NCBI GenBank assembly: GCA_036172245.1
Contig: JAYWIR010000007.1
Span: 4,216,001-4,280,000, forward strand
From: Raillietiella orientalis
Lineage: Eukaryota
Length of the DNA stretch: 64,000 bases
Reading direction: 5' to 3'
The translations under genes and the position numbers were made by a program. Numbering within the stretch: the stretch's first letter is position 1; each line of letters opens with the position of its first letter. The notes under the pieces were generated by a model. That model was given only the letters and a program-made list of their open reading frames with translations. It made no database searches and was not told where the DNA came from. Of the stretch, positions 1-64,000 are shown one piece after another.

Positions 1-1748
1 TCCCACGCCGCGAGACAGTGCGCGACGGAGACAGGGCCTTCCTCGTCTCGAGATCCCTCCGGAACGAGAGGAAAAGGCAGGAGCCCCTCGGACCGTCTGC
101 GCCCCTTCTAACCGACGGGGGGGGGCACGGACAGACACCTGGACGCTCGCGAGGGGGCAGAAAGGACACGCGGGAGGCGTCTGCTGCGCTGCCTCGCTGC
201 CCCCCTGTTTATTTTTAAAACGTTGGCAACGGCTCCGAGAAATCCGGCTCGAATTCCCTTCCTCAAGCTACGGAAGCGCCTCCTCCATCCCTCCTCTTGT
301 CTCGTTCTCTCCTCTCTCCCTCCCCCCGTTGATTAGTCGAGATGAACCCTCCACCAGATCTTCCCGCCGGTGCATTCCTACACCTCCCATCGCGCGAGGA
401 GGAAGCGGTGGAGGCAGGGATCCTCGGGAGGGTGAGCTCGCAAAGGGGAGCGTAGCTCGGTATCGAAAGGGCTCCTCCTCCTCCTCTTCTTCCTCCTTCC
501 CCCTTCCTACTCATCTTCCTTTCTCTTCCTCCTCATTCTCCTCTTCCCTTCCCTTCCTCCTCCTTCTCCCTCCCTCCCCTCTCCCTCCCTTCCTCTCCTT
601 CATCGGAATCCGGCTGCTCGGTGGACCAAGTGCTTTGCTCGCGAAGGAACGAATTGGGTCTGCGACTCCCCCTTTCTCTGCTGGTTCTCTTCGTGAGGGG
701 AGGGGACGTAGTGTTGACGGGGACAGCGGCTTCCCTCTGATCCTCATCTCGCCCGGCCTGTACCTGGGGGCGGAGGGTGAGAGTGAGCGCGCCTTCGAGG
801 AGGGCGCGTGTGACCGAGCGGCATCCTCGCGGTCCTCTCGACCCCGGACGCGCTGCGTCGAAGGGTCCGTTTGGGGGAGCGCCCGTGATGCGCTTCCCAC
901 ATGCATCCTGAGGGAAGGGAGACCCCTCTACCAAACGCTGCCTGTGCTCCGCCGCCTCGCCTCACCCTTGCAGAAATCGAAGAGGATCCTCGAGAGGGAA
1001 GTGCTCGCCTCCGGGAGGGCGGAGTCTGCCTAGGCTACTGCCACGGGGCTCAGGGGGCAGAGGGGAGCAGCCATCTGGGGAGAGGCAATTCCAGGAGTGC
1101 AGCGGCCTACCGGGAGGCAAGCGCGCCATCCCTTCCTTCCTCACGCTCCTTCTCCTCTCCCTCTTCCCGGAAACGGGAGAGAAGAGAAGGAGGAGGATAA
1201 GAAGAGCGATGTTCCGCGCGCTCCCTCCTCCGAAGGGAGATGGGGCCGCGGACCCGAGCGTTCTTCTCCGGTCGGAGAGGTCCCGGAGTCACCCCCACCT
1301 TCGCTCCCTGTCTCCTTTCTGAAGGGGTCTCTGCCGCGAGAGACACCGCTTGCGGCAGCGTTCGTGCTTCGCTGCTCCGGGGATTCGGGGGCACCCGAAC
1401 GGGAGGGATGCAGAAGAGCAGGAGGGTCCTTCCTCGTCCCTCGGGACAGCCCCACGTCCACCGAGGGAGTGCCCGGTCCTACCACGAGCCCCGGATCTGT
1501 CGGGGAGGAGGGGGGCGGCGGCGGCGGTCTCTCGAGATGCCCCCTCCTCGCGGCGCGACTCTCCCGGGTCAGCAGGTCCGGTCGCATCAGCCGAAGAAGC
1601 GCGTGCGACGCCAGGCCGGACGCGATCGTTGGCGGGGCTGTGGGGCTGAGGGGAGGGAGGGAGCCAGTGTCCCTCCATGTCCGTCTCCCTTCCTCCCCCT
1701 TTTCGGTGGCTGCTGCTGCTGACCCTTCCGTCGTCCCGCTCCACCCAG

Positions 1749-4700
1749 GGCCCGCACACTGCCTGCTGGAGATTGCGGGCAACGGGACTGTGGTGTCGGT
1801 GCTGGAGGGCTCGGCAGAGTCCGTGGTGTTGGATTGCGACTACTCGCTCGGGGAGAAGCCGGCGGACGGCCTGGTCGTGAAGTGGTACTTCCGGGATGAC
1901 CCCCAGCCGATCTACCAGTGGATCCCGGACCAGACCCCTCAGGGCATCGGCGCGTTCAGAGAAAGGCTCAACCTGCAGCACGTCTCTTCGGAGGACTCCC
2001 GCGAGAAGCACCGCGCCATCGAGGTCGTCGGGCTCGTCAAGGAGGTCACAGGCAACTACACCTGCCGCGTGTCCACGTTCCACGACGAGGGGACGCTGAC
2101 CACGGAGCTCATCGTCTACGGTGAGTCTCCTCTCTTCCCCTCCCCCACACGCAGCGTCTTACCCCTACTCCGCCCTTCTTTTGTCTCCAGTTCCGCCCAA
2201 GGCCCTTCGCGTGTCCCTGGAGAAGGGAGAGGAAGAGGAGCTCGTCAACGCGTCCTGCTCTGCCTCGGGGACGTTCCCCAGGCCGGAAGTGGAGCTGGCA
2301 ACGGGGGACGTCGTCTGGTACGGAAAGACTCCGGGAGCTACGGGGAGAGGGGGCGGGGTAGGGGACGAAAGAAGGGAAATCCGCGATGATTCTTTCCCTG
2401 GGGTCTAGCTTCCCCCCTCACGAAGCTGGGGCCAGGTAGGCGCTTCCCTGGACGCCCCCCGCAGACTCCTTCTTCTCTCCCGGGGAACAGCCCAACCCTG
2501 ACCGACCCCTTTCCCCTTCCGCTCGAGTGCTGAGAAATGGCTCTGGCAGCGACGGGGACATACGCTGTCCCGCCCTTCCGCTGCCTCCGAGGTCAGCTGC
2601 AAAGGGAGAGATGCAGCCCTCGAGGGCCTTGAGCGCTCACACTGCCGAAGCGCCTCCCCCTTTTATTTTTTGCTGGGGGAGGAAGGAAGGAAGGGAATCT
2701 TGGAATTCCCTCTTCCTCATTCGCACCTCCCACCCCCGCTTTCGCTCTGCCTCCCCCTTCAGATGCCACCCGCAGGTGTGCAGACTTCTCTATATCTCAC
2801 CCTCCCTCCCCTTCCCTAATATCCCGGACGAACTCCGGTTCTCGAAGGAACGAAGGGGGTTGTCTCAACTTCCAATAGATGGGGCACATCCCTCTGAGCC
2901 CCTGCTTCTAATAATGCCTGGCTCTCCTTGGCGCTACCGCCGTCACGACCAAGTCTTGTGGGCTCCCTTGCTGCCTTGCACTTTCCCGGAGGGCATCCGA
3001 AGATTGCACAGGGGTCTCGGATCCCTTCCGGGATCCGAGACCTCTGTGCTGGCATGGACGCGCGCCCTGCCCTTTTGAGGGCGTCTGTCTTCCCTCGGGG
3101 CTCTCAGGCGCTCCTTCTTCAGACGTCGGACACCTCGGCCCTCCTCCCCTCTTTCCTCCTCCAGCCGGACCTCGGCCTGGCGAGCACCCGGAAAGAACGC
3201 GCGGGGCTTCCGAGTCTCCTGCGGCCGCCTGCCCGCGGAACGTTCCGTGCCGTGTCACGCTCGGTCCGCGCGTGACGCAGGGCGGGCGGGCTAGCGCGCG
3301 AGAGAGAGAGGGAGAGAAAGAGAAAGATGGCTCGACGCCTCGGCGAACTCTTACCACTTGGAGGGTGCCCTCGTCGCCCTACTCCCCCAGCATCCTCTTT
3401 GCGCTTGCCTGTCCCGTGAGTCTGGGTTTCCGCGTGTTCCAACCCTCCCCCCTCTCTGCCCGCTTCTGCGCCTGCCCGGGCGTCCGAGCCCCTCTCTTTG
3501 GGCGCGTCATCTGCTCTCAGCGTGTGCGCGCCTCCCTTGCCCTCTTCGCCTGCCTGGCAGCTCTCGGGATGTAGGGAGGCGGCGTCATGGAGCGAATCGC
3601 GAGTGCCCCTCCTTCTTTTTCGCAGGAAGACCCTTTTAGGGAGCTCAGAGTCCTTCGTGGGAAACAGTCACTTCGGCGACAAGATCGGCTTGACCACTTG
3701 ACTGAGGAGGCGGAGCCCATGCCTTCGCCTCCTCGGTCACCTCGTTACAGCCTCCCCGTGAGCATTCGGATCCACAAAAGACGTTGTGGACGAAAAGGGA
3801 CGGCATTCCGACGGGACACGGGGGAAGAGACGGCACGCTCCAGCAGCGCAGTTCCGTGAGGACTTCCGTCGTCTGCAAAGCCCGGTGCGCGCAAAGATGG
3901 CGGAAGTCTTGCAATCCGGCGCGCGCGCGCAAGAGGCAGACGCGCCTTGCAGTTTTGGCTCTTCCGCTCGTACCCTCTTCGTGAGGTCCGCCTGTGGGCG
4001 TCTCTGCAGTAAGGTCTTCTCCGGGATTCGCCGCCCATTCTTCGCGAGCGTCAGAAACGACGGCGCTCCCCTCGTCCAGGTCGGCCTCCCGTCTTCCTGG
4101 ACGAGTCCAACAGCTTTCTCCCAGTGCCCGACTCCTCCTCTGTCAAAAGAGCGGTTCGCACAGGCGTTTTCCAGACCTTGACGAGAGTCTCCTGACGTTT
4201 CTTCCCCGTCCTCGACGGTCGCTCCATCCCGTGAAGTGTTTCGCGCACTCCATTCTGAGACATGGATCGCATCCGTGCTCTCGGGACTACGCGGTCGAAC
4301 GGAACATCCACACGCAGTCCACACCACGTTTCATCTGTAGGTGAGGGAGAACACTGCAAAGCTAAAGAAAGAGACCGTTCCGCACGCATGAGTGCGATGC
4401 GTGTGACCTTCACAGAGCACGTCGCTCCGAGATGAGCATGCGTTCCGAGTTCATGGTGCTGATTAAGATGCTAGGACGTGGGACGGTGGTGAGAAAAGGT
4501 GGCACCACCTGCCTCACTGTAAACACGACGCCTTGCTCCTCTTCCTTGTTATGAGCACTTTCTTGAAGTCTCTTCTCTTGAAGTTGCGCTAATCATCCTG
4601 TCAGAAAGGCAGAGGGAACGCTCCTTCAAACCAGAAGTTTACAGATGCTGTGACCGTAGCGACCTTCGATTGAATCGATGCATTTCATCTAAAGATCTCT

Positions 4701-5994
4701 GAAGACAAGTGTGACTTTCTTGGGGTCGCCGCTGTGCTGTCGAACGATTGCAACCTGCTAACCGTTTCAGAAACACAGTAGAATGCTTCGTGCAGAAAAT
4801 AATGGGACCTTCAAAAAAAAAAAAGAAAGTTGATCGGGAAAATGGTTTTACAAACGGATAGTGCACGTGCTCTTAGTGCAGTGTCTTTAAGCATTGGACC
4901 ATGTAAACGAATATCGTCACGGATGCTTCTCTCCTAATTCGCATGAACTCGAAAAAGCCGACTTCACAACACACCGAAAGGTAGTCTGCAATGTTTGCAA
5001 CTCGAACTTGATTTGGTGTTTCGGAGTTCATTCACAATTGACACTTTGCTAGATCACTGTCAATTATAAGGCTACCATTGACGATTAACAACTGCTTACC
5101 ATAGATTTTGTTCATCCGCGTGTAAGCATTCAAAAATAATGAAGGAGCTTCTTCGTTCCCATAAATCTTCCAAAACTGCTGAGTAAACGTCGGTCGAGTG
5201 TTGCTATCACAGACTTCTTTTTCTCTTTCTGTTGTTCACGGGAACCGAACACCCTTGATGAAAATAATGTGCTCTCCAAGTGGTTAGTTGCTTGCGGCCA
5301 TCATTCGACGTTCGGCTGGGCTGACAAGAATATTTGTTGCATGATGAGCTTCCTTGTTTTGTCCTTTTCATTTCTCTTTAGGTCAAATTTAGATATCCAG
5401 ACCAAGTTTGAAAATGGGTTGTACGATGTGCATGTTTTCAAAGAACTGCCACAGAAGCTCTTGCTATCCAGGAATTCTATAAAGTGCTCGCTGAGGATTC
5501 CAGGAACAGGATTTAATATGACAGAGACAACCGTATACTCTCCAGGTAGAATCCGCAACGGCCCTTCCTTCAATTTCATGCAGTTTGAGCAACTTCTACA
5601 CTTCATTGCTTTTTTTTTTTGTCGGCAAACCGAAGTGAACCTTCGTGTGAATGCGGGGAAGGCCCACTTTGGTTCTTGACGTGAAACTTCAACACACTGC
5701 GGCTGCTCTCATACCAGCTTTCTCCGATTCTATACGTTTGGAATCCAACAGAGACTGGAGACTGGTTGACTCAGCAAAGAGATGAACATTCAACTCAGCA
5801 ATCTCTTGAATGTTCATCTTCAACTTGATTCTCTACAGACTCGAGCCTCATGCACCCATGCTTTTGCATAGCGCGGGATCGATTATAGACAAAAATTTCT
5901 CCCTTTTCTAGATAACCACGCTGGCTGTAAAGATCTGCCTGCGGCTGCCCTCTTGGCAAATGTATTTTTCATAGCGCTCGCATATAATGTATGA
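1749..5994 (+). CDS. Ig-superfamily cell-surface protein (V-set + C2-like domain, Beat-related/CG5597-CG13532-like), probably GPI-anchored; 4 exons seen (1749-2120, 2191-2317, 5382-5545, 5912-5994), first exon not identified
   Basis: Exon 1749-2120 reads VVLDCDY..GLVVKWYF..IYQWIP..HRAIEV..GNYTCRVSTF (V-set C-W-C). The next exons give NASCSASGTFPRPEV and IKCSLRIPGT (second Ig domain). All junctions are AG/GT with matching phases (G|TT, TG|G, G|AT). The last exon DNHAGCKDLPAAALLANVFFIALAYNV* is a hydrophobic tail. Family assignment is from recalled motif similarity. Confidence 0.85.
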
Positions 5995-8900
5995 CAGCTG
6001 TACGCCGGAACTTTACCAGAAAATGGGGGATCGAATGGCAATACCACCGCCTGGAAGGCGAATCCAGATGTGACCAGAAACTGCATAGAGTTGTGAGTGC
6101 CTCCTTAGCCCTGTAAACAAATTCAAAGGAAATGAACGTCAATCTAACCAATAAAGTGGATTTTAATTGGAGCAGTTCAAACATCGTGGTACACACAGCA
6201 AGATGAGAACCTTTTGTTGGAGGATACATAATTCGTTCGTGTGCTTACTGATTCAGTGTGTTCTCTCTCGAGAATGTAACTGTGCAAATAGGAAAAGAGT
6301 GCGCAACACCATAAATGGGGCTGCTAGAAATGGGGGGCTCGTCGCATGCTCGTGGGTGGCACTGTGGTTGCATCACGCAGACCAGCGGATGATTTCATCC
6401 GGAAATTCGTTCTGTCCTCTTACCCTCTGTAATTTTACCGTTTTCCACTTTTCAAATCGAAATACCATGAACATTGAATTGTTTTGCGTGATTGGGCAAC
6501 ATAAGATTATTATTACCATCCACTTAAATGAAACTGTTTCTTGATAAGCGTAAAAAACGGATTGAGTGAACCTATTCAGCGTTCCCACGTTTCAACCACA
6601 CACCCAGCAAGAAGTATTCACGCACATGAAGGGAAGCATCCATTGGACTTGATTTTCAACCTGTATTCCGAGTGAACATCACAGATGTTGGGTGCGAGCT
6701 TACTAAGAGTATCTTGTCTCGATAATTTTTTGGTACTTTGTAGCGACACAACATGTAACGTATGTATTACCATGTCTTCTATTTCAGTAGCAACGATTCA
6801 AGATTCCACTTTCGATTAGGCGACACAAACGCGCACTGCTGTACATAATATATAATATGCGTTACAAGATCATTAGTTAATCGACATAAATATTGACATC
6901 AATGGAGACTGGATACAGCTGATTGCTTTCTTTCACTTGTGTTTACCAGACTGGAAGATATCCTGCGCAAGATTGATGACCGTTATCCGAGGATTTGTCT
7001 AGGAACGAACGATGGCACGAAGAATCGTAAAAGAATTCTGCAAAGCTCATGTACTGATGCTTGCGCCCACGTTTACGAAGGGGTCTGCTGATTCATGTTT
7101 TCCTCATGTTTCTTGTGCTGACAGCTGACAAGGAAATCCTTCATGTGTTTATGGTTTCCGTTCCTGTTGCGCCACACATAGACTAAACACGCAAAGACCT
7201 GATTTCCTAATGACTTTGGGAGCTTAGAATCTGAAAAATCTCAGGCTTGGGTTTTTTTTTTTTTTTTCTACACCCGGAAATAGGTGGGCAACAGAGGACT
7301 CTTCAAGATGAAGGCGGAATTTCATTCCTCTGAGTAAACCGAGCTTTACCATTTGTTTATAGGCTTTGCTGAGAAAACACGAAGTACTTTTCTTGCGAGC
7401 GATGCGATGGTCCTTTTTGCTGGCCTTCGAGGGATAAATATTATCAGGTAAATGCCACCGAAGCGTTTACTCCAATCGAAGAAAGGAAAAAGGGATTCAC
7501 TCTCCTCCAGCAATGAATGCAAATTTGAAGTCCCCACTACAACAGAAGGGTACATTCAATCCACGAATCTATCTGAACACTTCATGAGTTGGCAGGGGCA
7601 AGAAAGACCAACATTTAGTCATCCCAAATAGTAGCAATCTTACACAGGCATGCGGCGGCAAGATGAAGATGCTTTTACACTCCTTGGGACGAAGACAAAA
7701 AGCCCCAAAGCAACAAATCGAAACGCACCACAAAATCGCTTCTGAACGTATTTCCGAGTCCATGGAGAACATTTAGACAACCAGAGGGGTGAGTTAGGGA
7801 AATGCGTGGATGGAAACAAATGGATTTCCACAGAACGAAAAATCCTTACAGAGGATCTCTTCGCAAATGTAGCCGTGAATGCATTTGCAATCGTCGTAGA
7901 ATCACGGATGGTTAAATAAGATCCAGCGTGCACTTTGAAACTTCAAAATCATTATTCAGAAACACTCAACACGAAAATGTTCTACGTTTCTTCAGTTTGA
8001 TTTCTGGGTAGAGTTCCAGCAACCAATATGTAACTAGGAGTGGACACTACACAAAAATCACCCCCCAAAATTGTAGATTTCATTTTAAGAATAAGATCTT
8101 TTGCATAATGGAGTTCACGTTAAAACGATGTTTGGTTTGTGAAAATTTTGATACAGAAAGCAGATGCCTCGAGCTGCTATTTTTATGTACCCTCGGAGTG
8201 CAATTAGCTGTGAGGTCTTTAAGCCAGTTTGTAAGCCATCATTAATCCGTACAAGAACCTTCGAGCAATGCAAAGACAAAACTGCACTTTCCAGCTAGAA
8301 GATAAAATGCAGATAAACCAAAATTAATTCCCCCAAAATAAGGATTGTTTGAAATCTCTCGTCAACGAATAGCAGCAGATGACAGCAAGAGCTTGTCTGT
8401 CCATCCTTGACACCTGTGATGCAGAATACAGATGTTCGCTGTTTAACATTGCACTAGTCGAATACTGTTTATCAGAGTTCCATGCGATACTGTTAAAAGA
8501 TTTGCTTCCAAATCAATTTATCAGTATATTGAGCTCACGGCTTGCCAGTGTCCCTTTAGAGGACAAAAAGAAATGTATCAAAGCGAATGGAAATGACTTG
8601 TTTCTTGAAAGAAAATTCACTTTCTGCACTTCGCTGTTTAGAAAATTATAGGTTGACAGTAAAAAAAAAGATGGTGCTTGAATGGCAGGTGAGACACAAA
8701 CGATTTCATTTAATGAAACTATGCCCTCAAGATCTTCCTATACGGTATTCGTGGGAGCAGGAAGCCAAACAAGCCATGCTACAGCGAACCGCTCAATTCG
8801 GAAATTTTATTTTTGAAACGCCAGTCATTACATTTGGATACTCCTAAAGGTATTTGAAATTTGGACGACAGTTTCTAGGTGAGAAACAGCAATGCCTCGT

Positions 8901-9299
8901 TCCACCCATAAAGTGTGTATGGTGTGGGTGCATCCTTGTACGCAGGTTAACATTTGACATATGCAATTACGGGTTGCCAAGATCCTTTTTTTCAAAGTGG
9001 AATCGTTTCTGCTGCCCATTTAGATCAAGTTCTGATTTTCTCATTAGGAAATCAAATTCACGTCTCAGAATTCTGCCGCGAGCTCTGAGAAGTGATTTGC
9101 TCATGCATAAAAATAAAAGATTAAAGGACATGTGCATTCCTCCCCGCTGATGATGAATACTTGCTGCAACTCGAACGAAAAACCGGGGAGCAGGGCGCAG
9201 TTGCACCCAGACTTGGGGGGGAGGGGGAAAGCACCTGAATGATGGTGGCATCTGCACTACCCGGAGGCTGTGAACAACGTGGAAGGCAAGCAGAGCAGC

Positions 9300-9353
9300 T
9301 TTTTTTTTTTTTTTTTTTTTTTCCCCCTGCAGCAGCAGCAGCAGCAGCAGCAG
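9300..9353. repeat. Poly-T tract followed by (CAG)n microsatellite
   Basis: About 23 T, then about 8 GCA/CAG units. Confidence 0.9.
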
Positions 9354-9760
9354 TTGCGCAATGCCGACCGATTCGCAGCAGGAAGTGTCTTGGCGATCCT
9401 CCGAGTGTGCTGTGGCGGTGTGCGTGGATGAGTTTGTTTGCTGCTTCCCAACTCTTTGTTTTTGTTTGCCTTTTGCATTCGGTGACGGCAAATGAGTTTC
9501 ATTAGCCGGGAAACTGAATCCAGCTTCTCCTTTACTTTTCCCTATTGTTAACTTGTAGTCCTTAGAACCTTTCTCCCAGAGACACTGTGATGAAGCCTTC
9601 CGCTGTTTAGGGCTGGTGGCAAAGCAAGTGATCAAACAGAGACCGTCATGTTTTGATGCGTGGCTTCCCAGCTTCTGGGCCCTGATTTTTACACGTTAGT
9701 TAATTTCGATTCAATGCCGGGTTTGTAAAAGCCGCCCCCAACAAGTGGTTGTGCCATCCT

Positions 9761-12700
9761 ATGTGGAAAATGTGCGAAATTAAGCTCTTAGTATTTTTTG
9801 CATTTGTTTGCTTTTGCCACACAGTTGAGTGTGTTGATAGGAACAATTTCAAAACTTGCGAGGACAGCGCATTTTGTAGGTAAGACTCACCGTGAACTGT
9901 GTTTGTGCATGTATTTCTTTTGTAAACACAGAAGGAACCGCAAGTGGGAACCAAAAAAGAGTCCATTTGAAGCTGATCTGGAATCAGCTACTGTGTCTGC
10001 TTCTGAAGTTACCGTCGACTTGCTGAATGTAGAAACGAATGTACGTTTCAAATTGATAGTGCGTGGATTTGAAAAAGGAATATTAGAATTCAAAATAAAT
10101 GAAAAATATCCTCTGAAACAACGATTTGAGGTACCTTATGTTATTTCTCCCCTAGATTCGAGCAGGTAAGACGAGCTTTAATGTTTGAATATATTATTAC
10201 AGGCATATCACAGTTTTCAGCTCAGGGAACACTTAGCTCACAGATTGACTTTGGAGTTCTCTGGATACTTTGTCACAGTTTATGCCCAACCTTTCCATGT
10301 GGAGGTTTTGCGTGGTGATGTACCAATAGTTCAGCTGAATGCTGATGGAAGACTCAATTTTGAGCACTTTAGGACCAGGCAGGACAGGTTGAACAAAACC
10401 CATATCTTGAAAAAGTTATGATGCCAAGAATACCAGGGTGCCCCATCAGCAGAATGTCACAGAAGAACAGCTGAAAGGAAATGAACCAGCTGCTGGGGAA
10501 GCAGTATTAAGTGAAGCTTCGTGGTCAGATGAGCAGAACCAGCAATTAGAAAATGAAAAAACTGTTGAAAATTCTGGTGATGAATTACCAGTTAAAGGTG
10601 AAGACCAGCAGGAAACAGAGCAAGTAGGGGAAAGCATTTCTGAAGAACCTGGACTTTGGGATGAGTATTTCAAGGTATTGTATCAAAATCTCCCCTTTTC
10701 CTTCCCCTTATAAAACATTGCATTATATTTTGTAGAGTCATCATGATTCCAAGGTTCATGGCCCCACATCTGTAGGATTGGATTTCAAGTTCCTTAATAG
10801 TAGTCATGTGTATGGCATTCCAGAACATGCTGTGCATCATTCTTTGGAAGATACTAAGGACAAGGATCCTTATCGCTTGTATAATTTGGATGTGTTTGAA
10901 TATGAGCTGCACAATCCAATGGCCCTATATGGTTCTGTCCCTATGCTGGTTTCCCACAGGTAATCTTGGTTCCCATCTATAAACTAAGCTGTGCTAAGCA
11001 GAGCTGTTCAGTACCGATTGCACTGTTGGCATGCTGTGGCTTAATGCAGCAGAGACATGGATTGATATTCAGAAGAGCCCCAAATCTGGAGTGTTATCCT
11101 CAGTGTACACATTCATGTCAGGAGAACGCAGTGATCCCTATGTATCAACGCACTGGTTCTCGGAGAGTGGCATCATTGATGTCTTCTTGATGCTGGGACC
11201 ACAACCTAAAGATGTTATGCTGCAATATGCCCAGCTCACAGGCAGCACACCTTTACCTCCGGTGACATTGAGTTATTAGAAGCAAGTGCTCATTTGTGCT
11301 GTAGCTTTTCTCTCTGGGATATCATCAGTGCAGATGGAATTACAACAGTGATGATGATGTGCGTAAGGTGGATGCCAAATTTGATGAACATGAGATGCCC
11401 TATGATGTTGTGTGGCTGGACATTGAGTACACAGATGGAAAAAGGTAACACAACTTCAAATTTTTCCATCCATCGGCTTTCTTTAGATATTTTGAAGTGG
11501 ACCAAAGCAGATTTGCAGAGCTACCCAAAGTGCTGCAAGAGCTTGCTCTCAAAGGTCGTGGCATGGTGGTCATTTTGGACCCCCATATCAAACATGATGT
11601 GAACTATCGTGTTTATCAAGATGTTACAAATGCAAATTGGTTAGTTAAGAATAATCAAAATAAGGACTTTGAAGGTAGGAAGCATGCCTGAAAACAGGAC
11701 CTAAGACTTGACTTGACATTTTAGGGTGGTGCTGGCCAGGATCATCAGTTTATCCTGATTTCTTCAACCCTGCAGTGCGCAATTACTGGGCTTCTAAAGT
11801 CACCTCATTCTTGGACTCTGCACCCAATCTGCATGTGTGGAATGATATGAATGAGCCTTCTGTGTTTAGTGGACCAGAAATTACCATGCCAAAGGATAAC
11901 ATTCATTATGATGGCTGGGAGCACAGAGATTTGCATAATATTTTTGGACTGCTGCATGTCAGTCAATATTGTTAATGTCAACAGAAAATAAGGTTTTCTC
12001 AGCATATGTCAACATTTCAAGGACTCCTGCAAAGATCAGGAGGTACCTTGAGGCCATTCATTTTGACACGTGCCTTTTTTGCTGGCTCCCAGCGTACTGC
12101 AGCAGTATGGACTGGAGATAATACAGCCAGCTGGGATCATTTGGAAGTGACGGTGCCCATGCTGCTCTCTTTGTCTGTAGCAGGCATTGCATTCTGTGGT
12201 GCTGATGTTGGCGGTTTCTTCAAAAACCCAGACAACGAGTTGCTAACACGATGGTACCAGGCAGCTGCATTTCAGCCATTTTTTCGGGCTCATGCCCATA
12301 TTGAGACAGAGAGACGAGAACCATACCTGGCTGATGAAGTGCACCGAAACATAAGGCGCAAGGTGCTCCAAAAGCGCCAAGCAATGTTGCCCTTTTGGTA
12401 CACATTGTTTTATGAAGCAGAGCTAACTGGAGTTCCACCTATGCGCCCTTTGTGGATGGAATTTCCTAAAGAAACTCGAGTATTCGACATCGATAACGAA
12501 TACTTGATTGGATCCAGTATGTTAGTGCATCCAGTGACTGCACCAAATGTGCATACGCAATCTGTGTATTTTCCTGGATCAAATGATTTGTGGTATGATG
12601 TGGATACTTATGAAGCCATTGCTGGTGGGCAGGAAAGAAACATTCCAGTACCTTTATATAAGGTGATTAAAAAAGATTTAACTCATTCTTATAACTCAGC

Positions 12701-13232
12701 ATGTCACAGATTCCAGTTTTCCAACGAGGAGGATCGATTATTCCCACAAAAGAACGCCCTCGTCGGTCAGCAAATTTAACTATGCATGATCCCATTACTT
12801 TGACAGTTGCTCCTAATGCTCAGGTGAGAAAGTTATTTCGCACCACAGCTGAACTTGTTTTCAGGGTCATGCTGTGGGTTACCTGTATGTGGATGATTAT
12901 GAGTCTTATGCCTATAGACATGGCATCTATCTGCTAAGCACATTTGAACTGGCAAATTACCATCTACAGTGCAAGTCAGTATCACAGCAATCTAAACTGG
13001 ATTAGCCTTGTGTTTCAGAATTTTCCATGATCATCCGGAATTTAAGACCCCAGTTTATATTGAGCGCATTGTTATAATGGGCTGGTCTCATCCCCTCCAA
13101 AGTGCAAAGCTTATTGTGGATTCTAAACATGAAACCAGTTTAAACAGCACATATGATGCTAGTCTGCAATTGTTGACCATTAGAAAGCCAGCAGTTTCAC
13201 TCAAAACGAATTGGACCTTAGAGCTCACTTAA
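9761..13232 (+). CDS. GANAB: Neutral alpha-glucosidase AB / ER glucosidase II alpha subunit (GH31); 13 exons: 9761-9879, 9932-10165, 10214-10387, 10437-10674, 10736-10959, 11012-11261, 11305-11444, 11487-11674, 11725-11957, 12003-12662, 12710-12823, 12865-12974, 13019-13232
   Basis: Signal peptide then [48 protein letters not shown], catalytic [34 protein letters not shown]. Twelve GT-AG introns keep the frame. AATAAA at 13236-13241. Confidence 0.97.
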
Positions 13233-13241
13233 TTTAATAAA
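13233..13241. terminator. Overlapping bidirectional poly(A) signals (AATAAA on +, ATTAAA on -)
   Basis: TTTAATAAA lies between the convergent GANAB and roh stop codons, which are 46 bp apart. Confidence 0.6.
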
Positions 13242-13278
13242 ACTAAATATTGCAGACAAAAATGGCTTTGTTAAAGCA

Positions 13279-13533
13279 CTAATGCTTCTCAGTTCTTTCT
13301 TTCTTATGAATGGCATCCCATTTGGCTACGTTGTCTGGATGAAAGGACCATTGCTGGATCTTGTAGAAGAGTGGTGCACACAGGATCACACTGCCTAACC
13401 ACCAGCGAAGAAACCAGTAATCACGAAATGCTTGCACATATGGGAACTGCACCAGCTTGGCTGTAAATGTATAAGGATACTTCATGTGCCTGCTGGAGGC
13501 TGAGGCTAACTTCAGTACATTCAAATGGACCAT
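13279..13533 (-). CDS. roh: Small single-TM arthropod protein, homolog of Drosophila reduction of Rh1 (roh/CG30415)
   Basis: MVHLNVLKLASASSRHMKYPYTFTAKLVQFPY..WFLRWW..CAPLFYKIQQW..PDNVAKW..EKH* matches the recalled MKYPYTFSAKIAQFP..VPVFYKI..PEN..W pattern. ATG at 13533; pyrimidine-rich AG acceptor just upstream (13544-13545) implies a 5'UTR intron. Confidence 0.85.
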   Translation of the reverse strand: MVHLNVLKLASASSRHMKYPYTFTAKLVQFPYVQAFRDYWFLRWWLGSVILCAPLFYKIQQWSFHPDNVAKWDAIHKKERTEKH

Positions 13534-15599
13534 CTCTACCAAACTGGAAGAAACAACTTATGCATGCTTGTTGGGGATAATTGTCCAACTATTATTCTCT
13601 ATCAAGTATTCCACTACTATTCATCTGTCACGCACACATTTTAATGGGACAAGGCAAATTGAATTAATAGTTCACCATTGGCCCTTATACACGTATTTAT
13701 TAAAATTTATGAAGCTGTTTGTTCAATAAGATTTATGTTTGCTACTCATGGTTCCGTCGACAAATGTTTTTGACTGTGTGGTAAGCACTTTCAGATCAAA
13801 ATGTCACGGCTATGTTTTCTACATTTTACAGGGATACGGCAACCTAATCCAATAAAAATTTCGAAAAATCTTATAAGTAACGCAAGCTAACGAAACGTAA
13901 TTCGGCAAGCTGCCTCTTTTACAAGCTTGGGCACGGTTACGGATGCGCGCAGTATGCAACATAGTGTCAGTTTTGCATTTTCAAACTCTGATTGCTCTGA
14001 AGTCTGAAGGTTGGTTGCACGCTACTATAAATCGGTTTGTTGATTATGCAAAAGAGTATTTACGTGAAACTCGCGACCCTGAACTGCTGATTAGAAAGAA
14101 TTCCCCGGTTGACGAACATTCACACTTGACGTGCACCATGCACTTTTAGCAAACTGGGCAACGAATGATCATGCAAGCACTGAAGGAACTTTTCTTCACT
14201 TCATCAAGCTAAAATTTTTTCAACATGTGGAATGCCACTTTCCAGGTGGCACAAACCCACTGGCAACCAATAGCAACAACTTCATGTTGAATGAAAACGG
14301 TAAAGAAAATAAAAATAATAAAAAAAAAACAATTGAGAAATCCGTTAGCGCTTCGCCGCCTCGCAAAGTTTTACTTAAAGGAATTTCAAGTGAATTTTCG
14401 AAATTCAAAGAATATGACTGAAGGTTTTGGGAAGGGGGGGTCATCTTTTGCAGATAGAACCAAACTCGACTTGCCTTTGCTCCGCATCCACGATACCTCC
14501 AACTTCCGCAGCAAGCAACTCTGGCAGCGCCGAGTCTGCACGCCTGCCGCTGCGACACCCCGATTTTTCGCGTCATTTGCAGTTGTTTTCCAAATTATTA
14601 CTATAAATTAAACAAAAAAAAATACGCCCTTAAAAAGTGCGTGCTGAAGTTAACGTCTTCCGTTCAAAATTATTCTTGCTGAACGATCTGGAATTCACCG
14701 ACAGTTCATAACTTGGTCGGGGCCAATTTAAAAGGTCGCACCCCAATGTTGCACATTGGAGGACACCGCGAGGTCCGATGGATCGGGGAAGTCTTGTGCA
14801 GAAACAGTTCCTTGCGGGAGCCGCATTCCATTCCATTAGAGTGAAGTAATGGAATGACAACTCACCCAAAAACAAGGCAATTTCTCGAAAAAGCAACCGA
14901 GAGATGTGAAAAAAAAAAAAAAAAAAGGAGAGGGAACTTCAGCGAATTCTTCAGCTTCAGCATTTCCTCATCGCAAATCTCGAAAAAAAAAAATAAAAAA
15001 AAAATACGAATTCTCTTTAATCGCTGTGGAGAGTTTCTGATCTTCAATTTACTGCCAAAAAAAATCAAAAATAAAACATCACCCGTAATATTCAGCAGAA
15101 CTCATCATTATCGACGTTAGGAATAATCATGAATGCCGCGCCAAATATTTATACATGAATATCCCACACACTCCCAAATGTGTGTTTGCCAAAGGACTAG
15201 GGGTGCCCCTCACCACCCGGTCCCAAGCTTGGTTGTGCGGGATCCAAGGGTACAGCATCAGGAAACCCTGCATGACAGTACACGGAAATTCCTCAAATCC
15301 TGTTGATTTAAATCGGGAAAGGAAAACGGGAAACCTCAGCCGTTCTGGACTAATCTACCTGCTGAACACTCTAGTTTCATGTGACCTGAAATGAACTCAC
15401 TAAAAAGGCATCCTATCAAAAGCTCGGGATTGCTGCCAGTAGAATAAAAAACCCTGTGGTCGAATAGTTCGTTAAGGAATGCACGTCAGCTTTTGAGAAG
15501 ACAGGATTTCCTATTTCAGTGACAACGAGCTGGTTTTTGTAGAACACGGACAATTATAGAAGCTTCGACATTGCGTGCCAGAAGAGAAATCTTTCAGAT

Positions 15600-15900
15600 G
15601 ACTCATCCACTAAGATCAAGAAGGGACTGCGAGAGTCAAAGAGTATTAAATTTGGCCCTTGATTGTCTAATAAAACGTAACTTCCCCGCAGTCAGCTACC
15701 TCTGCAAGGTGAGACCGTAAGGAGAGCTTGAAGAAACTGCTTCCATTGCCAAGGCCATGCCAGTATGCCAGTTCGCCCTCGTAGAGAGCTTTCGGGTCAT
15801 ATGAAGGTTTTCCTAAAAGATGTAATCTTGATTCAAGCAAAGATGTATCACCGTGCGCTGTGATGACTGAGATTCTCCGATAGCTGAATCTTGAGCTTGT
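15600..15900 (-). mobile_element. Degenerate RTE-clade LINE 3' ORF fragment
   Basis: Minus frame SRLHLLGKPSYDPKALYEGELAYWHGLGNG..KLSLRSHL resembles the RTE/BovB post-RT motif R.PK..LYGEL..G.R..G...K..LK..L. Confidence 0.45.
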
Positions 15901-17039
15901 TTTCCTTTCATAGAAAGAACTCAATAAAGTGCGTCCCCACAAAAAGCAAAAAAACGATCTACTATTTATTTTATTATTTTTGAACACCATTCTTTATCGA
16001 GATAACTTGTTATCAGAGTTCATCGGACACTCCTGCAGAGCAGATCAGAAATTATCTGCGGATATCAGTCAAACTAAAGCACACAGCAGAATTATTTGAT
16101 GCTCCAGCATTGTGCACAGAGGACACAACCAGCTAGATGTCACGATGATGGTACTTTACTTATCTTTCTACAGCAATCATGCATGTTCGATGCACATACT
16201 TCAGTTTGCCACATAAGGAGATACAATCGTTAAAAAAAAAAAAAGGAGATAAAAACACAAAGAAAAGGTAGCAACCGATACAAAAGTGATCGGTGCCTTA
16301 CAGAACTCCCACCGTGCTGGAGGAATGGCGCACCGGAAACCAACAAGAGACGTCTCAGCTCGACTGCTTTACACCTGTCTTTTGCGTCGAAGTATCAATC
16401 GTGAAATGCGTCGAGTGGGAAGCCACTAAGATTAATAATACACATATATTTGTATATTTATTAATTCATTTGGAGGATGACATCGCAATGGGTAGGGAAT
16501 TAGGAGGCTTGTCCTTGGCACACTGGAAACACAACTGCGGAAAGGCGAAGACCTTGGTGCAGCGACACTGTGAGGGGTTCAAGGCAAGCAGCCGACGATC
16601 TGGCGGTCGCTTCGGCCCGAGCCGGGCACGGCAGCGCACTTCGTTCTCAACATTTGTCCACAAATCAACGTCGGTGTGCCGTTCGTTCCTTCACCCTCTT
16701 TCCCCAGTCCGTCTCGCAGTGGGGTGAATTTATGGAAACAGAAAAAAAACCAATCCCACTACAGTCACGCAAACAACACAGCACACCATCACTGATGCGG
16801 CCTGCGTGGGTACAACACTACACGGTCCTGGACGCACTACTCGCAGGCAATGCGGGAGTCCAAGCTGGAACTCTTCCGCACGCCCGGATGTTCATCTCCC
16901 TTTTCAGGAGTCCTGAGAGAAGTGCGCACATGTCCGTGGGTCAATTTGGTCCTTCTGACGAGGATGCTCCTCAGGAAGAAGGATGCCTCTTCCTTCACTC
17001 TGCACGTCCTTCGAAGCCGAACGCGAAATCTACGATGAT

Positions 17040-17880
17040 GGAAATCCTTTTCTGTCTTCGCAGTTCTTCGACACGGTTCCACGCCATCCGAGGGTGGGTA
17101 GAACCTTCCAGATAGGGGGTACCCCAGGAGGGGTCCGCCCTATGAATCCTGGAAGGACTTGGAGTCCGTTCCTCTCACGCCTGGGTAAGGATCCCCGGAA
17201 ATCACCTCCACCCTGGTTGTCTCCGAAGGTTAATCCCCTTATTCTCTCTGGAGAACCCCGGGGGTCCGCTCCATTTTTTCTTCTCTGGAGAGAACCCGGA
17301 AAGGATCTGCTCCTGGAATTTCTTCTCTGGAGGAATCCCCCGCAAGGGATCCTCTCCTGTTTACTCCTCTGGAGAGAACCCAGAAGAGACGCCTCCGAAA
17401 TTCAGAAAGACGCTGCTTCCCCGAAGGGATCGGCTCGCTTCTCTGCGCTCTCTGGAGAGGCGGTGGCGACACACCTACTCCATCAGTAGGACGATGGAGG
17501 GTCCCCCGGGATGGGGGGCTCACAGCCGGAGGGGAGCTCCCCTCTGTGATTCCTGGAAGGACCCGGAGGTCGACTCCCATTTGTCCCGGCCCTCATCGGG
17601 GGGCATCCGGTTTGAACCGCTACCAGTGCCGCACCCGGATGAATGTGGACCAACCAGCGTCATCTTGTGGGGTGAACTCGGAACCCACGACGCACTGCGC
17701 CGATTCTTTTCGGAGTACTTCGAACCCACGACGCATGGTGCCACGCGCGGAGACCACCGTAACCACACGGCCTCCGACGCGGGCGTCTGGTGCGTGCGTG
17801 AGTGTTTATCGTTCCGTTTCGAAAGCCCTGAGGACGTTGCCGGTGCGTTTCGAGTGCGAAACCTTCCACGGATTTTTGGT
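17040..17880 (-). mobile_element. Copy A of a dispersed repeat family (probable 5' leader of an RLE-type non-LTR retrotransposon)
   Basis: The reverse complement shares blocks with 19015-19770: GCGTCGTGGGTT.CGAGT..CCC.CAAGATGACGCTGGTTGG, CCTCCGGG.TCCTTCCAGGAATCA, TTCC.GGAT.CATAGGG.GG.CCC and CACCCTCGG.TG. Confidence 0.75.
17243..17460. repeat. Imperfect ~40-bp tandem repeat inside copy A
   Basis: Core CTCTGGAG(A)GAA(C/T)CC recurs at about 17245, 17283, 17324 and 17366, with a partial copy near 17449. Confidence 0.7.
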
Positions 17881-19014
17881 TTTCGAACGCCAAGGCCTCC
17901 AGTACGTGGGAAGAAGGTCCCCCCGAGGGTCTGTTCCAGGCGTTTCCTCTGTCTGGCTAGCTCTCCCCCTCCCCCCCTCCACGGCGCATCCCTCAACACG
18001 GCGGGAGGTCAGCTCGCCAGTGTCGGAGGCGGTCGCATCAGCTCCGCTCGCGGGCCTGAAAACCCCGTTCTTGGCAGGCGCCCTCGCCTCATGCCCGGCG
18101 AACCCAGCTCGCGGTGGTTCCGTCGCCGTCTCCAGAACTGCTGATACGGGAACTTTCGGAGGAGGAGGGTGCGGAAGAACGCGTCTGGGATCGGACCCTC
18201 GAGCAGCAGTCGACGACCTGGAGTCTCCGGAGCGGCCATCGGGCGCCAACAAATCTCGCGCGCAGCACGCACCGTCTGTGATTAGACGCTCAGTTTCACC
18301 TCCCTCCTTTTGATTGGTCAAGGCTCAAAGAAAAAAAAAAATATAACGTTTTTCCCTTTTTCCACAAGGTTCTTGAAAGTCGGTTTTGGAGGAGGTTTGC
18401 TGACCGGTAGCTTCGACTTGACCACCGCCCTTTTGAGCGATCCAATCCCGTGCGACTGTTTGCTTCCGAGTGCGACGGTGGAACACTCGGATGCCGGCGG
18501 CGCCTCTGTTTGGGTGCGTGCGTCATTTCCGTGCTTCGCCTGCTAGGACTCGGGGCGCGGCGAGGTGCACGCGCGTCTCCCCCGGCGGAACAGCCGCTGT
18601 GCGACCTCAAAGATGGCAGGCGACGGGGGCTATGGCGTGGCGTTTCCCAGGGCTGCGATGAGGAGGCGATGCTCCAGCGGGCGCCCCGGTGCCGCTCCCA
18701 AACGAAGAGGGCGGATTCTCGCGGGGGCCGAGCGAGCCCGCGGCCGACCCGCGAAGACCCCCGCGTGAAGCGAGGGAGTCAGTGAGGGGTGGCGCGACGC
18801 GCGCGCGCAGCCACACAGGGCGATCTTCGAAGGCGTCTCGAAGTAGGTTAGGGGAATGGGGAAAAGGTCCTTTCCCTTCCTCCTCCCCGTTTATTTCCTA
18901 TCCACCCCGGGGGGAATCGGCGACGAGGGACAGCGTTTGGCTTGCGCCGTCGGGAGGTGCGCCCACTGGCCTATCCAAGGCGAGATTCGCAGATGACTCG
19001 CGCGCTCCCCCCGC

Positions 19015-19770
19015 AGGTTAGGACGGGAAGTTTCGAGCGCGGATACCCGCCCTCAGGTGGTCCGAGGGAAGAGCCGAAGACACCCCACGCTCGCGGGGGA
19101 CGTTGGTATAGCGCCACCGTCCACCTGAAGGGGGTGCCGCATGGCTGTGGCGGTCTCCGAGAGCGGCGTACCGAGCGTCGCGAGTTCGGACCCGGGGAAG
19201 GTGCGACGGGGGGGGAGGGGCGTCGTGGGTTTCGAGTCCCCCGCAAGATGACGCTGGTTGGCCTATTCAGGTGCGGCGGCACCGGGCCGGAAACTCCCGA
19301 TAACCCCGTTGACTGACCGGGATTGGAAGTTGACCCTCCGGGATCCTTCCAGGAATCAATGAGTCCTTCAGGACTCCCCTCCTGTTGCGGGATTGGAACC
19401 GTCCGCCCACCCCCCTCACAGGGGATCCCTCCATCTCTAGTACCGTGGAGCTGATTGGTACTCCCCTCTCGGGAGGAGTGCCTCTCCAGAGCGTATGGAG
19501 CGCCTTTCGGAGAAATCGGGAAGAATCCCTTCGGGGTTCTCTTCGGAAACAACCAGGGCTAGAGTTCCCTTCGGGGTTCCCTCTTAAGTGTGAGAGGAAC
19601 GGACTCCCCTCTCCGGAACCCTTCCTGGATCCATAGGGTGGTCCCTCTGGGGTCGCACACACTCCCAACTGGAATGGTCAGCACTCACCCTCGGGTGGTG
19701 TGGGCAGAGTCAAAGAGCTCCGTGACTTCCTCCCCCTCCCTCCTTCTTGAAGAGGCAAACGGTTCTTCGG
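19015..19770 (+). mobile_element. Copy B of the same repeat family, inverted relative to copy A
   Basis: Shares blocks with copy A. Also shares TTCCTGGAT.CATAGGGTGGTCCCTC, CACCCTCGGGTG, AAAGAGCT.CGTGA and GAGGC.AACGGTTCTTC.G with 63014-63165. Confidence 0.75.
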
Positions 19771-22700
19771 CGCTTGGAGAGCCCGAGAGGTGGGAGTCAG
19801 TTTGAGATGGGCGCAGAAGCAGCCGTGGTCGTCAGGTCCATTCGAGGAGCTGACGACGACGCCCCCCCTCCCCCCTTCCCCACATCGATCCGGACCCCCC
19901 CGACTCTTCCTCCTGCACGCGGTGACGTCTGCGACACTTTCGCTTTTTTCTCCGAAGGGGGAGGATGTCCCGGGATCCTTGTGGGGAATCTCTCGCTCCC
20001 ACCCTCACCTCCCGCGAGCGCTATGCTCAGCAAACGAGCACCCGTCCAGGGTCAGACGACGAGGCATCCTACGGGGTCGGGTGGCATCTGGAGAAAATCT
20101 CCCAGCACGCGTCCAGTCTCTGGTGGCTGGAGGTGAAGAACGGGAGGGAGGATGATCCGGTCTAGTTAGGGTGCACACGATCTGGCTAGGGCGATTCTCC
20201 CGGGAAGGTACTCGGCCAGTGGGAGTCCACGTCGCCCACTACTGCCGGCCTTCCGCGGAATGCGCGGGGGAGGAAGAAGGAGCGGTGTGATGAGCGTTCC
20301 TCCCCACCCCCCAACCCTGGGAGCGCTCGATCCTCATCGGTCGATTCGCAGCCATCCATCGCCACAGCCCTGTCCTCCTCTGCCTGCCCGCGCGCCCAGT
20401 TCGTCCCGGAGAGCGCCCGACACCTCTCGGTTTGACAGGCGAGCGAGAGTCCGGGATGCTTCTTCCCTTCCGTACCCGTCCCCTCCTCAGCCTTTCCGAG
20501 GGGGAACGGGGGCACTCCGGGGCAGGGAGCGTCCCTGAGGAATTTCTCGAGTCGAATCTGCCGCCTCCCGGCTCCCTCCCGCTGCCGCCCTCGAGTCGCC
20601 TCACGATCAGCCTCCCCGGGGAGGGAAAGAGCTGAGAAGTGCCGCTGAAGGGCGCCCTCGAGCCTCTCGTGCGGCCTCGCAGTGGGCCGGCTCACCTCCG
20701 GAGCTCGGGCAGGAGAGCTGCTCCAATGGACTGGCAACACAGAGGCCCGGAAGGCTCGCCGGGGACGGAGCTGCTCGGGGGGGAAGGAGATGCGCACCTC
20801 CCCTTCGTCCGCGAGCCTCGTACGTCTCAGGGACTGGGCGGCCGCCGGCTCCGTCCGAGCTTCAGGGGATTGCGGAGGACAGCCAAGCCAGGGTCCCGTG
20901 GAAGGGAAGGTGAGAGGGCAGAGAGCCTCAGAGGGGATGCACCCACGCTCGAGGAGCGCTCCCCTTCCATCCCAAACTGAGGTTCTTCCCCTCCCCCTCA
21001 TCGCCGATTCTCACCCGGTCAAAGTCCTTCTGTCGCGTCCCTGGTCGCCCGGATCCTCCTCTCCGCGCTCGGGAGGCCAGTCTCTGCTGCCCTTTCCGGG
21101 AACATCGTCCGGGAAAGGGAGCCCACGTAGGGACCACGCTCGAGCATCGTCTCCTCCGTGGGCAGAGAAAAACCGGAAAGAAAAAACTACCCCCGTTCAC
21201 TTGAATGCTCCCTCCTCATCCTCGTCGATCCTTCTTGTTTCCGGGTTGAGCCTCCCTACTGCACATTGGGTGGAGAAGGAACTAGGAGGAAAGGAGGAAG
21301 GAGAAGGGGGCATCCCTGCTTTTTGGAGTGATGAGCTTGAAGAGTGGCCCCGGACCCAGAGGGAGGGCTCCTCTTGCACACAACCATCCTCGGTGCAAGG
21401 TCAAGGCTGCTTCTTTGTCTGTTCCTCTCCCTTCCGCCCCCTCCCCCTTCCCCACAGGTCGCCTCCACCACCGGCACGGCGGCTGATCCCTGGAGGAAAG
21501 GATGCTCTGGAGGTGACGGAGGAGGAGGAAGGGAGGAGGACTTTCCTGGGTGGGCGCGACCCCGGGGCCGAGGCGAATCGACGCACCTCCCGCGAGCAGC
21601 GGTCCAGAGCCATTGCGCGGGGCGGCACGACGCCGGGAAGGACGCCCCGATGAATCACGGGCGAGAGGGCATGCCCTCCGCCTGGAGATAAGGGCGGCGC
21701 GCGTGCATTAAAGGGTGAGTCTGCAGTCCCTTAATGGTCCCCGCGGGGACTGGGCGAGCGTCCGGCACTGTCTCCCTCGGAGCGAAAGGGGCGACCGCGT
21801 CACGATCTCCTGCCCTGGAGATGGCCGAGAGGTCCGGCAGCGACCGCGACGCGGGAATCTGGGATCGCTCTCCGGGGAAAAAGACCGGGGGGACGGATCG
21901 GGAGGCGGGGGTGGAAGCTGGAAGGAAGGCGAGGGGAAGAAGGTATCCTGTTGATGAGAAGGGCCGCATGCGATAAGAGAGAAAGGGGGATAGGAGCGGC
22001 GTCCCCGAGAGAGGGCGGCGGTATCCCGATTATAGAGGCGCTCTCGACAGGGAGGATCCGGAAGCGCCACTCGCCGAGAATTTCCGTCTCCCAGGCGTTT
22101 CCAGGACTCTGGGGATCGCTTTCCGCAGCATCGAAGTTTACAAGAAAGGGAGGAGGAGTGGAGAAGGGGGAAGATCCTTATCTCTCTTCCCACCGCTTCG
22201 TACGCCCTGAGGGGTGGGGAGGGAGCTCTAGGAAAACAGCCAGGATGAAGAAGGGAGCAACGAGGAAGGCGTGAGTGAGGTCCCCGTTAGATCGGGGGTC
22301 GAGAGAGAACATGTTTGGGTTCTTGAAACGCCCTGAGAAATCTTCTGGGATGGCTCGAAGAGTCCCCGACCTCATCTGGACGCCAGCCTTTCCCTTTCCT
22401 TTTTCTCCTCCACTTTCTCGACCCTCGGTCCATCGCAAGCGGCGCAACGTGCCCTCCCCCACCCCCAGCGCAGGGCGGCTGCCTCCCTCCAAGAGTGATG
22501 GTCGATGGTCACCACGTAGACCACGAGGGCTCCTTGCCCCCACTTCCCGAAGTGATCCCTTCCCCTCCCCAAGGAGACGGGAGACCATCCGAGGATGGGA
22601 GAGGAGAAACTGTGTTCATCACGGGACCACCTCGGGGCCGGGTGGGGAGCGACATGAGGGTTTTCTCTCGCCGGGGAGGTCGGGAGCGAAGGGCAACGAC

Positions 22701-23139
22701 GGTCCTTCTGGGATTGGCAGCGGAGGAGTCGTCAGCTGGCCGCACTCCGGGGACGATTCGTAGAGCCACGCCTCAGCCGGGAAGGCAGTTGGAGGCGCCA
22801 CCCACTGCCGCGGCGGCGGCGGGATGGCGTGTCACTTCCTTCCTCCCCCATCCTTTCATTGCTTTTGAAGGGCGGGGCCACCGTTCCCCACGAGGAGGCA
22901 GTCCAGTGTCCCCGTAGACCCTCCTTCCAGCCAGTCCCGCGCCCCCTCGTGGATCTCCAGGCGCAATGCCTTTATCCACGCCAGCTCCATTGGCGCATCT
23001 CTGCAGCTTCGGAAAAGATGCTGGCGCGGCTCCCGCAACCACCACTCCATCGGTGTGACCTCGGCTGGTAGCAGAGAGACCGCCATCTGCCAATCCCCCC
23101 CCTCCTTCCCGAAGAGGCGCTGTCTGTCCCTGCCTCGTC

Positions 23140-24730
23140 ACTTCCGGATGGTCTCCGGGGGCGCTGAGGGCATCTTTGGCTGCGCTTCCGAGTAGGTGAG
23201 GGGGTCGGTTGCGTCTCTAGAAAGGGCGGGAGGCATTCTCCCGGGAAAGCTGAGGAAGTGGGAAGGAAGAGGCCTTCATAGGGAGGACAGGTCGTGAGCT
23301 TCTGAGATCCGAGCGCTCCCGGACTTCGCCCCTACGCGCTCCCTCGTTTCCACCCTTGCATAAGCCGCATCCCCTTCTTCCTCCCTCCTTCCCTCCCACC
23401 TACTTCCGCAGTCAGGAGGAGCTCCGACGAGCCCTAAACCTCTGGAACTTCCGCAAGGTCTCGAAGGGGGATCTCTCAATTTCGCCGTTCCCCGGGAACC
23501 CTTCGCGTCCCGGAGAAAGGGATTCCCCCTTCTCCCTGCTTGCTGTCGCCTCCTTCCGGGCTGCCGACAGCGTATGTGCCACCCTCCCGGAGAATAACCT
23601 CGGACCCCGGGCTTTCTTTGCATCCCAGAGGTCGATGCCAGAGGGCGGGCCACCTTCCAGGAGGAGTGGGAAGTGCGCCGTCTCTCCCCTCCCCTAATCT
23701 TGGAGCCGGCGAGGTGGTCGCTTTCGGCGGAGGCGGTTCGCAGATCCTCCCCATGGCTCGGTCCGCCGTCTCGGGGTCCCTCTTCCCCTCCCTTACTCCG
23801 GGCTTCTGCCCCGGACCGCGCGGATGCTCTCCCTTTCCTCCTCGGCTTCCGTCTGGTTGCGTGGTAACAGAGTTCCCACGTCTCTACTCGTCACAGTCGC
23901 CGCTGCCGCCTCTCAGGAGGAAGGAAGGAAGGACCTTTCCCTTCCGGTTCGGGTTGCGGGACCATCACGATCTCGAGAACGCAAGGAGCTTGGAGGAGGA
24001 GGGGCTCCAGGAGCGCTCCCGGGAAGGACGACACCCGGGCGCGTCGTCCTTCCGCCCGGTCGAGAGCGGCCGGACGCACCAGGAAGTCTCGCTCCAGTGC
24101 GCGCATCATCTCTTCCGGAGGGAGCGGTTCATTCGAACTGCGAAGTCGCGATCGGGGCACCGGGCTCTTTCTCCTTCGAGAGATTTGACGAGAGGAGATG
24201 TCATTGAGGTTGCCGACGTCTTCATCTGGAATGAGTCCCTCCTCTCCCTTCCTCCCTCCTCAACCCTCGCACATGGACACCCAGCACGAATGCCCCGTGG
24301 GTCGCACATGCCTCTGAGGCCACTCTGGCTCTTTTCTTTCCGCTTCTTTGAGCCCTCGGATGCGTTTCCATGGACACGCTGCGGCCTCTCTGGGTTCGCA
24401 ACTCGAGACTCTCCTCCGAGGAAGCCTAGCTCGTCCAGATGGACCCAAAGGGACGGAGACCAGTCCCTTTCCACCCACTCGCCACCTCGCTCCCTCCCGA
24501 AGAGCACTCGAGGCGCACGGGGACGGCGAGCTCCATGCTCGGGCGCGCCATCGCCTGGGGGATTCCAGTTTCCATCACCGCCGGCTGCACGTGGACCATA
24601 CCAATGGAAGGGAAGGGCAAAGGGCGAAGGGGGGGGAGGATGGCACGGCAAGTGCCCGTCGAATGACTCCCCGGTGAAGATCGAGGAAACTGCTTTCCAG
24701 GGCGCGAGAGAACACGAGAGACCCTGGGGA
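23140..24730 (+). mobile_element. Highly eroded non-LTR reverse transcriptase/RLE relic (R2/NeSL-like), possibly the body of copy B
   Basis: Ordered but frameshifted, degenerate motifs: SPG.EGI (cf. SPGPDGI), GILPGKLR, EEAFIGRTG, RPGERDSPFSLL (cf. RQGDPLSPLL), VVAFGGG..LPMARS (cf. AFADDL..A.S), ETAFQGARE (cf. AF..AR.K). Weak. Confidence 0.3.
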
Positions 24731-26590
24731 AGGGTCAGTGGACGACACTGATCCTCCCTATGCTCCCACGAGGGTAGGAAGTGGGGTGAGAACGAGGCAA
24801 AAGTCGCCATCGAGGTGGTTGGCGCAGCCAGGTGACCATCGGGACGGATCAGCGAGGAGATCTCGAGGGAGATGGGGTAGGGGGTGGGAGACCGGAAGAG
24901 GAATGGCAGGGATGAAAGCGGAAGGACCCAAGCCACGCTCGGAGGTGGGAAAATGGGATCTCTCCTTTTGGAAGGAGGGGAGGGGTAGGGGGTGGTATGA
25001 AGGAGGGATGCGCGCGCGCTTCCCCCATCTCACGCGAGTTTCCTCACCCAGCCCCTCCCCCCTCCCCCCTCCCCAGCAACGGCGCCTGGGGAACGGCGGG
25101 AGTCAGGGGGACGATTGAGTGGATGCAGCGGCGCGCGTCGGGAGAGAAGCCGTGGTTTAACGGCGCCTCCGCGACCCCTAGCGACGGGCATTAAACCCGA
25201 TAATCATCAGCCGGGAGAAGAGGATTACGCGGAGGCGTTTCATTAGGGATGGGGAGCGGGCGGGAGCGCTCCCTGATTCCCGGCGTCACGAGGTCGTTAC
25301 CGGGCCCTAGCGCACCAGGAATTCGCACTGACTTTTTCCTTTTTCTTTCCCTTCCACGAATGCTGCTGCCGCCGGAGGGAGACACCTCCCGGATGGGGTT
25401 GGGAGGTGCTTCCGCGGCTGCCGGAGCCCAGGCGAGAAAGCGGCCCCCTTCCGTGGAACGGAAGGAACCGGACGAGATCCGCCGAAGGGCAGGAGCAGGG
25501 ATCGCCGATTCGGAGTGCACCCGAATGAGGGAGCAACTTCCTGCCCGCCATCCAGGAAAAGGGTGGTGCTGCCGCCCGCCTCTCCGGACGAGGGAAAGCC
25601 TCGCGCCGGACCTGCGGCGGTGCCTGTGGGCTGCCTCGCCCCAGGGTCAAGGGCGTGGTAGGGCCAGGCACGTCCTTCCGATCTTTCGCTCTCCAAGACG
25701 AAGGGCGCTCGAGGGGAGAGCGGGGTGGGCTGTCTCTCCACTACCGGACGCTTCCTGCCAACCATGCCACCCGCCTCCGTCTAGAAATTAGCCTGCCTGC
25801 CACCAGCCACGGGGGAGCGTCTCTACAACCAAGGCTGCTCTCTCCCCTCCCCCGACCCTACTCGCTCTCCGCCCTCTCTTTCCCCCAACCACTTCTCTCT
25901 CATCTCGGGAGTGAGGATGGCACGGAGTCAAAGACTGGGGCTGATCGCCGCCACGCGTGCCATCTCGGCAGCATCACGACAGCCCCAGCACCCCTCTCCA
26001 CCCCGTTCCCCAGCGTCATTCCTTTCCTGCGGGTCACAGATTCTCTGGCCACAAGGGATGGAGTCCTCTGCCTGGCATCGCAAATCCGACAAGGTTGGCG
26101 GCCTAATGGAGCTGGCGACGTGCTGTGCCCGTCTGATCATCCGGAAGGAAACGTAGTCCCGAAATCGCATTCCTCCTCTTTCGGTATCTCCAGCATTTCG
26201 CAGAAGAACCGACCCACTCTGCACGCGCAACCACTGCCGACGAAAACCAGCAGCTGGAGAGACACGAGCAGCGTGGTCAATAGTGACCGCAACGACGAGC
26301 TCGACAGGTGTAGCTGATGCTGACGGCGATGGGATGAGGACCCAGGGGGAGGAGGCGGCAGCAGCGCCCGCCGACGGCCGCCACTGCGGAGGTGGCGGCA
26401 GAAAAAGCGGAGGAGCAGAGGGTAGCGCTCGTCCGCTCTCCTATCCGTGACCCCGTGAGCGCTCCCTCACCCAACCTCTTTCCGCAGAGAAGTGACCGCC
26501 GCGCTCCTCTGCGGGGCAAGAAAGAAGAGATCGTCTTCCCAGCTTCCTCCGAGACTACCGAATGAGCTCACCCCGAGGCGGTGGCGAACT

Positions 26591-26646
26591 CAGCGAGAGA
26601 GCCTGCCTGCACTTCTCCCAGCGAGAGAGCCTGCCTGCACTTTTCC
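26591..26646. repeat. 28-bp direct tandem duplication
   Basis: CAGCGAGAGAGCCTGCCTGCACTT(C/T)TCC x2, one mismatch. Confidence 0.9.
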
Positions 26647-29600
26647 CTTGCGACCCGCGTTTCTGCTTCTCCCGACTCCCCGTGCCCGAGGACGTTTCGT
26701 GGGGACGGATGCCGCCTCGAGATGTCATTCTCCGGGATATCCCTGAGCGCGCACAGGCTGCGCTAACCGCATCCTCACCAGGGGAAGAGATGAGACCGAT
26801 CGCCCTCCCTCCTTCCTCTCGTCCCTCAAAGATGCTTTGCAGCTTCCCCGAGCCTCACGCCAAGGGGCTGGTGGTGCGCCGCCATGGAGGCGTCCCCTCG
26901 AGGTCCCCTTCCCGGAATCCTCGCTCCTTTGTAGCTTCTCTGTGGACTGTCCCTGGAGCGCCGGCCTTCCTGCACGCGCCCGTCTCTCCCTCTGTACCTC
27001 ATCTAGCGCTCTCGGCATCCCGAACAGCAGCCCCGGGTGGGAGCTCTCGTCAGTAGAGTCCTGAAGGAACGAGGGGCGGTTTCTCCAACGCCCTCATCCC
27101 CTAACCTGCCTTTCGTTTCCCCGCCTTCCCCTCCCCCTTTCCTCGCAGGTGCGCCGCGCCACGGAGGGGAACCACTGCTGCCGTCATGCAGAAACTCCTG
27201 ACTCGCTCCGCATCCTCTGCAGCCGCCTTGAAGTCCCCTCATCTCCATCTCCTTCTCATCGCCTTCACTTCTTGGCGACCATGCTCCCCGGAGGCGAACC
27301 CGACCAGTTTGGCTGCAGGTCAAAAGCCCCGCGTGTTTCGGTCAGGAGGAGGAGGGGTCATCGTCCCCGAATGGATCTTCCCGACCATGGAGGGTCGCGC
27401 CCGCAGAGAAGAGGCGCTCCGACGAGGGCCAGCGAGCGAATGGGGCGCGTCAGTTCTCCCTCCGCCCACTCGTCCTGCTCCCTTCCCTGTGTTCTCACCT
27501 GTCCCTCTTCCGCCCACACCCTGAGGCGGTTCGAGCCACTGTTTCTCCACAGGGGAGGAAGAGGGTCAGTTTTTCTCCTGGGAGCTGCAAGAGGAAACAT
27601 GCAGATGACCCGGTCCCTTCCTCCTGTCCCGCACAGCTCCTGACCGCCGGCGGCCCGACGGAGGGAAACCGCTGCTTTCCGCCGCGCTAAGGAGCGCCAT
27701 CTCGGAGGCGGCGGCCGCACAGGGGAAGCGCTGCTGCTCCAAGCCGCTCCAGGCACTCGCCAGTTTCCACCTCCCTCCCGGGGGAAGGCTCCGGGGATTG
27801 AGGAGGTGCTGCTCCTGGCGGACCTCCTGTCGTCACCCTCAGAGGGATGCCGAAGCGTCATGGCGGATGGTGGCCCGAAGCTGCCGCGCTCGGCAGGGTT
27901 GCTGGGGTCCCGGACGGAGGGCGCGAGCGGGAGCACCCTCCCCTCCCACATTGATGTACGGAAAGAAGCGGGATGCTCGGATCCCAGGGGGCGGCGCGTT
28001 CCCAATGTGCTCAGGTGTCCCTTCGTCGGCAGGGAGGGGAGAGGAGAAAGGGAGGGCATGGAGAGCTCCCCCATCCGGCTGCGGCATGCCAGCTTCCGGA
28101 GGAGCTCGTCATCCACCGAGGTCCACCCCGGCGACCTGTGCCTCCTCCCAGAACGCAAGGGAGGAGACCTTCTCGCGTTTCCAAGAGTAACGAGGAAAGC
28201 CGGGAAGGGGGGGGATGAGATGGGAGCGGAAGGCGTCTTCTTCAGGAGAGAGAGCCGCAGAGCTGCGGCAGCTTCTCAGAAGGAATGCACGGGAGCAGGG
28301 GAAGCCGCTGGGATAGGAGGGAGGAGCGGGAGGAAAGGGAACAGGAAGAATGGAGCCTGGCCCGGCGGAACGCCCCTCGACCGGGCCGGGAAACGTGGCT
28401 CTCGGGCAGGCATGGCTCGGAGCTCATCCCCATAGAGGTTGGCGCGCGGACTCGAGGGAGAACGCGTGGAAGCGCGGAGGCTCGTGTTGCGTTTCGTTCC
28501 CTCCTCCTCCCTCCCTACCCTCAGGCGTGAGGAGGAGCCCCGTACAGGACGCAGATTCCCCCCTCTCGAGGGCAAGATCACGAGGGGGGAGGGTCTGTGG
28601 GGTAGGGGAGGAAGGGTGAGCGGATTCTTTGGCTTCCTGGCACTCCCGTCGAGGCGGGCGCTCGGGAGATCCCACGGACGGTTCCATTGAAGAGGGGGCA
28701 GGGGGTTGGAAGCGGCTACGATCCCTGTGTACCTCCTCCCTGCTTCCTTCCCTCCTCTACGAATCGACTGTCGTCCGGAGGGGGGAGGGGAGCTAACGAA
28801 GACGTGATCCACCTTCCAGACCACGGAAGAGGTCTGACGGGGGGGCGCCGCGTGCGGCGGAACGAAGGAAGGACAGCGGGTCGAGGAACGCGGTCCTCTC
28901 TCCTCCTCCATCGCTGCTTCCCCTTCCCACCTCTCGCTTCGCCCTGACCTTCACAAGGGTCCCGCCGCACTGGAGCCTTCGCACGGGAGCCACTCCACCC
29001 CCGCCCCCGCTTCCTCTCGACGGTGCCGTGACGCAACGGCAAGCTCCCGGGATATTTTTCGTGCGTGCCCCCCCCCTCTCGCTCGCCCTTCCCACTTCCT
29101 ACCGCTCCCTCCAGCTTATCGTCCGCGGTCGCCTCTGCGGCGCCGCCTCCTCGTGAGGGGGGGCAGGGGCGGGGTAGAGGACGGGCCCTTGCGCGAGCCC
29201 CAAATCCGCCGCCGCCCCTCGACTCCAGCCGCAATCGAGAGGGACGGATTATCGGGGGCTATCCGTCGGCTGGGGTGAGCGCACGCGGCGCGGCTCCCGG
29301 AATTAGCCCTTCCGAAAGGCGCTTCCTGTTCGTCGCGAGGGGGGACGTCAGCGGCACCTGTCGCGGAGGAGGGGCGGGTGGCGGCGGCGGACCCTCCTTT
29401 GTTCTCCCTCCTCTCCCCTTCCGCCCGGAAGGAGGGCGGGGAGAGGTCCGGCCGGGTTCGCCCCCTCGGGCCGGGCGGGGAAAGGACCGCGGCACTGAGG
29501 ACAGGGTGGCAGGGAGGACCCGCGGGTCGTTCCGACCCATCGAGCGGTTTTGCGGCGTTCCCCATGGGAGAAGACGCGGGAACCCTGCGGGTCCGGTACG

Positions 29601-31799
29601 GGACGGATGGGATGGGGGGGGGAGGGAAAACTCGCACCCCGGGAAGGGTGGCCTTGCGCGAGCCGTACGGTGCGCCTCGTTTTCTTCTGGGGGAATGACC
29701 TCTGACCCCTTCTGCGCTAAGCCCCTCCAGGCCGGCACGGAAGGGAAGGAGGGGAGAGAGGTAAAAGGGAGAGGGAAAAGGAGAGGAAAAGAGACCCCGT
29801 TCTTGAGGGAAGCGCTGTCGGCTCCGAGCGATGGGCTCTAAGGGGAGGCAGAGGGAGGGCAGGGGGCCGGCGTCAGTGGGCGCGCGGCACCTTGGAGCCA
29901 GCGGCGAATTCCCAAGTCCCGTGCCGGATCACTCGGGCGCCTCCCAAGGGAGGAAGCGAAAGACTCGCTCACCATTTGCGCGAGCGGGGGCGCAGCAAGG
30001 GGAATGGGATGGGTAAGGACGGAGCCGCAGGCGGCGGGTCGCAAGGAGGTCTTGGGAGTGGCTGCGACCCCCTCAGCCGCCCCACCAGCAGACGGCTCCA
30101 CCCGCCTCCCCTACGCAGCGGGTGCCGGGGTTAGCGGGCATCCCCCGGAGGGAGGGGACGAGGCGAGGGGCCGCAGACTCAACCGCCTTCCGAGAGGGTC
30201 TCGGACCCCGAGGAGGAGACCGGGCAACGGTGGTGGGGGTAGGGCGGGGCGATCTGCCGGCAGGTGCCGCCCCCTCAGCGGTGGAGGCGCATCTCTCCCG
30301 TTCCCTCTTCCTCCGGCGGAGGCCCGCGACCTGAACTCTCGATCCCTCTGAACGGGGAGTGAGTGAGGGAGGGAGGGAAGGCGTCCCTTAGGGGTCGCGG
30401 TCGCCCGCCAATGCCGCGAGGGTTGCGGAGGAGAAGCGGAACGAGGAGACAAGGGAGCAGGGACGCGATCTTTCCTCCCCGCTCCGTCGCTCGCGCTGGC
30501 CTCTTCTCCCACCCCACCCCTAATCCGGAGAATCCCGGGGGTGGTCGGTCGGATCGGAGATGGAAGGCGAGGGGGAGGGGGAAGGGAGAAGAACTCCCGG
30601 AAAGAGGCTGAAGAAGGAGGAACCGGGGACTCACTGCAGCTTCCCCAACGCACACGCAGACACACGCAGCACCCCTTCCCTCCGCCAAGATGGCGCGCTC
30701 AAGGGAGAGTGTGGGGGGTAGAGGGGGGAAGAGGAGGCATCGGCTCTCCTCAAAAAGGAAAAGAAATTTGCATAGGGAAGCAGTTAGCCGGGATTTCCTC
30801 CCAGGAGCCCGCGGCTCAGCCCCGGCCGCGGAGGCGCCATTTGCGTCTCCGCGATTCGCGCCGGTCGGTATGGAGACGTCGCGCCTCCCCGCGCTTTGTC
30901 TCCCGGCCGGCGAGATGGCCCAGCCTCTGCCGAAGAGTGGCTGCCGCCTCGGATTCATTAGAGATGATTAATCGAGGCCGCCGCCGGCGACAAATGCGCG
31001 CCCGTGGGCGCCCACCTCCCGGCTGCCTCCCTCACCCCTTCCTCCCCCTACGGAATTGACCACTTCCCCCCCCTTCTCCGCTCCTCCCTTGCGATCGGCG
31101 CGAAGCTGCCATTCCCGTCGGGGAGGGGGAAGAGGGGGAGGGGACGGATCTGCAGCTCTCCCCCGCTCCAGGTGCTGATCCGGGGGCGGGACGAGAGAGC
31201 GCGCGCGCCTCGCTTCCCTCGGGTTCGTCCCGGAGAAAGGGAGCGGACAGGAGCTCACCTTCCTCCCTTCTTCTCGTCTTCCCTCGGACCGCCACGCCGC
31301 CCTAGTGCCTAGGGAGACCCTCCGGACTAGGCCGCCGCAAGCGAGGATCCACATGCCTCTGCACCTGGAGCCAGGAGAGCGCTTCCTGGGATCTCCGCTG
31401 CCTTCTCAGGAAACCCTCTGGGGGCGTTCGCTCCACCTCGCCTCCGAGTCGAGGGGGCACGGAGGTGCTCAGGACCCTTCCAGGTGCTCCCTCCTTTCCC
31501 GTTCCCTGTCTCTGAGACTTTGCACGGTGCGCGGAAGAGCCGCCCAAGGACGGTGCCCTCTTCTGGGGGTCCTCCGCGTGCTGTGGAGGCCCCAGAAGGG
31601 GACGTTTTCCATGGGCTGTCCAAAAGAAGCCACTCTGAGGACTCCCCGTGCGAGGAACTTCCGAGAGCTCGCGGGTGGCAGAGGAGCTCCGTTTCCCGGT
31701 CAGCAGTATGGGGAGTCGGAAATCGGGAGGAGGGAGGGAACAGCACGCAGGGGAGTGGGGGATGGGGCCCAAGAGCGTGCGAGACCGGCAGAGTCCTCT

Positions 31800-33370
31800 C
31801 GGTCGCGGAGGAAAGCTGGGGTGGATGGAGGAAGTCCTACTGCAGCCTGCAGGTGGGCGATCCCTTGAGCTGTGTCCGGGCTTCCCGGACGGACTCTCTA
31901 GCCGAGGAACGCGCGGAGGGACGGGGATCGACCGCGGGTCCTTCGCTTTTCAGAGAGACGGGAGGGTATGAAAGAGGGGCGAGCAGCGCGGGATGGGAGG
32001 CGGAGGACAGAAAGAGATGCGTGGGGGAGGGAGGAGTAACCTTCCCACGCAGGCTGGAAAGACATCCCCTTTACTCCCGATGCCTCGGCGCGTATTTGGG
32101 AAAGGGATTGTCGCTTGACCCTCCGCATATCCGGGAATCACTTCACCCTTTCCAGCTCCTTTCCCCTTCTCCTGGAATCACCCCTCCTCCTCCCAAAGGA
32201 AGGATTAGGGAGCGCGTCTCCCTAGTTCATCCTTTGGGAGGGAAGGCGCCTGCCTGTTGGCTTCCAGGTCTGAGCACCGACTGCTTTTTTCACCCCCATC
32301 CCAGCGGCTGCCAGCCCCACGCGGAGACAGAGAGAGCCTCAAGGGAGGGCTGGCTTGGGGACTCGCACCTCACCGACGAGTGACCTCCCTTTCCGGTAGC
32401 AGGCAGGCTCCAGGGAGGGAGGGAATGGGGGAGGGGAGGAACGCCAGGAATCTTTCCGGTTTCCCCATCTTCGGCTTTCGGGAACCCAGCGGCGCCTCCC
32501 AAGCAGTGTAGGCGACAGCCCCCATGAATCAGGCCGCCTCGCTCGTTGCGTCCTCCCCTCGTAAACGGGCGGAAAGACCGGGAAGAAGGGAAGTCCCGGG
32601 GTCCTTGCGGTTCCCCCTTGGCGGCATGGGCGGTGGAGGAAGGAAGAAAGGGACCGAACTCCAAGGAGTCGCAAGAGCCGGAAGTGGGATTCTCTCTCTC
32701 CTCGAACGGGGACAGGAGGGAGTCCAGCGGGGAGACCACTTCCAGTCCCGTACCCGTGCGGAGAGAAAGCTCCTGAGGATATCCTCCAGAGCACCCAGGA
32801 AAGCTGAGCGAGGGACGGGAGAAAAAGGAGAGAGGACAACGGTGGTACCCTAGAAGGTCCCGTGAGCGGTTCCGAGATTACCTTCCTCAAACGTGATCCC
32901 ATATGAGGAAAAGGAGCAGAAAGAGGAAGGAGAAGGAGGGAGGGGGAAATGGAGTACCTTCCGCCTTTGTGCCATCGGTTGGTTCCTGAAGAGGAAGAAA
33001 GGGAAAGGCAGAGAGCAGAGGCATAGTGGCTTCCTGCTGCTGCCAGGATCGCTAGGGATGTCACTCCCTCTCCACTCGCGGAGTGTGTCCCTTCAGCTCA
33101 CGAGAGCCTCCTGACGAAGTGCAACGCCACCCTTTCCAAGAGAGGGGGGTCGAGCTCATCCCGGTTCTTCGAGCTGTCAATCCAGCTTTGATCCGGGAGA
33201 CGTCAGGCGGAAGGACCCTCCCTGAGCCTATCGTCCTCTTCTTCTGGCCGAAGAACCTCCAGACTTTCCAGAAGGAGGAGCGGAAGGCAAACGGGAAGGA
33301 GGAGAATATCTTTCCCTCCCGTGTCCTCGTCTTCGCTGACCTCCCTCTCGAAAACGCCCCTTGAGGGGTT
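31800..33370 (+). mobile_element. Possible highly eroded non-LTR RT relic
   Basis: LQVGDPLSC (cf. QGDPLSP), YSRCLGAYLG (cf. YKYLG), FPLGGMG (cf. GGLG) and VLVFADLPLENA (cf. DV..PFEN) occur in the expected order. Weak. Confidence 0.25.
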
Positions 33371-36300
33371 GAACCTTTCGGGTCATTAGCTTCGAAAGGG
33401 AGATGGTAGGAGCAGCAGTGGGAGGAAAGGAAACAGGAATGGCGAAGGTCACTTCCCGGAGTGTCCGATCTCTCCCCAAGGAGCGGTTCATGACTCCTCC
33501 TCCTACCCGGACTCCTCCCGGTAGGAGGAGGTTAGGTCCAGGTTCCTCGCACACTAAGAGATGAGTCCATCACTCCAAAGACCCATAGTGCCTGGGCAGA
33601 GAGAAACGAGAGGGTACCGACTGGAGAGGATGAGGTCGCTCCAAGGGAGCGGCGGTCAGGAGCTCGACCCACCATCGGCTAGAGGGCGAAGCAGCGTGGC
33701 AGCCGCTTCCTGCTGAAGTAGCGGGAAAGCGGAACAACCCGGACAGGAATCCCACAGGGGATAACGTGGGAGAAGTGCGGCTCCCGGAGACGTTCCGAGA
33801 GGCTACGAAGGAGGCATGAACTCCCGGGAGCGAGCGCACCCGTGTGGTTGTGGAAGCAACCTCATGGGAGGCTGCCTCTGAATTCCAAGCACGAGTTGGA
33901 ACACCTGGAGCCCTTGCAGACGCATTCGGAGGGCAAGCTCTTCGGGCTTGCTGCGAACACGTCTTCAGCAGCCTCCGTCGCTCCTCGGACGCACTCGGAG
34001 GGCGGACAGTTAAAAAACGGCTCAGGCAGAAGGCATACCCGCTCTTCAAGTCTTGGTGACCCAGTGGGCGCTGCTGGAGTGACCCTGCGCACGCCGCTGG
34101 AACTCGACAAAACGTGCTCTGGGGTGGTTCATGCAGCGACCACTTTCTTCCCTGTTCCTACTCGCTGCATACGTGACGGCGTACACCCTTAGCCTCCCAC
34201 TCACGCGCCGTGTGCGCCCGCGACCTCTCGGAGCGCGGGGCGTTCTGCCCAGCGTGCGAGCAAGCGCCGCTGGATGCGGGTTCCGTGCCGCGCTCGGGGG
34301 CGGCGCAGGTTGGCGCCCGCGCTGTCTCGAGGGCGCCAGCTCGGCTGTGAGGGACGGTGGTGCAACCCGCTCGGAGGAAAGAGGAGCAGAAGCGCTCCCG
34401 GAACGCGCGTGTTCCGCCGCTCTCGCATGCGCGCCTCCCCGAGTGGAAGCGGACCGGTCCCGCGGCGGCGGCAGCAGCAGCAGCCGAAGACGCTGCTGCC
34501 GTTTCATCTTTTGTAGGGGGCGCATCCGCTCCTCCTGGATGATTTTTTTTTGTTGTTCTTTTTTCTTTTTTTTTTTTGGAGCAAACCGTCATTTTTCTCG
34601 AGCCGGCTAAGCATGTCTAATGAGAAAGGGGTGAGGGGGGCATTTTTAATCCCTGCTTAGAGAAAAAAGTCATTAGCCGGCGGAATGACACGAGTCTTTT
34701 CGGGACCGAGCCACGCCGACATCAATCTCTTGCATAGCATCCGTGTTGGGCTTCCTTTTCCTTCTCTTTTTTTTTTTTCCTCTCTTCCTGGATGATGATG
34801 GGGAGGAGGGGGAGGAGGAGGAGGACAAAAGCACACTTTCATTAATAAGGAAAGCCGTATCTGGAACCGATTAGTAAAGAAGAAGTTAATTTGGACCCCT
34901 CCTTTAATTAATGGACCCGAGATTTTCCCTCTCCTCTTCCAGACGCGGGCGGAAGGCGCACAACGGCGACCATCTTCTTCTCTTCCTTCCTCCCCCCCTC
35001 CCCTCTTCCCTCTGCCTCGGTCGGCGAGAGCTCCGCCCCACCACGGGGAACACCCGGGGCCCTTCAGCCGTCTTCCCGGCGGCTCCTGAGAGCTGCTGGC
35101 ACCCGCGGGCGGACGGGGGTGGGCAAGGGCGTGAGTGTCCCGGGGACAGCAAGGGACGTTTCCCGACCTCCGCGGCGGACGGCGAGCGCCCCCTCCGTCC
35201 CTCACGCGGGCGCGCACGCTCTCCCCATTCTCTCTGACCTCCCACGCTGGCGGAGCGCACGCGCCCCTGCCGAGGCCACTGGAGGAAAAGACGGCGACGC
35301 CCGAAGAGAGCCGCCGCCGAGGTGTCTCGCCAGGGCAAGTCGCTCCTTCCCCTCCCCTCGCCCGCCTCCTCCCCAGAGGCGCACGCAGGAGCTCCGGGAG
35401 CCGGAAGAGCTCGCAACCCGCGCGTCCTAATCGCGAGTCACGACGTAACAAATGATCGGCGAATCGGGAAGCGAACCCTCCCGCGTGATTAGGGCGGGGA
35501 CGGCTCTGCCACGGAGAGCGCTGCTGCGGGAGCGCGCCGCCCTCGAGTGACGTGCCATGCGTCGTCACTCGAGAGCACCTCGGGCGTGACCCCCCCTCCC
35601 CCCGGACAGCAACCCGATCCGCCTCTGCAGGGCTCGCCGCGGGGGCACCGCCCGGGGGAAGGGAGGAGGAAGGGTCGGGAGATGATCCCCTACCGCGCCC
35701 GGGCCCGCACCAACGGACAACCAAGAAGGCAGGCCGAGGTGACCCGAGACTACCACCGGGTCGCGGATACCTCCTGGAAGGACGTCCACCTGCGCTGTCG
35801 GTCGCATCTCCCGCACCCGGTCCACGGTGCTGCGTCCGTTCCTTCTGCGGACGAAGAGTCCCTGCACGCCGCAGTGTGCATCCCGGACTCTGGCAGAGAA
35901 TTCCCGCTCCATCTCGCCCGCAACTCGTTGGTCCACATCTGCATGAAGTGCTGGTGCGTCTCACAGCAGGGAGGTCAACAGCTTCACGCTACATCTCGCG
36001 GCGCAGAGTCCATGCAGTCTCATGACCGCTACAACTCCCCGCAGGGCATACTTACATTCGCCGCTACCTGGAGGCTGCGTCCAACACGAGAGGTCGCCCA
36101 AGATGGAGAATTGGCCAGTGCGTTTCACAGTAGAGGATCGATGCATTTCGCAAGGGAGCTCTGAAGCGTTGCTCAGCAACAGTGTTGACACTTTTCACAA
36201 TGGATCACCGTTGTGTGTCGCAGAGGAAGCTCTCCATTCCCTTTGTTCGAGGCGGAGTCCCTGCAGCTCCTTTCTTCCTGTTCCGAACGCAGACTTTTAA

Positions 36301-39300
36301 AATCTTTAAAATCCAATAATGGGGAGTCGATAACTCAAATGTCGCTGTATACAAGTCGTGTACACAATAAGGGAGGCAGCATCTGGGTTCACCCGAGACA
36401 AAGAGACTCACGGATGCCTCAGCTCCGGATGAGAAAATGAAAAATCAAACGCTACGCGAGGTGCCACCCCCCTCTCCTCCCCCACCTTGATTATCAGACA
36501 TCCATCACAAAGTGTTGGCTGTGCATGGCTGTGCTCCTCGGAAGGACTGCCGGTCGGCGTCCGTCCAGGAGCGAGGCGACGCGGGGCTCGGCAGCGCGAA
36601 GGTGGGGAACGGGGCGGCGGCGCGAAGTGGCATGGCCTCCCGGTGCGTGCAGTTCACCCACTGGAGATGCTACCGCCCCCTTTCCTCCCCTACCCTTCCC
36701 TTGCCCCCCTTCTCCGTTGCGTACCTTCCTGCCAAAGTCCCGCGCCACTGCTGAGCGTCCATCCGGCGGTCACGTCGTCCGGGAAACAAAGTCCCCGTCT
36801 GGAGAGCAGGCGGCGCCCTAGCGGGCGCATCCGGCCCGATGGACACCGACGAGTCGGGACCAGGAGGTGGCTCTCGGCTGCCTGATCCCCCTCACTCCAA
36901 CCTGTCCTCTCACTACGGCGCGCCCTTTCGGTTTCCCCTCTTCGGGTTGCCCCCGACGCTTTTTCTGCACGCCCCGTTCGCCTCTCGATGCCCCCGGATG
37001 GCCGTTCGATGGGTCTTCCTTCAGGTCGAGTCCTTCGGGTCAGACGGGGCGGACGAGCTGCTGGCACAAAAGCTACATTCCTTGGAGCGCCACGGTCCTC
37101 GTGGGCTCGCCGGAGCACCCGTCCAGCCTCCGCCACTGTTGGTCATCGTCCGACGACCGGGACGAACGTGTTCTTCCCGGAGTCCTCTCTTCGCTTTCCT
37201 TATTTTCTCCTCCCTTTGGCGCCGCGCTGCACTCGACCTCTAGGCCCTAGCAACACCCCCCCCCTTCCAGCTAGGTAGCGCTAAGGTTGCGGTCGCTACC
37301 CTTGGCGGCTGCGGCATCAAAGGGAGACGCGCTGGTGCTGCTGCTGCGGCGGCGGCAGTCGCTGTAGCACGCTCGCACGGCCCTCGCGGTCTGCAAAGCT
37401 GCGATCCCCTCCCTCTGCAGCTCGCGCGCGCTCTCCAGGATCCGGGAGCAAGCACGTGGCCGGCCCCTTCGGCCCTCAGGCGAAGGGAGAGGAGGAGAAG
37501 GAGGAGGAGGAGCCGCGGCCCCTTTCCTGGAGGCTGCTTCCGAGCTTCCGCCGCTCCTGACGGGTGATCTCACTGCCTGCAGGCAGGGGGGAAGATAACA
37601 TCGCGCCCGTGGGGATGCCCGGCCGCCGCACCTGCGCCGGAGCGAGCGGGAGGGACGGAAGGTGCCCGACAGGTGTGGGGAGATCGGATCGGGATCGGCT
37701 GAACCCAGGTCGTAGGCAGGTAAACAGAAAAGGAGGGAGGGGTCTCGCGGCCGCCCCGCCCGATCCTGGGAAGCCCGCGCTCTGCTCGAACGAATCCTGT
37801 CCCCCCCTCTTCCCTCCAGCGTGCATCCCGAGAAGAGGACCTCTCCTCAGCTCCATGGCGCGTCTGGCAGGCCTGTAGTCGCGGGTCCACAGGTTTCGGC
37901 CGCGTCACAACCGTCCACTTGAGGCGCGCGTGTCGGCGTCGACGTCTGTCCGGACCGCGTCCCTCCACGTGGCGCTCGAGGGCATCGGGGGCGTTCCCAG
38001 AGCGCTCCCGGATGGCTTCGGGCGGAGGCTGTGCGGGGAGGGAACACCAGCTACCAGAAACTACCAGAAACAAATCGCCCCCAGCGACGCCGGTGTCTCC
38101 TTCCCTCTCCCCCTCCCCCCTGCTGACACACGTCCTGAGACGCGGTCAGCTCTCACGCAGAGACCGGGAGGGGGACCAAGGTTGTCGAGGTGGCCTGCGC
38201 CTGGTGCTCCCTGGGGGGAGTCGAGAGGCGCTCTCCGGACCAGGAAGCGGGAGAGAAGAGGAGGCACCCTCGTTCGCGGATCCGGGACGCGGGGTGAATG
38301 GGTTACCACTGGCCTCCGGAGCTTGTGGTCGGCTTCCGTGCGCCCTCGCGTCGGCGGGCTGGGAGAGGGGAAGAGGACCGGGAACAGACCGGCACCCCCA
38401 TCCGCGCCCTTCCCGGAACACCGAGGCGTGGATGTCTCCGGGTTCCGCGTCATATCGGAGGCTCGCGAGTCCACTTTCCCCCTCCCCACGCCATCTCCCT
38501 TCCCGGCGCTCGGGACGGTCGGAGCAGCGCGCGCTCCTCCTCCGGGCTGCGCATCCACTTGAAGCCGCAGCGAAATTCCAGCATGCGGAAAAAACGGGGA
38601 TGGGGTGGGGGCTCTCGTGGTCGGCCGAGACCTGTCCCACCCTCTCCCCCTTTTTGCCGCTGTCTCCTCCGTCTCGAGCAGCAGGAGGAACGCTGAGGTC
38701 TCAAGCCCGGACCACCATTCTGGCGCCGCCATCGCCGCCGCCGTCCGTATCACCGGAGCAGCGTCGGCAGCGCCGCAAGGCGCGAGAGAGCCACGGACGG
38801 CACCAAGGCAGTGTCAGGAGGAACGGAGGGGGGGAGCTGAACCCCGAAGGAGGCAGGTGAAGCTCTGGACCAACTAATGAGGAGGGTGAAGGGAGGCGGC
38901 GGCGGCGGCAACGGCGCTGCTTCCTACTTGAAGACTGACGAAGACTGACAGGCGAGAGCTCTGGAGCTGAAAAGTGAAAGTCATCAATCTGTCCGCGTCC
39001 CGGGAAGGCTTTCGAGAGCCCCCGACCGACTCCCACGTGCATGGGCGAGCGCACAAAGCGCGCGCTCTTCGCCCGGGAACCCATTCATCACGCTCCCTCC
39101 TCTTCTTTCTCTTCGGCGAAGAGTCGGCGCTCACACGGTGCGACGGCTTCGCGCTCGATGATTTGCGATGGCGCTCCGCGGAGGAGGAGGCAGTGATTCC
39201 TGCCCTCCCTCCTTCCCCTCCCCCACTCTCCCTCTTTCGTCTCTCCGATGGGGATGAAGAAACCGCTCCGCGTGATCCAACCCTACCCGTTCAGGCGGCC

Positions 39301-41971
39301 ATGTTCGGGAGGGAGGGGGGTTCCCTGAACCGGCGACCACTCATCCCCTCGATGCAGCAAGCCGGCAAAGGGCAGGGAGAGGGAGGGGTCGAGGACGTAG
39401 TCGCTCTCGTCCTTCTGCTCTGCTTCCCCGCCGCGAGCGTCTCCGGGCTTCTGCCGCGCGAGGATGGGCGCCGCGGGATCAAGGAAGAGGGGAGCGTAGC
39501 TGGAGAGCCCCCTGCAGGCACTGCTTCTCGAACGGACGCTTTGGTTTCTGCGATCCTCGATCCTCGCGCTCTGGAAAAAGAAACGGGGGTAAAAGGTCCA
39601 GGGTGGTTTCATCCCCCGTGCCTTTTCCCGTGGAGCACTTCCTCCGGTCTATCCGTGCGCGCCCTCGGAAGCTGGTCCCCCGGGAGGACGCGGGTTTTAA
39701 GACTTGACGTCCTCGGCAGACAAGGTTCGTTCCCGACTCGCGGATCAGAAGGGCGATAAGCGGGGGATGGGGCGCGAACGAGAGCACCCCGTCCGGATTA
39801 GGGGAGGAGGTTTCGCGCGCTCTCGGAGAGGTCCCGGAATGACGGTGTCCATGAGAGTGAAGGGGCTTCAGAGGAGCCGTGCGGGCGGTCAGCCGATCAC
39901 GCCTGGTCGTCCGGACGGACGCACCTGCACCCAGCAACGAGCAGCGCGGATGCTGCCATCCGGCGTGAGCTGGCCGCTTTCAACCCGGTTGTTTTCGCCG
40001 GCAAGGCGCGGAAGAAGAAGAGGCGGTTTGTTTGTTTGCTTACTTTGCTCTCCTCCGGAGAGCTTTCAGTCTGGGGGATCACTTAAATCAACAGGTTGCT
40101 CCGCACGGGGAACCACACATGGAGCAAGACTGCGTCTGCAAAGGTCACCGGGGAAAAGAAAAGAAGGCGAAAAGGAAGCACCGCGATCCTCCCGCGGGCG
40201 TCTCCCGGAGGTTGCTGCTGCAAGGCGCATCGACGTGCTAACGGCAGGATGGAGCCCTCCGTCCTGCTGTCTCCAGGGGGAGGAGATCCCGATGCCGCCG
40301 CCGCGTTTCGGGGATGAAGAGAGAGTTTTCCTTTGTTCCCCTGGAGAACTGCGATCAAACTGCCGCGCGCATTTTTCAAGATCCCGTCATATTTCCCACG
40401 TCTGCCTGTTCCCTGCCTTAACGGGGGGATCTGGCAATCTCGCGGGGGGAAGAGACGCTCTCGAAATATTGTCGTCGTTGATCAACCGGGACGCATCGCC
40501 CGCTCCGCAGGCAGCCCCGTCGTACCTTGGCGATCGGGGGACGCGTGACACGTCGGGAAGGAGAGGAGGGGGGGGGGGAGGAGGGAAGAAGGAGAAGCAA
40601 AAAAAAAAAAAAAAAGGAAGAAAAGCAAATTCTGAACGCGTCGCGGCAAATGGGACGAAACGGTGTGTTTAAACGGATGACTTCATCGGACGGTTGCATT
40701 ATTTTTAAGCCTTCCGCCTTTCCCGTTGGTTCGTCCGCTGATTGTTGCGGCAGATGGCGGCATTCTTGGGATAGCCTAGGCGCCGCTTTTTTATTTTTAG
40801 CGCGCGCGCCGGGCTTCCAGGCAACGCGAGCGCGTGCGCGCCGTTGCCTAGGCCGCCGCCGCGCGGCGGCGGCCTAGGCGAGCGGGAGGGAGAGGGAGGA
40901 TCATCCCGCGCGAGCAGTCCGCGCGCGCTCCACGGCAACGGCTATTGATTTAAAGCACGGACGGAAAATTAAAGTAATGCTCCCTAATTTCGCGGCTGCA
41001 GCGGATGCTCGCAGACTTTTATGGGATTCCATCCCGTACAAGCATTCCCGGAGTTTTGCAAATACCAAGTCGCTCCTCTCTATCCAATTAGGGGTCGGCC
41101 GTATTTCGAAATACAGATGCAGCATATCTCTCCGGGAGTGTCAATATTAATGCGGAACGCGATTACTCAACCCGGACGATTTGGTCAGGATTTTTTTAAA
41201 AAAGGAGAAGCAATATCTCCTAAGTGATATCGCTATTACTATGTCTGACTTTTTATGGATGCGCGTTCCATATGGTTAGTGCCGTATTAGTGATATTTCG
41301 AGCTTTCCTGGGATGCAGTGGAGGATGAGAATAAATTTATATTCAATGGACTTTTCGCCTTACATTCGCTGGCTGTTAAAGTCACAGTAAATTCCAGGAG
41401 TTTCCAAAAAGTCCGGGATCCACCGACGAGCTCTGAAAGGAAAAAAGGGGAGAGGGACTTATAAAATGCGCAGAAAGGACCTCGTCTGAATCAAAATTAC
41501 TTTAAAAGCATTTTCTAGAAAAAATGTAATAATCATGTTTGGCTCTACTCGCTGAAGGTTTATTCGTTTTTTTAGAACCCATAAACATCCTTCAAAGACT
41601 TTAAAAAATTCAATTTATTTTTAACTACCGAGCGTACGATTTTCCCAAAAAAGCTCATCCCGTTTTTACTGGATGAAGGAAGATGGTCCTCGCCATTGTG
41701 CAACGTGCCCGTGCGTTGTGAGTGTGTATTTAAAGCTCCGAAATCAACTGCCCTTATCCAATTTTACTCCCGAATAAAATGCAGGAGGTTGAGCAGCCGA
41801 AATGTAAGCGTACTTTTGACCCTTCATCCATTATCGGAAGATTCTGTTGTCTGAAACGCGGAATTAGTAGAACTGAAATGTTTGATCTTGAGGATAAACC
41901 GTGCAGTGAAACATCCTGTTTAAACGAATATTATTTTTGCTTCTTCCCTCCCTCTCCCTCTCCCTTTCTCT

Positions 41972-41972
41972 G

Positions 41973-42006
<34 letters not shown>

Positions 42007-42007
42007 T
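41972..42007. repeat. Compound (CT)n(CA)n microsatellite
   Basis: Directly visible. Confidence 0.9.
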
Positions 42008-45000
42008 CCGCCCCCCCTCCCTCCCTCCTCTTCTATATCCTCTTCCCCGAAATCTCTTGCAGATTACGAAACAGGACAGACCCTCCTCGCGCGGCTGCTC
42101 CTCACCGAGCGCGAGGCTGCAATCACGCCAGAGGGGACCGAGGGTCCCCGCAACCCGTAAAGTGCTTCACTTTCACTGCGGTTTACGTGATCTTCTGGTA
42201 GAAAAGTGCCAAACACGGAACACGTGCACGGCTTTCAGACGTCGCTCCCGAGGCGGAACGCACGGTAACCGCACTCTCCTTGGCCCCAAAGAGAAGTCCC
42301 TCGTCTAAGAAGCAGCTCTCTGCCCTGTTTTCCTTTTCCTCAGGACGCCGGTCGCGCACAGCGATCCCCTGTGGGTGGATAGGGGTGGGAAAAGCGAGCG
42401 CCCGCCGTCCTTCCCGAGCACGCTCACAACCTCTTTGTGTGCTGCGCCCTCGTGTCCCGTTCCAAGTTGCTCCCTTGGAGGCACCCCCTCAGCGCCTAGC
42501 GAGCCTTTTCGAAGCGCCCGGGAGGGAAGAGGGGAACGGGCCCGAGCAGCGAGGGGCTCGAACTTCCCGCTGAAAGTCCGTGCGAGGGCAGCGGCGGCGA
42601 CCGCACCTCGGAGGGGAAGCTGCGAAGGCAACGAACGGTCGGCCGAAGCGGTCGAGCGCGGAACCGGCCACGTGGATGGATGCACCACCCTCGTGGCCAC
42701 CGCGAGTGTGCTGAAAAGCGCCGGCGAGAAAGGGAGATTTTTAAAGCCGGCTAACGGAGGGTTCGCGACGCTTCCCAGCCCAGGCTGCTTCAAGGGCAAC
42801 TTTTTGCTTCCTCCCCGGGTCTAGAGCTCTCTCGGGAGCCGCCGCTACGCTCACTGCGGCGGACTCGCCCGCACACAGGCATACGGAAAGACCCCCCGCT
42901 CGCCCCCTCAACAACGCGTCTCCGCGGCAGGGGTGGCCCCGCCTCCCCCGGTCGCGGGGAGGCTGGAACGAGGGGAAGAGTTGCGTAGCACCGATTCCTT
43001 TCCGCCGAAGTCGTCGGTTCGCGAAGACGTCGTCGCGCACGCGCGCCCCGGGAGGAAGGCTGTATCCCCCGCCCCTCCCCCTCCCAGCCGCGTCGGCGTC
43101 GGAGTCGGGAACGCGAGGTGGTGGAGGAGAAGGAAGTGCACCACCACCAGCTTTTTTTCTTCTTCGGTGGCCATCGCGAAAGCAGGACGGGGGTAATAAT
43201 TTGCGCCATTTATCAATACCCTGGACTCGAGATAAGGGGCGCGCTCGATCGAATCAAAGTATTTGCTAATGGCGGCGCACCGCGGACGTGGGAGGAAGGG
43301 GGGAGGTGCCCCGCGAGGGATGCCTCGTCCTGAGCCTTCGATGCGTGCGGATAACGGTAGGCGTAGGGCGAGAAAGGAGCCTTCTTGGACGTCGTCCTCT
43401 TGGAATTATTTATTGCACCTCATCCCTGCCCCCCTCCCCTCCTCCTTCCTTCCTTAGTGTTGTCACGTCTTCCTGCTTCCGCAGCGAGACCAGGGGAAGA
43501 GGAAAGCTCGCTGTTGGCGCGTCTTCTTCGTGGGCAGCGGCGAGCGCGCGCTCGGGAGCCGCGAGATATTCGCCCCCCTGCGCCATCGAAAAGTGAAGCG
43601 GAGCAGGGCAACGCGGGAGGAGGGCGAGCGACTCCCGTGCTGCAGTCTCCCTTCCCCTCCTCCCTCCTTGGAGGGGAAGGCGACACAGGAAGCTCCAGGA
43701 AGACGAGCCAAAGCGGGAGTTGAACTCTGCGACGAAGGGAGGAAAGGCGCGCTCGTGGGGGAAGGAAGGGGTCGGCTCATTTGCTCTCCCTCGTTCGCAG
43801 ACCCCGGACCGCGGACGATGGAGGCAGCTGGCGAACCTTGCCGCACACGCGCGTGAGTGCGTGCGCCCGTCAGAGGGAGGGCGATTTCCCGAAACGTCCG
43901 GGTTCCCGTGGCAAGCGCGCCGACCGGTGCCTAAGAGTTTCCAGGCAACTCCCTCCCCGTTCCCTTCGTCTCCTTTCGGAGCCATAATCGCGCCGCTGCT
44001 GTCGACCACCGGTGTCCGGCATCTCCGGGGCACTCCCGTCTGCGGGCGCGAATCCGGTGCGCGCCCCCGTGCAGCCCTTCCCTCTCCCCGACGCGGGCAC
44101 GGACGCCCCCGAGGAGGAGCAGCGACTTTGGAGCGGAGGGACGGAATTCTCGAAGACCCCCTTGCGACCTTGGCGCAGCGTCACGCGTTCGGAGCCCTGG
44201 GGACCTTTGAGGCAGGCGTCGACCCGTCTTGCCACCCCGGAGCGAGAGGGTGCTGCAGAAGGATGGAGGTCTACCCGCCCCCGGAAACTCCCAGGAGGAT
44301 GCAGCCTTGGGTGTTCCTCCTGCCGTGTCTTGCGTCCACGCGCTGCCCCTGCCCCCCATCCTCCCTCGGGCTACGCTTGCCAAAAGCGGAGCCGGACGGG
44401 ATCGACCGCCACCTTCGCACCGCCGCGTGGAGGGTGAGCTTTGGGGGGGGGGGGCACCCAGCGCCTCCGGGAGTAAGTGCGTCCGGTTTCCTCCTGGAGC
44501 GCGGGCACCCTCAGCCGAGGCGAGAGTCGCCCTCCAGAAGGGCGGCTGGCGGACCTCGGAGCGCTCCGCTCTTTCCCGCCCGGGGGCGTCGTGCTGTCGC
44601 GCCGGTCGGTCTCTCTCCAACTCCTCCCCTCCCTCTTCCCCCCTTCCTGGCATAGAAAATCCCGGAACGCTCTGTCTCGGCTCTGCGTGTTTGGAGAGAG
44701 AGAGGGAGGGGAGGAGGAAAAACTCTAATTCCCGCCCGCTTCCTGCAACCGAGGAAACAGGTATGTCTCCGAGACGGGAGCGCAGGCGCGTCCCGGATAG
44801 GCCCTTTTCTCCTCCTCTTCTCACGTGGAGTTCTGCCCCACTCCAATCCACCCCGAGCGCGCGAGACCGCGGGAGTGACTCGGCCGGTGCGTCCCGGCAG
44901 GAATGGAGAGGGGAAGGGGCGGGCGGCTGAGCGCGAGACAAGGGAGTGTTGGCGGGAAAAGGGAGAGGGACGGGAAGCCTCCCCCCGAGTGCTTGTGAGG

Positions 45001-47449
45001 AGGATGGCGAAGGAGAGAAGTCCTACGGAGGCCAGGAGCGCCTTCTGGACGCGCGGAGTCCTGGCGCTGTCCGCGGCGCGACCTCCAAAGACCTCCACCA
45101 TCCCTTACGATGAGGGAGCTGAGGAAGGCGCTGCAGGGGGCCTCCGAGGTCGAATTCCCCCTCCCCCTTTTCCTTTTTTCCTCCGCGCTCCTTCCCTGGG
45201 GACGCCCGCCCGCTTCGCCGCCGGTCAGAGCGCCGTCGCGCGATGCTCCACGAGATAACCGGCGGTGATGGATCGGTGGACCGGCGGAGGCTATGGCCTC
45301 GGTCGGCTCCTTTCATCTCCGGGGCCCGAGCAGGAGGAACTTCCAGGAGGAGGGGAGGGGGCGACCTCGGGAGTGTGTGCGGGCGCCGGCGTGAGCTTTC
45401 CGCTCCCTTCTTGGCTCCCGGCCCGATCCTGCAGAGGAGGCGGCGAGGAGCGCATGGACGGACCAGCCCGCGAGAAGGCGAGGAGGCTCCTGAGCCCCCA
45501 CCTCGAACCCCCAGGGAAAGAAGGGGACGCCCCCCGTCTCCAGGGTCTCCGCGGGGAGCGAGCGGAAAGTGCCGTCGTAGCCTCCGGGAGGAGGGGCTCT
45601 CGGGGCTCCCTTCGCTCTTATCTCCGCTGGGAGGAGCCCTTTTAGCCCTTTTCCGGAAAGGGCCTTCGCTTCCCTCCTCCACCTCCTGGGAGCGCCCATC
45701 CCTCGGTTCCGAGATCCGCAGAGCGCTCCTGGAGTAGGCTCCAGCCTCCCGCACCGTACGGGCGTTCTGTGGAGCCAGCGGGCTGTGCTAACGCGGCGCG
45801 GGTGCGCGCGCAGCAGTTGTGGTTGAGGAGCGAAGGGACGTGCCGGGAGAGCGGAGGCATCAGGATCGGTTCCGAATGGGATGAGGGAGGAGCTGGAGAC
45901 GGGAAAGGGACCCTCTCCCTCCCTATCCGGGCATTCTAGGGCCAGGAGACGGTCCGCATCCCGCAATCGCGAGTCAGTCCGCTCGATCACCCCCTCGTCC
46001 TCCCTCTTCCTTTCCTCTGCCCGCCGTCGGAAACCGAGACTCGGCTTCCGGACTCCCTGAGCTCTCTGCCAGTCCTCGAAGCCCCCTCTCCCTTCTCGAA
46101 CCTTCGATTCCCCCTTCAGCAGTCGCTTTTCGAGCTGCCGTGCCTGCTGCGCGGCGGGGAATTCCCGGACCCAAGGATCCGTCCGTCCCCTCCCTCCTGG
46201 GAGTCACTGGGAGCGGCAGGGATGGAGACTGTAGGCCGCGACGAGGGGAGGGACCTCGGTCCTGCGCCTCCCGTCGCGGAGCCACTGTCGCTTCTTTTTT
46301 TGGACGTCCGGCCAGTAGAGGGAGGGCTGTGCGCCGACGGGGCTCGGGGGAGGCTGTGGCGGCGGTGAGTGGGAAGATGGGGAGGGGCGAGGGCGAGGGC
46401 GGGGAGGAGGAGGAGGAGGGAACTCGATCCTTGGCCCGGCTCGAGCGCGACGCGACGCGTGCGACTCGAATTTCACCCCGGCGCGTCCCCCCGCGCGCGC
46501 GGTGCGGCGGCCGCGCGCGTCCTCGTCCCAGGGTCATGTGAAGCCGAGGTTCCGGGCGCCCCAGGAAGCGGGCACCGCCGGTCGCCCCGCTGCACGCGCG
46601 CGAGCGCGCGAAGTCTCCCCTCCCTCCCTCCCTTTGCCTCCCCGTCTCGTGCCGTCGCGCGCGCCCGGCTGCTCTCCCCTGCGCAGCGCGGGAAGCGAGG
46701 CCGTGCGGCCCGTCTTCCCCCGGGGGGGAACGGCCGGCCTTCGGGAAAAAGACAGTCCGCGAGAAATCGGCAAGCTGGCCCCGCGGAGGATCCTCCCCAG
46801 GGAGTGCGGATAGGCGGGGGAGGAGCCCCTAGGCCATTGGTCCAAGCTCCGCTGAAAAGGAGCTACTCCGGATGAGGCGAGGTCTCGCGTAAAGTTACGA
46901 CCGGCGGCGACGCACGCCCCCCTCTACCTTGGGAAGCAGGGAAGCCGGGTGCAGAAGGGGAGGAGGGGAGCGGCGATTCCCCGGCCTCTTGGAGGAGGAA
47001 CCCTCAAGCGCCGCGAACTCTCGGGGTCCCCGTGATCGCTCGGTGCAGACTTCGCGCACGCCCCTCTGTCCCGGCTAAAGGAGGCGAGGGATCCTCGGAG
47101 TTGGCCACCCCGGAGGCAAAAATCTCCCCAGGGGACCGGGCGCTGCAGAGGCGTGCCCGTACGGTACCCCGCGAGCGCCTGGACACGTGTGCCCGCGTCC
47201 TCATTTGGCGGAAGGCGCACGAGGGCGAGGGCGTGCTTATCTTGGTGTCGTATTTTTCGCCACCCGGTTACAGCTGCCCGTAAAAAAAAAAAGAGGAGGG
47301 GGGGATTCTCATCAGGAAAACGTTTGCAAGCACAGCCACGTCCTTCCGTTGCTTCGGGACCTCAATCCCACGAAGTCGGCGAACGTCTTGGAGGCTTTGC
47401 TCCCCACAAGCAGCGGCTTACCGAGGGACGAACGCACAAGGAAAAACAG

Positions 47450-49900
47450 GGGAGTGGAAGTAGGCAAAAACGGAAAAAGTGCTTGAATGTCGAGCAGAGA
47501 AGAGCTCAAGAAAAAAAAAAAAATACGTTGGGAGGGGGAAGCAAAGGAAGGGATCACAGCGACCCCCCTGGAATCCTCTGCGCCTTTTGCAGAATGCAGG
47601 CAAGTTCCTCCTTGCGCTGAGAGGATGCGGTGCATCTTCAAGGAGGAGATCAACATCGGGATGGCTTCTGCATCGTCGTAGTTCCTTCGCTGCCACGACA
47701 CCGCGTGAGCAGCTCAGTCGATCGACGCCGCGGGCGAGATTCCTCCACGAGTGAAGAGAGACTTTTTGCCCTCAGCAGGAGACTTTTCGGGTTGTCTCTC
47801 GGTGAGTACAGGGACGCAGCTGAACGCCCCCAAGCACTCTGGTAAGCAGGCAGCACACTTGGCGAGCAGGTGCGGAAAGGTTTTCCTTTCAGTGCTCCTG
47901 CAGAGGTCTGGGGTCACTCTTCCCTTGGTTCCGTGGTGGAGGTGCGCGTCGCACGGGACAGTCCAGTGCAGCAGTCGCGACGTCGAGTCCTGCCACTTCA
48001 GAGGAAGCGCGGAACTGTCTAAAAACACCGCGGGGATCTCCACTCGATCCCACGGGATTCCCAGGGAATCCGCCCGGCGGTGGAAAGTCGTCGGGGGTGG
48101 GACGACGGGGCTGGAAGCATTAGCCAGCTGAGGCGCTGTCTGGCAACCCAGCAGTTTTTTCCATCCTGCGATTCCATAGGACACCCACCGACTTGCCGGA
48201 TCGTTACCGTCACTGCCCCCTCGGAGAGAGAGCCGCTCTGCAGCAAGTGGGGTTCTTGGTGACTTCCTGGGTCATTCCGTAGTCTTGTATAACGAGCACC
48301 GAGCGTAGCTGGAAAACCTCAGACACCCCGTTCCTTCCTGGCTCGCGCCTTTTGTCTCGGCCCATATCTGAACTGTTTCCCTGTTTCCAGCTCACGGGAG
48401 AGAAGGAAATCCACGCGTGGTCCCGCGCCAAGGCAACCGTCTGCCAAAGCTAAGACCCGCGTCGGGACAGTCTTCAACGGCTCTCCACGAGGAACGAAGT
48501 ATGTTCCTTTGGGCTGCTGCCCGCTTGGCCAGGAACCGTGCTGGAGGTAGTCCAGTGTTTTTCTGTCAGAGCCAGCCTTCTGAACTGCAATTGGCGTTCC
48601 ACCCGCTATAGCGGGTGGAACGCCGAGACCACCGTCACAACGTGGAAGTCCTTCAAGCGTACCTGGGACCTCTGGGTGCCCCCAAAGGCTTTCTGCAGAA
48701 GGCCCTCGGTCCTCACACTGCCACACGAGGGGAAAACGAAAACAGGGGGAGGAGGAGGGGGGCCACGAACGTGTTTTAAACCGCGGTCCTTTCCAGGATG
48801 GCAAGAGAAACTTTCCATCGTGGAACGGACCGAGAGCTGACCCTGTCTTCTGGAGACAGCTAGACCACGCTGCCGCCGGGGAGAAATCCACCGACGGCAC
48901 TCCGAGGTACTTAAAGTACCGAACCGTAGGGATCTCCAAGAGGATCCAGCCCACGTCGCACTAACGGAACAGACGGACGAATTGGTCCTGTCCACGTGCA
49001 CGCCAGCGCCGCGGCAGATCAGCTCGCGTCCTCGAGCAATGCCGCTGGGGTTGCCGTGGCGACCAGGATCAGGAGGTCGTGCTGACATGGCAGGCGCGCA
49101 GGGGTACGAGCCATAGTCTCCCTATGTGCCTCCTCCCTGCATGCTCTCAGTACCAATCGTTCCGTACGGCATGCTGGACGAATGTCGCCTCCTTCCTCCC
49201 TCCTGCCCCCTGGAATTCTCTGCCAAGTCAGGCGTTTCTGCTCAACCCGTAGGACACGAAACCTAGGTTGCCAGTTCACAATATCCAGTGAGATTCTTCC
49301 GGGCAGACAAAGTGATCCCGATGTCGGGTGACGTGAAATGCTTCACGTGAGAATCGTTCTGTACTTCCCTTCCTTCCTTTCCTCCTCCTCCTCCTCTTCA
49401 CTCTCTTCCTTTCTATCCCTGCTCCAGGCGGATGAATCGATGGCAAGCTCCACGGGAGAGCAACGAGTCCTGGAGAACGAAGATGGAGGAAGGCGATGGG
49501 GAAGAGGCGAAACGGATCCCAGGTCCGGCGTTCCTTGGTCCTCTCTCGGAAAAGGAAAGCTGGAAGCGGAGCGCCCCTAGGGGAGGAGGCCGTAGCGGTG
49601 ATGGGAGTCGGCGAGGGCGATCCCGTTGCCGCATTCTCCGGAGAGGTGCACGTGCTGTTCCTGTGAAAACCTGGATCGAGAAGGAGCGGATCTGGAAAGG
49701 GCGGTCCAGGGGAGGGTGCCGCAGGCTGGGCTGACAGAAGCTCCCCTCCCGGTCTTCGCGGAAGGAGGATAGGTTTTCGCGCGCTCCCTGAACCTTCCAC
49801 CCCGTGCAGGTCGCAGCAGCACCTCCGGCGTGAGGAGCTCAGGATAACCGCAAGAGGCTTCCCACGAGTCCTCGAGGAGCATCCCGAAAACACGAGCTTC
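47450..49900 (-). mobile_element. Degenerate L1/Tx1-like LINE ORF2 (RT, thumb, CCHC knuckle) plus T-rich 3'UTR
   Basis: Minus-strand motifs in order: PILLPRRPG, REAFHVTRH (cf. EKAFD.V.H), CQHDLLILVA (cf. YADD), YFKYLGV, LPRCDGGLGVP, IPWDRV, KWQD..RLLHWTVP, CRSTERKTFPHLLAKC (knuckle), SWQRRN; then a T-rich tract. Many frameshifts. Confidence 0.75.
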
Positions 49901-52900
49901 CCCTCCGCTTCCCCCGCTCTCTCGTCCCCAGTCCCCTGGGATGTGCCCCCAGGACTCGGAGACGGTGGTGCTTCGGGAAACTCGGGAGCGTGAGGAGTTT
50001 CCCGTAACGTTGCTCTGGAGACGGCTCAAGTGGACGGACAGCCGCTGCGGTCCCGAAGTATGGAAATGAGCGGGAAGAGTCGGTACTGGTCTCTCGGGAG
50101 GGGAAGAGCACGTTGCGCCGGGAAGGGGACCGCGCGGGAGACTACTCCTAGGAGGAAGGGAGAAGAGGATCCCTGAGTACTCCCGGGATCCTCGCAGTGG
50201 ATGCCACCGGGAATGCCGCTGCCTTCACGGTCTTCTCCAGCAGGGAACACCAGGAAAGAAGCTCGCCTGGGGGAAAACCTTCCGGAAAAAGAGGCAACAA
50301 GGAAGATCCGGGTGGTCTGACGAGCTCAGGGGAGGGGGGTCGCCGTGGAAACGAAGGTCCGGGCAATAGTCTCCCCGGCGGTTCCCATCGAACCGCAGGT
50401 CCGGTGGCAACGGCGCTCAGCCCACGGAGGCTCTGGCTGGACCGTCAGAGCGCTCCTGATCGAGGGAAGGGCAGGGAAGCCAGGGCCGTCGGATAAGATG
50501 GACACGAAGGGTTCCCCTCCGTCCTTCCCCGTCCTCATGCTCACGTTCCCCGCATCCCGAGAAAGAGAGGGACGGAGGGCTCAGGAAGAAACAAGAAAGC
50601 AGATCCTAGACTCCCAGGATCGCCACGCCGAGGTCGGAAGGACCGCTCCCACGAGTTGGTCTCTCCGGTGCAGCCGAGCTACCAAGAGCAGGGAGGCGCA
50701 CCACCTAACCGAGATCGGCTGGCACCACTGGATCCCGTTCCCGGGACTGACCCTGTCCCCTACTTCCCTCCATCCCCCCTTCATCTCTCGGACGCTCCCG
50801 GGAGGTGGCTGGGCAGGAAGGGTGGAGGAAAGTAGGAAATCCAGGCCGCTCGGGAGACGGCGCGTGCGGATCGAAGGGTCAGGGCGGCGCTGCGCGCGCT
50901 CGTCCCGTGCCCCTCCTTCTCTCCCTCCCTCGCTCTCGTCTCCCCGCCAAGCTCGCGTTCCCGATTGCCCCTTCCTCCCCTTCCCCTGGAAGGTCGCACG
51001 CTTCCGCGGAGTGGGGCATCCCGCCCAGGCTAGCCCCGCAAGGCGAGCGAGGCAGCTGTGAGACCCTCCCGGTCGAGACGGAACCTGCGCCTGCGTGGTC
51101 GTCTTCCTCCGGGAAAGGGGAGGGGAAGGAAGGGGGGAGGGGTCGCTCCGTGGCCCGTCGGGAACCCACGCAGAGGATCAGCCCCTGAGCATCAGCTCTC
51201 CGGGGGATCCGGCAAGATACCAGGAGAGAAAAGCGCGAGAGGCCGCTCGCGCGCGCTTCCAGGCGTGCAGAGCTCGCGGCAGACGTTCCAGAAGAGTGCG
51301 CGGCTCCCCTGCCGCCTCCTCTCTCACGGACCTCGCACGAATCCACATGCGAACGTCACAGCATCGGGAGAATCGGTGCACTCGAGGGCCCGCCTCTCCT
51401 CCCGTCACTGCCGCTGCTGGCTCTGATCCTTGAACGTTTGTAGGGCGAGCGGGCAAGAGGAACGGAGGAGCATTGGCGCCCCTTCCGATGTGTGAGCAGG
51501 GAGGAGGTGCATCACGAGAGAGCGCAGCCATCGAGTCTTTCCCCCCCTCCCCCACTTCCCTCCTCCGCCTCCCTTCCTCCTTTTTCTCCTCTTCCTCCCT
51601 CCTCCTCCCTTTCTCTTCTAGCCTCCTTCCGTTCCTTCTGCTCATCACGCTCGCTCTCCTCTGCTCAGCTAGCGCCCTCTGCCCTCGCCCCGCCGTCTCA
51701 GGGAAGCCGCGGGTTCCTCCGCTTACGGCTACCCCTGTGACCCCCTGTCTTCCCCGAAGCAATTCTCTGGTGGGGACACCCCGGAAGGGAGACCGGCGAG
51801 CGAACGCCTCCTTCCTCGCGAAGGGCTGGTCACCGCCACCGCCGCCTGAAGACGCGGTGCGCACGGCTCGTGCTCTCCCGACGTCCGACCGCCAATTAGA
51901 CCGGGCGATAAACCGGCGGGTTCGCGACGAACTCCCGAAATTCGGTTTTACGGCCCTTCCTGACGGGAAGCCGTCCCCCCCCCCTCCCCCGTATTACGGC
52001 TCCATAAAAAAGTTTATTTGTTATTTAATTAGAAGGGAGTGGAAAATCATATCCATGAAGCACGTCGTTAAGGGAGACGGGGAGGAGGGGGGAGGGGCAA
52101 AGGCGCGAGCGGCGGTTCTCTCTGAGAGCAGGCAGCCCGGTGAGGAGCAGCCGTCGATTGTCCTGGACCGTTTGGGGGCGCGAGTGGGTGTACAGGGGGA
52201 GGGATAGGGTGGGGTGGGATGTGCGCACCTAGAGATCCTCCTCCTCCCATTTCATGCGTCCCGGTTCTCCAGAGCCTTCCCTCCGTCCGGTGGAAGAAGC
52301 CAGCCAGCGGCCTTCGCGAGCGCCCTACCGCCACGGCCTTCGGCCGTCCGCAGCAAGGGCGATCCTGGAGTTGGGAGTCACGTGTTGCGGGGGATAGGGT
52401 TTCGGGTCTGGTAGGTTCCCCCCCCCCCCGCTCTCCCTTAACTCCATGCACGTTTTCCCTCACCCCACCTCCCATCCCCACCCCCGCTTCTTCGGGAAAG
52501 GCAGATGACTTTGGTTGTCTTCACGTGTGTATTTCATTAGGGGCTGAGGGCCACGGCCAATTACGGGAGGGGGGCGAGGGGTGGCTTCGGCAAACGAAGA
52601 AACGGGATACGGTGCCATTCGCGCTCCCCTCCCGTTTTCCCCCTCGTCCCTCCTCCCGCTCTCTTCGCCCTTCTCGGAGATGACGACCTCTTCCCGAGGG
52701 CCGCCGGAGGATGTCGGGCGCTGGAGCGTTGGGAAGGAAAGGGACGGGATCCTCGGGATTAGGGAGGTGCGGGCATGGCAGCAGCGAGTGAAGGCGTTCC
52801 TCTCCCCCTCCCCTCTTTGCCTGCCCGAGCGCGCGCGTTCTCCTTGCTCCAGTCCGAAACAGGAGAGGCCGAACAAAGAAGAGGAGTCCCGGCTCCTTGC

Positions 52901-55900
52901 TCGTGGGCGGGAGGGGAAGAGAGAGTTGGAGTGGCGAGGGAAGGAGGAAGGGGTCGATATGGGACCTACACGGCGGGAATCCCCCCGGTGAGACCCCCTT
53001 TGGGATTAGGGATCAACCTGGGTTCGCGGACAGAGCGAAGGCGAGGCGAAGGCCGCAGACCTTTCCGGGCGGACGCACGCGGTCAGGAACTTGGAGTCGT
53101 TCAGAAAGGGGGACAGGGAGAAAGGATCCCGCGAGCTAGGGAACCTTCCCTTCCCCGTCCCGTCCTCTTTCCAGGCGAGGCGTGTCGTTCACGGTCAACG
53201 GCGCCCGGTATTCCCAAGGAGGTGGAAAAGATGCAGGGGTTATCCGTGGATACGGCGGGAAAGGGCGCGCAGGCACGCATGCAGACACCAAGTTTCCACA
53301 CGTGCGTGTACCTTCTTCCCTCTTTTTTTCCCTCCTCCACCTCCTCGTCTTTGGATCCAGGTCTCATCTTGTCTGTTGTCTCTCTCTCCTTCTTTGCCCC
53401 TCTCTTCTTTCCCATCCTGGCTCTCTCATTCATCTCCCTCCTTCCTGAGCTCGGAGCAGCGGACCGCGACCACTCCTCGGCTCCGCTCCCGATTCCACCT
53501 CGCCAGGTTCTTGCCATGGAAAACCCGCTGACCAATCACAATTAGCGTCGCATCGGTCACGTGCACGAAAGCGAGAAAACGAACGCATTCCTGCGAAAAG
53601 CTCGGGAAATTCAACACCCTTTGGAAACGAGGGCGCCCATAAAAGAAGCAGCCAGCCGAGAAGGAAAAGCGATACGTTAAAAAGGACACGCACGTCCTAC
53701 GGCACGTCACATCCTCGAAAGGGATGCTGCGTAGGAGCGCGCCGGACGCACGGCCGCCGGGATCGCTCCTGACGTGGGCGCACGTCTCCGAACAAAAGGA
53801 CCAGCTCTCTCCTTCTTGTTTTCCTTTCCACTCCTAATCCAATTGGGCGCCGTTTAATGAATGTAACAATCGCTCCATTCTTGCCTTCTTCCGATAACCT
53901 GATTATAACATCCGTGCTAAATGCTCTCCGTTGTCCCGAAGGAAACTTCTCTTTCGGGATGGAATCGACGCGCGGCGTAGCAAAATCGGAGCGTCCTGCG
54001 TTCCCAGGATACTCGTGTTACCTTTGACAGGCTCATATCGAAATCTCTTCCTCGCTCTGTACTAAGTTGTTGTTCTCCGTCAGAGAGCGTACGAACATCA
54101 GTCATCAGTTATAATTGCTGACTGATGCTCAACCCTCTTCGGGACTATTAGTTTAGGAGAAAGTTTTCCTGCCGACCAAGATAAACTCATTCGACGTTGC
54201 GAGAAAATAAATCCGAATCATCCAGGAAAACTGAAATAGATCGTTACATGCTCGTAAATTACGAACTGACAGGCGATCCGCGTGATGGATTGCCGCTGCT
54301 CCGAGCCCAGCGCCAGCGATTGGGAATCGCGCCGAGACCTCGCCGTGGCCGGGCCGGCTGTTTCTAATCGCGCGCGCGCGCGCCCCCGGTTCCACCAAGA
54401 GCCAGCGCGCCCAGGAAGAGCGGGAAGGAGGAGGTGGACGGCGGCGAGTCGGTTCCGTCCGAAGGGAGGCTAAGGAGGAGGCGCGGTCCGAGCCTTCAAC
54501 ACCGCGCGGGGGAGGGAGGCAGGGGGCCAGGCCAAGGGACAAGTCCCGCGCGGGGGTCCCGCTCGAATCCAGCAGCATCCTCCGCGTGCTCGGGAAGCCT
54601 TTCCGATCAGATGCTCAGCCTCCGCAACGCGGCGCCCAGAACCGCGTCCAGATGCACGCGGTGCTCCTCCCGGCATATTTTTATTCACGCTCCAGCGCCG
54701 CCTGTTGTCAGCTGCTGGTTTCGAAGAGCGTCTCATTTTCTTTTCTCTCTTTCTTCCTTTCCTTTTTTCCTTTTATTCGCCGCAGAAGAGCTCTGGAGCT
54801 TGGAAAGGGGATGCAGTTGGGTCGAGCGGGTGTTCCCCTCGCGCAGCAGCGTAGCCGAAGAGAGGTGAAGAAAAGGGAAGCAAAGAACTGCCAGCAGCGC
54901 TGCGTCCGTGGACGTCTTTGGCGCTGAACCGCGGAGGAGAGGGAGCGCCGAGAAGAGAGACAACGGAAGGTGCTCGCACTCCAGAAAGTACGGGAGCGGG
55001 CCCACGAGAGACCCAGGGGCGCGGCCATGCCCGAGCTGGGGTGCGGAACCTCGGGCAGTTCCCGCCGAATCCATAGCCACGGGTAGCAGCCGCGCGGGAG
55101 CAGGCGATATTTCGAAGGCGTGCTCCCCCCTTTCCCATCCCGGAGTCAATCCCACGCTAATTGGACCTGGATGCGCGAGATCACTCCCTGCTTCCTCATC
55201 CGCAGCGCTGCCCCGCGATGGAGCGCTCCGAAAAAGGAGTCTCTCTGCCATCCACTCCGCTCGCAAAGTACATGGAGCCACGGCGCAAATAAAACCCCAT
55301 TTTCCTCCTCCGACCGTATTTCAAGGAAATGATGCTCCTAGAGGAGTTTTTAGTGCAGCAAAACAAGCGCGAAAAACCCGTTGTTTTTCTCCTTCGTCTT
55401 TTCCTTCCTTTTTCTTCCCCTCCCTCCCGCCCCCCCCCCCCGTCAATACGACGCGAGCGACGGCCATTTTCCCTCCGGACAACAATGACCTGCGACGAGA
55501 CAAAATGGAGGAAGTCGCGCAGCTTTCGGTCCTTCTCGAAAAGCAACTGCCGTTCGAGTCTGCAGTTTCCCTCTCCCCTCCCCCTCCCCCCTTCTCTCTC
55601 TCCCTCTGCCTCCCCGGAAAAAAAAAAAAAAAGGAAAAAAGGAAGAACCTTTATCGCATGGGACTGACCGAGTGGAGGACCGTACGAAGGTCAATTCTTT
55701 GCAGAGCACTCACGTCAGAATGGCCTGCCCGCCAGCTCGGAACCCGGATCAGGTTTTTTTCGTTGTTGTGTTTTGTTTGTTTCCGTCTCCTTTTCTTTTT
55801 CTTTTGCTTTCCTCTCATCCGCCCGGCAGACGCGGCTTGCCAGAGATCGTTAAGAACCATTTGTAGATAAATTATCACTTCCGCGATCCGGAGAGTTTTC

Positions 55901-58900
55901 GATCACGCGCGTGAGGCATTTCGCCGGTCGTAGCTCGGAGGCTGACGGTCAACAAACGTCCCCAATTAAACAAAATCATCCGTCTTCTCCTTCGTTTTTT
56001 TTTTTTTCTTTTTCCTCCTTTTCTCTCGCTCTTTGAAAAGAAGAGGAGGAAGGAAAAGGCTGGTTGGATGCGCTGTTTGTTTATTCGGGTACTTCACTTG
56101 TCAGGGGTGAGCGCGGAGGAACGGGGGGGGGGCTTTTTTTCCGCGTCGGTTTCTCCCCGCCCCCTCCCCTGCTCATTGTCAGATGAAAAATCGAAGGAGC
56201 CGAATCGCCCAGGAGATTTTTCTCTTCCTGGAGGAGGATTTCATCGACGGAGAGCCCGACGCACTCGGCACGCACATCCCCTGGAAACGGGGGCGAGGGC
56301 GGGTAATTAGCATCGGGGAGGATCCTTCCATCCCCGCCGGGAGGAGCGGAAAGGAGAGCCCCGCAGGTTGACAAATCCGCAGCACCGTTCCGTCTGCCGT
56401 CGGGGGTTCCTCCGCGCTCACGCGGACGTCGCAGCCCCCGGCATGGAGGGGACGGCAGGAGACAACCAGGCTCATCGCCACCGAGACTGGCTGCTGGTCT
56501 CTCTCTCTCTCTCCGCTGAGGAGCGGACGGGAGACCTTTCCCCACCCCCCATCCTCAGACGCTCCCTCGGAGCACGTCTGTACGGGGCGGGGCAGCTCGG
56601 CAGCGACGTGGAGAACAGGTCCTTCGGACCACGGGACCCGGGGATTAGGGATGGAAGCCGCCGCTGCCCCGGTCACGGTTCGCATAGACTCAGATCTCCC
56701 CCAGGTGGGTCGTAGGTCACTCGAGCTCTTCTCCGCGTTCGACGCAGGTTGCCCTGGAGGCGTCCCGGAGCCCGTGGACAAGCCGGCAGCAGCGGAGGAG
56801 CGTAGAGGACGCGAAGAGACTCCCACGTGGGGAGGGAGGGGGAGGGAACGGCGAGCCTTCTCGAGCTGGGAAGATACCGAGCAAGGACCTCTGAGGAAGA
56901 GGGTCCCGGAAGTTCCCCCGGGGAAAGCGCAGGTCCTTCCGCCGCGGATCGCGCGACTCCGAGAGGCCCGCGGCCCGTCGGAGCCTCGGAGCCGGCACGA
57001 GGAACGGCACAACAGCCGGCGCCGCACAAGAGTCGACGTGCCCTGGACCGAAGGGCAAGGGGGGCGGCGCAGGCCTCCCGCTAATTACCGGGGGAGAGTT
57101 CCGGCCGCTGACAGGCCCCTGGCAGGAAGACGGATTCCGGCAGGGAGAAGAGGAAGGCAGCGTCCGGGAGGAACTCGCGCGCGCTCCCGTCCCGAAGAAA
57201 GACGCGCGACAAGAATTCCAGGAAGAGGGGACGGCAACACACCCCTCCTCCTCCTCCTCCACTCTCTCCCGCTTTCCCTTTTTTCCCCCAAGTCGGCGCT
57301 CAGCCTCAAGAGCGCCGTCTCGGGAAGGGCTGAGTTCGAGCCTGGACCTTTCTCTTCCGTGGGCCGCCGTATCGTCTCCTTCCCCTGGAGAGCGGGAGAC
57401 TCCTCACTCCTACCTCCTCTCCCGGTAGATTGCGCGGGAAGCCGGCTCGGCAGGGGAGGGAGAACTCCCCAAGGGGGTCGCCTTCTCCCATCGCCGACTC
57501 TGTCTCCTCGTCTCTTCCCGTGCCGCCACAGTCCCCAGCCCGCCCCGTCAGAAGAAGGAAGGAGGAGGGAGGCACATGCCTCCCTTTGGTCCAGCAACCC
57601 GTATCCCCCTTTATCGACGCGAGCAGCGGTCCAAGTGCGTGTCAGGGAAAGACATCCGCGCCCTTTCCGCTCGCGAGGAGCCTCCCCCACTTCTGAAGCT
57701 CCCCCCTTCCAGGGGAGCCTCTTCCTCCGATATTCCCCGGAAGCCGGGGAATGTCGGTAGGTCGAGGCTCACCCCTTGACGGCTCGGTAGTCCGTCTGCA
57801 GGGAGTTCTCGAGAGGGAGTGCCCTCGTGGCTCGAGTCCGCGCAGTTCCTGAGGGAAGAAGGGGGGGAGGATGAGAACCATGCGCGGCCCTCGAGGATGG
57901 CAAGCGTGGAAGGAAGGGTGGCGACTCTCCCGGAGGCTCCCGACGCTTCCGGATATTACGGGATGAGGTCCTCGTAGGGGAGACCCTGAGGTCAGCTTCG
58001 CTCCAGAGCGCCCGGCCCCGAAGGAGTCTCAGTGGCGAAGCGTGCGCGCGTGTTCGCCTGTTCCTGGGGTTCCCGAAGCCTCGGAGGAGGAGCGACGAAG
58101 CAGCCGCCAAACATGGGGGAAGGGGATCTGCCCGTCTGGGTTGTCCAGGAGGGTGCTCCGCCGTGGCGAAATGGAGAGGCGAGTGCACGGTTTCCCGAGA
58201 GGCGATGGAGACACAGGAAAGCAGGGAGGGAAAGGGGAAGAGACGAGAGAGGGGGGAGGGAGGCGCGCTACCCGGGAGCCGTGGCCAGGGAAGTGATCTC
58301 TCCCAATGTCTTCCCCCCACCCCCTTTCCCCTGCCTTCTCTGCCATCTTGGCCAGGATGCCGGGAAAAGTAGGAGGATGAGAAGCAACAGCAGCAGCCGG
58401 CGTGGCGGACGCCGCGCGGTCACCTCCGGGTTCCCGTCAGCGAGGAAGGGGGGTACTACATACTCTGGGGTCACCGCCACTCGGCGGGTTCTGCGCCCAC
58501 CCACCCCACCCGCATTCCTGTTGCCAGGGACGAAGGTCGCAGCCTCCCGATGCCTCCTCTTTCCTCGCTCCTCCCCCTCCCTCGGGGTAACGACGGGAGC
58601 TCAGTGACCTCAGAAGGCAACAGAGACGTCCCGGGATGGAACGTGTGCGCTCTCGAGAGGGAGTTTCCTTTCCTCCTTCCCTTCCCCCCTCTCCCGGCTC
58701 TGAAGGGGCGTACGTGAGGAGGGGAGGGACAGGTCGGCGAGGTCGTCCGCGGGAGGTACGAAGAGGAGAGGGTCCTCGGAAGTGGAACCTTCCGGCCCTT
58801 TGAACGACTGCGGGGACGGACGACTGCTTGAGTGCATCCCCAGGGCATCCGTCCACTCCCACTAGCGGCGGCTCGCGGCAGCACCAGAGAGCTGCTCCCC

Positions 58901-61900
58901 TCCCTTCTGCCTCCGCGAAAGGGGGGGAAGGGCAGAAGGAAGCGAGCGGGAGCGTTCCCGCCTCTTCCGCCTCCGAGACCGCTGGTCACCGCTCCTCCCT
59001 TCTCCCTGCTCCATCGGAGATCGTCCATCTCAGGAGCCTCCTGCCCTGATGTGGCGGCGCGGAAGAGCCTGGCGACGGGATACTGTCGTCGGGTAGCGCC
59101 CACGACAGTCCTCTTCCTCCTTCGCGCGGAAACCGAGAGGAAGGGGAGAGAAGAGGAGAGGGGAGCAGGGCGGTCGGAGGGGCGGGAGGGCAGGCCGGAG
59201 GTGAAGATCCGTCAAGGAGGGGAGCCGGGGAAGCTGCCGACAGCTCTCTTCGTTGCCTCCACTCTTCGGGAAGAGGCGGCGACGGGAGCTAAAAATAACC
59301 GGGGGGGATGGCGCGCGCGCGAGCGAGGCGACGAGGAAGAGGGGAGGGGAGCGAGCAAACCCTTCCGAGTGCCAAGTTCTCTCTCCTCCCTCCCAACCCC
59401 CACGACGAGAGGAATCGCCTCTTCTCATTCTTGGCGGAGGCGGCGGCGCTGCGTGGCGACGAGAACGGCGAGGACGCGGCACTCCTGCTCCTGGCAAGCC
59501 GCCCACCGCGAGCTCAAGGGGGAGGGGAAGAGCGGGGACGCCGTCGGAAGCTAGGCGCTCCCCGGGGACGGTGAGTTATCGGCCTTCCTGGAAGAGGTCC
59601 AGCAACTACCGAGCGAAAGAAAAAAGGGAAGAGGGGGAGGAGGGGTCGCGCTCGAGAGCCACGTGGAGATGCAGAGGACAAGGAGGAAGGGACGGGGAGG
59701 AGCCCGACCGCCTACCTTCGTCCCTGCTTCCCGACAGGGATGACGAGGCCCCCCCATCAGAGACGTTCCCTTCCGGGAGTGACTGGTCTGGCCTCCTCTT
59801 CTCATTGTATTCTCAGGCGAGGCGTTGGAGACCGAGGTTCGGGCGCCGCCCACCTGGAAGGCAGGCGAGAGCATCCACGTCAGAAGGTTCGGTCGCTTGC
59901 TCCGGGCGGCGCCAGCGCTCCGACCGCCCTCCCGACCTTCAACCGAAGAGCCTCCCCCATCTGAAGGGGGGGCTTCTGAAGAGGGGCGAGAGGAAAAGGG
60001 GGGGAGCAGGGGCTACGCAGAGGCTGGCAACCCCAGTCGGCGTCCGGATGCGCCCGTCGAGCCCACTCCAGCGCCCCTGGTGGCGCGCGTCCCTTGATCT
60101 CCTTTTCGTTCCGATTTTTCTTCTCCATCCCCTTTGTGTGCGCCCTTTTGTCGCCCTCGTTACTGTTGTTGCCGTTTCGAGGGCGATTCACTCGTCACTT
60201 GGTTGTCCCGCAACCCCTTCTCAGTGGTTCCCTGGAACAAAAGACCTGCCGCTCCTCCTCCGTGCGCGATCGCCCCTCGTGCGAAACGCGATGACAGGCT
60301 GAGAACGGGTGCTCTTCGGGGCGCGGTTCTGCCCCCGCACACCTGAAACGCGCGGGAGCAGAAGAAGCATTGGGCGAGGGTGGCTGGCGGGCCCACCCGC
60401 TCGTCTTCTCATGTGTCCTCCTCCCTTCCTCCCTTCCACCTCTTCCTTTTCTCTTTCTCCTCCTTTTCCTCTTCTTTCCTTCCTCCCTCCTCTTCCTCCT
60501 GCTTTCCTCTTCCTCCCCCTTCCTCCTCCTTCTCCCCTTCATTATAATCATCATCAGCATCCCCTTTTCTCTCTCCCTTCGCTCCGTCCCGACGCTGCCT
60601 CGCCGCGTGGTGTGCAAGGCGAAAGGGTGGGAAGGCGCGCGTGCGCGGAGCGCGCTAAGAGAAGAGAGGGAAGTGGGAAGGAAAGGCAGGGGGAGGATGA
60701 TGATCCAGAAAGTGCTCTCGTGAAAGAATCGGGAAGGTGAAGGGGGGGGGGATTGCAGAGGGCGCTCAGTGAGGAGTCCAGGGCAAGTGTTGTCCTGGAG
60801 AAGGGGAGGAGCTCACGCCGCGGCGGCGAAGCCCTCCTGCCGTTCCTGCGCCCCTTTCAGTTCCTCCCCGCCGGCCATTTTGTTTTCTTTTCTCCTTTTT
60901 CTGCTTCTTCTCCCTTCCGGCGAAGGCAGGGAAGCGAAAACAAAATCGTCATCCATCATACAGGAGAGATCCGCGCGGATTTGTGAACGCTCGGAGCGGA
61001 CCATGGGGGCGGCGCCACTCGCGAGTACCCCGCAGGAGCCACCGCTGCCGCCGACCTTCGTCTACGCGCGCACGCGCTTCCCCCTTCCCCTAGCCCCGTT
61101 GGCCAGTTGGAGGCGCCGGCAATACGGAAGGCGGGAGGGGGTGCTCTCTCGCCGCCGCCGATGTTTCCCTGGCCCTCCGGGGACGAGTCGGAGCGTAGAC
61201 CGCAAGTGAAAGCTTCTCGAACTCCTCGGAGCGGAGTGGGTGGCTCCATGGGCCCAGCCCCCCTTTCCAGGTCGCGACCGGCGGAGGCAAGGCGACAGGG
61301 AACCGCGAACCGCGCCCGGGCAAAGACACCGCGCTGCTCGTTCCTGGAGGCGGGGGAAAAGGGCAGTGGGATATTCGAGGGCTCCAGGACTCCCATTGGC
61401 GAGGAGGGGAGCAGCAACAGTGCTCCCCGCGCCGGCGGCGGAGACGCAGCAGGTCGAATGTCAATGGCGGCATTCGCGGGCGTGGGATGAGGAGTTCAGG
61501 GAGCCAGCCACCTGAGGGATGAATGGTGACGCTCCCTCGGACCTCTGCCGTGGGCGTCGGCGGGTCTTCAGCCACTCCGAACCCGCGCCAAAGACAACCA
61601 GGATATTCGATCCGCTTCAGTTCGGGGAGAGGAGCGATCAGTGCGACTCCACCGCCCTCGAGAAGGACCCAGGAGACATCCTCGACTACAGACGTCGAGA
61701 GTCGGTTACCATGGCGATGCGGCTGGAAGCCCCGATGAGGAGAGCTGCGGGGAGGGGGAGCAGCAAACGCTGATGTGTCTCCCGTCGATCTCCCGGCCGC
61801 TGCGAAGAACGAGGGCCACTCTTGTGGTGGCGGTCAAACCGTGCGCCTGCCACCTTCGCCAGAGAAAGGTTTTCGGATGCTGTGATGACCAACGACTCCC

Positions 61901-62475
61901 TGCTCCCGGGACCTGCTCGCGCCTTCCCTTTCGATCTGCTTCTTCCCTCCCGACGATCCAGGAATAAGCAGTCCCGAACGGCTGCTGCAGAGGAATTGGA
62001 TATCCCGTTCCTTGGCAACGGGCCCCGGAGGCCATCTCCTCCTTGAGCCTCCTTGCTTCCTGCTGACGAGTTCCAACGCCACCCAGAGAGATCCAAAAAG
62101 AGCAGCTGCCTTGAGCACTCGATACAGCACTGTCGCCGGCTGCAGGAGCGCACGGGAGTCCGGGATGCACCCCCGTGTTCCAGGAGATGGCCGGCGGTCA
62201 AGAGCACCCGTCAAGAGCCCCGCCTTGCTGCAACATTTCTGCGCTCCCTCTTCCCCGTGCTGTTCTCCCGCTGGTGCTGGCGATCCCCTCGGGGCTCGCA
62301 ATAGGGGACGCTGAGACCTCCTCCCCCATGCACTCGGAAGCGACCGTGCAAGCACGTTCCATGAGCACCACCTCCCTGGAAATCTGAGATTGCCCCCTCT
62401 CATCGCGGGTCCACCTGGTTCCTCCGGACCAGACCACTGATCCCCCCACCTCCCCCATATGAGGACCACCGTGCG

Positions 62476-62576
62476 CACGCAAAGTGAGGTTCACACCCCG
62501 TGCCCTTCCAAAACGTAGTTCAGCTTGCTGGCCACCAGATGGGTGGCGTATCAGACATCAAGCTGATAAGAACAGA
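62476..62576 (-). pseudogene. U2: 5'-truncated U2 snRNA fragment (stem IIa, IIb, decayed Sm site, stem III-like hairpin)
   Basis: Minus strand TCTGTTCTTATCAGCTTGATGTCTGATACGCCACCCATCTGGTGGC..AACTACGTTTTGGAA matches U2 TCTGTTCTTATCAGTTTAATATCTGATACG. Stem IIb GCCACC/GGTGGC is intact. The 5' part containing GTAGTA is absent. Confidence 0.85.
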
Positions 62577-63010
62577 TTTATTTCGCGGCTTAGAAGGGAG
62601 CATTAAAGGCTGTGGAGGGGACGGCTCTGACTTCCCGCCTTAGGAATGGGGCTGTTGCAAGGTGTCCGAAGGTGTTCACTTCCCAGGGAATCCCCTTTCA
62701 TACTCTTCGGCAACGTCGTCGATCTCGTCCCAGAGCTCCTGTCTCTAACGTTCTTTTTTGCTCGTGCAGGATGTCTGCATCATCCGGATGAGTGTCTCAG
62801 CCTATGGGTCCAGTGAATGTCATGACCGTGCCGGATGCACGAGGCCACCCCAGCTTACCTCATTCAAACACCTGCGCGGGACTCCCAGTTCTCAAAGGGC
62901 TGAGTCATTTCCCGGCGTCGACCCTTCCCCGGGCGCGACGATCGGTACGCCGCGCGCGGAGAAGGCAGCCAACTGGGGGTCTCCGCAAATCGGCGTGTCC
63001 CTGGTGCCGC
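62577..63010 (-). mobile_element. 3' end of a U2-targeting RLE non-LTR retrotransposon (Utopia/NeSL group)
   Basis: Minus frames HADL..VPIVAPGEGSTPGNDSAL*ELGVPRR..VASCIRHGHDIHWTH..* resemble the RLE C-terminus (P.VVG.LGSW.P.N...L..LG..RRY...I..S.DIY..H). About 200 nt of 3'UTR ends in AATAAA directly abutting U2 TCTGTTCTT. Confidence 0.75.
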
Positions 63011-63013
63011 ATC

Positions 63014-64000
63014 ACTCTTCCTGGATTCATAGGGTGGTCCCTCCTAGGTCACCCATCATGACTGGGAGAGTCAACACGCACCCTCGGGTGACGTGTACAA
63101 CGTTAAAGAGCTTCGTGAGCGCCCCCCCCCCCCCCCCCCCCAAGGAGGCGAACGGTTCTTCAGGGGGGAATGGCGTCGCCTGCATTCAAGAGATGCCAAA
63201 AGAAAATAAAAAAAGTTCCTTGGGGATGAATGCTGGCATGCCGACCGGTTTCCCCCACAAATGTAGAGGAGACAGTAACTAAATAAAAAATAAAAGACGG
63301 GATGGAAGGGACCGGGGTCTTTGGTTTCATTTGTTCCTTTCTTTCTAGAAGCGGCTGTGTGTGGTGGCGACCTCCCTGGTGACTCTTTCTGGCAGCCGTT
63401 CTCGTGAAAGCGGCCGACATATTGGTGGCCTCCCTTCCCCGCGAAGGAGACTCCAACACGTGGCGGACGTCGCATCCGCTCTATGGTGACAGTCCGATCT
63501 TGTCGCCATCACGGCGCCCGCCTTCAGTCCGCCTTGCGTGAGGAAGCGGCTCGGCAAATTCGAAGCGGGGGGTCCTGCGGGTGGCGGACAGCCCAAGCGA
63601 GTCCCCGCCACAAGTCCTCCAGGGCACTCCAGCCCAACAAAAGCGATTCCATCGCCTCGCACCTGAAACGGTTCGGGGAGGCAACCCTCCCTGAAAGCAG
63701 GTGCCTGCGCTGATTGCACCGGAATCCCCAGTGCAGAAACAGCAGAACATCCCGTTTCCAACGGAGCGGGAGCACGGAGGTGCCCACACTTAGGGAAAGG
63801 ACCACGGGTTCTTCGAGGAGGTAGGGGGAGGAAGGGGTGCACACCAAGCAGGTCAACCCACCGAAGGAGCCCCCTTGTCTGGAAACGAGGAATGGTGACA
63901 TTCACCAACTCGCTCGCCCCGTAGCCGTCCAGGAGTTTCTCGGCTCCTGCCATCTTGCATGCCACTGGTCGGCTGTTGTCCCCGTTTGCCCTGAGGGGGC
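63014..64000 (+). mobile_element. Copy C: structured 5' leader plus decayed N-terminal zinc-finger/Myb-like region of an R2/NeSL-type element, running off the window
   Basis: Twin hairpin shared with copies A and B. Then SIASHLKR, RCPHLG..FEEVGGG(R)GVHTKQVNP (cf. C..C...F...G.GVH....HP) and DIHQLAR, with frameshifts. Confidence 0.6.

Follow-up and report, generated by a model that had tools for sequence, protein, structure and literature searches.

In R2-type retrotransposons a nick cut into the target DNA by the endonuclease primes reverse transcription at that very place, and R2 is expressed by co-transcription from the promoter of its host gene. A Utopia-U2 join is likewise made where the element endonuclease nicks U2 DNA and reverse transcription is primed at the nick. 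Utopia carries N-terminal zinc fingers, a central RT domain and a CCHC zinc knuckle ahead of a C-terminal RLE, and its insertions in arthropods are expected to lack target-site duplications. For the U2 snRNA genes, the main text of Kojima and Jurka (2015, PMC4640811) puts the Utopia 3' junction at nt 39, identical to that of Keno, the two elements being separated by their endonuclease type. Keno is U2-specific according to the available text of PMC4494074 as well. The main text of PMC4640811 also lists planarian LIN/R5 relatives in 28S and leaves unanswered how a target of low copy number can sustain several Utopia lineages. The mode of Utopia transcription is not addressed there, nor does that text contain the words transduction, co-transcri(ption) or promoter.

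The locus described here lies in a stretch of 64,000 nt of Raillietiella orientalis DNA (the window) and is a commonplace fossil, a known element at its known site. It resembles Utopia in that its 3' end is joined to U2 nt 39 (Rfam alignment), in that its last ~ 50 codons match the RLE C-termini of U2-flanked relatives, and in that a CCHC knuckle would precede the RLE, although here the knuckle is found 3 kb off and inverted, and its ownership by the window copy is presumed. Several lineages per genome, more disrupted than intact U2 copies and occurrence in arthropods are further likenesses, as far as the main text of PMC4640811 goes. In contrast to the at most five co-maintained families described for Phytophthora in that text, this genome contains at least 56 junctions, which are dispersed over ~ 30 contigs without promoter or head (the U2 5' piece) and of which the 49 compared represent 42 end types. 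Keno shares the same U2 3' junction (PMC4640811, main text) but has an AP-type endonuclease where an RLE-type tail is seen here, the RT having been compared with L1 ORF2 in place of Keno itself. The likeness to R2 lies in the same domain order and in the nearest solved structures (9nl2, 9nl3, 9dou and 8gh6), and the expression of R2 by co-transcription is the model that we borrow for a U2-Utopia read-through RNA; R2 differs in its target gene and, according to the main text of PMC4640811, in its clade, the tree presented here being one without an R2 sequence. Lastly, the dispersed U2 heads (nt 1-37), often with direct repeats overlapping the RNA end, are similar to the tailless retropseudogenes in the available text of PMC5322556. 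These and the snRNA/LINE chimeras of PMC4494074 are, in the text available for both, mammalian and L1-driven, whereas in this genome the heads stop beside the site of Utopia, and fusions to Utopia sequence exist for some of them.

The junction in the window and its surroundings

The locus is made up of the following features.

62386-62493, plus strand: another U2 3' end, convergent with the first and decayed further, running from ~ nt 126 to its terminus, with ~ 45 nt of U2 3' flank (profile positions 88-197)
62494-62576, minus strand: U2 snRNA nt 39-121 in Rfam numbering (Rfam E 9e-6; profile E 2.9e-19)
62577-62762, minus strand: ORF end and 3' UTR, ending AATAAA (extent taken from the position between profile match and junction)
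62763-62910, minus strand: last coding part of a Utopia-type RLE protein, the C-terminal helix with HWTHR motif, frameshifted and with stops (DNA profile E 4.5e-15)
63017-63395, no strand assigned: two abundant dispersed repeats (~ 63395-63160 and 63163-63017) bounding the element fragment (40 of the 40 scored candidates match, of 1537)
63019-63118, no strand assigned: one arm of a 102-bp inverted duplicate (96%), whose far arm lies past the window end at window-equivalent 66122-66223

On the minus strand, GCGAAATAAA (62586-62577) runs without spacer into TCTGTTCTTATCAG, which starts at 62576. This bears out the exact junction at the U2 target site that the initial annotation had described on this strand, with U2 beginning at Rfam position 39; the join position is ambiguous by one base, U2 position 38 being the last A of AATAAA. 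In an E-value scan of 62000-63100, positions 38-84 of the Rfam U2 model (RF00004) aligned to 62577-62531 (37.7 bits, E 9e-6), a covariance-model match below gathering level. The gathering-score scan of the whole window returned no U2 match because 37.7 bits is less than the gathering score of 46. A U2-tail DNA profile built from 21 other loci lengthens the match to 62576-62494 (83 nt, E 2.9e-19), a piece that we take, also from the Rfam structure line, to comprise stems IIa and IIb, the Sm-site region and the start of stem III. Compared to the copy on C389 it shows 12 substitutions in 83 nt and is therefore a decayed copy. In this comparison 10 substitutions run from A/T to G/C and none from G/C to A/T; the bias fits the GC-rich surroundings, and GC-biased conversion may be its cause.

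The RLE-like C-terminal peptide upstream of the junction, another claim of the initial annotation, was recovered by both profiles, short and broken as it is. Indeed, an RLE DNA profile from 17 other loci matches 62910-62763 (E 4.5e-15, including a frameshifting gap) and an RLE protein profile from 31 pieces of other loci matches 62866-62783 (i-E 3.1e-8). The GC content of 62577-62762 is 0.54, above the 0.39 median of the other junction ends, and none of 48 other junctions exceeds 58% identity with the window over the final 100 nt ahead of the join. Tblastn of the relatives against the window gave no match at E 0.01, a profile from 16 pieces of relatives without U2 flank scored the window RLE tail at -1.9 bits, the catalytic PD-(D/E)xK part of the RLE is unrecognisable in the window, and 62911-63016 has no significant profile support. 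Pfam detected no RT near the junction in 23 window frames and one flank frame, where the matches were a glycosyl hydrolase 31 exon and one sub-threshold match, nor was an RT found in window-equivalent 55-73 kb around the truncated copy.

The C-terminus of one U2-flanked relative elsewhere in the genome matches R2 structures (E 3.2e-14), and the RT of a genomic relative (RVT_1) matches R2 at E 1.9e-48 versus 8e-19 for L1 ORF2. Among 8000 candidates scored, long proteins only, that RT has 33 database matches at 28-42% identity; most of the named ones belong to spiders and ticks, a beetle and a wasp, which points to an animal host, probably an arthropod, and three carry PF02902, the Ulp1 protease family. 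The preference of the initial annotation for Utopia over Keno is upheld by the RLE-like tail together with an RT much closer to R2 than to L1 ORF2. On sequence grounds the window element is thus Utopia-type and Keno unlikely, because the nt 39 junction is the same, the two types are split by endonuclease (PMC4640811, main text) and the tail is RLE-like.

The second U2 piece abuts the first one tail to tail (E 2.6e-4 in the window, 7.3e-5 in the 18-kb region). Read by eye, the short-spacer tail-to-tail join of the window recurs at L051, and among 15 loci picked for their flank ~ 12 have an extended flank in common and 6 display a second arm. Tail-to-tail U2 pairs are present at L009, L010, L016, L037, L039 and L051, each arm with its own A-rich upstream end; at L009 a variant base and similar upstream ends common to both arms suggest conversion between the arms. 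Two candidates were rejected here: a further Utopia 3' end preceding the inverted U2 on the plus strand (best z 3.6, score under the best shuffle), and twin priming for the inverted piece, as the segment order is unfitting and L051 has the same join with both arms.

Past the window end, a decayed CCHC zinc knuckle of Utopia type adjoins the far arm of the inverted duplicate, at window-equivalent 65955-66086 on the plus strand (G000:C7:4281955-4282086, L068; protein profile i-E 1.4e-9, DNA profile E 4.2e-11). Judging from the inverted duplicate, this knuckle, ~ 3 kb off, is probably the front of the window copy, split away by inversion; the family rankings of knuckle and window tail disagree and leave the link unconfirmed on their side. 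The initial annotation had noticed neither the inverted U2 3' end next to the first nor the displaced knuckle, nor how large the radiation is. Elsewhere, two copies (74% identity) of a ~ 150-bp repeat, abundant and dispersed, occupy 63014-63161 and 19618-19768 of the window. A glycosyl hydrolase family 31 exon is located at 11976-12776 on the plus strand, inside an AT-richer block at ~ 5-17 kb (GC 0.41-0.47), and most of the remaining window has a GC content of 0.60-0.68 with no Pfam match in the frames tested.

U2 junctions, heads and antisense 28S elements across the genome

The G000 assembly (210 Mb, 491 contigs) contains at least 42 U2 matches by DNA search and at least 46 by Rfam. Among the fetched loci we counted 49 distinct junctions at the same U2 position, two loci running through the target site being left out, and 8 further loci supplied 7 junctions and 1 head. 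The genome hence holds at least 56 junctions of the kind that the initial annotation had proposed to look for. U2 starts with exact TCTG in 34 of the 49, with variants of TCTG in the others. At 70% identity the last 100 nt before these junctions form 42 clusters; the junction ends have a median identity of 0.53 (0.47 when shuffled) and the U2 parts one of 0.78, and both age and family diversity feed the 42 end types. RLE homology is found within 800 nt upstream of 24-26 of the 49 junctions (three loci have short upstream sequence).

The U2 promoter region is present in four copies (C389, C482 and two on C30), each followed by U2 nt 1-33, 1-36 or 1-37 and then by non-U2 sequence. Heads are thus kept at 4/4 promoter copies and, therefore, insertion keeps the head in this genome. 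C389 displays a complete insertion (promoter, head, truncated element, tail), with an 11-nt repeat of the head's end between U2 head and element and two U2 bases missing. Head and promoter are both present at the C30 array locus, unlike at the dispersed tails: 15 of 15 dispersed junctions, with tails 83-98% identical to C389, show no U2 head or promoter in ~ 9.5 kb upstream. The sole upstream signal among these 15 is a weak 12-nt match on the wrong strand. Searching the assembly for the U2 5' piece (L088-L117, L120-L131) with one mismatch allowed in 16 nt, by which old heads are missed, gave 90 pattern matches compared to 5 in the control, mostly ending at nt 37; two of 60 listed tails have one of these 90 listed heads within 15 kb. 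Upstream sequence is shared among 42 head loci in the case of the promoter pair and in no other. Direct repeats of at least 9 nt occur at 8 of 30 heads versus 0 of 90 controls and often overlap the RNA end. At two head loci, L095 and L104, inverted pieces are seen. Promoterless heads exist as well: C57 starts exactly at U2 +1 and shares its element 5' end with C482, where a promoter is present, C12 carries a head, an 810-bp element and a 43-nt tail, and C9 and C15 carry a head fused to element sequence.

The assembly yielded no intact U2 gene: its highest-scoring Rfam match (115 bits) is a truncated tail, and a search with a 17-nt pattern spanning the target site found two exact matches and five with one mismatch, none of them followed by a canonical tail. 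At one further locus a U2 head extends a few bases beyond the target site. The intact U2 genes probably reside in an unassembled array, at an assembly gap involving the end of C30, C389 and C482. L061 (C3) has a U1 snRNA gene (100 bits) at ~ 1.35 kb from a divergent U2-like sequence that spans the Utopia site uninterrupted (pieces 1-126 and 1475-1572).

Four Utopia-related RLE elements, on C81 (L167), C72 (L170), C33 (L174) and C83 (L182), have 3' ends antisense to 28S rRNA at one position, which we take to lie shortly upstream of the R2 site, and their 3' ends are four different ones. There are 95 RT matches in the genome and the relatives carry RVT_1. In a quick RT tree of 59 rows (SH-aLRT support only; one short locus omitted, and no named Utopia, NeSL or R5 among the rows) the copies from this genome group in a single clade (96) next to proteins of spider, tick and beetle origin; the 28S-antisense copies nest inside this clade (100) and the U2-associated lineages branch earlier. 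This branching order suggests a target switch from U2. At L175 (7937-8700) and L179/L158 (C33, C72) a 3' end is joined to a look-alike of the 28S target and then to an antisense 28S piece, an arrangement which may have arisen by tandem insertion of one element into another's 5' end. The 3' flanks of the relatives L136/L164 (C19), L140 (C26), L145/L146 (C9), L155 (C31), L141 (C27) and L162 (C76) are neither U2 nor 28S, and the flank common to C19 and C26 is possibly another target. A literature search, largely without subscription papers, found no antisense 28S site for NeSL/R5-type elements, no Utopia transduction and no transduction by site-specific elements in snRNA genes; the available text of PMC5035012 and PMC13580325 holds nothing on the antisense 28S site or on Utopia transduction.

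Origin of the window copy

It is very improbable that the junction derives from Keno (Tx1 clade, AP endonuclease) or from an unrelated repeat joined by chance to a U2 pseudogene. The Keno 3' junction is identical (PMC4640811, main text), and the window peptide is short and missed by the profile of non-U2 relatives; but its tail matches the RLE C-termini of U2-flanked relatives, whose protein in turn matches R2 structures (E 3.2e-14), and the RLE homology upstream of 24-26 of 49 junctions exceeds all reverse-strand controls, so that this origin is largely refuted. A different question is whether a U2 gene was disrupted on this spot. The initial annotation had concluded that a U2 gene copy was inactivated here, which is not supported: neither the U2 head (best E 0.62) nor the U2 promoter (best E 0.68) is detectable in window-equivalent 55-73 kb, and the genome pattern is one of dispersed copies. 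For a dispersed U2 gene at this place, killed by Utopia insertion at nt 39 and later deprived of promoter and head, speak the exact junction, the adjoining second U2 remnant, which suggests a former U2 cluster, and the rearranged state of the region; moreover, according to the main text of PMC4640811, Phytophthora and Nasonia have more disrupted than intact U2 genes, and in Phytophthora the heads are lacking. This course of events is nevertheless unlikely, given that head and promoter are lacking here and at all 15 dispersed tails checked, some of which are 96-98% identical to C389, while the head is present at 4/4 promoter loci. A displaced copy of a Utopia-U2 join is more likely than a U2 gene knocked out on the spot.

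Two routes of displacement were considered, and we favour retro-copying over DNA dispersal as well as over in-place insertion. To the proposal that the locus is a long-dead, 5'-truncated, dispersed Utopia (NeSL-clade, RLE) copy, retro-copied from U2-Utopia-U2 read-through RNA, we give an even chance. The founding insertion would have taken place in a U2 gene elsewhere, and a read-through RNA spanning U2 promoter, U2 head, element, U2 tail and flank would have been reverse-transcribed into ordinary DNA with 5' truncation, i.e. as a 3' transduction; owing to the truncation, the join would have arrived here without head or promoter. The copy would later have been split by repeat insertion and inversion and eroded by A/T-to-G/C substitutions; it has no present function. 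Consistent with this, head and promoter are missing in 55-73 kb and at the 15 dispersed tails while C30 has both, the head is retained at all 4 promoter copies, and only 2 of 60 listed tails are near a listed head (15 kb). Promoterless head-element fusions occur at C57 and C12, C57 starting at U2 +1; the 42 head loci share no upstream sequence, the promoter pair excepted; and the inverted second U2 of the window stops at ~ nt 126, like the end of a read-through RNA. On the other side, no target-site duplication is demonstrable, since 36% of 2932 random pairs score as high as the two sides of the presumed complete copy, and a copy so old and rearranged could have lost head and promoter through decay or deletion. 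Heads are also missing upstream of in-place Phytophthora insertions (PMC4640811, main text), the head list with its one mismatch in 16 nt overlooks old heads, and template switching from U2 RNA, as in the snRNA/L1 chimeras in the available text of PMC4494074, would give promoterless fusions without co-transcription. DNA duplication could equally have spread the shared inverted pair. Indeed, an old piece of U2 array, consisting of a tail-to-tail pair with its Utopia joins, might have been moved by segmental duplication, ectopic recombination or DNA-transposon capture: the inverted pair and flank recur (by eye, flank at ~ 12 of the 15 chosen loci, second arm at 6), the short-spacer join is common to the window and L051, and homology stops at varied points. 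Such pieces would be expected to include a promoter or head in some cases, but this is seen in 0 of 15, and the promoterless copies start exactly at U2 +1, the mark of an RNA and not of a DNA break; we therefore hold dispersal as DNA to be rather improbable.

Implications for Utopia expression and spread

Beyond the window, retro-copying would be part of a wider process, which we propose tentatively and at somewhat less than an even chance: Utopia would be driven by the U2 promoter as a head/element/tail RNA and routinely copied off target, scattering dozens of promoterless tails and ~ 85 heads, and the same radiation would have yielded the nested switch from U2 to antisense 28S. The window locus matters as one sample of this large radiation, and the proposed genome-wide dispersal is more interesting than the locus itself.

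Should the heads and tails prove to be retro-copies of transcripts from the U2 promoter, they would provide a testable answer on the expression of Utopia. In that case a Utopia-U2 junction alone would be no proof of a killed U2 gene, which would affect counts of disrupted U2 genes, and the junction in the window would be a fossil of RNA-level transduction. The genome would then represent a natural series for RLE expression in snRNA genes and for target change. Furthermore, the nested 28S-antisense clade, if it is a target switch within one genome, would be useful for mining RLE elements for site-specific insertion.
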